DNA from: a virus
Taxonomy: Duplodnaviria > Caudoviricetes
DNA: 64,000 nucleotides
Direction: 5' to 3' (one strand)
Virus record (IMG/VR): IMGVR_UViG_3300032007_000061
Coordinates: 15,881-79,880 of that record
Position 1 is the first letter of the stretch, and each line of letters begins with the position of its first letter. The notes under the pieces were generated by a model. It did no database searches. It was given only the letters and a program-made list of their open reading frames with translations, and was not told where the DNA came from. A program made the position numbers and the translations under genes. Shown in pieces: positions 1 through 64,000 of the stretch.

Positions 1-55
1 AGAGTATTATTACAAGAAGAAAAATATGAAAATTCTAAAATCGTTCGATATATAA

Positions 56-832
56 ATGGAAACAATAAAGAGGGGTAGCACTGGTGATGCTGTAAGGGTT
101 CTGCAGAGCCTTTTGGGTATCGCTGTTGATGGTGTGTTTGGCCCTAAGACAGAGCAGATTGTCAAGCAGTACCAAAAGGCCAATAAACTCGTTGACGATG
201 GCGTGGTTGGTCCTAAGACTTGGGAATTGCTTCAAAGGGCCAATATTACTATTGTAGATGGCCATATCAACACTCACATAACTCGCTCTCCAAACAGAAA
301 GATAAAGTATATCTCAATTCACTATACGGCTGGCAGCACAAGTAAGAAGGGTGCGGCACTATCTGTTAGGAATGTTTTCTTGCAGCGCAGTGCATCAGCC
401 GATTTTGTTGTTGATGATGACACGATTGTTCAGATTAACCCAGACCTCAGAAACTACTATTGTTGGGCTGTAGGTGATAGGAAGAACCCCTATACTGGTG
501 GTGGAAGCCTGTATAAAAACGCTAACAACAAAAATACCATCAGCATAGAAATATGCTCCAATCTCAAAAAGGGTGCCAGCGCAGCTTTCCCCAACCATGA
601 CGGATGGTATTTCACAGATAAGTCTCTCGACAATGCTGCAAAGCTTGTGAGGTATCTGATGAAGATGTTTAATGTTCCCAAGTCGAATGTGGTCAGGCAT
701 TATGACATCACTGGTAAGCTGTGTCCTGGTATTGTCGGCTGGAACAATGCTAATGTGTATGATGCTAATGGAAAGGCAACCGCAAAGAAGAGCAATTCTG
801 ATGCGTGGATGGTCTTTTGGTCTATAATATAA
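56..832 (+). CDS. Endolysin: N-terminal peptidoglycan-binding domain + N-acetylmuramoyl-L-alanine amidase (Amidase_2)
   Basis: N-term GSTGDAVRVLQ..VDGVFGPKT..DGVVGPKTW (PG_binding_1-like); amidase motifs IHYTAG, SADFVVD, ISIEIC, VRHYDITGKLCPG. Confidence 0.92.
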   Translation: METIKRGSTGDAVRVLQSLLGIAVDGVFGPKTEQIVKQYQKANKLVDDGVVGPKTWELLQRANITIVDGHINTHITRSPNRKIKYISIHYTAGSTSKKGAALSVRNVFLQRSASADFVVDDDTIVQINPDLRNYYCWAVGDRKNPYTGGGSLYKNANNKNTISIEICSNLKKGASAAFPNHDGWYFTDKSLDNAAKLVRYLMKMFNVPKSNVVRHYDITGKLCPGIVGWNNANVYDANGKATAKKSNSDAWMVFWSII

Positions 833-839
833 TAAAGGT

Positions 840-1451
840 ATGAAAGAGTTATTTGGTTCAATTACATCGAAGCTGGCAGGGATATTCATTCTGGTATTCC
901 TTGCTCTTGTGTGGTATTCCTATGAGACCACGAAGAAGCTGAATGAGGCCAAACAGAAGTCCGAGACACTGGAAACGACTATCTCTGACATGAATCAGAA
1001 GATAGAGCGTTTTGAAATCCAGATGGATGACAGCACAAGGCTTCATGCAGCTACCGTAAAAAATTTACGGATGACAGCAGACAACATTCAGGCTAAGTAC
1101 AACGAACTGCTGAAAGCTTCCAGTATCAAGAAGAAAGACGTGAACAGCGTCGCAATCATTGGCACTGAGGCAAAGGACACGGTTTATGTTCCTACTGAGG
1201 TTGATTCCTTTGGTGGCTTGCAGACTGGCTACAAAGATCAGTTTATCGACATTTCAGTGAATATCAATCCAGAGCGTCTGGCAACCATTGCATACGCTTC
1301 CAGGGATTCTTTGTCACTGATAGTCACTCAGAAGAAGCACTCGATACTCTTTGGTTTGATCAAGTGGAAGAGCCTTGAAAAGACAACGGTCATCAACCAC
1401 AATCCAAACGCTACGATTTCCAGCTTGCAGACTATAGATGTGATAGAGTAA
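840..1451 (+). CDS. Membrane-anchored coiled-coil lysis protein (i-spanin-like; resembles Bacteroidales DUF6549)
   Basis: N-terminal TM helix then coiled coil; directly follows the endolysin; C-term KKHSILFGLIKW..HNPNATI. Confidence 0.6.
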   Translation: MKELFGSITSKLAGIFILVFLALVWYSYETTKKLNEAKQKSETLETTISDMNQKIERFEIQMDDSTRLHAATVKNLRMTADNIQAKYNELLKASSIKKKDVNSVAIIGTEAKDTVYVPTEVDSFGGLQTGYKDQFIDISVNINPERLATIAYASRDSLSLIVTQKKHSILFGLIKWKSLEKTTVINHNPNATISSLQTIDVIE

Positions 1452-1546
1452 TGGAAAAGAAAGTAAAGAAGGGCTTTCAGGACCTGATGAAGAAAGTCGG
1501 TGATGAAAGCGAGAAGATGAAGAAAGTCAAGTCCGTAAGGGCATAG
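1451..1546 (+). CDS. Small basic protein (31 aa, MEKKVKKGFQDLMKKVGDESEKMKKVKSVRA)
   Basis: ATG overlaps the previous stop codon; fills the gap to the next gene; below the ORF-track cutoff. Confidence 0.4.
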   Translation: MEKKVKKGFQDLMKKVGDESEKMKKVKSVRA

Positions 1547-1568
1547 TAATAATTAAAAAAGCAAAAAG

Positions 1569-2213
1569 ATGAAAAAGTTAATGGTTTTAGGTTTGCTGGC
1601 CTTAATGGTCAGTTTGGTGGTTGGTTGCAGCTCATGCACCAAGGAGAAAAGTCAGCCGGCAGTTGACAATGTGGCTCTTTCACAGGGAAAGCTGGTGGTG
1701 GAGAATTGCGTAAGCACTGACAAAGAGTATATGTTTCTCCATCACAAATCAGACTATCGCTGGTTTGAGACTTGCGTACTGATGAAGGACTTTCTGGATT
1801 CAGAGGATCAGGACGGTACTATAGCTGGTGTCAGCAACATATTCCAGGTTGTTGATGACTTTGAGGATGGCGGTGCCGATGTGTACGTTTATCTAATTTC
1901 TCATAGTGAAAACAAAGACAGCATAGACGTTAGGCATGGATTTTGGGTAGAGGATTCCCCGATGAACGATGAAGCTATCAAAGTCACATTTCAGCAAGCA
2001 TACGACAAACTGATGGAAGCCAATTGTCCGAAGCCTCATAGCAGACATTGTGTACTGAGAAAGGAAGTAGGACCAGTTGATGCCAATCCTCAGTATATCT
2101 TCGGCAATTCCAAGGCGCAGGTATATGTAGATGCTGTCACTGGTGATGTCTCTACAGAGAACCCAGCTTTCAAGGGTTGTGGCTTTGGTATGCCTCTTGG
2201 GGAATGGCCCTGA
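1569..2213 (+). CDS. Lipoprotein of unknown function with a PepSY-like C-terminus
   Basis: Signal peptide MKKLMVLGLLALMVSLVVGC (lipobox Cys); C-term VYVDAVTGDV. Confidence 0.7.
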   Translation: MKKLMVLGLLALMVSLVVGCSSCTKEKSQPAVDNVALSQGKLVVENCVSTDKEYMFLHHKSDYRWFETCVLMKDFLDSEDQDGTIAGVSNIFQVVDDFEDGGADVYVYLISHSENKDSIDVRHGFWVEDSPMNDEAIKVTFQQAYDKLMEANCPKPHSRHCVLRKEVGPVDANPQYIFGNSKAQVYVDAVTGDVSTENPAFKGCGFGMPLGEWP

Positions 2214-2280
2214 TTTGATTTAGCAAATTTCTCATAATATTAGATTTAAGGTTAGTAGATTAGTTAGTAGTTTGTTTTTG

Positions 2281-2312
2281 AGAGAGTCACCGGTGATGGC
2301 GGCTCTCTTTTT
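2281..2312 (+). terminator. Intrinsic terminator after the lysis cassette
   Basis: AGAGAGTC...GGCTCTCT stem followed by a T run. Confidence 0.7.
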
Positions 2313-2353
2313 AATTTTTAACTGCATTTTTGAAACGTATGATATGTCGATGA

Positions 2354-2362
2354 CACTATAAT
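2354..2362 (+). promoter_or_regulatory. Repeated CACTATAAT promoter-like motif upstream of terL
   Basis: Ends 18 nt before the ATG; recurs upstream of many genes. Confidence 0.55.
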
Positions 2363-2379
2363 CTATAAAAAGCGAATAC

Positions 2380-3966
2380 ATGGCGAGAAAATTATATGCA
2401 CCGAATGTAACCATCAATTTTGCACCGTCTGAAAGACAGCTGGAGTTGTGGGAGAAGCTACAGCCAGCAAAGTGTGACAAGTGCGGTGGACGTATTGAAA
2501 TGCGTCAGCATGGGGTGGATGAGAAGGGATTTCCAGTATATGAGGCCACTTGTGTTGAGTGTGGCAATACGGACATTCCAGAACAGATTCTTGGTGGTGG
2601 AGCAGCTGGTGGAGGAAAGTCTTACCTTGGCTGCTGCTGGCTTGCTATCAGCTGCATGACATTCCCGAATATCCTGATGGCTGTTGGCCGTCTTACGTTG
2701 AAGTCTCTGAAAGAATCTACATGGAGAACCCTACTGAACGTACTGAAAGATTGGGGCCTGAAAGAAGATGTGCATTACCATATCAATAATCAGGCAGGCT
2801 CATTGACTTTCTGGAATGGCTCTACGATATTGATGATGGAGCTTTCACCATCACTGCAGGACCCAGACTACAACCGATTCGGTTCTATAGAAATTACCGG
2901 TGCCTTTGTCGATGAGGTTGCGGAAATACCAGAAAAGGCTATAGAAGTCCTTGCTTCACGTATTCGTTACAGGGTGGCAGAGACGTTTGTTGTCGGTAAA
3001 CTGTTCATGTCATGTAACCCGACGCAGGCATGGCCACGTAAGACGTTTGTGATGGATGATGACGGTGAACCAGTCGTATTGAAGAAAGGCTATAGGTATG
3101 TGCCGTTCTCAGTGTTTGACAATCCTAATGAGGGTTTCCGTATCGTCTATATCAACAGGCTAAAGAAGATACGTGACAAGGCTACCAGGGAAAGACTGCT
3201 TTATGGTAACTGGTTGTACCCATCAGAGAATACGATGGCTGCATACTGGAATTTTGACGGGGAGAAGCACTTAGCCATGAATGTCATGGAAAAGTATTAC
3301 AATCCGATGAACCCGATTATCCTCTCTCTTGACTTCAATGTGAATCCGTATATGTCTTGTCTGGCAGTCCAGATTGATTATACAGATAAGCACGTCTATG
3401 TTTTCCCAGAATATGTTGGCTATGCAAAGGATAAGCTTAACAACACACCGGCAATGTCTCGTCATTTGGTCAAGTCCATGAGAGAGATACGTCATATTGG
3501 CGGCATCATCCTCACTGGTGATCCAGCCGGACGTGCAAGGTCAACTCAGACAGAACAAGGTGTGAACAATTTCACCATCTTGTCTGATACGTTGAGAAGT
3601 GGCGGTTTTAGGACCGAGACAAAGCTATTCGATAAGCAACCGTCACAGATAACCAGATTGGAGTTCGTGAATGAGCTTTTTGACGGTTATGAGGGCTGGA
3701 ATATTGTCATAGATGTGAGGTGTAGGAGACTGACTGAGGACTTGACCTACCAGAAGAAGAATCCCGATGGAACTAAGGAAAAGAAGAAAGTTCAGATGGA
3801 TACTGGTGAAAAGGCAGAGAAGTACGGACACTTGTCAGACTGCCTGGACTATATTTTAACCTATTTCCTCAGAGAAAGCTATAATAAATATAGAAGCGGC
3901 TCATCAACTTCAATCGTAACAACGGTGTCAGGAAATGGGCAGGTTTATGATTCATTCGGATATTAA
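2380..3966 (+). CDS. terL: Large terminase subunit
   Basis: Walker A GGAAGGGKS, Walker B AFVDEVAE, motif SCNP, nuclease motifs LSLDFN and GHLSDCLDY. Confidence 0.93.
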   Translation: MARKLYAPNVTINFAPSERQLELWEKLQPAKCDKCGGRIEMRQHGVDEKGFPVYEATCVECGNTDIPEQILGGGAAGGGKSYLGCCWLAISCMTFPNILMAVGRLTLKSLKESTWRTLLNVLKDWGLKEDVHYHINNQAGSLTFWNGSTILMMELSPSLQDPDYNRFGSIEITGAFVDEVAEIPEKAIEVLASRIRYRVAETFVVGKLFMSCNPTQAWPRKTFVMDDDGEPVVLKKGYRYVPFSVFDNPNEGFRIVYINRLKKIRDKATRERLLYGNWLYPSENTMAAYWNFDGEKHLAMNVMEKYYNPMNPIILSLDFNVNPYMSCLAVQIDYTDKHVYVFPEYVGYAKDKLNNTPAMSRHLVKSMREIRHIGGIILTGDPAGRARSTQTEQGVNNFTILSDTLRSGGFRTETKLFDKQPSQITRLEFVNELFDGYEGWNIVIDVRCRRLTEDLTYQKKNPDGTKEKKKVQMDTGEKAEKYGHLSDCLDYILTYFLRESYNKYRSGSSTSIVTTVSGNGQVYDSFGY

Positions 3967-3977
3967 AACGATACATA

Positions 3978-5018
3978 ATGGCATATCAGAGATTTCTAAA
4001 CGACAAGGACTATCTGGCACTCATTACGCAGGAGGGGCTTGATCAGCTTATCCGTGAAGTGCATGACAGAATACCGCAGGCTGAAAGCAGCGCAGAGGTT
4101 TCGGTTCTGGAATACCTCAGACAATATTATGAGGTTGAGAAAGAACTGGAGAAAGGAAAGGCTATCAGGCCCTATTATGAGCGCATCACATACCCAGCTG
4201 GCATCTACTTCAACAAGGATGGGTTCATCTATCGCACACTGACCGCTGTAAACGGCTATAAGAGGCCGCAGAGAATCGTCTATTGGGTACTGGTGAATGA
4301 ACCGCTCACAACCGAACAGCTCGAAGTCATAAGGCACTATTCCCAGCTCAAAACCTATAATGTAGGCGAAATGGTGCGTTATGGAAGTGATATATGGCGG
4401 TGTAACTATCACAATGGCTTTGACTTCAATGACATCAGAATACCTGGAGTGTGTGCTTGGGAGCTGGTTGATACCGTAGCATGGGCAACCGCAATGGACT
4501 ATCCAGTATATCAGGTCGCATCTTATAACGGAAAGTTCTATATGCTGTTGAAGAAAGACGAGGGCTATGATGCACTGGTTGACCCAGAGGAAAATGACTA
4601 TTGGGGGGAGATTGGCGCATACGATACCGATTATGAGTATGCCTTTGGAGAAGATGACCATGATTATGTTGTCTTTGACGGCTGTGTGTTCAGGCCCGTT
4701 ATGAATCCCAATGCAGACAAGCTGGAAGAGAACGTCAACATCATTCGTGACGATCCTCGCAATCCAAGCCTTGTCAAGCACATGACCCAGCTTGCACTCT
4801 ACCAGCTTCATGTCCTGATAAGCCCAACCAATATCTCTGAGACGAGACGCATCCAGTATGAGGATAGCATGGCATGGCTCTATGCAGCATCGAAGTTCAA
4901 GATAATCATAGACATTGAAAGAAAGATAAACAAGGATGACGGTCTGCCTAAAAAGGACTATGCGCTGGCAACATACCAGCGGAATTTCGACCCCTGGCAG
5001 AACGACTGGATAATTTAG
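3978..5018 (+). CDS. Mu gp36/DUF1320-like head-tail adaptor with an inserted run of aromatic CBM5/12-like repeats
   Basis: N-term FLNDKDY..AESSAEVSVLEYLRQYY and C-term RNPSLVKHMTQLALYQLH..YEDSMAWL bracket four repeats of the form Y/W..Y..G..V.Y.G..Y/W. Confidence 0.6.
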   Translation: MAYQRFLNDKDYLALITQEGLDQLIREVHDRIPQAESSAEVSVLEYLRQYYEVEKELEKGKAIRPYYERITYPAGIYFNKDGFIYRTLTAVNGYKRPQRIVYWVLVNEPLTTEQLEVIRHYSQLKTYNVGEMVRYGSDIWRCNYHNGFDFNDIRIPGVCAWELVDTVAWATAMDYPVYQVASYNGKFYMLLKKDEGYDALVDPEENDYWGEIGAYDTDYEYAFGEDDHDYVVFDGCVFRPVMNPNADKLEENVNIIRDDPRNPSLVKHMTQLALYQLHVLISPTNISETRRIQYEDSMAWLYAASKFKIIIDIERKINKDDGLPKKDYALATYQRNFDPWQNDWII

Positions 5019-5054
5019 GCTTTTAGCAGAGCGACATAAGATTCAAACCTTGTG

Positions 5055-5090
5055 GCCTCGTTCAATCGTGAGATTGGGCGAGGTCTTTAT
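5055..5090 (+). terminator. Hairpin terminator ending the terL operon
   Basis: 13-bp stem GCCTCGTTCAATC/GATTGGGCGAGGT with GTGA loop, then a T-rich tail. Confidence 0.65.
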
Positions 5091-5177
5091 TTGTGTCGGG
5101 TGGAGAGGATTCCAACCCCAAATGTTATTAGTTATTAAAAATTTTAATCAATCGCTTGTTTTAATTAAAAATATTAC

Positions 5178-5185
5178 TACTTTTG
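5178..5185 (+). promoter_or_regulatory. Bacteroidetes -7 promoter element upstream of tRNA-Ser/integrase
   Basis: TACTTTTG matches TAnnTTTG. Confidence 0.6.
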
Positions 5186-5211
5186 CAGCCGAAATGCTAC
5201 AGATAATGCAC

Positions 5212-5566
5212 AATTTGTGTACGATTTGTGATTTTCAGAGGTATTTGACAACAAAACTCAGGCTTTAGGAACTTGACGTTCGAAAAGAATAGATAGCACA
5301 TAATTGCCTGATAATCGGAAGGTTGGCAGAGTGATCGATCGCGCTGGACTCGAAATCCGGTATACCCCTTTCGGGTATCGGGGGTTTGAATCCCTCACTC
5401 TCCGCTTTATGACACCTTCCAGCACCTCAAACGGTGCTGGATTTGGGTCAAAAACAATTTGATTATCAGTTAGTTAAGGTGTTCTACTGTTCCAACAAAA
5501 GCCTGCACCTTTTGTAAGGAAATCATATTCAAATCACCTAAAAAATGCACATTTCGTACACAAATT
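5212..5566. repeat. Inverted repeats flanking tRNA-Ser (attP-like arm sites)
   Basis: Perfect 13-bp IR AATTTGTGTACGA (5212-5224) / TCGTACACAAATT (5554-5566); second IR TGATAATC (5309-5316) / GATTATCA (5461-5468). Confidence 0.55.
5317..5404 (+). tRNA. tRNA-Ser(CGA)
   Basis: Anticodon arm CTGGA-CTCGAAA-TCCGG; long variable arm ATACCC/GGGTAT; T arm GGGGG-TTTGAAT-CCCTC; one A:C mismatch in the acceptor stem; no encoded CCA. Confidence 0.9.
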
Positions 5567-5610
5567 AGTAGCAAATTTGTGCGAGTAATGTGATTAAAAG
5601 CAGATTAGGT

Positions 5611-6876
5611 ATGATTTCCATCAACTACCAAACTTATGGAAGCAGAGGTCTGCAGCTACGTCTCAGGTTCTATCTGGACGGCCAGACCAAGTTTATTAAC
5701 GTGACGAAGTTGCTGAAAGGTAACTTGGTGAAACGGCACTGGAATACCAAGAAGAAGTGTTTCTACTCCAGTGCCCCTAATGCGGATGAGAACAACCGCA
5801 TACTTGAAAATTTCCGAAAACCATACGATGAGCGTTCAAAGACATGGATTGGCACACTGGACGGTTTTATGCTTTCCTTTGATGAGACGGCCAATGAAGA
5901 GCCAGAGGAAAGGCACACTCTCAGATGGGTATTCCAGTATTTCATTGACGAAATGAAGCGCAACGGCAGGAATGATGACGGAACCATCAGTGGGGGCTAT
6001 GAGCCATACGAAAAGACCATCAAGCGCATGGAGGAATACTGCCAGGACGTTCGCATCAGTCTCGACAGCCTGACTTTGGAGGACATGACACCTCAGTTCA
6101 TCAATAAGTTTCTGGAGTGGATTGTGAATCGTGGAAATGGGAAATGTCTTTATGTCTCAGTATCTCTTCATGCCCTGCTTAACAAAAGCGATAAGATGGG
6201 CTGGTTTGACATAAAGGACGTGGAGCGATGCAATTGGTTCAAAAAGACTGGTAAGAGCACTAAGAAATATCAGACCCTTACCAATGCACAATGCAAAAGA
6301 TTTGTGGCCCTGACGAAAGAAGAGCTGCCCAGAGGCCAAAATACTGAGCTATATCGTGACTTTTGCACCTTTATATTATATACGTGCCAAAGTACGTGTG
6401 ATGCCGTCTCTCTCCAGTATAAGGACATTCAGACTATCAACGGTGTTGACCATTTCGTGTTCAAGCGCAGGAAGATAGCCAGCAAGCAGTCAATTGATTG
6501 CTCTGTGCCTATCAATCCAGTCATGCGAGACATAATGAAACGCTGGAAGCCTTACTCAAAGGACGGCTATATTTTCCCGATAAGGAGCAAGGAAAGGATT
6601 GCTTCCAGTGTCATTAACAATGGTGACATCAAGCATTTTCTCAGCAAGATCAATACCTGGTTGAAGAAAGTGACCGACATCATCAAGTGTCCTTTCCCAT
6701 TGCACACATACGTCTTTAGGCATACTGGCATTACCCACTACATCAGCAAGGGCATACCAGTCATCTATGTGGCGAACCTTGCCGGAACCTCAGTTGAGAA
6801 TTGCGAGAGTATCTACTACAACAACCAAGGAGATACTACCAGCCGTGACAAGGTGCTCAATGCGATTAAATTCTAA
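5611..6876 (+). CDS. int: Bacteroidales-type tyrosine integrase (arm-binding + core-binding + catalytic domains) with a degenerate box I
   Basis: N-term LRLRFYLDGQTKFI..HWNTKKK; box II YVFRHTGITHY, LAGTS..SIYY; box I reads YTCQSTCD instead of TGxRxSD; follows a tRNA. The ORF track starts it at GTG 5590. Confidence 0.85.
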   Translation: MISINYQTYGSRGLQLRLRFYLDGQTKFINVTKLLKGNLVKRHWNTKKKCFYSSAPNADENNRILENFRKPYDERSKTWIGTLDGFMLSFDETANEEPEERHTLRWVFQYFIDEMKRNGRNDDGTISGGYEPYEKTIKRMEEYCQDVRISLDSLTLEDMTPQFINKFLEWIVNRGNGKCLYVSVSLHALLNKSDKMGWFDIKDVERCNWFKKTGKSTKKYQTLTNAQCKRFVALTKEELPRGQNTELYRDFCTFILYTCQSTCDAVSLQYKDIQTINGVDHFVFKRRKIASKQSIDCSVPINPVMRDIMKRWKPYSKDGYIFPIRSKERIASSVINNGDIKHFLSKINTWLKKVTDIIKCPFPLHTYVFRHTGITHYISKGIPVIYVANLAGTSVENCESIYYNNQGDTTSRDKVLNAIKF

Positions 6877-6882
6877 AAAGAA

Positions 6883-6908
6883 GCTGGAGTGTTTCGCAAC
6901 AGCCCAGC
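6883..6908. repeat. Hairpin repeat 1 with conserved GTGTTTCGCAAC core
   Basis: GCTGG...CCAGC stem; core shared with 7223-7254 and 7301-7328. Confidence 0.55.
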
Positions 6909-6980
6909 CCCTACTCTCTGACCTGTGACTGGATGGCGAACCACCCAGATTTATATTAACGCTTTATTCAAGAAAATATT

Positions 6981-7214
6981 ATGGCTAAAATTATCAGTAC
7001 CATCAGCTTTGTAGCATATGGTGATGACTACGGTGTGACCGTATCGTGTGGTGTCAAGCGTGTATCAGTTAGCTATGACCCAAGAAGAAGCAGTAAGTTT
7101 GATTCTCAGATTGCCGTCCTGAGACAGATGAACCTCAAAGACGAGGAACGTGTCATCAGGGATTTCGTGACGGTAGCGAGAATGGTGCTTTCCAGATACA
7201 ATGACAGGGAATAA
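6981..7214 (+). CDS. Hypothetical protein (77 aa)
   Basis: A-rich leader and ATG start; flanked by hairpin repeats. Confidence 0.65.
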   Translation: MAKIISTISFVAYGDDYGVTVSCGVKRVSVSYDPRRSSKFDSQIAVLRQMNLKDEERVIRDFVTVARMVLSRYNDRE

Positions 7215-7222
7215 TAGTTAAA

Positions 7223-7254
7223 GCTGCCAGCGTGTTTCACAACATACTGGCAGC
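7223..7254. repeat. Hairpin repeat 2 (GTGTTTCACAAC core)
   Basis: GCTGCCAG/CTGGCAGC 8-bp stem. Confidence 0.55.
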
Positions 7255-7300
7255 ACCCTTCAATCATGTATTAATTCTTAAACTTGGCTGAAAAAAGAAA

Positions 7301-7328
7301 GCCGCCCGTTATTCGCATATCAGACGGC
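7301..7328. repeat. Hairpin repeat 3 / terminator for minus-strand transcripts
   Basis: GCCG..CGGC stem preceded by an A run; core GTTATTCGCATA. Confidence 0.5.
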
Positions 7329-7404
7329 CTCACCTGTTTTTATTAATCAATTTTTAATCCGTATAAGAAAAGAAAATCATCATTTTATTGCCTATTCTCA
7401 GTAG

Positions 7405-7476
7405 TTGCGGAGTCCAGATTCGAACTGGAGACTTATGGTAATGAGCCACACGTGATAACCGTTTCACCACCCCGCG
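7405..7476 (-). tRNA. tRNA-Met(CAT), initiator-like
   Basis: CGCGGGG/CTCCGCA acceptor with C1:A72 mismatch; D stem GTGA/TCAC; anticodon loop CTCATTA; T arm TCCAG-TTCGAAT-CTGGA. Confidence 0.88.
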
Positions 7477-7563
7477 ATATATGAGGTTTGATTATGTATG
7501 CTTGGGTACTAACCTCTAACTTCCCAAGCTAATCAACGTATTTGAGTCTCAGAGTTCTATATT

Positions 7564-7572
7564 ATTATAGTG
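7564..7572 (-). promoter_or_regulatory. CACTATAAT motif upstream of tRNA-Met
   Basis: Plus strand reads ATTATAGTG. Confidence 0.5.
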
Positions 7573-7603
7573 AAAAACTCTGGGAAAGGTTAAGCCATTG
7601 TCG

Positions 7604-7894
7604 TTAATCTTTGTCAATATCAGCGATTATGGCCTTGGAACGCTTCAAAACAGCCTGGAACACATCTTCAAAGAAATCGTCGCTTCCAGTCATAGAGACG
7701 TGTGCTGACGGGTATGGCTTAATCATGGCTATCAGCTTGCTCAGTGACCATGCAGGCTTTGAGTTTGATTTCCTCTCAGTGCTGATTACATAGCCACCTA
7801 TCTTTGACGTGACCCACAAATCAGCAGTCTCGATGGGTATTCCAGTTTCCAACAGTTGTTCAGACTGCTTACTGGTAGTGCATATCTTATCCAT
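7604..7894 (-). CDS. Hypothetical phage protein
   Basis: Tightly packed in the operon; TSKQSEQLLETG..PAWSLSKL pattern. Confidence 0.75.
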   Translation of the reverse strand: MDKICTTSKQSEQLLETGIPIETADLWVTSKIGGYVISTERKSNSKPAWSLSKLIAMIKPYPSAHVSMTGSDDFFEDVFQAVLKRSKAIIADIDKD

Positions 7895-7895
7895 A

Positions 7896-8450
7896 TCAAT
7901 ATATTTTACCGTGAAGCCTTGGTCTGTTCTGGTTGTACTTCATCTTAGTGTTGATGTGCCAGTCAAGATCAATGCAGAACTTGTTGGCCCAATACTTGCA
8001 ATACTGCAGTGTGGCATGACAGATGATAATCTCAGTCCAGCAGTGAGTGATGAGCGTGATAAGCTCGAATGTCTGTTCAGGGAATGTCCTGCAATCGTCT
8101 GGCAGCTCATCATTGGTCATGGTGCATCCAAGCATATCGTTCTCAGTCATGCCGGTCTCTCCCATGAAGTCGAAGATGCGGATGCAGATGTCTGCCAGCT
8201 CTTCTCCGATGGTGCCTTTTACATAGGCATCATATCGCTCATTGAAGTCTGGATGGACGTACTCGCGGCTCTCGAATGATTCACGGCCACAATCCGATGT
8301 CGGCCAGTGGTCTTTTCTGTGAGCCTCCATCAACTCGCAGACTTCTGAGATTACCAGCATGAGCCAGTGTTCGTTGCTTCTCTTTTCATCGTGAAAGCCA
8401 TGTTCGGTGGCTATCTGATGTGCTTTGTTAATGTTTTCTTGAATGTTCAT
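7896..8450 (-). CDS. MazG-like NTP pyrophosphohydrolase
   Basis: LMLVISEVCELMEAHRK and EELADICIRIFD all-alpha NTP-PPase motifs. Confidence 0.75.
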   Translation of the reverse strand: MNIQENINKAHQIATEHGFHDEKRSNEHWLMLVISEVCELMEAHRKDHWPTSDCGRESFESREYVHPDFNERYDAYVKGTIGEELADICIRIFDFMGETGMTENDMLGCTMTNDELPDDCRTFPEQTFELITLITHCWTEIIICHATLQYCKYWANKFCIDLDWHINTKMKYNQNRPRLHGKIY

Positions 8451-8455
8451 AAGTG

Positions 8456-8722
8456 TTAATCTTGAAATAAAGTGATGTCTTGTTCATGTGATATTGTTAC
8501 GACTGGCTGGTAGTTCGACAGCCATGCAGCCTCAATCATTTTCCCATTACACGGTTTGTATTTTTCAGCCACATCTAAGGGAATCGCTGTAAATGAGCCA
8601 TTCCAGTGTCTGAACACAACAGAGCCGTCTTGTATCTGGTCTATGTATTCAACCACTTCACCAGTTTCAGGAACTATATGAAGCGAGAGTTTTTGTTTCT
8701 TTGGTGGATCAAATTTTGCCAT
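8456..8722 (-). CDS. Hypothetical protein
   Basis: Operon packing. Confidence 0.7.
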   Translation of the reverse strand: MAKFDPPKKQKLSLHIVPETGEVVEYIDQIQDGSVVFRHWNGSFTAIPLDVAEKYKPCNGKMIEAAWLSNYQPVVTISHEQDITLFQD

Positions 8723-8837
8723 AATGTTCTTTACGATATTTTTCCATACGTTTAATAACTTCCCAAGTGAAGCTTATTTGGGCTGCCATCTTGCGAATGT
8801 TCTTGTTCTTGATTTTAGAGAGTTTATCCAGGTCCAT
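8709..8837 (-). CDS. Small hypothetical protein (42 aa, MDLDKLSKIKNKNIRKMAAQ...)
   Basis: Fills the gap and overlaps both neighbours; read by hand. Confidence 0.45.
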   Translation of the reverse strand: MDLDKLSKIKNKNIRKMAAQISFTWEVIKRMEKYRKEHYGKI

Positions 8838-9012
8838 CAGCCATCAGTTCTTTAAGTGAGCATTGTTCAAACAATTCCTCTTTCAATCTGGCAAACTTAC
8901 AGAACCTTACAATGGCATCAATCAGAAACCTGTCATCTGTCAATGCTATGAGGTGCTGGCCGTCCTTTGTAGTAACCAGAATCTGTGCTTTTTCAATGTC
9001 TCTGGAAGTCAT
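8824..9012 (-). CDS. Hypothetical protein
   Basis: Operon packing. Confidence 0.65.
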   Translation of the reverse strand: MTSRDIEKAQILVTTKDGQHLIALTDDRFLIDAIVRFCKFARLKEELFEQCSLKELMADGPG

Positions 9013-9514
9013 TGCCCATCAATTTTGGTAACTCATCTGATTCGCCAAACCTAAGAGCTGGAAATTGACCCTCAACAATCCATTGATGCAATACGTCCAT
9101 AAGCTCTTTTGTCATAAACTTGACGCACTCTACCATATATTTAGTGGCTTCATCACCATAGTTATCAAGTCGGCTAAATCTGACAATATCCCTGCATTGA
9201 TAAGCCATATTGTAGTAGTGCTCATTATACTTGAAATGCAAGAATATCATTGGAAACGGTTCCTGAGTTTGTGATCCAATCAGAATCTCAAAGAACCCAC
9301 CAGCACATTCATCCTGGCCAATTGTGAAGATGATGTTCTTGATAGCTGCCAGACGATAATGTTTTTGAAGATATTCGATATACTTGATTCGTTTTTCAGT
9401 GCCATTGATACCACATATACCAATGCAATTTTCTGGTGCGTAGTTTGTGGCAATGAAGAATCCGCGATTAGTCAATTCCTCACTTAGCGATTCATAAAAT
9501 TTACTTTCTATCAT
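8993..9514 (-). CDS. Hypothetical protein
   Basis: Operon packing; ATG 9514 preferred over TTG 9559. Confidence 0.65.
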   Translation of the reverse strand: MIESKFYESLSEELTNRGFFIATNYAPENCIGICGINGTEKRIKYIEYLQKHYRLAAIKNIIFTIGQDECAGGFFEILIGSQTQEPFPMIFLHFKYNEHYYNMAYQCRDIVRFSRLDNYGDEATKYMVECVKFMTKELMDVLHQWIVEGQFPALRFGESDELPKLMGNDFQRH

Positions 9515-9560
9515 AATTGCATCTTTGAGTTTGAAATTATCATATCGGAGGCAAAACACG

Positions 9561-9818
9561 CTATTTGTCGCCGATTTCTTCTTGTTTTACAAATTTCATT
9601 TCAATTCTCATACCCTCTCTGGTAAGTGATTCAAACGAGAGCTTCTTCTGTTCATCTTCTGGCAATTCCTTGTCAAGATACCAGTCGATAAGGACAAGAA
9701 TTTCGTTTTCAGTTATCTTCCGACGATCACTGGTCATCATGTTCGGGTTTTTCTTGCTTGTCTTTGCTATATAAGCATTGAACAAAGCTGGGCAAATTTT
9801 ATAATCTTTTGCTGCCAT
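9561..9818 (-). CDS. Hypothetical protein
   Basis: Start MAAKDYKI follows the stop of a small upstream ORF (9820-9927). Confidence 0.65.
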   Translation of the reverse strand: MAAKDYKICPALFNAYIAKTSKKNPNMMTSDRRKITENEILVLIDWYLDKELPEDEQKKLSFESLTREGMRIEMKFVKQEEIGDK

Positions 9819-9928
9819 ATTATATTTTCTCCTTTCTCCTGCATCTGTCTGCATAGTATTCAAGTGATTCGACCAATTGGCCATAACTCAGGTCTGGGAA
9901 CTCTCTTATGAGTTCTTTCAGTTGCATT

Positions 9929-10207
9929 TCAAATTCTTCTTGTCTGTTCATATTCTTTAATTGCTTCTACACCTTGTTTCGTCAAATAATAACCAGTGAA
10001 GTTCTTGTCGTAAGTAACAAGCCCTTTCTTTCTCAATTTACCAACCTGTGAACCAATCTGAAGCCAACCTTTTCTGGTGTAGGCCATGTGCTCGGTCTCA
10101 GGATTGCCACCCCACAGCTTCCAAGATAGCCACTTGGCACAAACACCGTCAAGGTAGGTTCCCTTCTCAATCGGTTTCAGGATTCTATATACGCTATCTG
10201 AAATCAT
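9929..10207 (-). CDS. Hypothetical protein, possibly winged-helix
   Basis: ATGA overlap; C-term GKLRKKGLV..YYLTKQG. Confidence 0.65.
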   Translation of the reverse strand: MISDSVYRILKPIEKGTYLDGVCAKWLSWKLWGGNPETEHMAYTRKGWLQIGSQVGKLRKKGLVTYDKNFTGYYLTKQGVEAIKEYEQTRRI

Positions 10208-11001
10208 TGCAGCAACTTAACTTGTGAATCAATGACTTTCTGGAGTAGTTCAGGCTCCTTGATGAAGCCCTTAATCTGCTCATTCATTTTGCAGATGGCG
10301 GTCAAGAGGTCACAGAAGAATTTTGCATTTTCCTCAGTATAGGCAATCTCCTTTCTGCCATCCATTCCAAAGCCATCCCAATTATTCTTGTTTGCATCAC
10401 GAATATCAAATGCTTTCAAAGTAAAGGCATTTAGACGTTTGCCATATTCACCAAGCTCTTCTATTTTTTGATAGTTCACAAACCAGTAGAATAGCTTTTC
10501 TTGACCACTCTTAAAACGAATGATTTGCTTATGAAACACTTGTGCATAAACATTGAAGCCAAATGAACCTTCTCCTTTGTCGGTTCCCTCAATCCAATTG
10601 GCATATCCGTTACCAGGACTTTCTTCTTTGGGAACATAATAACCATTCGGAACTGGAACACCACCGCCCATACAATAGCTGCAAGCAGTCCTAATCCTAT
10701 AAAGAATCACAAACTTATCTTCAATGATTTCGCCAGAGATAGCTTCTTCAAGAAGATTCTGAAAGTTCTTTTCAAGCTTCTCTAATGTGTCAGCATAAAA
10801 CGTACCAAGTTTCTTTGTGTGTCTATTGAACGTATTGCTTAAATCTACACCATAGTCAAGCAATGTTTTCATCTGATCAGCATCAAGTGAAAAATAGAAC
10901 TGACCATCTTTAGACACATTGACCTCAACTTCAAACCCAAGTCTTTGGGTGTGGTCAATACTGCTGCTGACAGATATTTTTCTTTTGCCTAATTTTGCCA
11001 T
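10204..11001 (-). CDS. Hypothetical protein
   Basis: 265-aa ORF in the operon. Confidence 0.8.
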   Translation of the reverse strand: MAKLGKRKISVSSSIDHTQRLGFEVEVNVSKDGQFYFSLDADQMKTLLDYGVDLSNTFNRHTKKLGTFYADTLEKLEKNFQNLLEEAISGEIIEDKFVILYRIRTACSYCMGGGVPVPNGYYVPKEESPGNGYANWIEGTDKGEGSFGFNVYAQVFHKQIIRFKSGQEKLFYWFVNYQKIEELGEYGKRLNAFTLKAFDIRDANKNNWDGFGMDGRKEIAYTEENAKFFCDLLTAICKMNEQIKGFIKEPELLQKVIDSQVKLLQ

Positions 11002-11003
11002 AA

Positions 11004-11327
11004 CTATTTCAGTTTCATTTGGAGATAACCTTGCTTTTGATACTTGGTAGCGTACTTATAGAAGAGGTCTGGATGGTCTGTCTTGAAATCACCAGAATTG
11101 AATTTATAGCCCTCAGACGGCGCAGTATAGATAGCTTGCGTGATGTCAGTCTTTACATTAGTCAGCTTCTCGGCAATCATCATGGCCATGATAGCGTCCT
11201 TGGCCTGCTTGACCTTTGCCTCTGCTTTCTGCTGCTCTTCAAATGCAGCGAGATATTCAGCTTCCAGTTTCAGATACCAGTCGGATACTGGAAGCTGCTG
11301 CTGTTCCTGCTTCTTAGCCATAGTCAA
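11004..11327 (-). CDS. Coiled-coil phage protein (FNSGDFKTDHPDLFYKY motif)
   Basis: Helical N-term; the motif resembles that of small recombination-associated phage proteins. Confidence 0.7.
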   Translation of the reverse strand: MTMAKKQEQQQLPVSDWYLKLEAEYLAAFEEQQKAEAKVKQAKDAIMAMMIAEKLTNVKTDITQAIYTAPSEGYKFNSGDFKTDHPDLFYKYATKYQKQGYLQMKLK

Positions 11328-11686
11328 TCAATTTTGGTGATAACAGACTGAACTTCGTATGGAGTATAGACGTACCGTGTTGACTTGGTGCCGTCTTTCT
11401 TGATAGCATAGATGGTTGGCCTAAAGCTTCCATCTTCCAGTATCTCAATGGTCTGATGGCCAATAATGCCATATTGTGTTTGAGCTGGAATGGTCTCACC
11501 CTTATTGCCCCAATGGTTGCTAACATATTCTGGTGTCTCAACCTTTACTTTGTCACCAGCCTTGTATGGGCAATGCTCATTGATATAGTCATATCTAAGC
11601 TTTGCCAACTCATGCTTTTTATCGTCGATGAGTTTTTTAAGCTCTTTTCTTTTTGCGATAAATTCTGTAATTTCCATAATTCTCAC
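11324..11686 (-). CDS. Hypothetical protein
   Basis: Operon packing. Confidence 0.75.
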   Translation of the reverse strand: MRIMEITEFIAKRKELKKLIDDKKHELAKLRYDYINEHCPYKAGDKVKVETPEYVSNHWGNKGETIPAQTQYGIIGHQTIEILEDGSFRPTIYAIKKDGTKSTRYVYTPYEVQSVITKID

Positions 11687-11700
11687 TTATAAGTTAAGTT

Positions 11701-11859
11701 TTACTTGTCGGACCAATAGCCCTCTCTTGTCTCAGGATCGCAGTTCTCCATCCACCAGTGGAAATTATCATGGACGTGCTGCCCTTCCCTGTAGCGGATG
11801 CAAGTGTCTTTCAGCAAGCAGTTCTTACCCTTGCAATAAGTTATATCGTCATTCGCCAT
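11701..11859 (-). CDS. Small Cys-rich protein (DITYCKGKNCLLKDTCIRY)
   Basis: Start overlaps the upstream stop; three Cys. Confidence 0.6.
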   Translation of the reverse strand: MANDDITYCKGKNCLLKDTCIRYREGQHVHDNFHWWMENCDPETREGYWSDK

Positions 11860-12205
11860 ATCTTGCAGATTCTTGTGATAGGTAGATAATCTTCTTATTC
11901 GCATATTTGGCAAAAGCGCGTTCTGTCAGTGCGCCCCTGCTGTTCATCCAGTCCTCGCCAATCATGGCAATAGCATCACACTTTGTCAGCATATACAGGT
12001 CGATACAAAGGCAAATCTCATACCCAAGCAAAGCAAACAGCCAGGGGAAACGGCAAAAGATGAATCTGGTAGGGTTCATCACCTTATAGCCATATTTCAG
12101 CAGCTGTTCCTCTGCCTCGGCGAACCGCTTCATATAGACCTTTCGTGACACTTTCTTCATTCGTCCAGAAAGATACACTTTCTTAGGCTTGTCGGTCTGT
12201 TCCAT
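11849..12205 (-). CDS. DUF4406-like (nucleoside deoxyribosyltransferase-like fold) protein
   Basis: KVYLSGRM..FAEAEEQL..GYKVMNP..CDAIAMI..W..SRGA..E. Confidence 0.75.
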   Translation of the reverse strand: MEQTDKPKKVYLSGRMKKVSRKVYMKRFAEAEEQLLKYGYKVMNPTRFIFCRFPWLFALLGYEICLCIDLYMLTKCDAIAMIGEDWMNSRGALTERAFAKYANKKIIYLSQESARYGE

Positions 12206-12362
12206 GATGCGTAATAATTGATAGTGCGATATACCATCGTAGCAGTTCAAAGCTGATGGTGTGATAGGTCTCATGTTTCTGGGTGTTCGTAATGCTCTTA
12301 TACATCAGACAAAACGGCAATACCCAGTATCTCAGCTTACCGCCGAAAAGTTCAAATTCCAT
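12183..12362 (-). CDS. Small hypothetical protein (59 aa, MEFELFGGKLRYW...)
   Basis: Fills the gap between two genes; read by hand. Confidence 0.45.
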   Translation of the reverse strand: MEFELFGGKLRYWVLPFCLMYKSITNTQKHETYHTISFELLRWYIALSIITHHGTDRQA

Positions 12363-12365
12363 AAG

Positions 12366-12917
12366 TTATTTCTGTTTGTTATCTTCTTGAATTTTCTTCC
12401 TTACGAGTGACCTCGCCTTGTTTTGCATAAGGCCATACATATTGTCGCAGGTCGTACCCCAAGCGTTCAGTTTCATGTAGCCGTCAGTCCTATCCAAGAA
12501 GTTCAATTTCTCCTTTACCTGCTTGGCCATCTTCTTCAACTCATCAAACTGAACCACCTCCAGAGATTTGCTGATTTTCTTCAAATTGTCGTTAATGTCA
12601 AGCACCCCACTCTCAATGATGTCGCAAGCCATGTAGATGGTGATATACAGCGTGTTCAATTGCTCGCGCTGGGCATCAGGCATTTCGACATCTTTCAGGT
12701 CGATTGTCTTGACAGTAACCTCATAATCACGTATAAAGACTTCGAATGACTTGCGTCTCAGCTGGTCAAGCTTCTGTTTCTCTTGCATACACTGGACGTA
12801 CTTGTTGGTACGCTGGTAGTTCTCGATGTTTTTCAGAAGTCTCTTGGCCTCTGGATGATTCCAGAATAATGAATCGAAAGCCTTTACATCGTCTGGATGG
12901 GCTTGCTCAATAGTCAT
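12366..12917 (-). CDS. Hypothetical protein
   Basis: 183-aa helical ORF in the operon. Confidence 0.8.
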   Translation of the reverse strand: MTIEQAHPDDVKAFDSLFWNHPEAKRLLKNIENYQRTNKYVQCMQEKQKLDQLRRKSFEVFIRDYEVTVKTIDLKDVEMPDAQREQLNTLYITIYMACDIIESGVLDINDNLKKISKSLEVVQFDELKKMAKQVKEKLNFLDRTDGYMKLNAWGTTCDNMYGLMQNKARSLVRKKIQEDNKQK

Positions 12918-13090
12918 AGGTCAGTATCTTTGAAAGTGATACGTTTCGGTGTGCCGTCTGGGTTCAGCACACTATCGTCATTAGGTTCAGTTTCGTCAAT
13001 CTTGCTGTTGCTTAATATTGCCAATGCAAACACACCGACAAACAATCCACAGACGCAACCGGCATAGAATGTAACGACATACCAAAACAT
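12914..13090 (-). CDS. Small membrane protein (58 aa, MFWYVVTFYAGCVCGLFVGVFALAILS...)
   Basis: N-terminal TM helix; stop overlaps the next ATG; read by hand. Confidence 0.6.
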   Translation of the reverse strand: MFWYVVTFYAGCVCGLFVGVFALAILSNSKIDETEPNDDSVLNPDGTPKRITFKDTDL

Positions 13091-13093
13091 AGG

Positions 13094-13339
13094 CTAATCG
13101 AAAATATGCCGTTGAACCTCGTCTATGATGTCCTGGGTGGTCTTGATTGCATCGGCAGCAGCATCAGTAATGGTAATGCTGAAATCCTTCTCCACGTCCA
13201 TTACAATCTGCACGATGTCAAGAGAATCGGCACCATAGCACTCTCTCAGATTAGCTTCCACGTCAATGCCAGCTTCGTCCTCACAAAGGTACTTGGCCAC
13301 TACTGGCACAACTTTCTTTTTGATTTCTTCTTGCGTCAT
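13094..13339 (-). CDS. acpP: Acyl carrier protein
   Basis: 81 aa, acidic, GADSLDIVQIVMDVEKDFSITI with the phosphopantetheine Ser in DSL. Confidence 0.9.
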   Translation of the reverse strand: MTQEEIKKKVVPVVAKYLCEDEAGIDVEANLRECYGADSLDIVQIVMDVEKDFSITITDAAADAIKTTQDIIDEVQRHIFD

Positions 13340-13402
13340 AATAATTCTGTTTTAAGAGTTAATACGAATATGCTTTCATCAAATTATTACGACATGGCCG
13401 AA

Positions 13403-13801
13403 CTATCGCTTATTCCCGAAGTCAGCCGGATTTTCACCTAATTTTTGATTATTCCAGTGCCTAATCTCGATTTTATCAACCCATAAGGCACAGGCTTTGA
13501 GATAGATTTCGGCTTTCTGCAGCAGCTTATTCCGCTTACCAGATGCCGTCCGTTTCGCCTTGAACCATGCTATTGCCGTTGTGCTGTCTGAGAAGATGAC
13601 CATTGGCTTGTGTTTGGTGCGAATGATGTACTTTGCAGCCTCCACAATTGCCAGGAACTCCCCGATGTTGACGGTCTGGTTGCCCAAGTCCTCATAGAAG
13701 ATATACTCACCAGTAGCGAGGTCAACCCCCTGAATTTCTGTCTTTCGGTTTTTCTGGGAATGTGCTGCATCCACCACTATACCCTGAGAATAGTCTATCA
13801 T
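13403..13801 (-). CDS. rnhA: Ribonuclease HI (Bacteroidetes type, catalytic domain only)
   Basis: VDAAHS, NIGEFLAIVEA, IFSDSTTAIAW, NPADFG. Confidence 0.85.
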   Translation of the reverse strand: MIDYSQGIVVDAAHSQKNRKTEIQGVDLATGEYIFYEDLGNQTVNIGEFLAIVEAAKYIIRTKHKPMVIFSDSTTAIAWFKAKRTASGKRNKLLQKAEIYLKACALWVDKIEIRHWNNQKLGENPADFGNKR

Positions 13802-13835
13802 AGCTTACGAATAAAAGCAGATTCCTACTCACAAC

Positions 13836-14330
13836 TTAAACTGATGGATGGTCGGCTTTCCAGTATGCAAGCACTATCTCAGCCGATTCCCTAAAGTCGG
13901 CAATGACCTGTTCTTGGTCCTTGATGTCTATGCGTCTTGCAAGTGTCTGGATGATGCCGTCAATCGAGCGTCTGTTCTCCAGCTTGCTATCAGGCTCATA
14001 GGTTATCAGCTTGTGGCCGAACTTCACTTCCACTGCATACCTGGTGTCATCAATAATCGTCTCAATGGTAGCAGCAAACTTCACAGGCTCCGCGCTAATG
14101 GCTACGAAACCCATACATTCTTTCATCGGAACAAGTGTTGTGTTGTAAAGCACATTCTCCAAAAGCGTCTCTGCCACTCCAGCGTCGGCCAGCACGATCT
14201 TCTTCTTGCAACCGTCACTTTCGTGGCAACCCTTCCACGAGCCGTTTTCCTTTCTCACATACGAAACAAATGCAACTTTGTCTCGCTCACTTCTCTGAAA
14301 CTTCAAATACGTCTTAATTCTCTTCGACAT
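13836..14330 (-). CDS. Hypothetical protein
   Basis: Own upstream CACTATAAT motif (14386-14394). Confidence 0.8.
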   Translation of the reverse strand: MSKRIKTYLKFQRSERDKVAFVSYVRKENGSWKGCHESDGCKKKIVLADAGVAETLLENVLYNTTLVPMKECMGFVAISAEPVKFAATIETIIDDTRYAVEVKFGHKLITYEPDSKLENRRSIDGIIQTLARRIDIKDQEQVIADFRESAEIVLAYWKADHPSV

Positions 14331-14365
14331 AATAATCTGATTTTAATCATTTGTAATAGCATAAG

Positions 14366-14399
14366 AAAACCCCACACTACATTGAATTATAGTGTGGGG
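14366..14399 (-). terminator. Terminator hairpin overlapping a CACTATAAT motif
   Basis: CCCCACACTA/TAGTGTGGGG stem with a T tail on the minus strand; ATTATAGTG at 14386-14394. Confidence 0.6.
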
Positions 14400-14441
14400 C
14401 AGTCCAGTAGGGTTAGAACCCGAATAGAATTTTATCAAAAT

Positions 14442-14744
14442 TTAATAGTCCATCAGCTTGTCTCGCTCAATAGCTTCGGGGTCTGGGATGATGAACTTAC
14501 CATGCTTTCCCCTCTGCTTGATGATTTGCACACTCGCATAACCAAGCCCTCTTGCAAGGCTTATCATGCCGGTCTCGGTAATGCTGATGGTTCCAGTAAG
14601 GTCTCCGTTGTCGGGTGTGGCAAAACGATAGGTGTTCTGCCCATCGTCAACGGCTACGGGATTCAGTCGCACGGCAATGAAGTCATGCGGGCTGTCTTGC
14701 CAGATATAACGGCATAGCTTTTCGAAATCTGTTTTGTTGTTCAT
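14442..14744 (-). CDS. Hypothetical protein
   Basis: Start MNNKTDF lies downstream of the previous gene's stop. Confidence 0.65.
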   Translation of the reverse strand: MNNKTDFEKLCRYIWQDSPHDFIAVRLNPVAVDDGQNTYRFATPDNGDLTGTISITETGMISLARGLGYASVQIIKQRGKHGKFIIPDPEAIERDKLMDY

Positions 14745-14766
14745 AGGAAATCTGCCTTTAATCAAA

Positions 14767-15168
14767 CTATAGTTCCAAAGTGTCTGCGTGGCAGCTGGAA
14801 CATAGCCCTCCAGTACGCTCGTAGGTCTTGCCGCTAACTCTCTGTCCGCACACCTTGCAGAAGTGCATGGTCTTGTTGTTCCTGCCATGCAGGATTGAGT
14901 TCAGCGTCTGCCTGCTGATGTTGTACTCTTGCTGGATGGCTTTCATCACCTCTGGGAAGGTGTATGCCTTGTTCTGTGCCACGAGGTATTTGCACCCCCT
15001 CGTAAGCTTGTCGTAATCATAGCGTACAAGGGTGTCTCGCATGAACTCGGTATTGAGAAGCCTCTGGTCGTTCAGCTTTCTCAGTGTCATTACGTCCACA
15101 TCGAAAATCTGGGAGGCTTTCATAATGTCCTGTTCACGCAGGATATATTTAATTTTTGGTGCTTCCAT
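14767..15168 (-). CDS. Putative DNA-binding protein (HTH-like + C-terminal CxxC..CxxC)
   Basis: IQQEYNISRQTLNSILHG; CKVCG..CSSCH. Confidence 0.7.
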   Translation of the reverse strand: MEAPKIKYILREQDIMKASQIFDVDVMTLRKLNDQRLLNTEFMRDTLVRYDYDKLTRGCKYLVAQNKAYTFPEVMKAIQQEYNISRQTLNSILHGRNNKTMHFCKVCGQRVSGKTYERTGGLCSSCHADTLEL

Positions 15169-15487
15169 CAGCTACTTCCTTAACCTTGAACTCCATGACG
15201 ATGTTTGCTCGGTCAGACACTTCCTTGATTTTCTGATAGGACTTTTCGAGCATGAGAAGCATAATACGGTTGCTGTCCTCATGGCTCATGTTCTCCCATC
15301 CGATCTTCAATTCCTCTGCCAGTTGTTTGGCCAGCGGATAGAAATGCTCGTCAGGCTCCAGCTCATTCACGTCATAAATGCTCTCGTCTGGGTCAGCGAA
15401 GAGGAACTTCGACAGAGCGAGATATTCCTGCAGCGCATCGACCATCAGTTGAGTCGGTCTTTCTGTATTGCTTTTCTTCTTTGCCAT
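15149..15487 (-). CDS. Hypothetical protein
   Basis: CACTATAAT motif at 15507-15515 upstream. Confidence 0.8.
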   Translation of the reverse strand: MAKKKSNTERPTQLMVDALQEYLALSKFLFADPDESIYDVNELEPDEHFYPLAKQLAEELKIGWENMSHEDSNRIMLLMLEKSYQKIKEVSDRANIVMEFKVKEVADGSTKN

Positions 15488-15580
15488 TTTGTAATCTCCT
15501 TTTAATATTATAGTGCAAAACTTCCATTTCGATTTACTAAAAAAGAATAAAAGTGTGCATTACAAAACAAAATGGCTGGA

Positions 15581-15991
15581 CTACTCCAGCCACTTGTGTC
15601 TATCAGAGAGTTTGATTGAACAATGGAAATAACTGAGGATAGCCAACAATGTGTCAATGGATAGCAGGGCTTGTCCGTCCTTTGGCTTGGTATATCTGAT
15701 ACCTATCCTGGGATTCAGGTCTTTCAGCTCCATGCCATTGTTATGCAGCAGCTGTTCTATCAGTTCATGGCAATCGTCAACAGAGCCAACCCTATAATGC
15801 TCGTCAATGTTGTAATCCCATACGAAAACACTACAATTGAGCGCATCGGTATAAAGAAACAGGCTTGTCACTGAATACGATGACTTACCAGCTTCAATGG
15901 ACTGGATGACGTAGGCACTCAGTTTGTCGCTCTTGATGTCCTTGCCGTCCCTGATGTCGGCCAGCTTCTTTCCAAGTTCAATTCTGTTCAT
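15581..15991 (-). CDS. XRE-like HTH protein (two degenerate HTH units)
   Basis: ELGKKLADIR..IQSIEAGKSSYSVTSL; second unit ..LSIDTLLAIL. Confidence 0.55.
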   Translation of the reverse strand: MNRIELGKKLADIRDGKDIKSDKLSAYVIQSIEAGKSSYSVTSLFLYTDALNCSVFVWDYNIDEHYRVGSVDDCHELIEQLLHNNGMELKDLNPRIGIRYTKPKDGQALLSIDTLLAILSYFHCSIKLSDRHKWLE

Positions 15992-15992
15992 A

Positions 15993-16337
15993 TCACCTAT
16001 TGATGGCTTTCTGGATGGATTTGACTGCTGAATTGACATCGCCCTTGACCTCACGATACTCCTTATACTCATCCTTGTACTCAGATAGCGCAGTTTCAAG
16101 GTCAGCAGAAGCATCGTACAGATCATTGACATTCTCACCCATATCGTCGGCTCGCTGGGATAGTGCAAGATTCTCTGAAAGCGCATCCAGCGCATCCTGC
16201 TCTTCATCAGCTATCATTTCCACTTCATTCTGTGAATCAGAAAGCGTGGTCTCGATCTTTTGTCTTGGCTGCTCATCGGAAAGTTTCTCCAATGAGCCAA
16301 CCACTTTGGTCAGCCTTTTTCTCCTGTTTTTGTTCAT
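15993..16337 (-). CDS. Acidic coiled-coil hypothetical protein
   Basis: MNKNRRKRL start; TAnnTTTG promoter at 16357-16364. Confidence 0.75.
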   Translation of the reverse strand: MNKNRRKRLTKVVGSLEKLSDEQPRQKIETTLSDSQNEVEMIADEEQDALDALSENLALSQRADDMGENVNDLYDASADLETALSEYKDEYKEYREVKGDVNSAVKSIQKAINR

Positions 16338-16356
16338 AATAGTCTTTTCATACCTG

Positions 16357-16364
16357 CAAAGATA
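16357..16364 (-). promoter_or_regulatory. Bacteroidetes -7 promoter element
   Basis: TATCTTTG on the minus strand, 20 nt upstream of the ATG. Confidence 0.6.
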
Positions 16365-16404
16365 AATAATTTTAATTAAATAAAGCGATTAGTTCAATTA
16401 AATT

Positions 16405-16542
16405 TTAGTTTAATTGTGATTTGAGAGCGTTCATCCGATTGAAATGCACTGCATCCCTATCGAAATAACGAAGGTCATTGCCACAGCAGCGGCACACGTG
16501 TTCGCCAACCAGATTGGCTGGTGTAGAATACAAATTGCTCAT
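16405..16542 (-). CDS. Small CxxC protein (45 aa)
   Basis: MSNLYSTPANLVGEHVCRCCG...; read by hand. Confidence 0.4.
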   Translation of the reverse strand: MSNLYSTPANLVGEHVCRCCGNDLRYFDRDAVHFNRMNALKSQLN

Positions 16543-16547
16543 AATGG

Positions 16548-17534
16548 CTACTTTTTGATGATGTTATACTTCATGTCTTGCTTCTTGAAAAAATAGGTTA
16601 TCAAGTCGAGAGGATTCGTGAACACGGTGCTGCCAATCTCATTGGCATATATCTTATGTTCCTCCATCTGCTTGTCTGTCGGAACGATGTATGCTATCAG
16701 AGCGCCGCTACTTGAAATGTCGATGGATATATTGCGTATGGGGGCTTCCATAGCGACATCATTGTGAATATAGTAAAGCTTGGTTCCGATTGCCAGGTAC
16801 TCAAATGTCTGAGTGTTGTTCTGGACGGTCTTGGTGTTCTGTCTCATAGTAACGTCCTCCTTCTGTTTTGTTCGTGTAGCGTCAGATGCTTTCTTCTGTT
16901 CATTTCTCTTTTTCCTGTTATCGCTCATGCACTGTTTGCAGGTGTTGGCGATATGGTCAACATTACTGCTACAGGTTTGGAACTCTGTCATAGGCTTGAT
17001 AACATGGCATTGTCTGCACTCTTTGGTATCTGGAGCAAATGATAGTGCGTATGCCCTCTTTATCCGGCGATCGTAGTCAAACGGCATTTTGGGATTGGAC
17101 TGCACTTCTTTTTCAGCATTAATCCTTTCACGTCTCGCCTTTTCTGTTACTCTTCGTCTGGCATTTCTGCACTCCTTGCATTTGTAGTCATATCCGTCTT
17201 TGGACTGTTTGTTGTGCTGGAACTCAGACAACGGCTTTGCTTGGCCACAGCACTTGCAAAACTTATAGCCCTCTGGAATACCAGTTTTTGACTTCTTCTT
17301 TTGGGCAGCTTTCTTCTGATATTCCCACTGCATCTTGTTCCAGCATTTCTTACAGCAGTATTTCAGCCCGTCTTTCATGTTCTTGTCCTTGTAGAACTCA
17401 GACTCAGGCAGAATCTCGCCACAATGCTGACATCGCTTGTACCCGATTGGAACATTTGGGTCCTGGGGGTTGGTCACTTGCCGCTTCCTTGGTGCGGCGA
17501 TTGTCGTGGTGCTACTTATCACACTACTTTCCAT
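16548..17534 (-). CDS. Protein with three C4 zinc-finger-like repeats
   Basis: KRCQHC..EF..DG...CKKC, KFCKCC..EF..DG...CKEC, KECRQC..EF.....CKQC. Confidence 0.8.
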   Translation of the reverse strand: MESSVISSTTTIAAPRKRQVTNPQDPNVPIGYKRCQHCGEILPESEFYKDKNMKDGLKYCCKKCWNKMQWEYQKKAAQKKKSKTGIPEGYKFCKCCGQAKPLSEFQHNKQSKDGYDYKCKECRNARRRVTEKARRERINAEKEVQSNPKMPFDYDRRIKRAYALSFAPDTKECRQCHVIKPMTEFQTCSSNVDHIANTCKQCMSDNRKKRNEQKKASDATRTKQKEDVTMRQNTKTVQNNTQTFEYLAIGTKLYYIHNDVAMEAPIRNISIDISSSGALIAYIVPTDKQMEEHKIYANEIGSTVFTNPLDLITYFFKKQDMKYNIIKK

Positions 17535-17570
17535 AATCAAATTGTATTAAAGGTGAAATGAATAAGATGC

Positions 17571-17599
17571 AAAAAAAAGCAGCCCAAATTGGACTGCTT
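17571..17599 (-). terminator. Terminator of the low-GC cassette
   Basis: AAGCAG/CTGCTT stem with a T8 tail on the minus strand. Confidence 0.7.
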
Positions 17600-17624
17600 A
17601 GATATATTATGAAAGTTATCTGCT

Positions 17625-18464
17625 TTATTTAAAGAAAGTTTTCTTTTTCTTGGCTTGTTTGGCGGCTTTCTTAGCTTGTTTTCGTTCCCATCTGCTCTCC
17701 CATATAGAAGTATCACTTTGTTGCTTTTTGTATAACTTATGTGTTGACAAGCTATTGATGTGGTAGGTTTCATCATTCCTAAACAACCATTCAATTCTGT
17801 TCCAAAAATCCATAGCCTCCTTTTTTGTTATAGAGTTTTCATTTGTTTCTTTTAGGAACAGTTCTTTTGCTTTATCAATCCCAATTCTATCTTTGATGTA
17901 GCTTTTATACACATTAATGCTTATATTTGGAAGGAGATAATGATAATTGCACTTCCCAGCTTTTCTTTTTATCCAGATTTCCTGCCAAGTTATATCAGAA
18001 TCAGCATATTGGTATTTATTATCAGTTGTATCAAATGGTTGTGAAATTAATTCTATTATGCAACATAAAGAACCTAACGATCCGCCTAAAACACCGATGA
18101 AATACAAATAACAATCATTATCAGGTATATCTTTTCGGAACAAGAAATTATCACCTGTATTAAGTGTTATTATATCTATGCAGTCCCTAACAAAATTCAC
18201 AATGCCAGGAATTGCCCAATAAAGCGGTAAACACAACAAACCGGCAAAGACAAATGGCACAAGTGGCGGCAAAAGCACATATTTTAAATCACTATCATTT
18301 GTTATATAATTTGCAGAATTTAAGAATACTGCAATATATAACGGCACAAATAATAAGCACATGATATAAGGCGCAATGATACAGAAGATGAGTACGAAGC
18401 ACCCCAGTCCCATAGCAGCTTGTGAAGCGGCTTTATTTGGCATGTATAATATTCCGAAGTCCAT
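17625..18464 (-). CDS. Low-GC multi-pass membrane protein
   Basis: 3-4 hydrophobic segments in the N-terminal half; basic C-term. Confidence 0.75.
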   Translation of the reverse strand: MDFGILYMPNKAASQAAMGLGCFVLIFCIIAPYIMCLLFVPLYIAVFLNSANYITNDSDLKYVLLPPLVPFVFAGLLCLPLYWAIPGIVNFVRDCIDIITLNTGDNFLFRKDIPDNDCYLYFIGVLGGSLGSLCCIIELISQPFDTTDNKYQYADSDITWQEIWIKRKAGKCNYHYLLPNISINVYKSYIKDRIGIDKAKELFLKETNENSITKKEAMDFWNRIEWLFRNDETYHINSLSTHKLYKKQQSDTSIWESRWERKQAKKAAKQAKKKKTFFK

Positions 18465-18467
18465 ACG

Positions 18468-19085
18468 CTAATAAATTAAATCATCATCTTCAATCAAATT
18501 GCAACCTGAAACAAAGTGACTGTTGCGTTTTGGTTTTCCTTCCCTAATTGTCATGTTATAATCGTCTACTATTTTGCAAAACAAATCATCTTGTTGTTCG
18601 CATATAGTCCAATTATTACAACGAAATCTTATGCTTATTTCATATTTTTCATCATACCAATGGAGCCTCTTTCTTGATAAAACAACTTTAGTGGACGATT
18701 TGATGTATTGCTTAATAAAAATGCCGTCACCAATTTCCTTTGCAAACCATTCAACTGGCAATTTATATTTACGGAATTGCCTGTATAAATCTGTAATGTC
18801 ATACCTTATCGGATATGACGAATAAATTATTTTTAATAGACCGCCATAGTCATTTAAGTCTTTGGAATTTGGCAAATGAAGACAGAAGCGATATTTATAT
18901 TTAAGTAACGGATCGAAGTCGGATATATCATCAAACGTATTAAGAATGAAGTCGGTAACATCTGCCGGAAAACACATTGCCAGCTTACGATATTGTTCAT
19001 TAAAGTAAACAACATCTGGTGATACGGATTTCTCAAGTGATACGTAAATCCGTTTTCCTTTCTTTTTTCTTTTTGTTTTAGGCAT
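18468..19085 (-). CDS. Low-GC hypothetical soluble protein
   Basis: 205-aa AT-rich ORF, 3 nt from its partner gene. Confidence 0.75.
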   Translation of the reverse strand: MPKTKRKKKGKRIYVSLEKSVSPDVVYFNEQYRKLAMCFPADVTDFILNTFDDISDFDPLLKYKYRFCLHLPNSKDLNDYGGLLKIIYSSYPIRYDITDLYRQFRKYKLPVEWFAKEIGDGIFIKQYIKSSTKVVLSRKRLHWYDEKYEISIRFRCNNWTICEQQDDLFCKIVDDYNMTIREGKPKRNSHFVSGCNLIEDDDLIY

Positions 19086-19287
19086 TGTTATTGCATCATT
19101 TTCATCCAGTTCTCGAAAGAAAAGCAGGGCACAAAGAAAGTGGACCGCCCTCTATGCCATGCAAGGTATCGCCAAACACCCGTAAAAATGCACAGATGGG
19201 CAGCCCACATAGTGAACTGCCGCCTGTGCCTCAATCTCACTGGTTGAAATTTGGCGATTTCTGCATGGTGAGACACATTCGTCTGTG

Positions 19288-19295
19288 CAAAGATA
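19288..19295 (-). promoter_or_regulatory. Bacteroidetes -7 promoter element driving the low-GC cassette
   Basis: TATCTTTG on the minus strand. Confidence 0.6.
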
Positions 19296-19353
19296 CGGAA
19301 TGTTTTGGAAAACTTTACTTGTTAATGAACAAAATTAAGTTTTCTTAAAACAA

Positions 19354-20205
19354 TTATTCTGTAATATAATTACGCTCTAAGAACTGACGCTGCAAATCGG
19401 ATGCCAGCAAGTAAGCATCTGGATGAGCATGAACCTTGTCACAGCGCAGGAAGAAGAAATGCTTCCAGTCTGAAACAAATGCCGTATGTACGAGGTCGGT
19501 TGCCGTGTCAAGTGGAAGAACGATACGTGCTTGCTGAGGTTTCCAACCACGATTCAGTAGTTCCATGTAGTCCTCTTCGGCATTGAGCATACTTGTAATC
19601 CAAATCTCAGTTGCCGAAGCATCCTTCTTGCGAGTGACGCGCTTGAACTTACCAATTCGGTCTAACTCCTCATCGTCAATCCACGAGGGTTTCACCACCT
19701 TAATCTCATTGCCGAACTTGTCAGCACTGTAGTTGCAGTAGCGAGTTGATTGCTCGGCGATTGAATCCACACGATGACGGTTGAACTCCCTGCTGATAGC
19801 AATCTGACACTGGAAGCGAACTGTCACACGTCTTTCGTGCATAGGTCCTTGCTCCACCAGATATTTCAACAAGTCCTCCAGTTTGTTCTCGATTATTACG
19901 CGGTAGTTAGTGCTGACAAACATACTGCCAGCTTCCTCAATGGCAGACACCTTTGAGTACGGATTCTTGTCAAATGCCTCATAAGCAGTCTTGCTGTAAG
20001 GCATCTGCAGATACACGGCTCCATGCTCCAGCATAGCACCATGACCTGACTTAACCATGTTATCGACAAATGGTTTGGCAGTACCCTCACCAATACGATG
20101 GCTGGAAGCATAACAGCTACGGCCAGCCTTTTCAATTTGAGCATAAAGGCCATCCAGTCCGGCACCTTGCTCGATAATTTCTACACTCGGTTTAATAATT
20201 CTCAT
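19354..20205 (-). CDS. thyX: FAD-dependent thymidylate synthase
   Basis: SREFNRHRVDSIAEQSTRYC (RHRx7SxR); GHGAMLEH; QQARIVLP. Confidence 0.93.
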   Translation of the reverse strand: MRIIKPSVEIIEQGAGLDGLYAQIEKAGRSCYASSHRIGEGTAKPFVDNMVKSGHGAMLEHGAVYLQMPYSKTAYEAFDKNPYSKVSAIEEAGSMFVSTNYRVIIENKLEDLLKYLVEQGPMHERRVTVRFQCQIAISREFNRHRVDSIAEQSTRYCNYSADKFGNEIKVVKPSWIDDEELDRIGKFKRVTRKKDASATEIWITSMLNAEEDYMELLNRGWKPQQARIVLPLDTATDLVHTAFVSDWKHFFFLRCDKVHAHPDAYLLASDLQRQFLERNYITE

Positions 20206-20223
20206 AATCTAATCTCTTATAAT

Positions 20224-20439
20224 TTACGATTGTTTAATCCACTTCAATGCTTCTTTCTCGCTGTCAAACTCTTCAATCCAGCAGTCACAAGTGATATTGT
20301 CAAATGCCACCCACTTACCAGTTTTCTTGTCCTGATAGTAGCCTGCATCACCTTCATAAGCTGGATAGTGGTCGGTGTCATCTTTGCTTTTCAGGATGAT
20401 GCCGACAATTTCTTCCGCATAGTCGTGAGTGTATATCAT
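20224..20439 (-). CDS. Hypothetical protein
   Basis: WVAFDN..DCWIEEFDSEKEALKW; operon packing. Confidence 0.75.
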   Translation of the reverse strand: MIYTHDYAEEIVGIILKSKDDTDHYPAYEGDAGYYQDKKTGKWVAFDNITCDCWIEEFDSEKEALKWIKQS

Positions 20440-20789
20440 AGTCGCTGTGATTCTGCAATCAATAGTTCAACAATCTGTTGTCGCTCACTAACAGAGAGAT
20501 CATCAAAGTCCACGTCAACCTCAAAAGCTGGGTAGTCCAGATGACATATAATCGAATCGCCTGAATGGTCATCACCCCAAAAGAAGATGGACTCCAGTTC
20601 ATATCGCCCATTCATTCCAGTGACGGCTCCAATCAGACCGCCCATATTACGGCCATTGTCAATCAGAATGGTCCGTACAAGCTCATCCTGCTCTTTCCGA
20701 ACATTCTGGATATGTTCATTCAGAATATCGTGCGCACACTCATACTTTGCCATAGTTTCATTTTTTATGATAATGAATTTCCCACTCAT
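20436..20789 (-). CDS. Hypothetical protein
   Basis: Operon packing. Confidence 0.7.
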   Translation of the reverse strand: MSGKFIIIKNETMAKYECAHDILNEHIQNVRKEQDELVRTILIDNGRNMGGLIGAVTGMNGRYELESIFFWGDDHSGDSIICHLDYPAFEVDVDFDDLSVSERQQIVELLIAESQRL

Positions 20790-21018
20790 TCAGATTAGGA
20801 ATCACGCAACCAACAACAAGCTCCTGCAAAAAGCCTCTCAGTTTGTGCTTTTCCTCGTCAGTGTTGTTTCCATAAATAGTAGCAGCAGCAATCATTACTT
20901 GCCGGACATTGAGACAAAATTGCGACCAGTCTTGCGGACATGGCTCCTGGTACATCACTTCATCAAGTTTCTTTTTGACATCGGCAATGTACTTCTCATC
21001 GAATTTCTTTTTCGCCAT
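20758..21018 (-). CDS. Hypothetical protein
   Basis: AACTATG start context. Confidence 0.7.
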   Translation of the reverse strand: MAKKKFDEKYIADVKKKLDEVMYQEPCPQDWSQFCLNVRQVMIAAATIYGNNTDEEKHKLRGFLQELVVGCVIPNLNEWEIHYHKK

Positions 21019-21035
21019 AGTTGTAGGGTGTTTGA

Positions 21036-21281
21036 TTATTCGTACAAGTCGTATAGTTTGAAGATTATCTCATCTTCATCACACTCATTAAGCCACCAGC
21101 CCTCTGGAAGGTCATTGTCGGCACCATATTCCTCCATCAGGTCTGAAATCTTACCACATAGGCCGTCATCAATCATCCTGAGAGGGCAACGGTCTCTATC
21201 CATGTGATGAATAGCATGTTCAACATCTATCTGCTCCACATTGTCCTTGACATACTGGAGTGCTTTCTGAAAGTCTGTCAT
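21036..21281 (-). CDS. Small acidic protein
   Basis: ATGA overlap; D/E rich. Confidence 0.75.
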   Translation of the reverse strand: MTDFQKALQYVKDNVEQIDVEHAIHHMDRDRCPLRMIDDGLCGKISDLMEEYGADNDLPEGWWLNECDEDEIIFKLYDLYE

Positions 21282-21631
21282 AGTTTTCTCAATACGTTTT
21301 TCATTTCATTGAATACGATACAGAGCGCATCAAGCGTCAGGAAGTGAGAGGATTTGACATAATCACCGGCAAACCCAAGCATGAAGAAATCCTGCTCTGG
21401 ATTCCAGGAAATGCGGTCAGCAAGTATGGTCTCAGTCTCAAGGCAGACGAACTTACCATTTCGCTTCTTCGTCTTTGTCATACGAATCATCAGCATTTGA
21501 GTGAACTGAATGTCAATGGACGGGTCAATGCCAGTCTCTTTGCATAGAGCGATAATTGCACAAACAGAGGCCCAACGGAACTTTTCTTTGCCCCACTCAA
21601 ACTGATCTGCTATAGATTTCTTGATTTTCAT
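21278..21631 (-). CDS. Hypothetical protein
   Basis: ATGA overlaps at both ends. Confidence 0.75.
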   Translation of the reverse strand: MKIKKSIADQFEWGKEKFRWASVCAIIALCKETGIDPSIDIQFTQMLMIRMTKTKKRNGKFVCLETETILADRISWNPEQDFFMLGFAGDYVKSSHFLTLDALCIVFNEMKNVLRKL

Positions 21632-21963
21632 TGTTCTTCGTCTTTAATTTCATAACACAACAAGTCATCTGGGAAAGCATAGTTGTCGAATACCTCAGTG
21701 AATCCAACAACATTACCGCCACAACCATGTATCTCATGCTGCTCAACTGAACCGCCATCATTATCGAAAGGCGCATCAACCTCATTCTCGCCAATCCAAA
21801 AGCTCTTAACATTGAGATTGTTCACAAAGTAGATGCTTCCAGTATGATGATCAGAGAACGAATACACACCAGCGTTCTTCATGCGCTTTGCAGCAGCCAG
21901 GAACTCGTCAACCAACTGTTGCTGGTAGTCGGTCAGCTTCAATAGTCCTTTGTCAGTTGCCAT
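21628..21963 (-). CDS. Hypothetical protein
   Basis: Operon packing. Confidence 0.75.
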   Translation of the reverse strand: MATDKGLLKLTDYQQQLVDEFLAAAKRMKNAGVYSFSDHHTGSIYFVNNLNVKSFWIGENEVDAPFDNDGGSVEQHEIHGCGGNVVGFTEVFDNYAFPDDLLCYEIKDEEQ

Positions 21964-21968
21964 AATCT

Positions 21969-22490
21969 TTACGTTTTAAGTGTTCCGTTTTCTTTATCGT
22001 ACTTGGTTTCGATATGAGAAATCACATCAATAATCTCACAGATAACATTGAGAGGAAGGTTCTGGACGTACTCATGGTCAGGCTCCGAAAGGCCATCCTT
22101 GAACTCCAAACCATCATTGTAGAGCGTATAGTATTTCAGGTGTTCACCATGCTCTTCGTCAACTTCCAAATAGAGGCACTGGAAAGCCCAATAGGTGAAA
22201 TGCTCATCCAGTTCATTGCGCAGCTCATCAGTCGTTTCGCAGTCAAGGTTGATGTCTGGCAGGACGTTATTGATGGTCGGAAAGTAGCAACCACCATTGT
22301 CGAAGAAGTTATAGACCTTGGTAATGGTAACGCCCTCTTCATCGCCCTCATCTATGCCAAACTCATTATAATCGTAGTCCGTAAACTCATCACCATTAAT
22401 GCGGACAAACTCTTTCAGTTTGTTCACCAGAATACTCTTTACCAGGTACTCGGTGTCAAGCAATTCTTTTACTCGCTTACTCTTTTCCAT
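21969..22490 (-). CDS. Acidic hypothetical protein
   Basis: D/E rich; operon packing. Confidence 0.75.
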   Translation of the reverse strand: MEKSKRVKELLDTEYLVKSILVNKLKEFVRINGDEFTDYDYNEFGIDEGDEEGVTITKVYNFFDNGGCYFPTINNVLPDINLDCETTDELRNELDEHFTYWAFQCLYLEVDEEHGEHLKYYTLYNDGLEFKDGLSEPDHEYVQNLPLNVICEIIDVISHIETKYDKENGTLKT

Positions 22491-23226
22491 CAACGTAATA
22501 GTCTAAAAGTTGTTGGTAGATATTTGTCATTTCCTCACCAAAGACGTGTAGCATCCTATCGTGAACAGATACAGGAAAGTCTTTCATAATGTTGTCGAAC
22601 TCAGGATTATCGAACCCAAGCTCCAAATGTGTGAGAGATATTTTTATGCCCTCTTTCTCACACCTGTCATGGAACAACTGGCATTGGCAGTTCCATATCG
22701 TCTTATCATCACGAATTGGGTCCATTGATGGCAAGAATGAAATCGGACCCCATCCGAATGACGGCCACATAGAATGACGCTCACATATCCATCCAGTCGT
22801 ATCGAACCAGTAGATTTCTTTGAGACGCTTCTGCTGCAGCTCATTGAATCTCTCCCATAACTGGACGAATCCCATATATCGCTCCAAATCAAGGTTGCGT
22901 ATGGAATAGAACTCTTGTCTTGCACAATGACCACAGCAATCTCCACTATTAAGATTGTCATTTGTGAGCGAGAAGTATAACACACGATCGCCATAACGCT
23001 CACGGTAAGTATTCCAGTCCTCAGTTCGCATGGAGAACCTGGGAATGGTGTAACGCTTTGCCTTTGCTATGCGCTTCCATCCAGTTCCATAGATGAATAC
23101 TTCTTTTGCGTCAGGCTCTTCCAATGGATAGAATTGCCCGTTCAGTTTAACAGCCACAATATCTTTCGCCATATCTTCTGGATTGGCTCTGTAATTGGGC
23201 TTGATGTTAATAAATCTCAGTTCCAT
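22477..23226 (-). CDS. Hypothetical protein
   Basis: Start MELRFINIK in an ACAACTATG context. Confidence 0.75.
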   Translation of the reverse strand: MELRFINIKPNYRANPEDMAKDIVAVKLNGQFYPLEEPDAKEVFIYGTGWKRIAKAKRYTIPRFSMRTEDWNTYRERYGDRVLYFSLTNDNLNSGDCCGHCARQEFYSIRNLDLERYMGFVQLWERFNELQQKRLKEIYWFDTTGWICERHSMWPSFGWGPISFLPSMDPIRDDKTIWNCQCQLFHDRCEKEGIKISLTHLELGFDNPEFDNIMKDFPVSVHDRMLHVFGEEMTNIYQQLLDYYVDGKE

Positions 23227-23240
23227 AGTTGTCGTAGGGT

Positions 23241-23480
23241 TTAGAATAATCTTTCTTCTTGCGGTAGAGAATTGTAGTAGTCGTAGTCGGAATACTGGTG
23301 AACATACTCCAGAATCTCTTGTTGTCTGCAATTAGGGTCAGTGGCATTTGTTGCCTCCTGCCACTCTTTTCGCATATCCCAATATCCATTAGGTCTTTTA
23401 CGTCCTAACAGATGATTGCCAGTCTCATTGTCGCAGGCCACTTGTGATAGCAGCTCTTTTTCATAATCAGTGATAAACAT
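23241..23480 (-). CDS. Hypothetical protein
   Basis: Operon packing. Confidence 0.7.
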   Translation of the reverse strand: MFITDYEKELLSQVACDNETGNHLLGRKRPNGYWDMRKEWQEATNATDPNCRQQEILEYVHQYSDYDYYNSLPQEERLF

Positions 23481-23491
23481 AATAGTGATTG

Positions 23492-24331
23492 TTAGATAAG
23501 TTTGCTTCCGTCACATGATAAATAATGTTTCTGAATAATCTGTTTTGCTTCAATCATTTCATGCAAATCATCAAGTGTGTACTGATTTTCAAGCGTCCAA
23601 AAGAGAAGTCGCTGGGCATCATGCTCTGCTACCAGTTTCTTCTCAGTATCGCCATAATCACAGGTTCTCCATGCCTCGACGAAGTTGCAGTTTTTCCACA
23701 GCCTGCCGATGGCATGATACAAGTCCCAATAGAGATTGTTCCAGCAAACCGCGTCATTGAAATAGAGCCAGATGATGTCTGTATCGAACACCAGGTCATT
23801 CCCAAACCGCCAGTAGTATTTACCACAATCTTTCTGCATGGATTCTGGTAGTCTGTAGTACTGCTCCCATTCGTCGGTGTTGGCATACAGGAACCTCTCG
23901 ACTGGGCCAGCCTTTCTGACTGCATCGGGATAGAAGTCGGACGTGTCGATTTTAGGCTTTACCGTCTCGTGTTCGTCAGGTTCGACCAATATGCGGACAT
24001 ATCCACCAGCTTTCTTCGGGGTATGGCTATAGACGTAGAGGTCGGCCACGTCGAGCTTGTTCTTGAAGTCATATTCGAACTCATCCTGCATTTTATAGAT
24101 GTCGCGGTCGGATTCAGACAGCGAGTGCTCATCATCATTGCCAACGTTCATGATATGCTCGAACAACTCCTGAAATATGCTGTCCTCGATGAACTTACGC
24201 CAGCTATACGGGTTAGGACACCAATCTGGACACATAATGATGCCGTTCAATCCGAAAAAGTGAACTGATATGAAGCATCCAACAGGCTTTTCTTCATCCT
24301 GATAGAGTGGCTGGAAGATAATCTCATTCAT
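23492..24331 (-). CDS. Acidic aromatic-rich hypothetical protein
   Basis: 279-aa ORF in the operon. Confidence 0.8.
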   Translation of the reverse strand: MNEIIFQPLYQDEEKPVGCFISVHFFGLNGIIMCPDWCPNPYSWRKFIEDSIFQELFEHIMNVGNDDEHSLSESDRDIYKMQDEFEYDFKNKLDVADLYVYSHTPKKAGGYVRILVEPDEHETVKPKIDTSDFYPDAVRKAGPVERFLYANTDEWEQYYRLPESMQKDCGKYYWRFGNDLVFDTDIIWLYFNDAVCWNNLYWDLYHAIGRLWKNCNFVEAWRTCDYGDTEKKLVAEHDAQRLLFWTLENQYTLDDLHEMIEAKQIIQKHYLSCDGSKLI

Positions 24332-24335
24332 GTGG

Positions 24336-24638
24336 TTACTTCTTTACGATTTCAGATAGTCTATGGTGCACTCCGAATACTATAGCAATATCGAAGAAAC
24401 ATTCTGGTAAGCTGGAATCAAACTGTCTGCCGGTGTAAGTCTCAATCTGAATACTCAAATCGGCATTTTCTTCTATGTCATACGTCGATGGGTATGTCAT
24501 CACTATCGGGTCATCAAAGAGCGGAACATCACCAGCCTCATCAATCTGGATGGCGATGCCGTTCTTGAACTTCATTCTCACTGCCTTTTCCTCGCCGTCT
24601 GGCATGGTCAGCAAGATTTCATCGATATATGGTTCCAT
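24336..24638 (-). CDS. Hypothetical protein
   Basis: Operon packing. Confidence 0.7.
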   Translation of the reverse strand: MEPYIDEILLTMPDGEEKAVRMKFKNGIAIQIDEAGDVPLFDDPIVMTYPSTYDIEENADLSIQIETYTGRQFDSSLPECFFDIAIVFGVHHRLSEIVKK

Positions 24639-24641
24639 AGG

Positions 24642-24878
24642 CTAATCGTCTAATATTCCATAGAGAGAACAACGCTTCTTCTCGATGATCACCATTTTAT
24701 TGAGCAATCCGTTGGCATTTGTAATATCATAGCACTTGCCTAATCGAGATTCAAACTGAGTGCTTTCAGAAGTCTCAACCTTGCTCCAATAGAGTTTTTC
24801 AAGAATCAGCTTCTTCAATGCCTCCATAGAACCAGCCGAACCCATCAAATGCAGGTCTTTCTTTGCTAAGTTTCTCAT
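24642..24878 (-). CDS. Hypothetical protein
   Basis: Operon packing. Confidence 0.7.
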   Translation of the reverse strand: MRNLAKKDLHLMGSAGSMEALKKLILEKLYWSKVETSESTQFESRLGKCYDITNANGLLNKMVIIEKKRCSLYGILDD

Positions 24879-24911
24879 ACCTTATTATTATATATGGTGA
24901 ATAGAATTGAA

Positions 24912-24931
24912 CCCGCCGGAGAACCGGCGGG
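24912..24931 (-). terminator. GC-rich hairpin
   Basis: CCCGCCGG/CCGGCGGG 8-bp stem between genes. Confidence 0.55.
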
Positions 24932-24940
24932 CACGGTGGC

Positions 24941-25759
24941 TTAGGCGGTTGGCTTTTCGATGATGAAGTTGTTTTCCTCTGTGTTGATGTCGCCGATACC
25001 TTTGAGGGCACGGCCAGCACGGTCAAGTTCGAGGTCATACGATTCCTCTGTCTCAGCATCGCATTCAATTTCCCAGCCATAGTCTTTGATATTACTACGA
25101 TTGAAGCACATCACCGTGTTGTCAGCATAGTCGAACTCGATGGCAATGCCGGCCTTGTTGCACTCATCTATGACGGCCTGCAGACGGTCAACCAATGCGT
25201 TCTGCTCATCGGTCAAGAACAGGCGACGATAGACACCCTCACGGACGATGCACTCACCAGCTTTCTCCTGAACGATATAGTCATTGTACTTATAGACTTC
25301 CTCGGCACTGCGATATATGTCTGGAATGTCACAATCGAGCTGGGCAGTCTGGCCATCATAGTAGATGGTGACTTTCTCGGTATGCTCTTCCAGTCGCCAC
25401 TTGGTAGCCTGTCCGTTCTCATACACCCAAACGAATGGGCCAGTCTCATCGGTTTTGACCAGATATGCCCTGAACAAGTTCTTCATAATGTCCTCCAGCT
25501 TGTCATGGCGTACAGCGTTCTCCCTGGGGATTGATGCGCCACTGGTAAATGCAGCTTCACTTACATAATACTTACCATCAAGAGCAAGTCTGTGCGTCTG
25601 GCTCTCATCACCACCAAGGATGAATGTCTGCTCGGCCTTGTCCTCATCAAGATAATACGTGGTCTGTGCCGGCTGCATTGACACCAGCTTCTTTTCGTCC
25701 TCCAGATAGACGAACTTGGCGTTGGCCGTGTTGATCACTTCAAAATTCTTCTGTTCCAT
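24941..25759 (-). CDS. Hypothetical protein
   Basis: 272-aa ORF, AACTATG start. Confidence 0.8.
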   Translation of the reverse strand: MEQKNFEVINTANAKFVYLEDEKKLVSMQPAQTTYYLDEDKAEQTFILGGDESQTHRLALDGKYYVSEAAFTSGASIPRENAVRHDKLEDIMKNLFRAYLVKTDETGPFVWVYENGQATKWRLEEHTEKVTIYYDGQTAQLDCDIPDIYRSAEEVYKYNDYIVQEKAGECIVREGVYRRLFLTDEQNALVDRLQAVIDECNKAGIAIEFDYADNTVMCFNRSNIKDYGWEIECDAETEESYDLELDRAGRALKGIGDINTEENNFIIEKPTA

Positions 25760-25779
25760 AGTTGTTTGTTGTTTAATAA

Positions 25780-26034
25780 TTATTGTTTTGAGACTTCTGT
25801 AATCTCGTAATGTGTCATTTTGCAGCCGCTCTTTACACGAGCATCAAGAGCGGCTTGGTATTCGGCTTCTGTGTCAAACTCGTTAGCAACACAGTAGTCG
25901 TAAGGAGAGTATTTTTCCATTTGGTCGCGTATGTTGTCAATCTCTTTAACGGACTTCTTTCCATAGATTGCAACCTTTTCCTTGCAGCCATCATCCCATT
26001 CCTCGGTAAAGAGCCATTTGTATCGTCTCGACAT
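25780..26034 (-). CDS. Hypothetical protein
   Basis: Operon packing. Confidence 0.7.
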   Translation of the reverse strand: MSRRYKWLFTEEWDDGCKEKVAIYGKKSVKEIDNIRDQMEKYSPYDYCVANEFDTEAEYQAALDARVKSGCKMTHYEITEVSKQ

Positions 26035-26037
26035 AGC

Positions 26038-26589
26038 TTAACGATTTTCTGGGTCGCTCAGATACTCAACACACTGCTTGACCAGTTCATCGTCTGATTT
26101 CTCGTCAGCTTCATCACAATCGTCATCCCAATTATCATCGAACCAATACTCAGCGTCATCGGGGTCGATGTCTGGAAGCTGCTTGATTACCTGCTCCTTG
26201 AAATAGTTCAGGTGCTGTTCGCGGAAATCATTGCTCACTTCATCCTCGTCAATCTCATTGCACCAGCAGCTGTCATTCTCAAAGATGCTATTGAGATAAT
26301 AGTCCTCAGTATCTTTTACAGCATCGTATGATGACATAGATTCAAGATTCGCATAGCCATTGAACTTGATATAATCATCATTCCAGTTTTGGATATTGCC
26401 GAAGTAAACGGCTCTTGCAACTTCAATTGCCTTGGACTCAGAGAAGAATGTCTCAAAGAACTCTTCGTCAAACGAGAAGATTTCCTCATCAGGATTGTGT
26501 TCCCGACAATACTCATTACGAATTGAGATTTTGGTGCCGTCATCCAGCTCATCCCAATACTCTTTCCAAATTTCAAACTTAGTTTTCAT
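26038..26589 (-). CDS. Highly acidic protein (DNA-mimic candidate)
   Basis: Dense D/E with aromatic residues, e.g. DDAEYWFDDNWDDDCDEADE. Confidence 0.7.
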   Translation of the reverse strand: MKTKFEIWKEYWDELDDGTKISIRNEYCREHNPDEEIFSFDEEFFETFFSESKAIEVARAVYFGNIQNWNDDYIKFNGYANLESMSSYDAVKDTEDYYLNSIFENDSCWCNEIDEDEVSNDFREQHLNYFKEQVIKQLPDIDPDDAEYWFDDNWDDDCDEADEKSDDELVKQCVEYLSDPENR

Positions 26590-26607
26590 AACCTGTAGCA
26601 TTTAGAG

Positions 26608-27195
26608 TTACAAATCGTAGGTATCACGCAGCCAATTGTCAAGGTCGTAAGGGTCAATGAAGAAGTTCTTCCATGCTTCCAGACTTTCCTTGCAAGCATT
26701 ATAGATTTTGATGCACTCAGACACATTTTCATAGCCAAACTCACTCTGGAAGTCATCTATGCTCTGGTTGGCAGATATACAATCAGAAATGAACATTTCG
26801 AAAGCCTCGATGCAGTTCTTTTCCGTCATACTGTCAACATCATTGCGGTAGTCCATAACGCTGCCCCAATAATCGAAAGTATGCGAATTGCAACCAATCT
26901 CAAACTTTACAAGGAAATGCGGATGCTTGTCGCTCTTTTTCTTTTCCCAATCTGGCAATCCATAGCCAACAAATCGACTTGATAGCTTGATTTCGTAATC
27001 TTTGTAATGCAGTGTAGTAATGGGGTCAAGACTTGCCCCGTTATTCTCTTTGCCCTTGTTAATGAGCCAATCCTGTTCGATGAAGTAGCACTCATTCTCA
27101 GGAGAGTAACAAGCGTGCTCATCAAAATCGTCGTACTGCTGGTATTCCTGATATTCAGGCCACCCAAGCTTCAAATAAAGACTTGCCATAATCAT
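26608..27195 (-). CDS. Hypothetical protein
   Basis: Operon packing; acidic. Confidence 0.75.
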   Translation of the reverse strand: MIMASLYLKLGWPEYQEYQQYDDFDEHACYSPENECYFIEQDWLINKGKENNGASLDPITTLHYKDYEIKLSSRFVGYGLPDWEKKKSDKHPHFLVKFEIGCNSHTFDYWGSVMDYRNDVDSMTEKNCIEAFEMFISDCISANQSIDDFQSEFGYENVSECIKIYNACKESLEAWKNFFIDPYDLDNWLRDTYDL

Positions 27196-27836
27196 TAACT
27201 ATAAAGTGTCACAACTCTTCCGTCACTCAGTTCAACGGCATAATCGCCGTCCAAACACATTCTGCCGAATTTCTCGTAGTCGAAGCAGCTCTCCAGTGTG
27301 TCCTTAAACTGACCATCATGGCCACTGAAAACACCTAACTCAAAAGCCTCTTCTTCTCCGAAATCTTCAACACTATCGTATATAGCACTGATGGCGCCAA
27401 AATCGTGATAATCGGTATAATTGAAAATTTCGTCAATGTCATCGTCATCAAGATTATACCTGCCACCGATACGGTCTCGCTCATCCTGCATGATTTCGAC
27501 TTCAACATCACAGCCCTGGATGGAATCAATCAGGTTGTTCCACTCATTCATCAAAGCCTCGCCAACCTTGTAGCGATCATCATCAACCTTGATGCCATAA
27601 CCAAGACCATTCAAGCTTCTGTCAATCTCTTGCGCTCTGGCCCATTGTTCAGCAGTGAATCCAGTAGTAATATCGTCATAGGCAATATCCCTGATAGGAT
27701 GGCCGCCACTCCATGCAGCGCCACAATTGTGAATACTGCTGAAATAATGGCCGCACTGGAACTCAACGTGCTCTGTGTAGATGCAGTTGCGTTCATCGTC
27801 ATTGTTCAAACGACCTAAAAATAGTTTTCTTCCCAT
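27195..27836 (-). CDS. ArdA-like antirestriction protein
   Basis: Acidic C-term YDSVEDFGEEE..LESCFDYEKFGRMCLDGDY resembles the ArdA YFDYEAYGRDL motif. Confidence 0.55.
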   Translation of the reverse strand: MGRKLFLGRLNNDDERNCIYTEHVEFQCGHYFSSIHNCGAAWSGGHPIRDIAYDDITTGFTAEQWARAQEIDRSLNGLGYGIKVDDDRYKVGEALMNEWNNLIDSIQGCDVEVEIMQDERDRIGGRYNLDDDDIDEIFNYTDYHDFGAISAIYDSVEDFGEEEAFELGVFSGHDGQFKDTLESCFDYEKFGRMCLDGDYAVELSDGRVVTLYS

Positions 27837-27971
27837 AGTTGTAAGAATTAATAGTAAATCTCAGGAATCGTGTCATTCTCAGCTTCCGTAGTGCCGACAT
27901 TGGCAGTGTAGCCTAAGTCGTAGTCCTCTGGAAGTTGGCGATGGTGTTGTTTCTTGTCGTTCTGTGTCATA

Positions 27972-28301
27972 TCAGATATAATTAGCGTAAATGTCAACGT
28001 CATATACATCACAGGCCAGCAATGGCGGTTCTCCACGATGAGGCAGCGCATTTGGGTTTCTCGGTCCAAATGCAGGGCAATTCGTGAAGTAAGGCTCCGC
28101 ATCCTCGCCATCCGTAAAGTCGTAAGTGAGACCAGTAAACCGCTTCTTAGGATGCTTATCCTTGGCATACTGGATGATTTTCAGCTCCCAATCCTGCATG
28201 GTCTTAACCTCTTCCTCTGTGAGGTTATCGCCAATGTCTCCATTCCAGAAGTAGCAAATTGCCCACTCAGGAATCTTCTCGGTTGTCAGTTTCTCAATCA
28301 T
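27972..28301 (-). CDS. Hypothetical protein
   Basis: KIPEWAICYFWNGD..LTEEE; upstream hairpin at 28325-28356. Confidence 0.75.
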   Translation of the reverse strand: MIEKLTTEKIPEWAICYFWNGDIGDNLTEEEVKTMQDWELKIIQYAKDKHPKKRFTGLTYDFTDGEDAEPYFTNCPAFGPRNPNALPHRGEPPLLACDVYDVDIYANYI

Positions 28302-28373
28302 AATGCTATCGTTTTATGTAGAAAAGCGATGCCAGCCAGTGATGACCGGCACCGCCACCTACAACTACAGAAA

Positions 28374-28712
28374 CTATTCTTCGGGTTTGTAGTAGAAGCT
28401 GGCATAGACAGACACCTCATCCTGACTTATCTTACAAATCGTCTGACAGTCAGGCTCTCGGTTCATTTCATCCAGCTTACTGATGATGGACTGCTTGGCT
28501 TCTTCCACATTGTCAACATTGCCGTTTGGATAAATCCGTATGGTATGAGAGCCAAATGACCACACCAAAGACACTGGGTGGCTGTTGATGAATCCCATCA
28601 CGCACTTGTTATCCTCAATATATCCAGGTGAATAATCGAACAATGCCTCAAACAAAAAATCCTCCATGATGTCCTTTTGGTTCAGTGGAGCTGGTGTCAA
28701 TTTTTCTTTCAT
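28374..28712 (-). CDS. Hypothetical protein
   Basis: ATGA overlap with the PcfJ-like gene. Confidence 0.7.
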   Translation of the reverse strand: MKEKLTPAPLNQKDIMEDFLFEALFDYSPGYIEDNKCVMGFINSHPVSLVWSFGSHTIRIYPNGNVDNVEEAKQSIISKLDEMNREPDCQTICKISQDEVSVYASFYYKPEE

Positions 28713-30112
28713 GCCGCTTCTTTAAGAGGGTTTTCCTTGTCTTTCTTCTCCTTGGCTTTCTTGGACTGCTCTGCCTTGTAGTCCTTAATGACTTTCTTGA
28801 TCTTGTGCAGATTCTTCTTCACGATGTCAATAACTTCCTGATGTCGCTCCGAATCAGCGTTACAATGGCCATGAACCTGCCGGATAGTGAAAGTACGAAT
28901 ATCAATCTCAATAGTTTCAAGGAACTTGATGGGGTCATGCCAATCACCAGTCCTTGCAGAGAGGATAAGCGAATCTGGGTGTCGCTGCATATTGAAATAC
29001 TCGCAACTATAGACACAATGCTTCATTTCCTTCCACTCTTTGTAGAAGTCAACCACGCTTTCAAGCGGCTGGATATGAATCTCATCGTTGCCTATATCCA
29101 TTCCGAAGAACATCTTGCGAGCATCCTTGTACTGCTTCTCCATCTTCGCAGCTTTCTCCAGACTTTCCATTTCTGAAATGATATCTGTGTACTTGTTGTG
29201 CGTCGTTTTGAGGTCTGCAGGGCAAACATAGAACGGATTGTGCCAGTCCTTACCAAGTCGCAGCAACTGAGGCAGCATATCGAACCACATACCCAAGTCG
29301 TTGTTCTTTGGCTCCATTACTGGCTGGTACTTGTTCTTGATTGCCAGTCGTATAGAATTGAAGTAAATCTCAGGATTGTTCAGACGGCCATCCTTGAAGA
29401 GTGCTTTGAGAATATCCCTACGCTCCATTTTCAGCAGCGTCTCAATCATCGGGTATTTCTGCATATATGGAAGCACATCGGATATGTCATAGCGATCCCA
29501 CTTGCTCCAGTCCACATACTTAAAGCACTGAGGCAAATTTTCAAGCCAGATGCAGTCGAATGGCGTATCAAGAATGTTATAGCCATAGTAGTAATTTCTG
29601 TCTTTTCTCGGACGCTTGATACTCATACCACTCCAGACATTGAACGGGCACCGAACTCTGCTGGGGTACATGGCTTTGCATTTTCCCATCACCACTTCAT
29701 TCGCATCCTTATCGTACCATAGCTGCATCACCTCACTGAACTCATTGTCAACTTTCCCGTCGGCAAACAGATTATGGTCATGCCAGTAATACCGAAGCAC
29801 CAGCCATTCCTCACAAGTCTGGGCATCCACAAAGAATCCGTAGTTATTGTACTTCTTTTTCTTCGTGACCTCAGTTTTCAGCTCATGGTTGCAGTGTGGG
29901 CAAACCACTTTCTCGCTGCCCTGACCGTTCCACTCACCACCGCAAACCGTACATCTGTAGGTTCCAATAATCGCATCTTTCTTCTTCGTAAAGAAAGCTG
30001 GCTGCTCACCACCTATATGATGGATGGCGAATCGTATTGCTGCTCCATCCAATTTTGGAAGCTTGTCGTACAATTCCCAAACACGCTTCTCATTTTTCGT
30101 CGTTGGCTGCAT
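28709..30112 (-). CDS. PcfJ-like protein
   Basis: C-term PLESVVDFYKEWKEMKHCVY..LILSAR..ETIEI..IRQVHGHCN; N-term CxxC zinc motifs. Confidence 0.8.
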   Translation of the reverse strand: MQPTTKNEKRVWELYDKLPKLDGAAIRFAIHHIGGEQPAFFTKKKDAIIGTYRCTVCGGEWNGQGSEKVVCPHCNHELKTEVTKKKKYNNYGFFVDAQTCEEWLVLRYYWHDHNLFADGKVDNEFSEVMQLWYDKDANEVVMGKCKAMYPSRVRCPFNVWSGMSIKRPRKDRNYYYGYNILDTPFDCIWLENLPQCFKYVDWSKWDRYDISDVLPYMQKYPMIETLLKMERRDILKALFKDGRLNNPEIYFNSIRLAIKNKYQPVMEPKNNDLGMWFDMLPQLLRLGKDWHNPFYVCPADLKTTHNKYTDIISEMESLEKAAKMEKQYKDARKMFFGMDIGNDEIHIQPLESVVDFYKEWKEMKHCVYSCEYFNMQRHPDSLILSARTGDWHDPIKFLETIEIDIRTFTIRQVHGHCNADSERHQEVIDIVKKNLHKIKKVIKDYKAEQSKKAKEKKDKENPLKEAA

Positions 30113-30118
30113 AGTTCA

Positions 30119-30469
30119 TCACTTTAACGTATCCCAATATTCCACAATCTCAGGGTTCCTGAGAATTGATTTGTCGATAATGGCCCATCCTGTCTGGTCC
30201 TTACCAAAACAGTCTTTGCCGTAAGAGATTTGCCAGCAATTACAACCGGCATTGCGTACTTCCTCAATAAATTCCTTTCTGACTGGAGAGAACTGCTGCT
30301 TATGATACACATTCAGGTCGTTCCTATCCAAGTCGAACTCTACCACCCTCCCCTTATGGCTCTGTGCATAAGTAGAAGCATAGAAGGGGCTAACAGTCAC
30401 CCATATAGGCTGGTCTGGTGGAGAGCCGAAGTTGTCGTAATGGCAATTGAAGCCCCTATAGACTTTCAT
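30119..30469 (-). CDS. Possible ADP-ribosyltransferase-fold protein
   Basis: N-term KVYRG followed by IWVTVSPFYASTYA, an ART-like R / S-x-S pattern. Confidence 0.4.
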   Translation of the reverse strand: MKVYRGFNCHYDNFGSPPDQPIWVTVSPFYASTYAQSHKGRVVEFDLDRNDLNVYHKQQFSPVRKEFIEEVRNAGCNCWQISYGKDCFGKDQTGWAIIDKSILRNPEIVEYWDTLK

Positions 30470-30471
30470 AA

Positions 30472-30981
30472 TCAGAACATATTGAAGTCAAACGATGACA
30501 TATCAGGCACGTCAATCTGAACCTGCTTGGTCACTTGCTTGACGGCTTCCTTAGATACCTTGTCGATTGCCAAGTCATCCTCATCCCAATAGTGAATGGC
30601 GTAATTGATAACTGGACTCTTGTCAAGGTCTGCATCCATTCCGCAGCAGATAGCCATGCGCCCTTGTCCTTTGACCTCAAAGGCTTTCTTAGCCATCTGA
30701 GTGATGATATAGGCACAGCACCGCTCAATGGACTTCTTGGGCTTCTTGTAGGTCTGTGCGAAAACCTCGTCATTGGTAGCTTTCTTATCCAGGTATGCCT
30801 TGATAAACTTCTCGAAAGGATTGGGTCCTTTCGGCTTGTCATCAGCTTTGGCAGCTTTCGGTGCAGCCTTTGTCTTTGGTTTCTCACTGGCAGGCTTTGG
30901 TGCTGTCTGCTGCTGTGTCTCTTCCTGTGTCAATCCCTCAACATTAAAGTCGGGAACCACAATGTCTTGTTTCTTTGCCAT
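30472..30981 (-). CDS. PcfK-like protein (family includes the AcrIIA9-like annotation)
   Basis: FEKFIKAYLDKKA..FAQTYKKPKKSIERCCAYI..AIHYWDEDD; adjacent to PcfJ. Confidence 0.7.
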   Translation of the reverse strand: MAKKQDIVVPDFNVEGLTQEETQQQTAPKPASEKPKTKAAPKAAKADDKPKGPNPFEKFIKAYLDKKATNDEVFAQTYKKPKKSIERCCAYIITQMAKKAFEVKGQGRMAICCGMDADLDKSPVINYAIHYWDEDDLAIDKVSKEAVKQVTKQVQIDVPDMSSFDFNMF

Positions 30982-31002
30982 AGTTGTAAGTGGGTTAAAT
31001 TG

Positions 31003-31368
31003 TTATTTGTCCTGCCAGAGTTCAGCACGCTTCAACTCCAGCATGGTCCGCTTGTAGTTACGCTCTTCGTATGGAGCGTCATCAGGGTAATATTTCGCAC
31101 TGGCAATCCATTCATCGTAGCACTTTTTGCAGAACACACGATTGAGAACCGCCACATAGTAACAAGTGTCGGATGGAAGAATACCGTCATTGCAGTCATC
31201 ACACACCAGACAGCCACCGCCACCGATGCTTATCTCTGCAAATCCTGCCAGTACGCCATCAGTATGTTGGCTTGTGGTGATTTCTCCACCGCCACCAAAA
31301 CCTATCTCCAGAAACTCATTTCCCTTTGCCTCGATCACAAGGAAAATGCTGTCAACTTTCTTTGCCAT
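31003..31368 (-). CDS. Zinc-binding hypothetical protein
   Basis: VCDDCN..YYVAVLNRVFCKKC. Confidence 0.75.
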   Translation of the reverse strand: MAKKVDSIFLVIEAKGNEFLEIGFGGGGEITTSQHTDGVLAGFAEISIGGGGCLVCDDCNDGILPSDTCYYVAVLNRVFCKKCYDEWIASAKYYPDDAPYEERNYKRTMLELKRAELWQDK

Positions 31369-31660
31369 TTTGTTCTTCTTTAAGTTTTTTGATTGTCACT
31401 TTCAACCATGCCTTAATCTTGTCAACATCACCATAAAGTACAGCGTATGACATAAGGCCGTCGTTATTGAAGCACAACATCACTCCAGGACCAACATCTA
31501 TAATCCGTCCGCTGTCAAACAATGTGCAGTGGTCGCTTGATTCCATGTGGTGCAGCAAATGATGCTTGTATTTGAGAGCCATAAGAGCGTCATGGTTCTT
31601 CTGTTTCAGTTTGACGGTGCCGTTGTTCAGTCCATCAACATTGTATTCACTCAGTATCAT
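31352..31660 (-). CDS. Hypothetical protein
   Basis: Operon packing. Confidence 0.65.
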   Translation of the reverse strand: MILSEYNVDGLNNGTVKLKQKNHDALMALKYKHHLLHHMESSDHCTLFDSGRIIDVGPGVMLCFNNDGLMSYAVLYGDVDKIKAWLKVTIKKLKEEQNGKES

Positions 31661-31661
31661 A

Positions 31662-32033
31662 TCACTTTGTTTTTGCTAACAGACGTTCACGTTCATACTT
31701 GCAGTTCTTGTCGTAGAACAAATCATGGACGGCCTCATATACCGTATCGAAAGAAGCGTTCAGCACACCATCGTTGAGATTCGTGCAGATGGTATTTCCC
31801 CATTCATCATCAACCTCGATACCAAGATAGTCTGTACCGATGTCATGTTTCAGCTTCTCAATCTCCGCTTCAAACATTGGACCCATATCAGATATGCAGG
31901 CATAGCCACCATTCAGCCCCAAGTCCTTGAAGTTGATTTCAGTGACCATGTGAGCGTCCATTATCTTGCAAATGGCCTCAATCATCTGCTTATGAATCTT
32001 CTCCTTTTTCTTATAGAAATCAATGTGTCTCAT
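31662..32033 (-). CDS. Hypothetical protein
   Basis: ATGA overlap. Confidence 0.7.
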   Translation of the reverse strand: MRHIDFYKKKEKIHKQMIEAICKIMDAHMVTEINFKDLGLNGGYACISDMGPMFEAEIEKLKHDIGTDYLGIEVDDEWGNTICTNLNDGVLNASFDTVYEAVHDLFYDKNCKYERERLLAKTK

Positions 32034-32296
32034 GTCAACGATTCTCTAAGATATTCTCGTATCTCATCATCAGTCGGCTCACCAGCTAAGAAGCCTGAGT
32101 CGCAATAGTAGTAGATGCCATTGTCAATTTCAACTGCTTCCGGCACATTATCGTTGTAGTCATCCTCAATGGCTGCCCACAACTCATAGTCAGCAACACG
32201 AACATTCTCAGCTTGTCCGTGATACTCTACGTTCATCAGGTGAACCCACCTTGTGACGTATTCTTTGCCATTGTAAACAATAGGGTCAACGGTCAT
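32030..32296 (-). CDS. Small acidic protein
   Basis: Operon packing. Confidence 0.7.
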   Translation of the reverse strand: MTVDPIVYNGKEYVTRWVHLMNVEYHGQAENVRVADYELWAAIEDDYNDNVPEAVEIDNGIYYYCDSGFLAGEPTDDEIREYLRESLT

Positions 32297-32439
32297 AGCT
32301 TAGTCCTCCCAATTAGCAGCTACAAACGGGTCGGTTGTTATTGTTTCACCCTGGGATTCCAGATGTCTCGCCTCGTCCTCAGTAACCTCGACTGAAACGT
32401 GATCTTTTGTCAGGTGCCAGTAGCTCATAGTCGTATTTT

Positions 32440-33618
32440 TTAGTCACAATACCAAGTTGTTCCGCAATCCTTACATCTGAGGTCGCCCCATCCAACAGAG
32501 ACTATATGACGATGGCGGCTCATGTTCATGTCGCCGCAAGTACATTTGCCACTGCGATATGTCTTATTGTATTCGTCTTCACGCTTCTGATGATAGACAA
32601 GTTCGCCGTTGGGTTCAACCTTGCAATCAGGCTCTTGAAAACTGAACTCTGGAGTGTCAACCTTATAATCGCTATATGCTCCAAAAACACGCTCATAACT
32701 GTAGGTCTCCTGCTTTGAAATTCTCAGGTTCTCACGATTAAACTGGATGGATGTGTCAAGTTCCATATCCTCAGTAAAGCCAGAGCCTTCCCACATATTG
32801 ATGATTGCAACCATGAACGTTCCCTTGAATCTTATCGACTTGTAATCATACTTGCCATCAGTGCCATACTTACAGCCATTCTCATCGCCACTCACCAAAT
32901 CCCATATCGGACAGTTAAAGTAGATTCTGAGATTGCCGCCACCAGAGGCATTTGCCAGCAACTCATACAAAGTGTCCCTTGTTTTCTTGTCCTTGATATT
33001 CAGGCCAAGCGCCTTGCAGATTCGCTTGATAGCTTCACCATACACCTTGCTATCCCAGCACCATGTCTCATCGAACCACTCGTTAAGGTCGTAGAACATT
33101 CCTGGGTTATCGGTTTTATCCATCAGTTCTTTGCAGACATCGCCAGAGTCATCATGTTCCCAAAGATACTCACGAAAGCACTCCTTGCAATCATCTTCAT
33201 CTTCGATGAACTGTCTAACAGCTTCGATGTGGTCTGCTTCTGCACCATAATGGTCATCAAGAGCCTCATACATATCGTCAAGCTCGTCAAGCACATTTTT
33301 CTGGAAAGCTTCCCAATACTCATTCTCATTATACCACCGTTCCTCCATGTAACTTTCGTCAATGAAGTTTTCAAGGTCAAGGAAGTCGTTTTTCTCAACT
33401 GCTTCTGCCACCTGCTTCATACAATACTCCAAGTCATCACGATAATCAATGTAAGTAAGCTGGGGTCTGTACGGCAAATGCTTCTTGAAGTGTTCCTCGA
33501 TATATGCCCAATCAATTTCTTTCTGAATGGGCAGTGTCTTAGTTTCCATGGCCAGATTAGCCACATGGTTGGCCGATGTAGAAGTCAGGCCGTTCTCTGA
33601 GAAAAATACGTTGTTCAT
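32440..33618 (-). CDS. Large acidic hypothetical protein with a C-terminal zinc finger
   Basis: 392 aa; CTCG..CKDCG at the C-terminus. Confidence 0.8.
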   Translation of the reverse strand: MNNVFFSENGLTSTSANHVANLAMETKTLPIQKEIDWAYIEEHFKKHLPYRPQLTYIDYRDDLEYCMKQVAEAVEKNDFLDLENFIDESYMEERWYNENEYWEAFQKNVLDELDDMYEALDDHYGAEADHIEAVRQFIEDEDDCKECFREYLWEHDDSGDVCKELMDKTDNPGMFYDLNEWFDETWCWDSKVYGEAIKRICKALGLNIKDKKTRDTLYELLANASGGGNLRIYFNCPIWDLVSGDENGCKYGTDGKYDYKSIRFKGTFMVAIINMWEGSGFTEDMELDTSIQFNRENLRISKQETYSYERVFGAYSDYKVDTPEFSFQEPDCKVEPNGELVYHQKREDEYNKTYRSGKCTCGDMNMSRHRHIVSVGWGDLRCKDCGTTWYCD

Positions 33619-33641
33619 AACGAATCAAATTATGGGTTAGT

Positions 33642-33674
33642 AAAAATGCCCGCCAACCGATTTGACTGACGGGC
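33642..33674 (-). terminator. Intrinsic terminator
   Basis: GCCCGTCA/TGGCGGGC stem with a T tail on the minus strand. Confidence 0.7.
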
Positions 33675-33705
33675 CTGTTAATGGGTTAGAATGTGAGAGA
33701 ATGGG

Positions 33706-34071
33706 TTATGAAATAGCTTTCGCCCAATGCTTGCGGCGACGCTTGTTCTGCTTGTCCTTTCCAGTACGCATGAGATATTCTCCATACTCCTTTGGACTCA
33801 TGCCATAGTTAGAACCAAGCAGCCCCCCCCCCCCTCCAAAGGGAACATAGGGGTTCATAATTCCATTACTGCGAACAGTCTGGTTGGTCATGCGCTGTGC
33901 CTGCTGCTGGGTGGAGCGGACGGTGCGCTGCTGATTTGCCTGCTGCTGAACAACTGTTGCGCTGTTCTGTGCAGTCTGTTCGATTACTTGCTGTGCGGCT
34001 GGTGTAGATACCATACCAAGGCCAGCGACCATTACACCGGCCATCGTTGCTAACATTGATTTCTTTTTCAT
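33706..34071 (-). CDS. Small Q-rich protein with a signal-like N-terminus and an internal G12 tract
   Basis: MKKKSMLATMAGVMVAGLGMVSTPAA; own GACTATAAT motif (34105-34113) and own terminator. Confidence 0.65.
   Translation of the reverse strand: MKKKSMLATMAGVMVAGLGMVSTPAAQQVIEQTAQNSATVVQQQANQQRTVRSTQQQAQRMTNQTVRSNGIMNPYVPFGGGGGLLGSNYGMSPKEYGEYLMRTGKDKQNKRRRKHWAKAIS
33823..33834. repeat. C12/G12 homopolymer within a CDS
   Basis: 12 consecutive C on the plus strand, encoding GGGG. Confidence 0.9.
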
Positions 34072-34158
34072 AACCCTTGAAAATTTTAAGTTACACTCTG
34101 TTTTATTATAGTCAAAAATTGATGTTGAAGTTTTACGTTTCTGCCACTTTAACTTTCG

Positions 34159-34842
34159 TTATGTGTGAGTATGCCATTTGCCATCGTAATACAAGAGGCC
34201 GCCATTGAGACTGCATTTCTCTTCACCAGTCCTGCTATCAGTATAGATAAAGGCGAAAGTGAATGAGTGCTGCGAGAAGTCCTTTCCGATGACGCATTTG
34301 TGTGTTGAATTAATTTTCCGATAGTGCTTGAAGCGTTTCAGAGTATCAACCAGTGTGGTTGTGCCTATTTCCCTGGCATATTTCAGCTGGTCTTTCAGGT
34401 AAGCGAATGAACATGAAAGCTCCAATGGAATCGTGAAGTCGCTGGGCAAAGCACACAATCCGTTCTGCAACTGCCAGCTATACAACGACCATGAACGCAC
34501 GGCTTCCCACAAGTGCTTGGCCTCTTCAATCGTTATCTTCGTCATCTGATCGCCATCGTAATAGAACACAAGGTCATCTTTACTGAGAGAATTGACGCAA
34601 GCATCTGGAGTTGTGTTGCGCTGCAGGACCGCATAAAGCCCTTCCTCATTCAGGTCAACGATGTCACTCAGATACTGCTCGCCTATCTTTGCCAAATGGG
34701 TATGGCTGGGAGCCACAAACCACAGGAACCTTTCATCGTAGTTTTCGAGTGCTTCCATATCATACTTATAGAAGTCGCTCTGGAAGTTGGTCATCACGTC
34801 TCGCACCACTTCCGTCATTTGTTTGATAATACGCTCTTTCAT
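34159..34842 (-). CDS. Hypothetical protein
   Basis: 227-aa ORF; C-term NGGLLYYDGKWHTHT. Confidence 0.8.
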   Translation of the reverse strand: MKERIIKQMTEVVRDVMTNFQSDFYKYDMEALENYDERFLWFVAPSHTHLAKIGEQYLSDIVDLNEEGLYAVLQRNTTPDACVNSLSKDDLVFYYDGDQMTKITIEEAKHLWEAVRSWSLYSWQLQNGLCALPSDFTIPLELSCSFAYLKDQLKYAREIGTTTLVDTLKRFKHYRKINSTHKCVIGKDFSQHSFTFAFIYTDSRTGEEKCSLNGGLLYYDGKWHTHT

Positions 34843-35007
34843 TGTCGTAGTCTTTTGGGTTAATAAGTAAATGGCCTTAGTGAGCCATCACAGCGGCTGT
34901 ATCTGTGAGTTCTTCGATGTTCACGGTCCGTATGCTGTCAGATGCAGCAAGTAGAACATTACCGGCTTCTCACTAAGGTCATGTTAGGTGCTGGGATTTA
35001 TCGTGCG

Positions 35008-35424
35008 TCAATATTCACAATTCGTCAACTTGTTATACTTGTAAAGCGCTCTCTCGTATATCACAAGAGGCTCGTCAAAAGAGTCGCTCAGGCATCCGTC
35101 GCAGTCCATCTGGTTAATGGCGCTGATAAGCACTTCAAGGCTCGGAACCCTGTAATTAAGGATGATTCGCTTGTTCTCGTCACTTACGAAATGCTCCCAG
35201 ACATAGCTTCCGTTGCTTGCATCGATGCAGAGATTGAGTGCTGCATCATAGAGACCAGCCCTCACTATTTCGTACTCATCCACGTCGATGAACTGCCAAC
35301 CGTGAGACTGTTTCTCTACAATCTGAGGTGCTGGGCTGACTTTATGGAAACCTGCGTAAATCAACGTGCAGATTCCTACAAGGCACAATGCGATGATTGC
35401 GGCTTTTGCTATCGTATGTTTCAT
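35008..35424 (-). CDS. Membrane-anchored hypothetical protein
   Basis: N-terminal hydrophobic helix. Confidence 0.7.
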   Translation of the reverse strand: MKHTIAKAAIIALCLVGICTLIYAGFHKVSPAPQIVEKQSHGWQFIDVDEYEIVRAGLYDAALNLCIDASNGSYVWEHFVSDENKRIILNYRVPSLEVLISAINQMDCDGCLSDSFDEPLVIYERALYKYNKLTNCEY

Positions 35425-35435
35425 TGTCTCTCCTG

Positions 35436-35672
35436 TTAGAATTTCGTTACACTAAGTCCTTTCTTCGTCATAGACATACTGAACCCTGCATCATGCAGCT
35501 CGCTCAATACGGCGCCATTTGATTCCAGAATCAAGATGTCATAGACACGAGAATAGTTATCGTTGATTGGAACATTGAAAGCCACAACACAGCTATTCGA
35601 CTGCTTGATAATCTCGATCGCCTGATTAAAGGCATCCTCGGACATAAGTCCGTTGTTCTTTTCCTTGGTCAT
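35436..35672 (-). CDS. Hypothetical protein
   Basis: Operon packing. Confidence 0.7.
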   Translation of the reverse strand: MTKEKNNGLMSEDAFNQAIEIIKQSNSCVVAFNVPINDNYSRVYDILILESNGAVLSELHDAGFSMSMTKKGLSVTKF

Positions 35673-35879
35673 GCTACTGCAATTTGTGCCATACGGCGTG
35701 TTTGGTTTGCTCTCTTCCGAATATACCGCTCGATATGCTCACGGCTACCAGATGTGGTCACTTTCTGACAAGTGACTAAAGAGGTGAACAGTCCGTTGTT
35801 CACCTCTCTCGTCTCAATAATACGTGGTCTCATGTCAAAGAGAATTTGAAGTTGAAGTTTCGTTGTTTCTGTCTCTCGG

Positions 35880-36389
35880 TTACTGGATGCAAAGTGCTGC
35901 GCGAACGTCTGCCTCGTACTTCTTGGCGAATATCCAGCCGGCACCGACACTGAGGTAGCGGTTGAAGCGTCCGTGATACTTCTCCATGATAGCCTTGACG
36001 GGCTTCGTGTCGCCTACGATAGCGAACGACTTCTCCGAATAGTCATGGAACTCCAGACCAAGGGCCTTGATAGCTTTCTTGTCGCTCTCCTTGATGGGCT
36101 TGACCTCGGCCTTTGCACCATCGGCTGCCTCTGGGACGGCCTCTGCAATCTCCTGCTTGCTGGGCACGGGTGCAGCCTTGGTCTTGGCTGGTGCTCCCTT
36201 GGTCTTGGGTGCAGGCTCTGCCTTTTCAGGGAACTTCGCCTTGAAAGCAGCCGTGAAGCCAGCAATCATGTAGTCCAGAATCTTCTTGCCGTCGGCTTCT
36301 GTCTTTGCATTGTTAAACACTGCAGCGAACTGTGCGCTGTTCTTGCTCTCCTGTGCCGTCTGTGCAGCACCATTCTTCTTGTTAGCCAT
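35880..36389 (-). CDS. Ala/Lys-rich protein with a conserved C-terminal domain
   Basis: DYSEKSFAIVGDTKPVK..GRFNRYL..GAGWIF. Confidence 0.8.
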   Translation of the reverse strand: MANKKNGAAQTAQESKNSAQFAAVFNNAKTEADGKKILDYMIAGFTAAFKAKFPEKAEPAPKTKGAPAKTKAAPVPSKQEIAEAVPEAADGAKAEVKPIKESDKKAIKALGLEFHDYSEKSFAIVGDTKPVKAIMEKYHGRFNRYLSVGAGWIFAKKYEADVRAALCIQ

Positions 36390-36443
36390 AGTTGTAAAAA
36401 TTAAATGATGAATAAATTGGGGTTATTAAGTCTGCCCACACCA

Positions 36444-36602
36444 TCAGATGTGAGTTGTGAAATTATACGTGAAAACTACATACATCAGGGCAATAGCCTC
36501 GATGATTAGGATGATGTTCGACAATACCGGGTGCTTATCCATCCACTTTGCGAATGGAACTATGCAACGTATTGACATGGGGATTTCGTCGTTTTGTTTC
36601 AT
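36444..36602 (-). CDS. Small membrane protein (52 aa)
   Basis: MKQNDEIP..NIILIIEAIALMYVVF; read by hand. Confidence 0.5.
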   Translation of the reverse strand: MKQNDEIPMSIRCIVPFAKWMDKHPVLSNIILIIEAIALMYVVFTYNFTTHI

Positions 36603-36614
36603 CGCTGTGTCCTC

Positions 36615-36758
36615 CTACTTTATCATGTCATCCACCACCATGTCGATATAGTCGTGCGCCAATGTTATGTCAATACTCGTTACCTGTTCGCCATTCTCCT
36701 GTTTGTGTAGGATATTACGAGCTTGCATCAGCAGGTCAATTCGTTCTTTTGTTGTCAT
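36615..36758 (-). CDS. Small hypothetical protein
   Basis: MTTKERIDLL start after a GGAGG. Confidence 0.55.
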   Translation of the reverse strand: MTTKERIDLLMQARNILHKQENGEQVTSIDITLAHDYIDMVVDDMIK

Positions 36759-36771
36759 AATTAGTCCTCCT

Positions 36772-37155
36772 TTAGAATATTTCGTTGATAAGTCTGCCCC
36801 ACAACTTTTCGAGTGATTCAGCCAGCACTCCGTCAAGGCGCAAGTCATTCCAGCAGTCCTGCTCCATGTCATAGTTCTGGGCATAAAGCTGCTTCTCACG
36901 ATATACGACTTCCTCACACATAAACTTGCCGTTCTCGTCATCATCCAGCTCGATAGGCTCTTGCAGTTTGTGGCTGTTCCCGTTCAGCACAAAGTTGATG
37001 TTCTCAATCATTTCGCGCTGGGCATCAGTCGCACCCTCTGCAATCACAATCTCAGGTTCCTGCATAGCCTCATAAGCAGCTTGCATGGCATCTTCGTATG
37101 CTTCTTCGTCAACCAACTCCAGGTCAGTCATCAGCATATTCTCATCGTTATACAT
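36772..37155 (-). CDS. Acidic hypothetical protein
   Basis: D/E rich; GGAGG upstream. Confidence 0.75.
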   Translation of the reverse strand: MYNDENMLMTDLELVDEEAYEDAMQAAYEAMQEPEIVIAEGATDAQREMIENINFVLNGNSHKLQEPIELDDDENGKFMCEEVVYREKQLYAQNYDMEQDCWNDLRLDGVLAESLEKLWGRLINEIF

Positions 37156-37173
37156 ATTTCGCCCTCCTATAAT

Positions 37174-37686
37174 TTAGATCGCCTGACATTTGCATACGCA
37201 AGTCAGTCTGCTGTTCTCGAATCTCTTTGTCGTGATATAGTTGCCAATCGTTCCGGCTGTTCCGTGTGCGGTCGGCTTCCTGCTTCCGCTTATTTGCGGC
37301 TTCTTGCGACATCTTGCACCCCTTCCAGCACGAAATATATCGTCTGTCTTTGCAATGCTCAACGGCGCACTCAGGTCGGCACTCTCGTACTTCGACATCA
37401 CCTGCTCAAAGCTTCCAGTGTAGTGCTTGTACTCGATTCGCTCCACTTTCCTGCCTTTCACGAGATAGCAATGGCCTCTGTGCTCTGCAATGTTCTGTCT
37501 TGTGCAGGGCATGAGAACCCACTGCTGATTGCTTGTAAGTCCTGTCAGGACCACCAGAACCGGCTTTCTGCGCAATGAATACTCACCAAGCTCTTTCACG
37601 TCAAAGGACATAGTTACACCATGCCCCACGTTCAGCGCAAGCTCCTGGAGCCTACGCTGCCCGATTTCCTCTGCAAAATGTTTCAT
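37174..37686 (-). CDS. Hypothetical protein
   Basis: CACTATG start downstream of a T-loop hairpin. Confidence 0.6.
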   Translation of the reverse strand: MKHFAEEIGQRRLQELALNVGHGVTMSFDVKELGEYSLRRKPVLVVLTGLTSNQQWVLMPCTRQNIAEHRGHCYLVKGRKVERIEYKHYTGSFEQVMSKYESADLSAPLSIAKTDDIFRAGRGARCRKKPQISGSRKPTAHGTAGTIGNYITTKRFENSRLTCVCKCQAI

Positions 37687-37692
37687 AGTGTG

Positions 37693-37716
37693 CCATGCAG
37701 GGGAGTCGAACCCCTG
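37693..37716 (-). repeat. T-loop-like hairpin repeat, copy 1
   Basis: 20 nt identical to 38455-38474. Confidence 0.7.
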
Positions 37717-37774
37717 CTTGACGAGACTGCATAGTTATCCCGCCCCACTTATGGCTACCAGTTGGAGGTTCTTC

Positions 37775-38386
37775 TTAGAACTCCACTCTGTCCTTGCTGA
37801 CCTCGATGACCTTGCGCTCGCTGCCCTCAGTCTTGACGATGTAGCAGTGCTCGATTGCGGCCCACTTGTCCTCTGCTTCCTTGGACTTCTCAGCCAGCTT
37901 CGTGTACTTGCGTGACTGGATGAGGCCAGTGAGGATGGTGTTGACGCTCCACTTGTGCGGGTCGATGAGTGCCAGACGATAGACACTGATAGGCTTGCCG
38001 TCTGCTTTCAGGGCCTCTTCCTCGGATGCGTACACACGATAGGCAGTCTCCTTGTCGTCCTCATCCATGACATACTTTGCCGGCACGTTCTTGAAGATGT
38101 AGTTGCCCATCACCTTGTTCGAGTCGTTCACTGCCAGCATTTCCTCTCTCCACCCCCCGTTAATCAGGGCTGGGGTATAGCCCTTTTTCACACCTTTCGG
38201 CGTAACGAAGCGAGGCACACCGTGCGCCTCCATCCAGTCCTCCACAGTAAGGCCGTCTGTCTCTGGCAGCTTTCGGGTGTAGATTCCCTCGAACTGCTTC
38301 AATACCTGCGATAACTGACCAGTCAGGTCAAGGATACCACGCTTGCCTTTGTTCTCCTGCTTCACTGTAATCTTAGTCTGCTTCAT
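37775..38386 (-). CDS. First gene of the early operon, hypothetical
   Basis: Start MKQTKITVK; strongly biased codon usage suggests high expression. Confidence 0.8.
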   Translation of the reverse strand: MKQTKITVKQENKGKRGILDLTGQLSQVLKQFEGIYTRKLPETDGLTVEDWMEAHGVPRFVTPKGVKKGYTPALINGGWREEMLAVNDSNKVMGNYIFKNVPAKYVMDEDDKETAYRVYASEEEALKADGKPISVYRLALIDPHKWSVNTILTGLIQSRKYTKLAEKSKEAEDKWAAIEHCYIVKTEGSERKVIEVSKDRVEF

Positions 38387-38389
38387 AAT

Positions 38390-38935
38390 ACTCTCGTTTG
38401 GGGAGTTGCACCCCTGGCAGTCCTTTCCTGCCCTTTTGTTAGACAATATCGGACCCATGCAGGGAGTCGAACCCTGCACAGGTCAGAGAGTATAATAGTA
38501 GTCACTTTCGTGACTGCTAAAGCTGTCGATGAACGTCTGCAACTTGTGCGCCTACAGACTTTGCACACCATCACCGCGAACCGCTGTAGCTTTGCGAGGA
38601 ACCACCCCACTACGGACTACTCATGCCTTTGAACGCAATTCGCTCATGCCGAAATATGTGCAAAGATTTTCCGTTTGGTCATAGCTCGCCTGTCTGAACC
38701 AGGACGCACCACTATGTACTCTTGTATCATAGATACAATACACCCCGTACCAATAGGGATTTCACCCCAACACCCGTGAGCGCACTCTATCCCCAAGGGA
38801 TAGGCTGATTTACTACTTTTGCCGACAAGACACATAGTGTCCTTATATAGGCATAGCCTATTTGGTTGTCGGTTGTTTCGTGTGGTGTCGCAATAAATGA
38901 AAGAACGATTTTGAAACCGGTGGTGAACTGATTTC
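38390..38935 (-). ncRNA. Putative long structured leader / ncRNA
   Basis: No convincing ORF; dense short hairpins between a TAnnTTTG promoter (38941-38948) and the first early gene. Confidence 0.4.
38455..38477 (-). repeat. T-loop-like hairpin repeat, copy 2
   Basis: GCAGGG-TTCGACT-CCCTGC on the minus strand, extending to about 13 bp of stem. Confidence 0.7.
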
Positions 38936-38940
38936 GAAAG

Positions 38941-38948
38941 CAAACATA
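38941..38948 (-). promoter_or_regulatory. Bacteroidetes -7 promoter for the early operon
   Basis: TATGTTTG on the minus strand. Confidence 0.55.
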
Positions 38949-40356
38949 GGTAGTTTTTCAATGCACTCCAAATTTATTTTCATGTTGTAAGTTCCTCATT
39001 TTAAAATGCTTAGATAGGTACGTTGAGTGTGCGCGTATAAATAGGTGATGAATGTTGAAGAAAAATACACGTTTCTTTTCTGAAATGTTTACAAAAAGTG
39101 TATTAATGTTTTTTACAACGAACGATAGCGTTTGTTATAAAGATTTTTAACCAAAGAACCGAGACAAGACTAAACACATTTTTACAGAAATTAACAGACC
39201 TTAACGGTTCGCGCACGGGTTGCATAATAAGGTATAATGGTAAAAGTGAAAAAATAGACGTATAAAGAATTAAGACAAAATAGGTGTAAAGTATTTTTAC
39301 CTTTAACAATTAGGTTCACTTTTGCGGAAAGTGAACCAAACGAAGGGGTCGAAATCTCTGGAAACACCAATAAATAAAGGAAAAAAGAGGGGTGGGTGTA
39401 CCCTGCGGACTGGAAGCCATACACAAACTATTTCCGATTTTTGAATTTCGGATTTTCCCACATTTATGTCTCTTCCAGCCATTTTCAAAACACAATCTCA
39501 CATTCTCACTCTCATTATACGTCTTAAAAATAGCCCTATAGGTCGCTGGAAGCCTCTCAGATGCTTTCCCAGACCATCGCCTTAACATTTCCTCATTCCA
39601 CATTAACAATCTCCTTAGAACCATTCTTTTCAGCACCACAAATCTCATCCACTTGAACATAAGTTCAAAACCATGATGGTTCCCAGCACCAACGAAAAAT
39701 CCATTTTCCCCCATAAAACTCATCTTGGATGATTCCCAAAAAATTTCTCGGCCAAAATTTCAGATTTCATTTTTGTTAAAACACATATAAAAACTCCCAT
39801 ATACATAAAATACCGAATAATGCCCGAATTTCGCACAGAAACGGCCCAAATTTCGATTTTCAGGCTTTCAGCGGGCAACTACAAGGCCAGAAGCCTAAAA
39901 TGCGCTCAGAACGGCTTAAAATCGCCCGATAAATTTTTGCCGCCACAAAAACGGAACTTTGGGAGCTGGCAGAATCGAGTGGCGGCGACCAAGCTCGGCG
40001 GCGGCGCGTGGCTAATTATACGTGACCTTTTGTTTTGCCTTTAATAGGAGAATCACTTACATGGTCTTTTGCTTACGATAGCCACATGAATATTTTATAA
40101 ATAAAATGCTGGAAGTTGAGTAAGATGTTTCTTGAAAGATTCCTTTATGTTCTTAAATGCTTTCTTTTATGCCTTACGGCATGGTACTGGAAGTTATCAG
40201 ATATTCTAATATTAATGCTTTTCCTATATTCCTAATGGTTACAAGAAAATAACCTATATGTTATCCTATATAGCTTTATATTTTTTATATATATTTTCTA
40301 TACATCACCCCAAAAATTGCCTGAAACCCCTGTGTTTATCGGCATTTCGGCGAAAT

Positions 40357-40460
40357 TTAAGACATGCACGTTTGTGCATGTCTTGATGCAAAATTGTGCA
40401 TGTCTTAAATCTTTACATCATTTTTTCAATTTAAGACATGCACAATCCTGCATGTCTTAA
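40357..40460. repeat. Iteron-like cluster, five copies of (TT)AAGACATGCA(C) in both orientations; candidate origin
   Basis: Copies at 40357-40369, 40374-40384, 40396-40408, 40431-40443 and 40449-40460. Confidence 0.75.
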
Positions 40461-40894
40461 CTGTTTTCTTTCTGTTTTCTTCTTTCTTTTCTATCAAATT
40501 TTGATATTTCAGAATCAGAAAGTTCCAATATTGTTTTATCGCACATATACCCCCTTAGTGTAAATCTAAGTCTCGGATAATCTCTCATAATGTCACTCAA
40601 ACGAATAAGAGCCTTAACATTCAATGTGATTTCTGCAGTCATTCTTCTTTTTTGTTTCACATCAATCAAACCAATTTTGTGGATGCCTGAGAATACCTTT
40701 CGAAATTTTCTTTCGGACCATCCCATCTTTTCATAACCGCAATTTATAATTTCATCATCATTGACGTTTGCATCTTCTAAAAACCACATCATCATTATGA
40801 GCTCAGATTCATCAAGGAAATACTTCAAGGAGTGTGGCCACATATTGTTGCCACAACCTATAGTTTCCATTGCTTTTCTGAATATTCTGCCCAT
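40457..40894 (-). CDS. Winged-helix protein (initiator/regulator candidate)
   Basis: MGWSERKFRKVFSGIHKIGLI wHTH pattern; stop codon lies inside the repeat cluster. Confidence 0.6.
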   Translation of the reverse strand: MGRIFRKAMETIGCGNNMWPHSLKYFLDESELIMMMWFLEDANVNDDEIINCGYEKMGWSERKFRKVFSGIHKIGLIDVKQKRRMTAEITLNVKALIRLSDIMRDYPRLRFTLRGYMCDKTILELSDSEISKFDRKERRKQKENS

Positions 40895-40896
40895 AA

Positions 40897-41379
40897 TTAT
40901 TTTGAGAATTTAGAGTTGAATATTTTTTGAGCTGCTTTTATGTCATCATCTGTGATCTGTGACAAATGTTTGTCTTTGCACACTTTTCTAAGTAATTTTG
41001 GTGCAAATAGTAAATCTGCTCCAATTCTTTTTTGTGTGTCATAAATCAACTTATGGTTAATTGTTCTAACCACCATGTGACTTTTTCTTTGCGTGCATAT
41101 AAAGCCAAGCTTTTCTAACTTATTGCTCCATTTTATTAGGGTGCCAAGGGACCATCCAGTTATAAACGCTAAATCTGCATTTGTTTCAGCACACTCTTTG
41201 AAGTTAAATGTGATATATTTTTCGCCAATACTGACTGTCTCACATTTTTTCAAGAGAATGTTGAACAAATGAAATTCCTTAACTGTGAGGTATTCACTTA
41301 AATCTGGCACAATTTTTATGCCGCCACTTAACCCCAACACAAAATTTTCATACTCACTAAAAACCCTTTTGATTCGCAT
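40897..41379 (-). CDS. Winged-helix protein, probable paralogue of 40457-40894
   Basis: LAFITGWSLGTLIKWSNKLEKLGFI; CACTATAAT motif at 41414-41422. Confidence 0.6.
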   Translation of the reverse strand: MRIKRVFSEYENFVLGLSGGIKIVPDLSEYLTVKEFHLFNILLKKCETVSIGEKYITFNFKECAETNADLAFITGWSLGTLIKWSNKLEKLGFICTQRKSHMVVRTINHKLIYDTQKRIGADLLFAPKLLRKVCKDKHLSQITDDDIKAAQKIFNSKFSK

Positions 41380-41706
41380 AATTTATTGTTTTTAATTTTG
41401 AACTTGATATTTAATTATAGTGATAAAAATAGCCAAAAGTTAGTTATGAGATTTATTTTTTCACTATTTTAACCATTGATTCTAAATAAATCGTTTAAAA
41501 TATAACTATATTATTATAGAGTCATAAATTTATATGATTTGATTTTGAACTTGTCTCTCAGCGGAGAGAACAGTGCCCTGCCAGGCACAGGGCATTTTTA
41601 TTAGGAAATTGTTTTAGGTTAGTAGTAATATTTATAGTTTTAGGTTTTTAGTTATTGGTAATAACAGAAGCACCACTCCAATTGGGAAATCGGGGTGGCG
41701 CTTTGC

Positions 41707-41934
41707 TTAATTGGAGAAGCGGTTCTTTGGAGGTACCGATGTCTTTTCAATCGGCTTGCACTCCATCTGGTATTCAACCTTGATGTCGGGCTTGAAATAA
41801 CCGCAATAACCATCACGCTTCACGGCTTTCCTCAGTTTCATGCAGTAGCCTTTCTTCATCCTGAAATTGGATGACGAGAATGACTTGCAGTATTGGCAGC
41901 AGTCATCCACATACGCTTCATCGTGATCATCCAT
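41707..41934 (-). CDS. Small Cys-rich protein
   Basis: CCQYCK..GYC..DGYCGYF. Confidence 0.65.
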   Translation of the reverse strand: MDDHDEAYVDDCCQYCKSFSSSNFRMKKGYCMKLRKAVKRDGYCGYFKPDIKVEYQMECKPIEKTSVPPKNRFSN

Positions 41935-42238
41935 TAGGCAATATGAAGTTTATGCCTTTGTTTTTCTTCCAGTTCTTATCGAGCTTCAAGGATTTCTGGA
42001 AGAACTCTACCAGCTCATTCATATACGTTTCTTGGCACCTGCCTTTATAGTAGTAGATGCAGCCGTCAATCTTGGTGCAGTCCTTTGTGGTTACTGCAGG
42101 AACCATCATCTTTATTTCACCATTCACCATTTGAGGTTGCGGATGCAGGTCTCTCAGTCTGCAATCGAGAGCAACAACCCTGATACCGTTTGGTAGGTCC
42201 TGGTATTCAAAGACGTATTTGTGATTCGGGTCTATCAT
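41927..42238 (-). CDS. Hypothetical protein
   Basis: Operon packing. Confidence 0.7.
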   Translation of the reverse strand: MIDPNHKYVFEYQDLPNGIRVVALDCRLRDLHPQPQMVNGEIKMMVPAVTTKDCTKIDGCIYYYKGRCQETYMNELVEFFQKSLKLDKNWKKNKGINFILPNG

Positions 42239-42241
42239 AGC

Positions 42242-42778
42242 TTAATCGTATTCTTCGTTTTCAATCGGGTCACTGTTAATCTCGAATTGTGCTCTGATGT
42301 CCTTGTAGTTTTCAGGCACGATGCGGTTGATGTTCTTGTCTTTGAGTTTCTTCCTCAAAGCAGTCAGTCCACCAGCTTTCCACTTAGCACTCATCTGGTC
42401 CAGGACGGCTATTGCATCCCAATCAATTACCTTGTCACGCTTCTTTCCAGCCACCTCATAATGGATAATGCCCATCTTTTTCAGTCTCGCAAGCGTATTG
42501 GCTATTGAGATATGAGTGACACCGATGGCCTTTGCCATAGTCGTAGTCTTGATGATGCAGCACCCATGTTCACGTTGATGTCTCAGAATGATTGCGAACA
42601 CTTTCATTTCACTGCCGGACAGATATTCGAATAGTGCTTCCGGCATAGGCATGGTCCTGCCATTGAACACCGTCTCATCCCTCACAGAGACAACAGTCTG
42701 GTATTCAAAGATTGGCAGACGCACCTCCCCATCCATTTCTACGATGGGGTTTTTCTGCTTGATTCCCCTGATTTTCAT
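42242..42778 (-). CDS. Winged-helix DNA-binding protein (replication/regulation)
   Basis: LSGSEMKVFAIIL..MAKAIGVTHISIANTLARLKKMGII. Confidence 0.7.
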   Translation of the reverse strand: MKIRGIKQKNPIVEMDGEVRLPIFEYQTVVSVRDETVFNGRTMPMPEALFEYLSGSEMKVFAIILRHQREHGCCIIKTTTMAKAIGVTHISIANTLARLKKMGIIHYEVAGKKRDKVIDWDAIAVLDQMSAKWKAGGLTALRKKLKDKNINRIVPENYKDIRAQFEINSDPIENEEYD

Positions 42779-42931
42779 TCGTTTTGCTATATGAGAACGA
42801 ATCTGTTTTCATCAAACTATAACAAAACTGCTTTCATCAAATTGTGGGGCAAAGATAGTGGTTTTTGTTCAAATTTACAAGTTTTGATTAAAAAATATTT
42901 TATCCAATGCCAATTTTCGGTATATTTTGCA

Positions 42932-42939
42932 TACCTTTG
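42932..42939 (+). promoter_or_regulatory. Bacteroidetes -7 promoter element
   Basis: TACCTTTG, 25 nt before ATG 42965. Confidence 0.6.
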
Positions 42940-42964
42940 CACCGAAATTGATGATGCGCATATT

Positions 42965-43831
42965 ATGAGCAAGACCAAGGAGCAGGTCAACAGATACCTG
43001 ACACATTGCAGGTTCCCAGAAGATGATTGGGCAAAAATTCTTCTCTATTGCAGGAAGAATAACTTGGGATATGCTCACAAGTCGGCGCATCCGAAATCAG
43101 AATCCACATACGAGCAGTTTATCCAGTGGTTCCGAACTGGATATGGGTCTGGTGATGTCGTAAGATATGGCCACACAATAGGAATTTTGTCATCATGCAC
43201 ACCAGACTACAGTGCTTTTTGCGTTTATATTTCGTATGATGGCGAACTGGTTGTGTCTGACTTGCAGATTTCAACTGACAGGATCATGGCACCAGCTGAA
43301 AATGATGCGAAGAAAATCTATAGCCAATTGAAGCTGCAGGGATTGGATTTCGATGCACGGTTAGCAAGGATTTGCGAGAAGAAATTACCAGCACCTCACA
43401 TCAGAATCGCTTACCAACACGGCGGCATCACTGGATATGGCATTATAGAACGATATGATAGTGATGTGGCTCATTTCATTTTCGGTGTGGAAAATGGAGA
43501 ATTATTGCAGCACTTCGACATACCGCTGCATGAACTGACAACCAACACCATTGACAAGCATGGAATAGCTGTCATTACAAACGCTCTTAATGACGCTCTT
43601 TTACGATGGAATCCTGAGACATATCAGCTTGAAAAAATGCGTCCAAGGGTTAAGGTTGGCGAAACATACTGGTATATCACAGATAAGTTCTCAGTTTCCA
43701 GTGCCATTGAGAATAAGGCACCGACCAATGATGCCAGGTATGAGCGAGGAAACTACTTTATCAACCATTCTGATGCAGTTGATTTTCTGGTGGCAATCCA
43801 GAAAGTGCGAAAGGATATGGAAAAAGAATAG
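42965..43831 (+). CDS. Hypothetical protein (lone plus-strand gene with its own promoter)
   Basis: The promoter inside the longer ORF (from 42791) points to MSKTKEQ as the real start. Confidence 0.75.
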   Translation: MSKTKEQVNRYLTHCRFPEDDWAKILLYCRKNNLGYAHKSAHPKSESTYEQFIQWFRTGYGSGDVVRYGHTIGILSSCTPDYSAFCVYISYDGELVVSDLQISTDRIMAPAENDAKKIYSQLKLQGLDFDARLARICEKKLPAPHIRIAYQHGGITGYGIIERYDSDVAHFIFGVENGELLQHFDIPLHELTTNTIDKHGIAVITNALNDALLRWNPETYQLEKMRPRVKVGETYWYITDKFSVSSAIENKAPTNDARYERGNYFINHSDAVDFLVAIQKVRKDMEKE

Positions 43832-43849
43832 GTGACGAATAATCGCCAC

Positions 43850-44677
43850 CTACGCAAAGTCTTTTTTCACAGCGTGTTCGTACCAGTAGTTGTCGGCTGT
43901 TTCATCATCAACATTATCCACTACTGATTTTTGCCCGTTTGCCTTGTTCCACTCCCGAATCTTGTCAGCAGAAAACACGCAAATCGAATCCGCAATCTCG
44001 GCCATTTTTACACGGTCATTCCATGTGCTGCGAATCTCTTTGAGGGTTATATCATCAACATATTTCTTGGCCTCCTGATACCAGTTGGCAATGTATCTGT
44101 CATTGATATTCTCGTTGTTTCTGAGAGCTTTTGCCATGTGAAATGCCCATACATAGGCCAACACCTCCATGTCAGTCAGCTTATCCCAGCCATCATTCTC
44201 GTCATCATAAGCAAGATAGATAATCTTTTTGAGATAGATGCTGTCATTCTTCAATGCCGTGCGCTGATCAGTGAAGTTGGTTGGGTTATCCTCGACATTC
44301 TTCACACCGGTTCTGCATATCGAATAAGTGCCGTCATAGATTGGGAACTGGAAAGCATCATGCAGCTTCTGTTCGTCCAGGTTGTTCGCCTTTCTGATAG
44401 TGTAAGGCTTTCCATTGATGTCAATTGGCAGGCCGTTTTCTTTGGCCTCTATGAAGTCATTGACTGCAGAGGCATAGAATCTGTCAAACACGTCCACTGG
44501 AACCTCTTTACCCCAGATAAATGGATTTTGGTCATCTTCGGGGTCAGAGTGTATAAGTTCTGTCAATGCAGAAATAATGTAGGCTGCAAACAGTTGGTAG
44601 GGGTTCCTGCTTATTTCTCTTGTTCTTTCGGTAAACAGATAGATGTCCGTTTCCGAATAGCTTGGGTATTCTTTCAT
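43850..44677 (-). CDS. Hypothetical protein
   Basis: 275-aa ORF; ATGA overlap. Confidence 0.8.
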   Translation of the reverse strand: MKEYPSYSETDIYLFTERTREISRNPYQLFAAYIISALTELIHSDPEDDQNPFIWGKEVPVDVFDRFYASAVNDFIEAKENGLPIDINGKPYTIRKANNLDEQKLHDAFQFPIYDGTYSICRTGVKNVEDNPTNFTDQRTALKNDSIYLKKIIYLAYDDENDGWDKLTDMEVLAYVWAFHMAKALRNNENINDRYIANWYQEAKKYVDDITLKEIRSTWNDRVKMAEIADSICVFSADKIREWNKANGQKSVVDNVDDETADNYWYEHAVKKDFA

Positions 44678-45045
44678 TTTCTGAGACAGTTAATTGCTTT
44701 TTGTAAATCTGAAATGTACTGCGTACCACGTCTGATGGCCATATAGACTGCATCACGCTCATTTTTCTGAGGCTTGCCGTGCCTTGTGTACGATTTAAGT
44801 TCTTCCATGTGGTTTGATACCTCCACAATCATCATGTTAAGAATCTCTGAATGTGTGTGTGCCGGAATAGCATCTTTCTCGAATACAGACTTCGGCACCC
44901 AGCTTATACCGTCATCAGGATCATCAACCAGATAACCGTCATTTCCGTGAGTCAGGTTGGTTATCTTTTTGCCGATTATCTCTTCTGCATTTGACTGGAA
45001 CATCGGTTCTGCGTCAACGAATCTCACTCTTTTGTATCTCTTCAT
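44674..45045 (-). CDS. Conserved phage protein (VDAEPM..GYLV..DG.SW.PK.VFE pattern)
   Basis: Motif recognition. Confidence 0.7.
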   Translation of the reverse strand: MKRYKRVRFVDAEPMFQSNAEEIIGKKITNLTHGNDGYLVDDPDDGISWVPKSVFEKDAIPAHTHSEILNMMIVEVSNHMEELKSYTRHGKPQKNERDAVYMAIRRGTQYISDLQKAINCLRK

Positions 45046-45227
45046 TTCTTATGCAGCTTTTTGGCAAAGTGTTCACATTCATTCTTCTTCAAATCCAACG
45101 GAGCAGAAGATAAGATGGAGAAAACAGAATAGTCCACCCCACTTATCTTGTCCGTTATGTTTCTGGCGCACCTCTGGCAGACTTTGTGCCAGGGGTGGCC
45201 ATAGCATAGTGTGTGGTCCTCAATCAT
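45042..45227 (-). CDS. Small Cys-rich protein
   Basis: ATGA overlaps at both ends. Confidence 0.6.
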   Translation of the reverse strand: MIEDHTLCYGHPWHKVCQRCARNITDKISGVDYSVFSILSSAPLDLKKNECEHFAKKLHKK

Positions 45228-45472
45228 AGGATTGTCTTTTTACTTGCAATAAATTCCTTTGCCTCATCCTCAGTATTGAAGAAAGCATCCTTATCAATAA
45301 GCAAGTCATTCTCGCTCTTGACTTTCTCCAATGTCTGAACTCTTGCGTTTACCCATTGAGACAGAAAACTCTTGACTTGTACGGCAAAACCGCATTTCTT
45401 GTTGTCCGCATAAACAGGAACAACTCTGTACTTGGTCTCGAAGAACCTCTTAAATTTTTCCCACATAATCAT
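45224..45472 (-). CDS. Hypothetical protein
   Basis: Operon packing. Confidence 0.65.
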   Translation of the reverse strand: MIMWEKFKRFFETKYRVVPVYADNKKCGFAVQVKSFLSQWVNARVQTLEKVKSENDLLIDKDAFFNTEDEAKEFIASKKTIL

Positions 45473-45514
45473 TATTTTTTTATGGTGAATAATGATTCTG
45501 CTTTCATCAAATTG

Positions 45515-46093
45515 CTATACGTCCAGCGTTTCAAAGCCGTCGTAGTGTTCTATATCCAGTATGTTACAGAATGACGGACATTTCTCATTCCCAACCTGCC
45601 ATGTCTTTGGAACCATGTTGTATGGCCCTTTCCCATATTCTTTTCTGACATCATATCTCAGGCAGTGATAGCGATCGAAGCATCCGAAATTCTCACAATC
45701 GAAGAATCCACGTTTCAGGCGATAGTATATGCGTCTTGTTATCCACCATCCTGTATCTGGCAGCAACTCCCTGAATTGTAGTGGAACCTCGCCTATTTTC
45801 CAGATGTCATTGCTCTTCTTGATGGTGTTGTCTTTTTTTAGGATATACTTCATGTGGCCACCACCAAGCATATCTCCTGGATTCAGTACGGTTTGTGGTG
45901 GCAGGAAGTCATAGCACACACCAGCGATTACCTCTCTGTTAGGACTTTTCTCCTTGATAAACCTTAACCAACTCGCACAATCATGGCAAACAAGCCCTTT
46001 CCATGCCTTGTTAAAGGCAAGGCCATCGGTAGTGCTGGTGAAATCCCAGAACATCTTACCGCAACAGGGGCATTTACGCTGGTGGGTGCTCAT
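45515..46093 (-). CDS. Zinc-binding hypothetical protein
   Basis: CPCCG, CHDC, CENFGC motifs; translationally coupled to the recombinase. Confidence 0.75.
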   Translation of the reverse strand: MSTHQRKCPCCGKMFWDFTSTTDGLAFNKAWKGLVCHDCASWLRFIKEKSPNREVIAGVCYDFLPPQTVLNPGDMLGGGHMKYILKKDNTIKKSNDIWKIGEVPLQFRELLPDTGWWITRRIYYRLKRGFFDCENFGCFDRYHCLRYDVRKEYGKGPYNMVPKTWQVGNEKCPSFCNILDIEHYDGFETLDV

Positions 46094-46677
46094 ATTTCTA
46101 TCGAATTGAATACGCTGCCTATCTCATTACTTCTCAGTCCGATGTAAATCTTCGTTGTCTGGATAGACTGGTGTTTGAATATCTGGTTGAGGATGACCAG
46201 TGATTCCTCAGTGCGCCCCATCTTGTTATACACATATCGCCCGAAAGTCTTTCGAAATGTATGGCTGCTGAAATTGCCGACCTTGATATTGTACTTTTCT
46301 TTCAGCCCTTTCAGCATACGGTCAATGTATTGGCGCGTATAGATTTTATTTGTTCTATTATTTATAAATATGTACCTGTGCGCATTAGGCTTTTTCATTT
46401 TCTTGTATAGTTCAGCCAAATGCTCTGATGTGTTGGAGCCGATAGGTATGGTTTTCACCTTACCAGTCTTTTTCTCCTGAACGGTTATTTCACGTCTATC
46501 AAGCACCTCACTCCATGTCAGCTTCAATACGTCACTGATTCGTAGTGCGAGACAGAATGAAAGGATGCAGTAAGTACACCATAGGTATTTACCATCATCT
46601 TCTAAACTCTTCACCAGCCTTTGATACTCTTCAAATGGCAGGTAGTCTGATGTTGTAATGGAACCTCGTAAACTCAT
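46090..46677 (-). CDS. Short tyrosine recombinase (catalytic domain only)
   Basis: ALRISD (R), EKKTGK (K), SHTFRK (HxxR), FKHQS (H), TKIY (Y). Confidence 0.9.
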   Translation of the reverse strand: MSLRGSITTSDYLPFEEYQRLVKSLEDDGKYLWCTYCILSFCLALRISDVLKLTWSEVLDRREITVQEKKTGKVKTIPIGSNTSEHLAELYKKMKKPNAHRYIFINNRTNKIYTRQYIDRMLKGLKEKYNIKVGNFSSHTFRKTFGRYVYNKMGRTEESLVILNQIFKHQSIQTTKIYIGLRSNEIGSVFNSIEI

Positions 46678-46700
46678 ATTATTTGATTTTGATTCGGCTG

Positions 46701-46708
46701 CAAAGGTA
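46701..46708 (-). promoter_or_regulatory. Bacteroidetes -7 promoter for the short recombinase
   Basis: TACCTTTG on the minus strand. Confidence 0.6.
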
Positions 46709-46820
46709 GGAAAAATATTTTAGAATTTGATAACATTTTGCATAAAAGTTTGGTTAAATATTGTGAACGATATTATAAACCATTGAGAACGTGACAGTTA
46801 AATATTTCCTAAAATACTAA

Positions 46821-46852
46821 CAAAAAGTAACGGGCAGCCAGAAAGCCACCCG
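46821..46852 (-). terminator. Terminator after dut
   Basis: CGGGTGGC/GCTGCCCG stem then TTACTTTTTG on the minus strand. Confidence 0.65.
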
Positions 46853-46885
46853 AAACCTAACACATCGAATATGGGAATGATTGTA

Positions 46886-47329
46886 TTACTTGACACCAGA
46901 GTGTCCGAATCCTTGCTCTCCACGTTCTGATTCATCCAGTGTTTCAACCTCAATCAGTTCAGCCGTTTCGTGCTTTGCGATAACCAGCTGTGCGATACGG
47001 TCATTAGGTTCGATGAAGAACGTCTCATTGGAGAGATTGATGAGCAGTGCACCGATTTCGTTTCTAAAACCGCTGTCTATTGTGCCTGGAGCATTGAGAA
47101 CGGTGATACCATGTTTTAGTGCAAGTCCACTGCGAGGTCTTACTTGTGCCTCATAACCGATTGGCAGCTGAATCTTAATGCCAGTAGGAATCAGCTTGCG
47201 CTCCATTGGCTGTAACACTACTTGCTCACTGATGTTTGCTCTCAGGTCCATTCCAGCGTCTGTAGGAGTTGTGTAGGCTGGAAGTGGATTGTTTGATACG
47301 TTGATTACTTTAACTTTGATTTTTTCCAT
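46886..47329 (-). CDS. dut: Trimeric dUTPase
   Basis: [37 protein letters not shown]. Confidence 0.96.
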
Positions 47330-47721
47330 TGTTTACTATGTCTTGCTGTTAATACTTGGAATCTGTTCTTATATTGGCTTTCAAGAATCACCTCATCTTT
47401 CTTCATGTTCCTGGTTGCATAGATATGACGATCAAAACCCATCTGCTTGTCAAAATCCAATAATGTGAGCGCGTTCAAATCATCTACGTCTATGATATAG
47501 TCCTCTGGCACTTCACGAAAATAGAAGCCTTTGGACGAAATCATCTGACCATTGCAGCAGCGTAGGAGAATCTGGTGCTTTGAGCCGGTTATCTTTTCAG
47601 CAGCACTATACGACTGGAAGATGCCAACCAGCTTCAATGAGCGGTCAAATGCCAGTACCCTGAGAGGGTTTCTGAATCTTTCTGCCAACTTAACTTGTTT
47701 CATTAGCGTTTCGTGTATCAA
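47305..47721 (-). CDS. NUMOD1-like HTH DNA-binding protein
   Basis: [30 protein letters not shown]. Confidence 0.55.
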
Positions 47722-48154
47722 TTATTTCTTGTAGGACCTCATTTGGAACCCTTGTTGCTGCAAGTGTGGCCACCAGTCCATCACTGATTGCAATTCCATT
47801 TTCCATCAGTTCCCATATCATCTGATTGAAGTATGCGAAAACGTCTGGATTGGAGAACTGCAGAAACAGGATTGCGAGGTCTTTGTGCATTAGTATATGG
47901 CCGTCTGTATTCAAGTAGAACAACTCTCTTTCATCCAGTTCAAGCCTTGTTACCAGAGCCGATATGAACACTTTGCATATCCTGCTGAATATCTTGTAGT
48001 CAATAGGCTCCAGCTTTTCCTCTTCATAATAGCATGTCGCGTCGAATACAGACTGGCCGTTTGCGAGGCTTCCGAACTTTAATGACGGGAAGTCGGCAAT
48101 CTCTGTTTTCTCACATTCCACGAGATTCACGAGATTTGTTATCTTGTAGTCCAT
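47690..48154 (-). CDS. KilA-N/APSES-like protein
   Basis: FDAT.. N-term; GHILMHKDLAILFLQFSNPDVFAYFN. Confidence 0.45.
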   Translation of the reverse strand: MDYKITNLVNLVECEKTEIADFPSLKFGSLANGQSVFDATCYYEEEKLEPIDYKIFSRICKVFISALVTRLELDERELFYLNTDGHILMHKDLAILFLQFSNPDVFAYFNQMIWELMENGIAISDGLVATLAATRVPNEVLQEIIDTRNANETS

Positions 48155-48174
48155 TATTCCTCGGTTTCATGTCC

Positions 48175-48624
48175 TTATTTTCCGTATTCGAATACAAACC
48201 ATAGATTCGTTTCCTCGATTTTGAGGATAACATAATCAATCATTGTACCGGCCATGATGTCAACAACTTCTTTTTTAGCCTGTTCGAATGAGTCTGCCTG
48301 GAATAGATAAGTGACTTTCGAATGTTGTTCTTTCTCCGTCTTTTCATTGATAGTGATGAAATCGAGTTTGACCTTATACCAGCGGTCTGCGCTCTCGTCA
48401 TCGTCATTGAAGAACACCTCTTTGTAGGGGGCGATCTTGATAGCCGTCACGTCAAACTCTCCAGAGATATACGATGACATTTCTTCGATGAAACGTTGCT
48501 CGGCCTCAGTAAAGCTCAGTGCATCTACGACGTTTGTTTCTTTGGTCTTTTTAAGTAGACCATCCTCCATTGTTTTTTCGTACTGACAAGTACATTCAAA
48601 CCATTTGCTTGTTTTACTACGCAT
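48175..48624 (-). CDS. DUF4494-family Bacteroidetes phage protein
   Basis: WFEC..QYEK..VVDALSFTEAEQR; DRWYKVKL. Confidence 0.8.
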   Translation of the reverse strand: MRSKTSKWFECTCQYEKTMEDGLLKKTKETNVVDALSFTEAEQRFIEEMSSYISGEFDVTAIKIAPYKEVFFNDDDESADRWYKVKLDFITINEKTEKEQHSKVTYLFQADSFEQAKKEVVDIMAGTMIDYVILKIEETNLWFVFEYGK

Positions 48625-48866
48625 AATAAATAATGTTTAGTGAATAAATTACAGTATCTATTCTATTATAGTTCTCTGTCATTATCTCAGGTTAGAAATT
48701 CAATCGTTATTTATTGTTAAACCCTTTATTTATCGGCATTTTCAGAAATAAAAAGTTTCAAAATTTCTCTGCACATTGAGCTGGTGGTTTGAAGTTAGAG
48801 CGTCATTTCAGAATCAAAAACCACCTCCCAGCCGGCCAAACTATTATTGTAAAAACCCATTATATA

Positions 48867-50207
48867 ATGCGCAAGAGAATTGAAGGAGCATCAAACGGTA
48901 TGTTTGTAGGAACCACCCCACTGGAATCCTATTATAATATTGTGAAAAAGACCGTGCAAGAGTACACATTGGAGCTTACACGGCATTGTCGCTACAAATC
49001 ACTGGTCAGCCAGACTGAGGACGGCACTATTTTGGATGACCGCTCACGTCTTATCGACCAGTATGATGCTTGTCTCATTCAGGATGCTCATTTGCAGGCA
49101 GTTATTGAGACTTTGTTCTCCCACATGCTTGGTGAAAGATATATGCTTGCAAAGCAGGATGCGAATGGTAAATGGGTTCGTGATGTTGAGCAGTCCAAAA
49201 AGATTCAAGGTACACAATTCGAAAAGATTATCAAGGAGATTCTGTATGCACAGCTTTACGGTTACTCTTGCATTGAGATACTTCCAGATGTTGATCCTGT
49301 TACTGGATTGTTGAAAGAAGTCAATTCTATAGAGCGCAGAAATGTGCTCATCAGCCAACGCAGAATCATCCAGCGTCAAGGCCAGTGGCTCCCAGGTTGG
49401 AACATCATGTCTGAGACATATAAGCACAATTATATTCCAATTGACACTGGTGGCCTTGGTTTGTTTGCCTCTACCACCCCATTGGTTCTCGCTAAGAAGT
49501 ACACCATTGCCAATTGGGTCAACTTTAGCCATACATACGGCCAGCCCATCATTCATGGTAAGACACCGAATGAGAGTTCAGATGACCGTAACCGTCTTGC
49601 GCAGGAGATAGCCAATGCAGCCCAGAAAAAGGTGCTGGTTACTGGTACTGATGATTCAATTGACATCAAGACGTTCACGATGTCTAACTCAGAAATGATT
49701 TACAAGAGCCTTTTGGAGTTCACCAACATGGAGATTTCCAATCTGATTCTTGGTTCTGAGAGTATGGCAGGTGCTACTCAGTCGTATGTCGGTTCCACCA
49801 AGGCCCATGAAGATATATTCCGTGCTCGCATTAAGACCTATCGTCGTATCGTTGAGAATGCGATGAACGAGCAGGTTCTTCCAGTGCTGAAATATTGGGA
49901 TTATGTTCCAGCTGATGTGTTCTTCAAATATTCCAATCAGATTGATATGTCGATGGAGAACAAGATTAAGCTGTACGATATGCTTACCAATAAGTACGAA
50001 ATGTCAGCTGAAACCATTGATGCAGACTTTGGTATTACTGTTGGAAAGCAGTTCAATATTGGTATGTCTGGTGGTTCCGTTGCCGGTGGTGAAGATGGTA
50101 ATGATGACCATCATATCATGTCAGATGAGGAATATTATCGCAGGTATGGCCATCGTAGGGGCGAGAAAGTCAATGCTAAAGTAAATTTTCTGGACGAGGT
50201 GCGGTAA
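48867..50207 (+). CDS. Portal protein (DUF935 / Mu gp29-like)
   Basis: LVLAKKY..W..F...YGQPIIHGKT; SQ..VGST..HED; first gene of the head module; ATG 48867 preferred over TTG 48789. Confidence 0.85.
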   Translation: MRKRIEGASNGMFVGTTPLESYYNIVKKTVQEYTLELTRHCRYKSLVSQTEDGTILDDRSRLIDQYDACLIQDAHLQAVIETLFSHMLGERYMLAKQDANGKWVRDVEQSKKIQGTQFEKIIKEILYAQLYGYSCIEILPDVDPVTGLLKEVNSIERRNVLISQRRIIQRQGQWLPGWNIMSETYKHNYIPIDTGGLGLFASTTPLVLAKKYTIANWVNFSHTYGQPIIHGKTPNESSDDRNRLAQEIANAAQKKVLVTGTDDSIDIKTFTMSNSEMIYKSLLEFTNMEISNLILGSESMAGATQSYVGSTKAHEDIFRARIKTYRRIVENAMNEQVLPVLKYWDYVPADVFFKYSNQIDMSMENKIKLYDMLTNKYEMSAETIDADFGITVGKQFNIGMSGGSVAGGEDGNDDHHIMSDEEYYRRYGHRRGEKVNAKVNFLDEVR

Positions 50208-50224
50208 GAGGCGACCGTATCTCG
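50183..50224 (+). other. Predicted -1 ribosomal frameshift signal (portal to minor head protein)
   Basis: In-frame A AAT TTT heptamer, 5-nt spacer, 11-bp hairpin. Confidence 0.65.
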
Positions 50225-51106
50225 AAAGTATATGATAGCCTTACAGAAGAAGAAAAAAATAAAAACCAAAAGGAATCAGAAAATCTTTTGGCTCTCTTCA
50301 CTGATTTGCTGAAAAATATCGGTGACAGAGAATCGAGAGAGCGTATTTTGGGTGAAATGATGTCACTCAGGGCGCAGTATGCCATCGGTCATGCCATTGA
50401 TGGTTTCAAGATGGATATTGACGAGGCATTGACGCTTTTGAAGAATACTAAAGATAATACCCTTACTAAAGAAGATACCGAAAAGCGTGACAGACTGGTA
50501 GCAGCTGTGAATAATCTAACTGAGTTTGCGGTATGCCAGGAATACCAGATGTATAAGGACGTTTTGAGGTACAATCCGAATATTTATGATGAGGAAATAG
50601 ACTTCAATGATGAGGATGCACTTTCTCCTTATTATAATATATGCAATAAGTACAACGACACTTATGCAGCCGTTGAGAATGGCGACATCAAGTATGCTAT
50701 GGGTATAGCATATCAGTGGTTGTGGTGCTCTCCGACAACCTATCTCACTTACATGACACAGAACGATGATCGAGTAAGACCTTGGCATTATGCACTGCAA
50801 GGCTTTACTGCCAGACGTGATGATTTCCCAAGCTGGATGATACCGCCGATTGAATGGGGGTGCCGTTGTTTCCTGATGTCAGAAAGTGGTGAAATTATTG
50901 CCAATAAAGACAGAATAAAAGATGTCAAGGCATCATTTGAGGTTCCTGAGAAACCATCCCAGCTTGACAATGTTTTTGCTGAAAGTGTTGCTAAGTGTGG
51001 CCGTATCTTTGGAAAGGCACACCCATATTTCAAGGTTGCAAGGGCCGATAAGGACAAGCTGAAAGAATATGTTGAAGATATAAGGAAGCAGTATTATGCC
51101 GAATAA
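50189..51106 (+). CDS. Mu F / SPP1 gp7-like head morphogenesis protein (frame open from 50180; first TTG 50288, first ATG 50357)
   Basis: LTYMTQNDDRVRPWHYALQG..PPIEWGCRC. Confidence 0.85.
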   Translation, partial: SGRGAVRGDRISKVYDSLTEEEKNKNQKESENLLALFTDLLKNIGDRESRERILGEMMSLRAQYAIGHAIDGFKMDIDEALTLLKNTKDNTLTKEDTEKRDRLVAAVNNLTEFAVCQEYQMYKDVLRYNPNIYDEEIDFNDEDALSPYYNICNKYNDTYAAVENGDIKYAMGIAYQWLWCSPTTYLTYMTQNDDRVRPWHYALQGFTARRDDFPSWMIPPIEWGCRCFLMSESGEIIANKDRIKDVKASFEVPEKPSQLDNVFAESVAKCGRIFGKAHPYFKVARADKDKLKEYVEDIRKQYYAE

Positions 51107-51845
51107 GAAAGGGACATCACGTACTGGTGGCATAGGTTCCGGCGGTTGGATAAACGTACCTAAAAGCTACAGATATTCATTTCCAAAGGGAATTGTAGAA
51201 AAGAGTCGTTCTGGCAATTTCCGTATTGCACGAAGATTTAGCAAAGAGGAAATGAAGTACCAACCATTTTCTGCATTAAATGCTGGCAGAAGAGGCATCG
51301 GATATATTAGTGGACGTGATTTTTCAAAGCATTTATTCTCTATTCGTGAAAAACTATCTATCAATTCTCAGAATTTTGCCGTTATTGTATCTCTTCGTGC
51401 GATAAAGGTGTTTCAAGATTCTTTTAAATATAAGCGGTTTTATTCAGATGGCGGTGATAAATGGCCGGATTTGGACGAAAAGACTGTAAAAAAACGTATT
51501 AGAAAAAACACATGGCCTGGTGCTGGTGGTATGCTTAGAGAATATGGTGATATGTTTGAATCCATATCTACTACAGCGAGAAACAATAAAAGTGGAGTAA
51601 CTAAAGGCGTTCGTATCTTTACAGACCCATCGAAATATAACGGTCATATTTATTACGATAAAAGGGGTGGCGTTCATAAAGATGGCTCTGGTTTCTTTTG
51701 TTATGCAGGTTTGCATAATGAAGGTGGCCGAATAAGAGGTGGCCATAAATTACCGAAACGCCAATTTATTGGTCATTCAACTTATTTACTAGACTTTGCA
51801 TTTAAGCAAGCTGACAAATATCTGTTCTTTAATGTATTCGATTGA
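51096..51845 (+). CDS. Virion morphogenesis protein (Mu gpG-like)
   Basis: SF...F...G..W; ML..G.MF.SI; YAGLHNEGG..LPKRQFIG. Confidence 0.7.
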   Translation: MPNKKGTSRTGGIGSGGWINVPKSYRYSFPKGIVEKSRSGNFRIARRFSKEEMKYQPFSALNAGRRGIGYISGRDFSKHLFSIREKLSINSQNFAVIVSLRAIKVFQDSFKYKRFYSDGGDKWPDLDEKTVKKRIRKNTWPGAGGMLREYGDMFESISTTARNNKSGVTKGVRIFTDPSKYNGHIYYDKRGGVHKDGSGFFCYAGLHNEGGRIRGGHKLPKRQFIGHSTYLLDFAFKQADKYLFFNVFD

Positions 51846-51859
51846 CCTGATGTCTTTGA

Positions 51860-51868
51860 GACTATAAT
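51860..51868 (+). promoter_or_regulatory. GACTATAAT motif
   Basis: Ends 18 nt before ATG 51886. Confidence 0.55.
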
Positions 51869-51885
51869 AGTGAAAAGACAATTCA

Positions 51886-52653
51886 ATGATAGTTGATAAG
51901 AAAAACGGTCAAGTTATAAGTGGCAATCAAGCCAGCACATCAGCACCTCAGACAACTGAACCAGATGATGCGTATGTTGTTCCGCAGCAGATTCCTGATG
52001 GCGGTATTATTGATGTCGTTAAAGCTATCAAGGCTATTCTTAAAAATGTACGCTGGCAGTATGGTGTTGAGAATAGCCCAAAGATATTCCATACCGTACA
52101 ATGGGATGATGGTCAGTATGAGCGCATTGTCAGAAAAGGTTCAAACAAGGAATATGAGATAGCTTTCCCAGCTGCTTTCGTGCATTTCGTTGACACTGAA
52201 TATTTGGTGTCTCAGAAACGTATCGGTGAAGGACGTGCTAAATTGAGAATCCACTTTATTCTTAACCGGCTCAACACGCATGACGAAGATGTTGAGCTTG
52301 ACCCATTGTATGTTGCCCAGCGAATTGATCAGGAAATCACAGAGCATAAGGGTGAATATGAATGTCTGTCAGAACGCTGCCAGATAGTCTATTGGGATTT
52401 CCCACTCAGTTTCGATGATGGCCTGCAACCTGGATGGCTTACATACGAGATTTGGTTTAGGGAAAAGAGCATCTGGATTGACCGTAAGAAAGTCAAGCGT
52501 CACATGGTTCTTACTCCTTTTACCAACCATTCTGACCAGACAGAAGAGGCCAATGAGAATGGCCACACCAATGCTGACCATCCAGCAGACTTTGATTCAG
52601 CTTCAAGGTATGTGTATCAAATTCCTGAACCACAACAAGAGACTACCGAATGA
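51886..52653 (+). CDS. Structural protein (tail terminator/completion candidate)
   Basis: Position in the morphogenesis cluster; IAFPAAFVHF pattern. Confidence 0.55.
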   Translation: MIVDKKNGQVISGNQASTSAPQTTEPDDAYVVPQQIPDGGIIDVVKAIKAILKNVRWQYGVENSPKIFHTVQWDDGQYERIVRKGSNKEYEIAFPAAFVHFVDTEYLVSQKRIGEGRAKLRIHFILNRLNTHDEDVELDPLYVAQRIDQEITEHKGEYECLSERCQIVYWDFPLSFDDGLQPGWLTYEIWFREKSIWIDRKKVKRHMVLTPFTNHSDQTEEANENGHTNADHPADFDSASRYVYQIPEPQQETTE

Positions 52654-52698
52654 TTAACGCTGTAGAATTGTTAAAACTATTATAAAGAAAACATTTCA

Positions 52699-53985
52699 AT
52701 GAAAGAAAAAACATTAAAATTCGTCAAGGGTGAGATTGCGCAGGGTAAACCTGCCAACATCTATTTCTATGACGATGTGGACTATTGGGATGTGCGCTCA
52801 TTCATCAGTGAGTTCCAGTATCTCGAAAACTATGTGAAGCCGTCAAAGATTCGTATTCACATCATTTCTGCTGGCGGTTCGTGCTTTGAGGGTATCAAGG
52901 CTTTCTCAGTTATCCTTGGTTCCCAGACACCTACAGAGACTATCAATGACGGTCTTGCTGCTTCTATGGGTTCTGTTATTTGGGCCGCTGGTAAGGAGCG
53001 TTTTATGCGTGACTATGCCGTGTTGATGATCCACAATCCTCGCATTGACGATGAGGAACTGGATGAAGATGGCAAGCAGGCAGTTGCCGCTTTCCAGAAG
53101 CAGTTGAAGATTATCTATCAGCAGCGTTTCGGCTTTGATGATGAGAAAGTCCAGAAGATTATGGATGGTGAGGAAGATGTCGATGGCACATGGCTGTTTG
53201 CAGAAGATGCGGTTGAAGCCGGTATCATTGATGATGCTCACGTCATCAAGAGTTCCAAAGAGGTTGTGGCTAAAGTTGCCGCTTCCATTGACGGTGTGAA
53301 GAACCTCAGTGCCATTGGCTCCGTGATGATGACCCAGCACCTTTTGGAAAAACAAAAGAACACTTCGACAACTATAAGTGAAAAAGAAGTCACTGATTCA
53401 CTTCAATTTAATCAAAACAAAAAAACAATGACAGAAAACGAAATCAAAATGGTAGCAGCCCAACTCGGTATTGCTGAGGACAAGGCTACTGGTGCAGCCA
53501 TTACCGAAAAGGTCAATGCGCTGCTTACCAAGGAGAAGCAGTTTGATTCTGTTAAGGCAGAGTTGCAGACCACCAAGGAGTCGCTGGCTGCCAAGGAGAC
53601 AGAGTTGACTGGTTGTAAAGCGTCGATTGAGAATCTGACGCAGAATCTCAACAGCGTGAAGGACGAGCTTCAGGTCTATAAGGACAAGGAGGCAGAGGTT
53701 CGCAACGCTGAGATTACCTCTATGGTTGAAGCTGCAATCGCAGCTGGTAAGATTGCCAAGGAGTCGAAAGACACTTGGGTTAAGCTGGCAACTGACAACT
53801 TCGAGTTGGCCAAGCAGACACTGGACGGCATTGCTGCCCGTGACAATATTTCCGCTAAGATTGCCAATGACCCTGCCAATCAGGGCGCTGCTGCAGAGGG
53901 CATGAAGTCTGAGGAGCAGATTGTCAAGGAGAAGGTGGAGGCTGCTGTTGGCAAGGACTTCAAGCTGTTGACCCCCAACTTCTAA
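52699..53985 (+). CDS. ClpP-type prohead protease with a C-terminal coiled-coil scaffold
   Basis: ISAGGSCFEG, LAASMGSVI (Ser), MIHNP (His); directly precedes the capsid gene. Confidence 0.9.
   Translation: MKEKTLKFVKGEIAQGKPANIYFYDDVDYWDVRSFISEFQYLENYVKPSKIRIHIISAGGSCFEGIKAFSVILGSQTPTETINDGLAASMGSVIWAAGKERFMRDYAVLMIHNPRIDDEELDEDGKQAVAAFQKQLKIIYQQRFGFDDEKVQKIMDGEEDVDGTWLFAEDAVEAGIIDDAHVIKSSKEVVAKVAASIDGVKNLSAIGSVMMTQHLLEKQKNTSTTISEKEVTDSLQFNQNKKTMTENEIKMVAAQLGIAEDKATGAAITEKVNALLTKEKQFDSVKAELQTTKESLAAKETELTGCKASIENLTQNLNSVKDELQVYKDKEAEVRNAEITSMVEAAIAAGKIAKESKDTWVKLATDNFELAKQTLDGIAARDNISAKIANDPANQGAAAEGMKSEEQIVKEKVEAAVGKDFKLLTPNF
53428..53985 (+). CDS. Putative nested scaffold protein (internal in-frame start)
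   Basis: A-rich initiation region TTAATCAAAACAAAAAAACA-ATG inside the protease gene. Confidence 0.55.
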   Translation: MTENEIKMVAAQLGIAEDKATGAAITEKVNALLTKEKQFDSVKAELQTTKESLAAKETELTGCKASIENLTQNLNSVKDELQVYKDKEAEVRNAEITSMVEAAIAAGKIAKESKDTWVKLATDNFELAKQTLDGIAARDNISAKIANDPANQGAAAEGMKSEEQIVKEKVEAAVGKDFKLLTPNF

Positions 53986-54018
53986 TCGAGTATTCACTAA
54001 AAACAAATAATAAAAGCA

Positions 54019-55392
54019 ATGGGAACATTCACATTTAACCAGGGCGCACAGGATTACAAAGGCGAAGTCCTTAACCATATCCTTACCTACGCCATTCAGG
54101 AGAATGAGACTTTCAAGGAAAACCTCATTCATGTTAAGTCTGGAATCCAGAAACGCTATGCACTGCCTCTGTTGCAGAGTGGTCGCATCATCCAGGACCA
54201 TAAGCCCACTCCCGATACGAGTGTTGGCGAGTTCAACTGGACGCAGCGCACCTTGGAGCCGAACGACTTTATGATCTACATCGAGTTCAATCCTCGTGAC
54301 TACGAAGAGTATTACAGAGAGTTCCAGCCCCACAACAACCTCCTGTTCCGTGAGCTTGACCCGACCGTTCAGGCCGCTATGCTCCAGCAGGTGTTGAAGA
54401 AGAAGGAAGCTTATCTCGACCACGCTATCTGGTGTTCTGCAAAGGCAGCTACCAAGGCCAAGATTGCCGCTACCAATGCACAGGAGCTTACCCTTGCTAT
54501 CGGTGCTGATGACGAGGCTGGTCCTATGAAGTATTTCGATGGTGCCATTGCCCGTCTGCTGATGAACTATGCAGCTGATGCCGATTCTGAGGACGCAAAG
54601 GGTGGCAAGTACATTCCTGTCGGCACTGGTACGTTCTCTAATGGTGAAGAGGTTGAGACCCAGCTGTATAAGATGTGGCGTGCCTGCCCTGCTAAGATTC
54701 GCAAGAACCCCAACTTGGAGTTCCTGATGGACTACAGCACATGGGATAAGTACGACCAGTATCTAAGCAACAAGAGCTTCAAGTACACCGACAACCGCGA
54801 TGAGAACCAGCGTCGTTTCCGTGGCAAGCGCGTACTGCCTCTCGTTTCGCTGCCTGAAAACACCATCATCCTCGGTCAGTTCTCTTCTGACGTTGATTCT
54901 AACCTCTGGATGGGTGTTGACTATGCAAGCGACCAGAACGTGCTCCAGGTTGAGAAGTTGCAGGCCAACAGTGAGCTGTGGTTTATGAAGATGATCCTGA
55001 AAATGGACGTCAACATCGTTAAGCCTGGTGAGATTGTTGCCCACCTGCCTTACACCTACGATGGTGTGCCCATTATCGTTCCTGGTGGTAATGATGATGA
55101 GGATGACGTTGAGTTCACTGATGTCAAGGCAGCTGAAATCTTCTCTGCTGTTGCCGACACGACTGGTCAGAACCCCTATTCTAAGGGCTGGTACACTGAG
55201 AGTGACGGCACTTACACCAAGTGCGCTGACACTGAGACCACACCCCAGCAGGATACCACTTATTACGAGGCCGCTAATCCTAAGACTGAGGGTTGGTACG
55301 AGCGCAGTGGTGAAGAGGGCAGCTATGAGTTCACTGAGACAACCGACGAGACGTACAATCCCGCTAAGACCTATTGGAAAGTTGTTGAGTAA
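54019..55392 (+). CDS. Major capsid protein with a C-terminal repeat extension
   Basis: Follows the protease; high-expression codon bias; C-term NPxxxGWY repeats; strong terminator downstream. Confidence 0.8.
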   Translation: MGTFTFNQGAQDYKGEVLNHILTYAIQENETFKENLIHVKSGIQKRYALPLLQSGRIIQDHKPTPDTSVGEFNWTQRTLEPNDFMIYIEFNPRDYEEYYREFQPHNNLLFRELDPTVQAAMLQQVLKKKEAYLDHAIWCSAKAATKAKIAATNAQELTLAIGADDEAGPMKYFDGAIARLLMNYAADADSEDAKGGKYIPVGTGTFSNGEEVETQLYKMWRACPAKIRKNPNLEFLMDYSTWDKYDQYLSNKSFKYTDNRDENQRRFRGKRVLPLVSLPENTIILGQFSSDVDSNLWMGVDYASDQNVLQVEKLQANSELWFMKMILKMDVNIVKPGEIVAHLPYTYDGVPIIVPGGNDDEDDVEFTDVKAAEIFSAVADTTGQNPYSKGWYTESDGTYTKCADTETTPQQDTTYYEAANPKTEGWYERSGEEGSYEFTETTDETYNPAKTYWKVVE

Positions 55393-55399
55393 AACCGCG

Positions 55400-55423
55400 T
55401 GACAGGGGCTTCGGCCCCTTCAC
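55400..55423 (+). terminator. Hairpin after the capsid gene
   Basis: AGGGGC-TTCG-GCCCCT. Confidence 0.7.
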
Positions 55424-55440
55424 TCAAATTCTATACAGCT

Positions 55441-55596
55441 ATGAAGAAAAAGGATGAAACGGTTGAAACTCCGAAAAAGACCTCTAAAAAGGCAGCTGCT
55501 ATCAGTGTTAGCTTCTCTGAAACACCAGTTGTAGTAAAGGGTAAGATTGCCAAGCCAAAGACGTGCGTAGGCCGCATTGTCAAGAAAGGCAAATAA
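55441..55596 (+). CDS. Small basic protein (51 aa)
   Basis: Lys-rich; lies between capsid and sheath. Confidence 0.5.
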   Translation: MKKKDETVETPKKTSKKAAAISVSFSETPVVVKGKIAKPKTCVGRIVKKGK

Positions 55597-55658
55597 CCGA
55601 TACTCGGTGTAATGAGTAGAATTTCAAAAATTAAGTAATAAACAAATAACAACAGACA

Positions 55659-57137
55659 ATGACGAACACAAACTTAGGTGGTGTCTTTACGAAAGACACT
55701 GACGGTAACATCGGTTCTGGCGCACTTGTCAGCACCGAAAATGTTTGCGGTATCATTTTCGACACAAATGGGTTTACCACTCCACTTGGTAGCGGCGATG
55801 CTGCTACTATATTTGCCAATGGCAATGTGGTTGAAGTGAACTCCATGAAGGATGTCAAGGCTGCTGGTATTGACGAGACCATCATGGGTGGCCTTGTTTA
55901 TCATCACCTTAACAACTTCTTCACTCTCGCAGGTAACAACCAGCGTCTGTTCGTGTCGTTCATGGACTCTTCTGTTGATACCACGTTCACGGCTATTGAG
56001 CAGATGCAGCTCGCAGCTAATGGTATCATCTATCAGATTGGCTTGTGGACCACCCAGCCATTCGCACAGCAGACCGTTGAGTACAAGGAAGTTGCCAATC
56101 CCACTGGTAATCCTGCTTCACAGCACTATTACAAGAGAAGTGGTGACAACTATGTTGAGGCTTCTGAGACTGAGGTTGCCAGCAACACCACTTACTACAC
56201 GGCCAGCACCGCCTTTGGCGTTATCGACAATGGCATCCTTACCAAGCTTCAGAATCAGGCAGAGGTTCTTGGTGGTAAGATTGACGTTATCAACTATGAG
56301 GGCTTCTCTCCTGTCAATATCCTGCTTAATGCACCTGTTGCAAGTGTGGCAGAGATTGACATCACGAAGCTTCCCGACCTCTCTACACTCGACCTGCCGA
56401 AGGTGTCTGTACTGCTTGGTCAGCCCTCTAACGATGACGTTCATTCCATCCAGGAGAAGCTTGGTGGTTATGCAGTCGTTGGTAACATCGGTGCTGCACT
56501 TGCTTGTCTGGCCGTTGCTCCTGCAGAGGTTAGCTTGGGTTGGGTTGAGAGCTTCAACCTCGCAAAGGTTATGACCAATGCAGAGCTTGGTTTCGGTAAT
56601 CTGGTACGTGCTTCTCAGGCTACTGACGGTGTTTACAAGTTCACGGCTGCCGCTGCTTTCACTAACATCAAGACCTTGGGCTACACCAGCCGCAATAACA
56701 ATCTGCACCGTAAGGGATACATCTTCCTGACCGACTATGCCGGCATCGAGAACGGTGTATTCTTCTCTTGCGATCAGACTCTTAGCACTGGTGACTATCG
56801 TACTATCGGACGTGGCCGTGTGATGCACAAGTCTCGTCGCGTAGTCCGTCTGGCACTTCTGCCTTACGTGAACTCTACATGGGAGCTTGACGCTTCTACT
56901 GGCCGTCTGTCAGCTTCTGACATCACCATGATTCAGAACTTGGTCATCAATGCTCTGGACGTGAACATGGTTGAGCCTGGCACTTCTAAGCCTCAGATCA
57001 GTGGCCGTAAGTGTGTCATCGACGGCACTCAGAACATTCTTGCGAATGATGAGCTGCACATTGACTACGCTATGGTTCCTGTTGGCTGTACGTCTGCTAT
57101 CTATGTCACTGAGGGTTTCACCACATCTGTTAAGTAA
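55659..57137 (+). CDS. Tail sheath-like protein 1 (DUF2586-like)
   Basis: Precedes the tube; C-term DYRTIGRGRVMHKSRR..ISGRKCVID.QNIL..LHIDY.MVPVG. Confidence 0.75.
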   Translation: MTNTNLGGVFTKDTDGNIGSGALVSTENVCGIIFDTNGFTTPLGSGDAATIFANGNVVEVNSMKDVKAAGIDETIMGGLVYHHLNNFFTLAGNNQRLFVSFMDSSVDTTFTAIEQMQLAANGIIYQIGLWTTQPFAQQTVEYKEVANPTGNPASQHYYKRSGDNYVEASETEVASNTTYYTASTAFGVIDNGILTKLQNQAEVLGGKIDVINYEGFSPVNILLNAPVASVAEIDITKLPDLSTLDLPKVSVLLGQPSNDDVHSIQEKLGGYAVVGNIGAALACLAVAPAEVSLGWVESFNLAKVMTNAELGFGNLVRASQATDGVYKFTAAAAFTNIKTLGYTSRNNNLHRKGYIFLTDYAGIENGVFFSCDQTLSTGDYRTIGRGRVMHKSRRVVRLALLPYVNSTWELDASTGRLSASDITMIQNLVINALDVNMVEPGTSKPQISGRKCVIDGTQNILANDELHIDYAMVPVGCTSAIYVTEGFTTSVK

Positions 57138-57156
57138 CCAATAAAACGACACAACA

Positions 57157-57642
57157 ATGACAAAGATTAATCACGTCGCCTATTCGTGGTCTATGATTCA
57201 ACTCCAGACCACGCTCGCTGGAGAGAGTGCCGATGCCCCGTTGTTTGTTGATGCTACGGCTATCGAATGGTCTGCTGAACGTAAGTCAGAGCCTATCTAT
57301 GGTCTTGGTGGTCAGCCTCGTGGTCGTGGATTCGGCAATATCGAGTATAGTGCTTCTATCGAACTGTCCTATCTTGCACAGGTTGAACTCCGTGCAAAAT
57401 CTGAGGACGGTACGATGATGGGTTTGGGCCAGTTCAACTTGGTTATCAGCTGGGTCAACGACTTTGCTGAGAATGTCACCACTGAGACGGTCACTCTTGC
57501 AGAGTGCTACTTCACTCAGAGCGGCATGGATGCCAAGCAGGACGATACCAGCATCACCAAGTCTTTCGACCTCCATCCGTACCGCATCTACACCGATGCA
57601 AGTGCGCAGACAAGCTGGTCGAACGAGCTGTATGCGAAGTAG
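57157..57642 (+). CDS. Tail tube protein
   Basis: INHVAYSWSMI..YGLGGQPRGRGFGNIEYSASI. Confidence 0.8.
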   Translation: MTKINHVAYSWSMIQLQTTLAGESADAPLFVDATAIEWSAERKSEPIYGLGGQPRGRGFGNIEYSASIELSYLAQVELRAKSEDGTMMGLGQFNLVISWVNDFAENVTTETVTLAECYFTQSGMDAKQDDTSITKSFDLHPYRIYTDASAQTSWSNELYAK

Positions 57643-57665
57643 GACCAATAGCAAATATTTCAAGA

Positions 57666-57700
57666 ATGATGGGTGCTTTTTACGAGGCATCCATCATTTT
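57666..57700 (+). terminator. Intrinsic terminator after the tube gene
   Basis: ATGATGGGTGC/GCATCCATCAT stem + T run. Confidence 0.75.
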
Positions 57701-57734
57701 TATGCTTTTTTATGAATTACGATAGATGTTTTTT

Positions 57735-57743
57735 CACTATAAT
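57735..57743 (+). promoter_or_regulatory. CACTATAAT motif
   Basis: Lies between the terminator and ATG 57775. Confidence 0.55.
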
Positions 57744-57774
57744 ATAATGAGTATCACTTAAAATTTTTTATAAC

Positions 57775-58032
57775 ATGAAAGTTGATTTTTCACAAATTAA
57801 GGTCAAGGACATCGAGGGAAACGAGAGTATTGTTGACATTTCTCAGGACCTCGGTAACATGATGTATCTTAATGCCAAGGATATTGCAGTAGCAGACCTC
57901 GGACATGAGATTTACCACAAGAAAGAAGTTGAGCTTACCAAGGAGCAGGCAAAAGCCGTTGCTGAGTATGTGAACAATGGCTTCAAGGCATTTGTTAAGC
58001 GTGAATTGCTGCCCATCTTACAGGCTGAGTAA
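57775..58032 (+). CDS. Small conserved Bacteroidales phage tail-region protein
   Basis: MKVDFSQIKVKDIEG..LGNMMY..EIYHKKEVEL. Confidence 0.7.
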   Translation: MKVDFSQIKVKDIEGNESIVDISQDLGNMMYLNAKDIAVADLGHEIYHKKEVELTKEQAKAVAEYVNNGFKAFVKRELLPILQAE

Positions 58033-58060
58033 TTTATAAACCATTTATATCATAAAAGTT

Positions 58061-58477
58061 ATGGAAGAAGTAAAAACAGCAACTGCCCAGGGCGAGATTA
58101 TCCTGGACGAGAATGAGGTGAACATTTCTGTCGCTATGCGTGAGGAAATTACCAAGAAGATTGAGGAACTTCGCCAGAGCACTGGCAACAAGCGTATTCA
58201 GGCCATCGTCGTTGTCGGTGACGAATACGATGAGAAGCCCATGTACGTCGGCTATTTCAAGCGTCCTAACACGATGCAGTTCTCTCTCTGGATGAATCAG
58301 GCACAGAAAGACCCCGTTGTGGCCAACAAGACCCTTGCACAGAACTGCTTCATCAGCGGTGACAAGGAGCTGGTTGACGATGAGGACCTGTTCCTGTATG
58401 GCACCATGTCTAAGATTTCGCTGCTGATCAACAGCCGCAATGCAGACCTGGTAAAGCTATCGAGCGCTGCAAAGTAG
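58061..58477 (+). CDS. Tail assembly chaperone (lambda G-like)
   Basis: Lies between tube and tape measure; overlapping -1 frame extension. Confidence 0.75.
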   Translation: MEEVKTATAQGEIILDENEVNISVAMREEITKKIEELRQSTGNKRIQAIVVVGDEYDEKPMYVGYFKRPNTMQFSLWMNQAQKDPVVANKTLAQNCFISGDKELVDDEDLFLYGTMSKISLLINSRNADLVKLSSAAK

Positions 58478-58674
58478 AAGAGAAAGACTACTTTCGCCAG
58501 CGCTGCATCCTTATCGCGCACTACTTCCCCCAGAAGAACTACTTGGAAATGGACGATGAGGAATTTGCTGAATGGTCAGAGAACGCCCTATGGCTTCACT
58601 CCCAGATGCAGATGATACAGCAAGCCAATACGATGAGTGCAATGGGGGCTGCGTTCGGCGCAAAAAAGAGGTAG
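58456..58674 (+). CDS. Frameshift extension of the tail chaperone (GT-like)
   Basis: -1 frame reads AIERCKVEEKDYFRQRCILIAHYFPQKNYLEMDDEEFAEWSENALWL...; preceded by G GTA AAG and a hairpin. Confidence 0.7.
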   Translation, partial: AIERCKVEEKDYFRQRCILIAHYFPQKNYLEMDDEEFAEWSENALWLHSQMQMIQQANTMSAMGAAFGAKKR

Positions 58675-58716
58675 GCATTGGGCTTTTCCAGTGTTTACCT
58701 CTTTCTTTTTTATAGG

Positions 58717-58725
58717 CACTATAAT
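58717..58725 (+). promoter_or_regulatory. CACTATAAT motif
   Basis: Ends 19 nt before ATG 58744. Confidence 0.55.
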
Positions 58726-58743
58726 ATATAAAAATCAAGTAAA

Positions 58744-60054
58744 ATGCCAGGATTAGGATACGTTTCATTAGGCAAGCTCAATTTGCTCAATGCCACATTC
58801 TCTTTTGACGAGAAGATATGTGGTATGTTGTTTGATTATGGTATGTATGAGGACCCGTTTGATGACCATGTGCAACTGGAGAACTACTTTGGTAATAACC
58901 AAGTGTGGCTCATCCGTAATCTGGAAGAGATTGAGGAAATGGGATTGTCAGATGAGTTTATGAATGGAGTGCCTTACTATCACATCAAGCAGTTCTACGA
59001 TTATGTCGGTGCCGATGCTGATTTGTATGTTATGTTTTCCAATTGTATCAGTAATGGAAAGCCTGACTTTGAGGCCATTCAAATTATCCAGCAGGCATCT
59101 AATGGAAAGATATTCCAATTGGGCATTTGGACTGAACAATGTATCTGGAAGTCAGGTTTGAGTGACTATGACTTCACCAGCTTGCTTGGTGAAATAGAAT
59201 CTCAGGCAGAGGTTCTTTCCGGCATTGTGAATAAGACTGCTGCAGATGGTTTGCCACTCAGTGTTATACTCAATGCTAATACGGCAAAAATTGATGATGT
59301 TGACGGCAAATATGTCGTTGACCACAAGAAGATACCTGATGCAACCAGCTTGAATTTTCCGAAGATTTCAGTTATCCTCGGTCAGAACGGCACAGATGAA
59401 GTTCACGAAATGCAGTTGGCCAATAACCATAAGACACCAGTTGGAATGATGGGATTGGCACTCGCTTGTCTTTGCCTTTCATCTGCTGAAATGAATATCG
59501 GCTATGTTGACAAGTTCGACCTCAATAAGAATGATGATCTGAATGACGCTGAATTAGGTTTCGGTAATGTTGGCGGTGGTGATTACACCCCTATCAAAGA
59601 CCTGAATAAAGTCAGAAGAAACATTATCTCGCTCAAAGGCTACATATTGCCAACTACTTATAAATCAAAGGAATCTGGCATCTATTTCAGCAATGACCAG
59701 ACCTTATCGGAGCGAGACTTTTCCACTATATCATTGAACCGATTGGCTCATAAATGCCGTCGAATCATCAGGTCAGTCATGTTTCCATACGTCAACGGAA
59801 ATATAGACATCGACCCGTCATCTGGTGCTGTCAACTTAACGGAACAGACCAGAATCACCAATCTCATTATCGAGCGACTGGATGCTAACATGGTCAATCC
59901 TCTTGGTCAGGAGCAAATTAGTGGAAGATATGTGAAATTTGATGATACCAAGAATATCCTTATGACCGATGAGTTGGACCTGAACTGCTACTTTGTGCCA
60001 GTGGGTTCAAACATGGCTATCGACATCAAGGAAGCCTATATTCTTAACGAATAA
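58744..60054 (+). CDS. Tail sheath-like protein 2 (paralogue of 55659-57137)
   Basis: Shared blocks IFQLGIWT, SQAEVLSG, PKISVILGQ, AELGFGN, FSNDQTLS, ISGR..NIL..VPVG. Confidence 0.75.
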   Translation: MPGLGYVSLGKLNLLNATFSFDEKICGMLFDYGMYEDPFDDHVQLENYFGNNQVWLIRNLEEIEEMGLSDEFMNGVPYYHIKQFYDYVGADADLYVMFSNCISNGKPDFEAIQIIQQASNGKIFQLGIWTEQCIWKSGLSDYDFTSLLGEIESQAEVLSGIVNKTAADGLPLSVILNANTAKIDDVDGKYVVDHKKIPDATSLNFPKISVILGQNGTDEVHEMQLANNHKTPVGMMGLALACLCLSSAEMNIGYVDKFDLNKNDDLNDAELGFGNVGGGDYTPIKDLNKVRRNIISLKGYILPTTYKSKESGIYFSNDQTLSERDFSTISLNRLAHKCRRIIRSVMFPYVNGNIDIDPSSGAVNLTEQTRITNLIIERLDANMVNPLGQEQISGRYVKFDDTKNILMTDELDLNCYFVPVGSNMAIDIKEAYILNE

Positions 60055-60086
60055 GCATATAATGCTTAAAAACTGGTGTCCGAAAT

Positions 60087-60095
60087 GACTATAAT
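60087..60095 (+). promoter_or_regulatory. GACTATAAT motif
   Basis: Ends 20 nt before ATG 60115. Confidence 0.55.
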
Positions 60096-60114
60096 CTAAA
60101 AACAGCGATTCATA

Positions 60115-63100
60115 ATGGCCGAAACAAAGAATTATATTGTAAATTATGACATAATTACCAATGTTGACAAGGCTCTTGGTCCTTTGAAAGAATTTGAGAG
60201 AGTTGCCAATGGACTGTATAGTAATGCGGAAAAGTTGTCTGAAAAGACTGGTCTTTCTCGTATTAATGCGGAAATGGATGATTTTTTGCGTCGTATTGAA
60301 AATGTGAAAAAATCATTCGAAAAGATTCAGCCTGCATTTAATCTGCAACATTTACAAGATAATCTTAGAACGATGGAACGTATGGTCAGCAAATCTGCTG
60401 GCAATATGAGAACCTCCATCCAGTCTGCCTTGTCTGGTGCAAATCCTAAAGAAACACAGCTATCACATGGTAATAGGTCGCTGATAAACAATTATTTAGA
60501 TGAAATAGATAGGGTTGAGAAAATCGTTAAGGAAAAGAAAAAGAAACTTAACGATATGTTACCACCGGACCCAAAATATCGTACTCGTACAACAAGAGAT
60601 ATTCTTAGTGCATACGGTGATCCAAGAGAATTACCAGAGTTTATTGAATTAGACAAAGACATTAAGGATCAACAAAAGTATCTAAAGAATATCAAGTCAA
60701 AACTTGCAGATGCAAGAAAAGAGTACAATACTGCTGCAAAATCTGCTGGAAGTCCTTATCTGCCGAATGATTTGATGAGTCCAAAACAATGGCGTGCCCT
60801 TCAAATTAATGGTAAAGAAGCTGATGTCGCAAGACAACAAAGGATAAGGGATGAGTATGCAAAGCAACTTCGTGACGCGAGGGCCGCTGCTTATCGTGAA
60901 ATGCCAACACAACCAACAGTTATTCCACAAAATATGTTGGAAACTGTTGGTATGATTCCTCAATTGGAAACTGCATACGAAAATGCTAAAAATATTGCCC
61001 GTACAAAAAGAGCTGAATTGTCTAAATCAATTACGGCCCCATTAAGTGTTGCAAGACCAGATTTCTATGACACTTTCAAAGAATATGATAGTGCTATGAA
61101 GAGATTTGGTTCTACAGATGATATTGCAAATCTCGAAGCAGCAGAAAAAGCAAAGCAACACATCATGCAAGCTGGTGGGTATGATGAAAAGCAGTTTAAT
61201 AGGTCATACAAACAATTTGGTGAATATGAAAAGTATTTATCTGAATTGACAAAATGGAGAGAAAAGCTTGAACGCTTTGAAAAATCCTTCAAAAATAGTA
61301 ATGTCTATCAAAGCAGACGTTCTGCACTTCTTAGACTAAGAGAAGCTTACGCAACACAGCGTCAAGTAGATGCTATGCGTACAAAAGCAGAAATCGTCAC
61401 ACCATCAACATCATCAGTATCTACTGGTGGCTCTACGACTTCTATTTTTGGCGGTCAATCACAGATAATAGAAAAGGCATTTACTGGAAAATTAACATTA
61501 ATACCAGATTTTGCTACTGCAAAAGCTACGATAGCCGCTGAACGCTTTAGTGCTAATGTAAGCCTTGTTCCACTTATAAGTGAATTGCGTACTAAGCTTG
61601 GTTCTGAAATATTCAAAATCAATGTAGAAGCTCAGATTGCAAAATCAAAAACAAAGGGAAAGAATGGTGTTACAGGGGCAATTGGAGTTTTACAACAAGA
61701 GTTGAATCAATTGCAGCAAAGTGCAAAAGCCCCAATTTCTGTTGGAACACAATTAGACCGTAGTGGTTTATTAGCACGTGCTTCAAGCGGTTACAACACC
61801 CTACAAGAATTAGCAAAACGTCATCCTATAACCTATAAGCTTGCATCTGATGGCAGTGGTGGTTTCAGCCTTAATCAGGCTTTAGCACGATTGACAGAAC
61901 TTGCAAAGAGCCGTCCTGTACCATTCAAAATGGTGCATGATGGCAGTGGTGGCTTTGCTTTGAACCAAGCACTTGCACGTCTGCAGTCGCTTGCTAACAC
62001 ACGTCCTATCCAGTTAAAGACCGCATTATCTGGAAACGGTACGATTAACGTCAACTCTATTAAGCCAACTGGTTCCGTTAATGTGCCGTTGAGAGGTGTT
62101 CTGTATAAGAAGAACATCACGCCACCATCAACACCCATCCAGGTTAAGGTTGCCGCTAAGATAGCTGGTGGTAACAATAAGAACTTTGGACTTAATATCA
62201 ATACGCTTGGTCTTGAATCCAAAGTTGCTCAATTGGAGAGACTTCGTACCGTTTGGGCATCACTTCCCAGAACTGGTAGCAGAACATATACTGTCAACTT
62301 AAAGACCACTGGCCTTGAAAATATCGCAAGGTTAGAGCAGCTATTGCGTTTGGTCAATAAGATGCCGCCATCTGATCGCAGGTCATACAATATTGCCGCA
62401 AGAGTTAGTGAAACTGGTGGTCGAACAACAACTATCGGTGCCATTGGAGGCAGTCGCAGAACACCAGTATATACCAAGTCTGCTGACGATTTCTACACAC
62501 GTTCCCGTAAGTGGGCTTATCCGTTTACTGGTAACACCTCATTCGGTGCTCGTACTCCAGCTGCCTTTGATATGATGAAGGGCATGGGTGTTATGATGGG
62601 TATCGGTGGTGCTATGGGTGTCATCGGTGGTTCATTCTCTGATGCCGTCAACTACCAGAACGTGATGGAAACGGCAAGGGCCATTCTTCGTGACAACTAC
62701 AAGGGCAACAACTTCAATTCGGACTATGCTGACATGGTTCGTGTTGTAAGAGACGTGGCCATGCGTACCAAGTTCACGGCTCCAGAAGCAGCCGATGCAG
62801 CTCGGTTTATGGCTATGGCTGGTTTGGATATTCCTGCAATTAAAGGGGCAATATCTCCTATAGCAGATGTTGCCGCTATTAGTGACATGGATTTGGGCAT
62901 TGTTGCAGATAAGATGACCAATATTATGACCACTTATCAGAGAAGCCCAGAGCAGATGCGCAACCTTGCAGACATGATGACCAAGACGTTCACCAGCACC
63001 AATACCGACATGATGATGCTGGCAGAATCGCTGCAGTATGCTGGTCCTATGGCATTTGCTTCTGGTCAGTCACTTGCTGAGACATTGGCTATGATCGGTA

Positions 63101-64000
63101 TCATGGGTAATAGTGGTATTCAGGCTTCAATGGCTGGTACTACTATGCGTATGATGCTACAGAACCTTTACAACCCCAATAAGAATCAGGCAAAGTTCAT
63201 GCAGCAGATTGGCTTGCGGACTCGTGACGCAAACGGTAATCGTCGCTCTTTGTTTGAGATTCTTTCTGACATATCTCGTCTGACTGGTTCTAATGACACA
63301 AGAAATGTTGTCGGCAATCTGTTGTCTGGTAAAGATGCAAAGAACAATCTCGATACATTCGATGCTGCCAGTAAGTTGTTCCGTGTAACGGCTGCTGCCG
63401 GTGGTGCCTCACTGTTGGGCAATATCGGTGGCTTGGCAGAACTTATTGCTAAGATTCAAGGTGCAAGTGGTAACTCTGCTGCTGTATCTTTAGCCAAGCA
63501 GAATACTGTTGCTGGTATGTGGGCGCAAGCTAAGTCTGCATTTACTGAGGCCGTTGTTAAGGTGTTTGAGGATAATGATATGCAGAAGTATATCAAAGAT
63601 ACGCTTGGCGGGTTGATTAAGTATTTGAAAGAACCTGAATTTATCAAGACTATCAGGGATTTGTTCGACCTCATCAAGGGTATCGGAGAGGCACTTAAAT
63701 GGTTCGTCGGTGCTTGGATTAAAGTGTACCAAACAATACCCACTATTACGAAATGGGTAATGATTATGCAAATGGCCGGCACACAGATTGGATATTTGAT
63801 TACCCCATTTACGCAGCTGATTGGATTGGTTTCGTCGTTGTTGACTCCGTTGACGGCTGTTGGTAGTATTGGTAGCCGTTCTGTTTTATCTGGGATATCA
63901 GCAATTTCAAATATTGAGTCTATTCGTCGAGCTAAATCAGTAAATGAAATAAATAAGAGATTCGGTAGTGATTACTTGAATCCAATGTCCGGCCCTGCAA
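60115..64000 (+). CDS. Tail tape measure protein (TP901-type core), 3'-truncated by the window edge
   Basis: Frame 1 open from ATG 60115 to the end (not in the ORF track because it has no stop); core TKFTAPEAADAARFMAMAGLD, LAESLQYAG, GNSGIQASMAGT. Confidence 0.9.
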   Translation, partial: MAETKNYIVNYDIITNVDKALGPLKEFERVANGLYSNAEKLSEKTGLSRINAEMDDFLRRIENVKKSFEKIQPAFNLQHLQDNLRTMERMVSKSAGNMRTSIQSALSGANPKETQLSHGNRSLINNYLDEIDRVEKIVKEKKKKLNDMLPPDPKYRTRTTRDILSAYGDPRELPEFIELDKDIKDQQKYLKNIKSKLADARKEYNTAAKSAGSPYLPNDLMSPKQWRALQINGKEADVARQQRIRDEYAKQLRDARAAAYREMPTQPTVIPQNMLETVGMIPQLETAYENAKNIARTKRAELSKSITAPLSVARPDFYDTFKEYDSAMKRFGSTDDIANLEAAEKAKQHIMQAGGYDEKQFNRSYKQFGEYEKYLSELTKWREKLERFEKSFKNSNVYQSRRSALLRLREAYATQRQVDAMRTKAEIVTPSTSSVSTGGSTTSIFGGQSQIIEKAFTGKLTLIPDFATAKATIAAERFSANVSLVPLISELRTKLGSEIFKINVEAQIAKSKTKGKNGVTGAIGVLQQELNQLQQSAKAPISVGTQLDRSGLLARASSGYNTLQELAKRHPITYKLASDGSGGFSLNQALARLTELAKSRPVPFKMVHDGSGGFALNQALARLQSLANTRPIQLKTALSGNGTINVNSIKPTGSVNVPLRGVLYKKNITPPSTPIQVKVAAKIAGGNNKNFGLNINTLGLESKVAQLERLRTVWASLPRTGSRTYTVNLKTTGLENIARLEQLLRLVNKMPPSDRRSYNIAARVSETGGRTTTIGAIGGSRRTPVYTKSADDFYTRSRKWAYPFTGNTSFGARTPAAFDMMKGMGVMMGIGGAMGVIGGSFSDAVNYQNVMETARAILRDNYKGNNFNSDYADMVRVVRDVAMRTKFTAPEAADAARFMAMAGLDIPAIKGAISPIADVAAISDMDLGIVADKMTNIMTTYQRSPEQMRNLADMMTKTFTSTNTDMMMLAESLQYAGPMAFASGQSLAETLAMIGIMGNSGIQASMAGTTMRMMLQNLYNPNKNQAKFMQQIGLRTRDANGNRRSLFEILSDISRLTGSNDTRNVVGNLLSGKDAKNNLDTFDAASKLFRVTAAAGGASLLGNIGGLAELIAKIQGASGNSAAVSLAKQNTVAGMWAQAKSAFTEAVVKVFEDNDMQKYIKDTLGGLIKYLKEPEFIKTIRDLFDLIKGIGEALKWFVGAWIKVYQTIPTITKWVMIMQMAGTQIGYLITPFTQLIGLVSSLLTPLTAVGSIGSRSVLSGISAISNIESIRRAKSVNEINKRFGSDYLNPMSGPA

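Follow-up and report, generated by a model that had tools for sequence, protein, structure and literature searches.

A probable programmed −1 ribosomal frameshift joins the portal protein to a MuF-like minor head protein in Bacteroidales phages

Introduction

Programmed frameshifting in tailed phages is known from several structural and assembly genes. In phage lambda, a −1 frameshift yields the tail assembly chaperones gpG and gpGT (Levin 1993; Xu, Hendrix and Duda 2004, as reviewed in PMC5009743). The major head and major tail genes of Lactobacillus phage A2 undergo −1 frameshifts, and SPP1 gp17.1* arises from a +1 frameshift (PMC5009743, PMC6316719). Shift motifs of the class H_HH.U_UU.Y are among the most efficient, as measured in E. 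coli rather than in Bacteroidales (PMC4066793).

The portal is regarded as a homo-oligomeric ring, and MuF as a minor protein distinct from it. In SPP1, the MuF protein gp7 is directed to the interior of the head by the portal, to which it binds non-covalently, and is present in 1–2 copies; it raises infectivity, which is ∼25% without it (PMC6316719, PMC5576092). Some other MuF proteins carry toxin domains directed against bacteria (PMC5576092). In-frame portal-MuF fusion genes exist in Microbacterium phages EA3, EA5, EA8 and EB (PMC7302621). Our literature search, in which coverage of subscription journals was thin, found no report of a portal-to-MuF frameshift; the PRFect paper names MuF-like genes only among its “false positives” (PMC10885494).

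Here, we analyze the portal-MuF junction of a phage in which the MuF coding region lies in the −1 frame of the portal gene. The conservation of this junction among relatives supports the idea that some portal subunits very probably carry MuF as a frameshifted extension.

Results

Genome context and host

The window, i.e., the whole stretch of 64,000 nt that was analyzed (positions 15,881 to 79,880 of IMG/VR record IMGVR_UViG_3300032007_000061), is part of a virus record of 79.9 kb that is 72% complete and contains integrase and terminase genes. The head and tail genes follow the order portal, MuF, neck, protease, probable capsid, two sheaths and tube. Relatives are viral contigs of 90 to 120 kb and prophages, mainly from Bacteroidales genomes, and include the cultured temperate phage BS-TP1 as well as prophages of the cultured strains Phocaeicola coprophilus DSM 18228 (L209) and Bacteroides oleiciplenus YIT 12058 (L212). 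The window has the look of a temperate Bacteroidales myophage, and its relatives point to Bacteroidales as the probable host of the record.

The terminase large subunit and tyrosine integrase genes are located at 2380-3966 and 5590-6876 of the window, ∼45 kb from the portal gene. The phage thus appears to be temperate with site-specific integration, and combines a head module of the Mu type with a terminase gene set apart from it. Two DUF2586 tail-sheath paralogues (55659-57137 and 58744-60054) lie on either side of the tube gene and two small genes, and an ORF of tape-measure size begins at 60115. The small genes between the sheath paralogues showed no strong −1 signal in a window scan that took ORFs of at least 100 codons.

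Slip site and hairpin at the end of the portal gene

The features of the junction are as follows.

48867-50207, + strand: Mu-type portal gene (PF06074, E 1e-47), 446 aa, zero-frame product
50177-50179, + strand: TAA closing the −1 frame just 5' of the slip site, read from the sequence
50183-50189, + strand: slippery heptamer A_AAT_TTT, Asn-Phe codons, in X_XXY_YYZ phase with the portal
50190-50194, + strand: 5-nt spacer CTGGA, read from the sequence
50195-50224, + strand: candidate stimulatory hairpin of 11 bp with an 8-nt loop, from folding and covariation
50189-51106, + strand: coding region of a minor head protein of the MuF / SPP1 gp7 type in the −1 frame, with 305 codons following the slip (PF04233, phrog_220, fold matches)
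50288-50290, + strand: TTG, first possible MuF start, inside the conserved first helix; TTG in only 4/60 relatives
50357-50362, + strand: ATG ATG, the first ATGs, in poor initiation context and inside helix 47-72 of the structural model
51096-51845, + strand: next gene, neck / tail completion (phrog_26, profile match)

A sequence-only reading of this DNA had proposed a −1 frameshift that fuses the portal to MuF, and its coordinates for the heptamer, the 5-nt spacer, the 11-bp hairpin, the TAA at 50177-50179, the TTG at 50288 and the ATG at 50357 are all correct. The portal gene starts at the ATG at 48867, as set by the homologue consensus MRKR, and its zero-frame product of 446 aa has a mass of 51.0 kDa. 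Its 3' end reads GTA AAT TTT CTG GAC GAG GTG CGG TAA, with the stop codon at 50205-50207. The −1 frame is open from 50180 to 51106, and the predicted slip product has 746 aa and 85.9 kDa with the junction ..KVNF-SGRG...

The hairpin arms (50195-50205 and 50214-50224) form 11 pairs, 2 of them G-U, and the last base of the 5' arm is the first base of the portal stop codon. The hairpin has a folding energy of −17.3 kcal/mol (z −4.15), and none of 200 shuffled sequences was equally stable. An in-phase heptamer near the stop codon occurs in 4 of the 107 ORFs of at least 100 codons in the window; only at the portal gene is it accompanied by a hairpin and a long −1 frame. A role of the hairpin as a terminator was rejected since it has no U-tract. 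An Rfam search gave no relevant match to a curated frameshift element, and a conserved upstream SD-like stimulator was not seen (10/60 relatives).

Further upstream, the portal C-terminal motif MSDEEYY.RYGH (at about 50120-50155 of the window) is almost invariant between two variable linkers, and is also kept in relatives that have no MuF or a fused MuF.

The heptamer is conserved at the level of RNA

We collected 235 loci and reduced them to 69 representatives at <90% identity, reaching down to 51%. Asn-Phe is present within the last few residues of all 120 of the top 120 portal homologues, after a linker of variable length. The exact in-phase AAATTTT together with an open −1 MuF frame is found in 60/69 representatives, hereafter carriers; in these, the −1 frame after the heptamer spans about 275–320 codons where the contig allows. 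The portal stop codon lies 15 nt past the heptamer in 42 carriers, and the T run of the heptamer is extended in 10. The cultured phage BS-TP1 has the full signal, i.e., heptamer, hairpin and −1 MuF frame.

A second invariant Asn-Phe within the portal (NF.HTYG) served as a control. There, the same seven bases are used in only 2 of 65 sequences, spread over 15 variants, and codon usage predicts about 5.7%. The difference between 60/69 at the junction and 2/65 at the internal site therefore indicates that the constraint acts on the RNA. Because the xNFL residues partly persist in lineages in which MuF has its own start, the amino acid conservation may partly reflect a protein motif.

The hairpin covaries at a short distance from the heptamer

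In the 60 carriers, the 40-nt window immediately after the heptamer has a median folding z of −3.8, with 92% below −2, while nine flanking windows have a median z near 0. The stem starts 4–5 nt past the heptamer in 44/60, at the short end of the spacer range. RNAalifold on a plain MAFFT alignment did not recover the hairpin (energy about 0) because loop lengths vary; we therefore used a pair count on the named structure and a register-free arm-swap test in its place. When the structure of the window was projected onto the unfitted alignment, 10 of the 11 pairs had two-sided changes. None of 500 shuffles matched the paired fraction or the covariation score, and slid registers scored lower; this shuffle test takes its structure from one row and is open to inflation by relatedness. 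In the arm-swap test, the 5' arms, of which 35 are distinct among the 60 carriers, scored 20.3 with their own 3' arm vs. 12.8 ± 0.5 with swapped arms. The hairpin covaries, at a fixed short distance from the heptamer.

The MuF frame has no conserved start codon

The −1 frame product matches PF04233 with 32.7 bits against a cut-off of 29.6, and its fold matches are head morphogenesis proteins; a solved MuF structure was not found by sequence or fold search. The protein is of the short type: it is encoded directly 3' of the portal gene and has 305 aa without a toxin extension or extra domain. The −1 frame is stop-free in all 60 carriers, while the other two frames are stopped in 55/60 and 58/60. 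It is under coding selection 5' of any start: before the first ATG, close relatives differ by 56 synonymous vs. 24 non-synonymous changes in this frame.

The position of the first ATG varies from codon 8 to 161 among carriers. By contrast, the first helix of MuF is conserved (E in 52/60, Y in 48/60 and F in 58/60), and 39/60 carriers have no ATG before it, with 25/60 having no ATG, GTG or TTG. In the structural model, residues 1-8 are disordered, forming a short linker, and residues 20-42 form the first helix with a pLDDT of 93-98; the TTG at 50288 lies within this helix.

Initiation in Bacteroidetes occurs without Shine-Dalgarno pairing (PMC6847099), and therefore we built a start scoring matrix from this phage's own likely starts. 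The ATG codons at 50357 and 50360 scored −7.5 and −4.8, like internal codons. The TTG at 50288 has an A-rich upstream region and scored 5.2 vs. a median of 4.4 for real starts, with C at −3; there is a small opening for minor independent initiation at this codon. An ATG ∼23 codons beyond the heptamer, in poor context, occurs in about a dozen relatives. In GenBank, MuF of BS-TP1 is annotated from a start 114 nt beyond the portal stop.

Exceptions among relatives serve as natural controls

The nine exceptions among the 69 representatives, together with L200, L203 and the fusion P0121, provide natural controls. In a quick maximum likelihood tree, exceptions have about six origins, and each of these falls within a group of signal-bearing lineages; the outgroups are saturated, making the root unreliable, and only this nesting was used.

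Two separate lineages (L071, L072, L078, L182 and L192) have no MuF after the portal, and a gene resembling the phrog_26 neck / tail completion gene lies directly 3' of the portal gene instead. MuF was not found elsewhere in those MuF-less records that were searched, including one that is 100% complete, and MuF appears to be dispensable in this phage family. These lineages have no Asn-Phe, heptamer or hairpin. In a third lineage (L062, L195 and L214), MuF is read in the +1 frame from an ATG of its own, which lies at the portal stop and has a start-like context; the heptamer has drifted and the hairpin is gone. The region folds at −2 to −7 kcal/mol in the MuF-less and own-start lineages vs. −17 kcal/mol where the hairpin is present. 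The xNFL residues are kept in L062 and L195, and also in L203. Finally, in P0121 (one contig, SRR13001973, read at the protein level), portal and MuF form a single in-frame protein of 729 aa that has no Asn-Phe at the junction and is flanked by the same gene neighbors, and P0122 is another such in-frame fusion among the relatives. In an AlphaFold model of P0121, MuF is well folded; with a pTM of 0.46, the model is uninformative on domain packing. A portal-profile search in proteins of >826 aa, a range above that of the 729–746-aa fusions, gave no match. The full signal is thus confined to lineages in which the production of MuF depends on it.

Some relatives show mixed states. In L203, which is near the signal-bearing L153 on the tree, the MuF gene lies in the +1 frame and overlaps the portal gene at a GTGA, A_AAT_TTC is kept and the hairpin is lost. 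L068 and L200 have kept the hairpin and the −1 MuF frame, the heptamer now being G_GAT_TTT or T_CTT_TTC, and have an ATG just past the stem in poor context. These two may still slip on the U_UUU tetramer and may represent an intermediate state.

More distant phages

In the cultured Winoviridae phage Peternella_1 of Winogradskyella (NC_062754, L011:5020-5170), the MuF gene likewise occupies the −1 frame relative to the portal, and this frame opens just 5' of an in-phase A_AAA_AAA close to the stop codon of the portal; the hairpin is weaker, and the annotated MuF start is a GTG about 100 nt downstream. The Flavobacterium phages FPSV-S1 and lotta8-1 have an ordinary MuF ATG instead. Hankyphage p00 (BK010646, L246:13257-13310, minus strand), with a portal 26% identical to that of the window, has T_TTT_TTC and a hairpin 48 nt before the portal end; the MuF frame is open, yet an ATG overlaps the portal stop. 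Virion mass spectrometry of Hankyphage detected MuF in the 250–85 kDa slice; this is uninformative, as the small Gam protein and thymidylate synthase were in the same slice.

Discussion

Here, we describe a conserved junction at which the portal gene of a Bacteroidales phage family ends in an in-phase slippery heptamer and a covarying hairpin, followed by MuF in the −1 frame; lineages without MuF, or with a separate start for it, no longer have the hairpin. We consider it highly likely, on these sequence data, that a programmed −1 ribosomal frameshift yields a 746-aa portal-MuF fusion as the minor product, the 446-aa portal being the major one. The sequence-only reading had proposed to look among relatives for a conserved slippery site, hairpin covariation, MuF genes without a start and natural in-frame fusions. 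The slippery site is conserved in 60/69, 10/11 hairpin pairs change on both sides and the arm swap separates 20.3 from 12.8, 25/60 have no start codon before the first helix, and P0121 is an in-frame fusion from the same clade. Thus, its interpretation is supported by the conserved heptamer, the covarying hairpin and the absence of a conserved MuF start. It had also named homologues with a conserved independent start and neither heptamer nor hairpin as evidence that would speak against frameshifting. No such start is conserved; however, some relatives do have their own start and no hairpin. Because these form a derived minority nested among signal-bearing lineages, they do not refute the frameshift.

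We suggest the following model. Most ribosomes would decode A_AAU_UUU as Asn-Phe, open the hairpin and terminate at 50205, generating the 446-aa portal. In a fraction of cases, the hairpin would make the ribosome stall on AAU UUU; its Asn and Phe tRNAs would re-pair on AAA and UUU, and translation would continue in the −1 frame, giving a 746-aa chain in which portal and MuF are joined by a short flexible linker. Fused subunits would then co-assemble into the portal ring, fixing the number and position of MuF; the slip rate would set the amount of MuF per head, with MuF placed in the capsid interior at the portal vertex. By our arithmetic from the copy number of SPP1 gp7, a slip rate of about 8–17% would match 1–2 MuF per 12-mer. 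Three points of this model are inferences: slipping by ribosomes at this site, its role as the chief or sole origin of MuF, and the incorporation of fused subunits into the ring.

It is improbable, in our judgment, that MuF is instead a separate protein initiated at the TTG at 50288 or a later ATG, perhaps by re-initiation downstream of the portal stop, with the hairpin tuning coupling or mRNA stability and Asn-Phe-Leu being a protein motif. The A-rich region upstream of the TTG, the persistence of xNFL in the own-start relatives L062, L195 and L203, and the downstream start given to BS-TP1 MuF in GenBank are in line with this idea. However, a TTG is present at this column in only 4/60 relatives, a start there would cut a helix with a pLDDT of 93-98, and own-start and fused relatives keep this helix whole. 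Moreover, a protein motif cannot fix synonymous codons, as they are fixed at the heptamer (60/69 vs. 2/65), and in true own-start relatives MuF starts at the portal stop and the hairpin is absent.

Slippage by RNA polymerase, adding one U or A at the A3T4 run, would yield a similar fused protein without a ribosomal shift, and the longer T run in 10/60 relatives would suit it; we regard this as very unlikely, given that the A3T4 run is short and that the single codon phase in carriers and the spacer of 4–5 nt to a downstream hairpin (44/60) correspond to the geometry of a ribosome. Least credible is a junction created by misassembly, or by the breakage of an in-frame portal-MuF gene. An in-frame fusion does exist in the clade; but the same layout recurs in 60 independent representatives, isolate genomes and cultured BS-TP1, and the portal stop lies 15 nt after the heptamer in 42/60. 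Conservation across independently assembled genomes refutes this reading.

Returning to the ribosomal frameshift, portal-to-MuF recoding has very probably been kept across a large family of Bacteroidales phages, judging from their genomes. A conditional fusion would explain both the few copies of MuF and its delivery to the portal vertex. The role of MuF is poorly understood, and it would become testable by tuning a single heptamer to zero, native or 100% fusion. The MuF genes of many Bacteroidales prophages, and of cultured BS-TP1, would then be annotated with false starts, and the same route could meter MuF cargo with toxin domains where present. We lean, with distinctly less confidence than for the frameshift itself, toward a broader scenario in which the phages of this family produce MuF solely as an extension that the portal gains by frameshifting, every virion having a mixed portal ring with a MuF load set by the slip rate. 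If so, tailed phages would have, in addition to the tail chaperone site, a second site of widespread and conserved recoding at the portal-to-MuF junction. Separate, fused and lost MuF all occur in this one clade, and portal-to-MuF frameshifting would then be an evolutionary intermediate between these states.

The suggested mechanism is reminiscent of that of lambda gpG/gpGT, in which some ribosomes slip by −1 shortly before the first ORF ends, so that a minor product with a C-terminal extension is made at a ratio that matters for virion assembly, except that the portal/MuF junction (PF06074/PF04233) is in the head module rather than in the chaperone genes between those for the tail tube and tape measure, has a conserved downstream hairpin, and is expected to yield virion components. 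As in A2 and for SPP1 gp17.1*, a fraction of a virion structural protein would be extended by frameshifting; however, those extensions are on capsid or tail tube proteins, whereas here a whole, normally separate MuF family protein would be added to the portal. The heptamer of the form X_XXZ_ZZN with a 3' structure resembles the signals of IS3-family elements and dnaX (PMC4066793), although A_AAU_UUU is not among the common IS motifs given there and, unlike in IS signals, there is no conserved SD-like stimulator. The Microbacterium fusions have the same domain order in one chain but are single ORFs, whereas here a stop at 50205 intervenes, MuF is in the −1 frame, and unfused portal would also be made. 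Finally, as for SPP1 gp6/gp7, the MuF gene lies directly 3' of the portal gene; SPP1 gp7, by contrast, is a separate protein for which no frameshift has been reported, and the few-copy location in the head, with binding to portal and DNA, is known for SPP1 only (PMC6316719).
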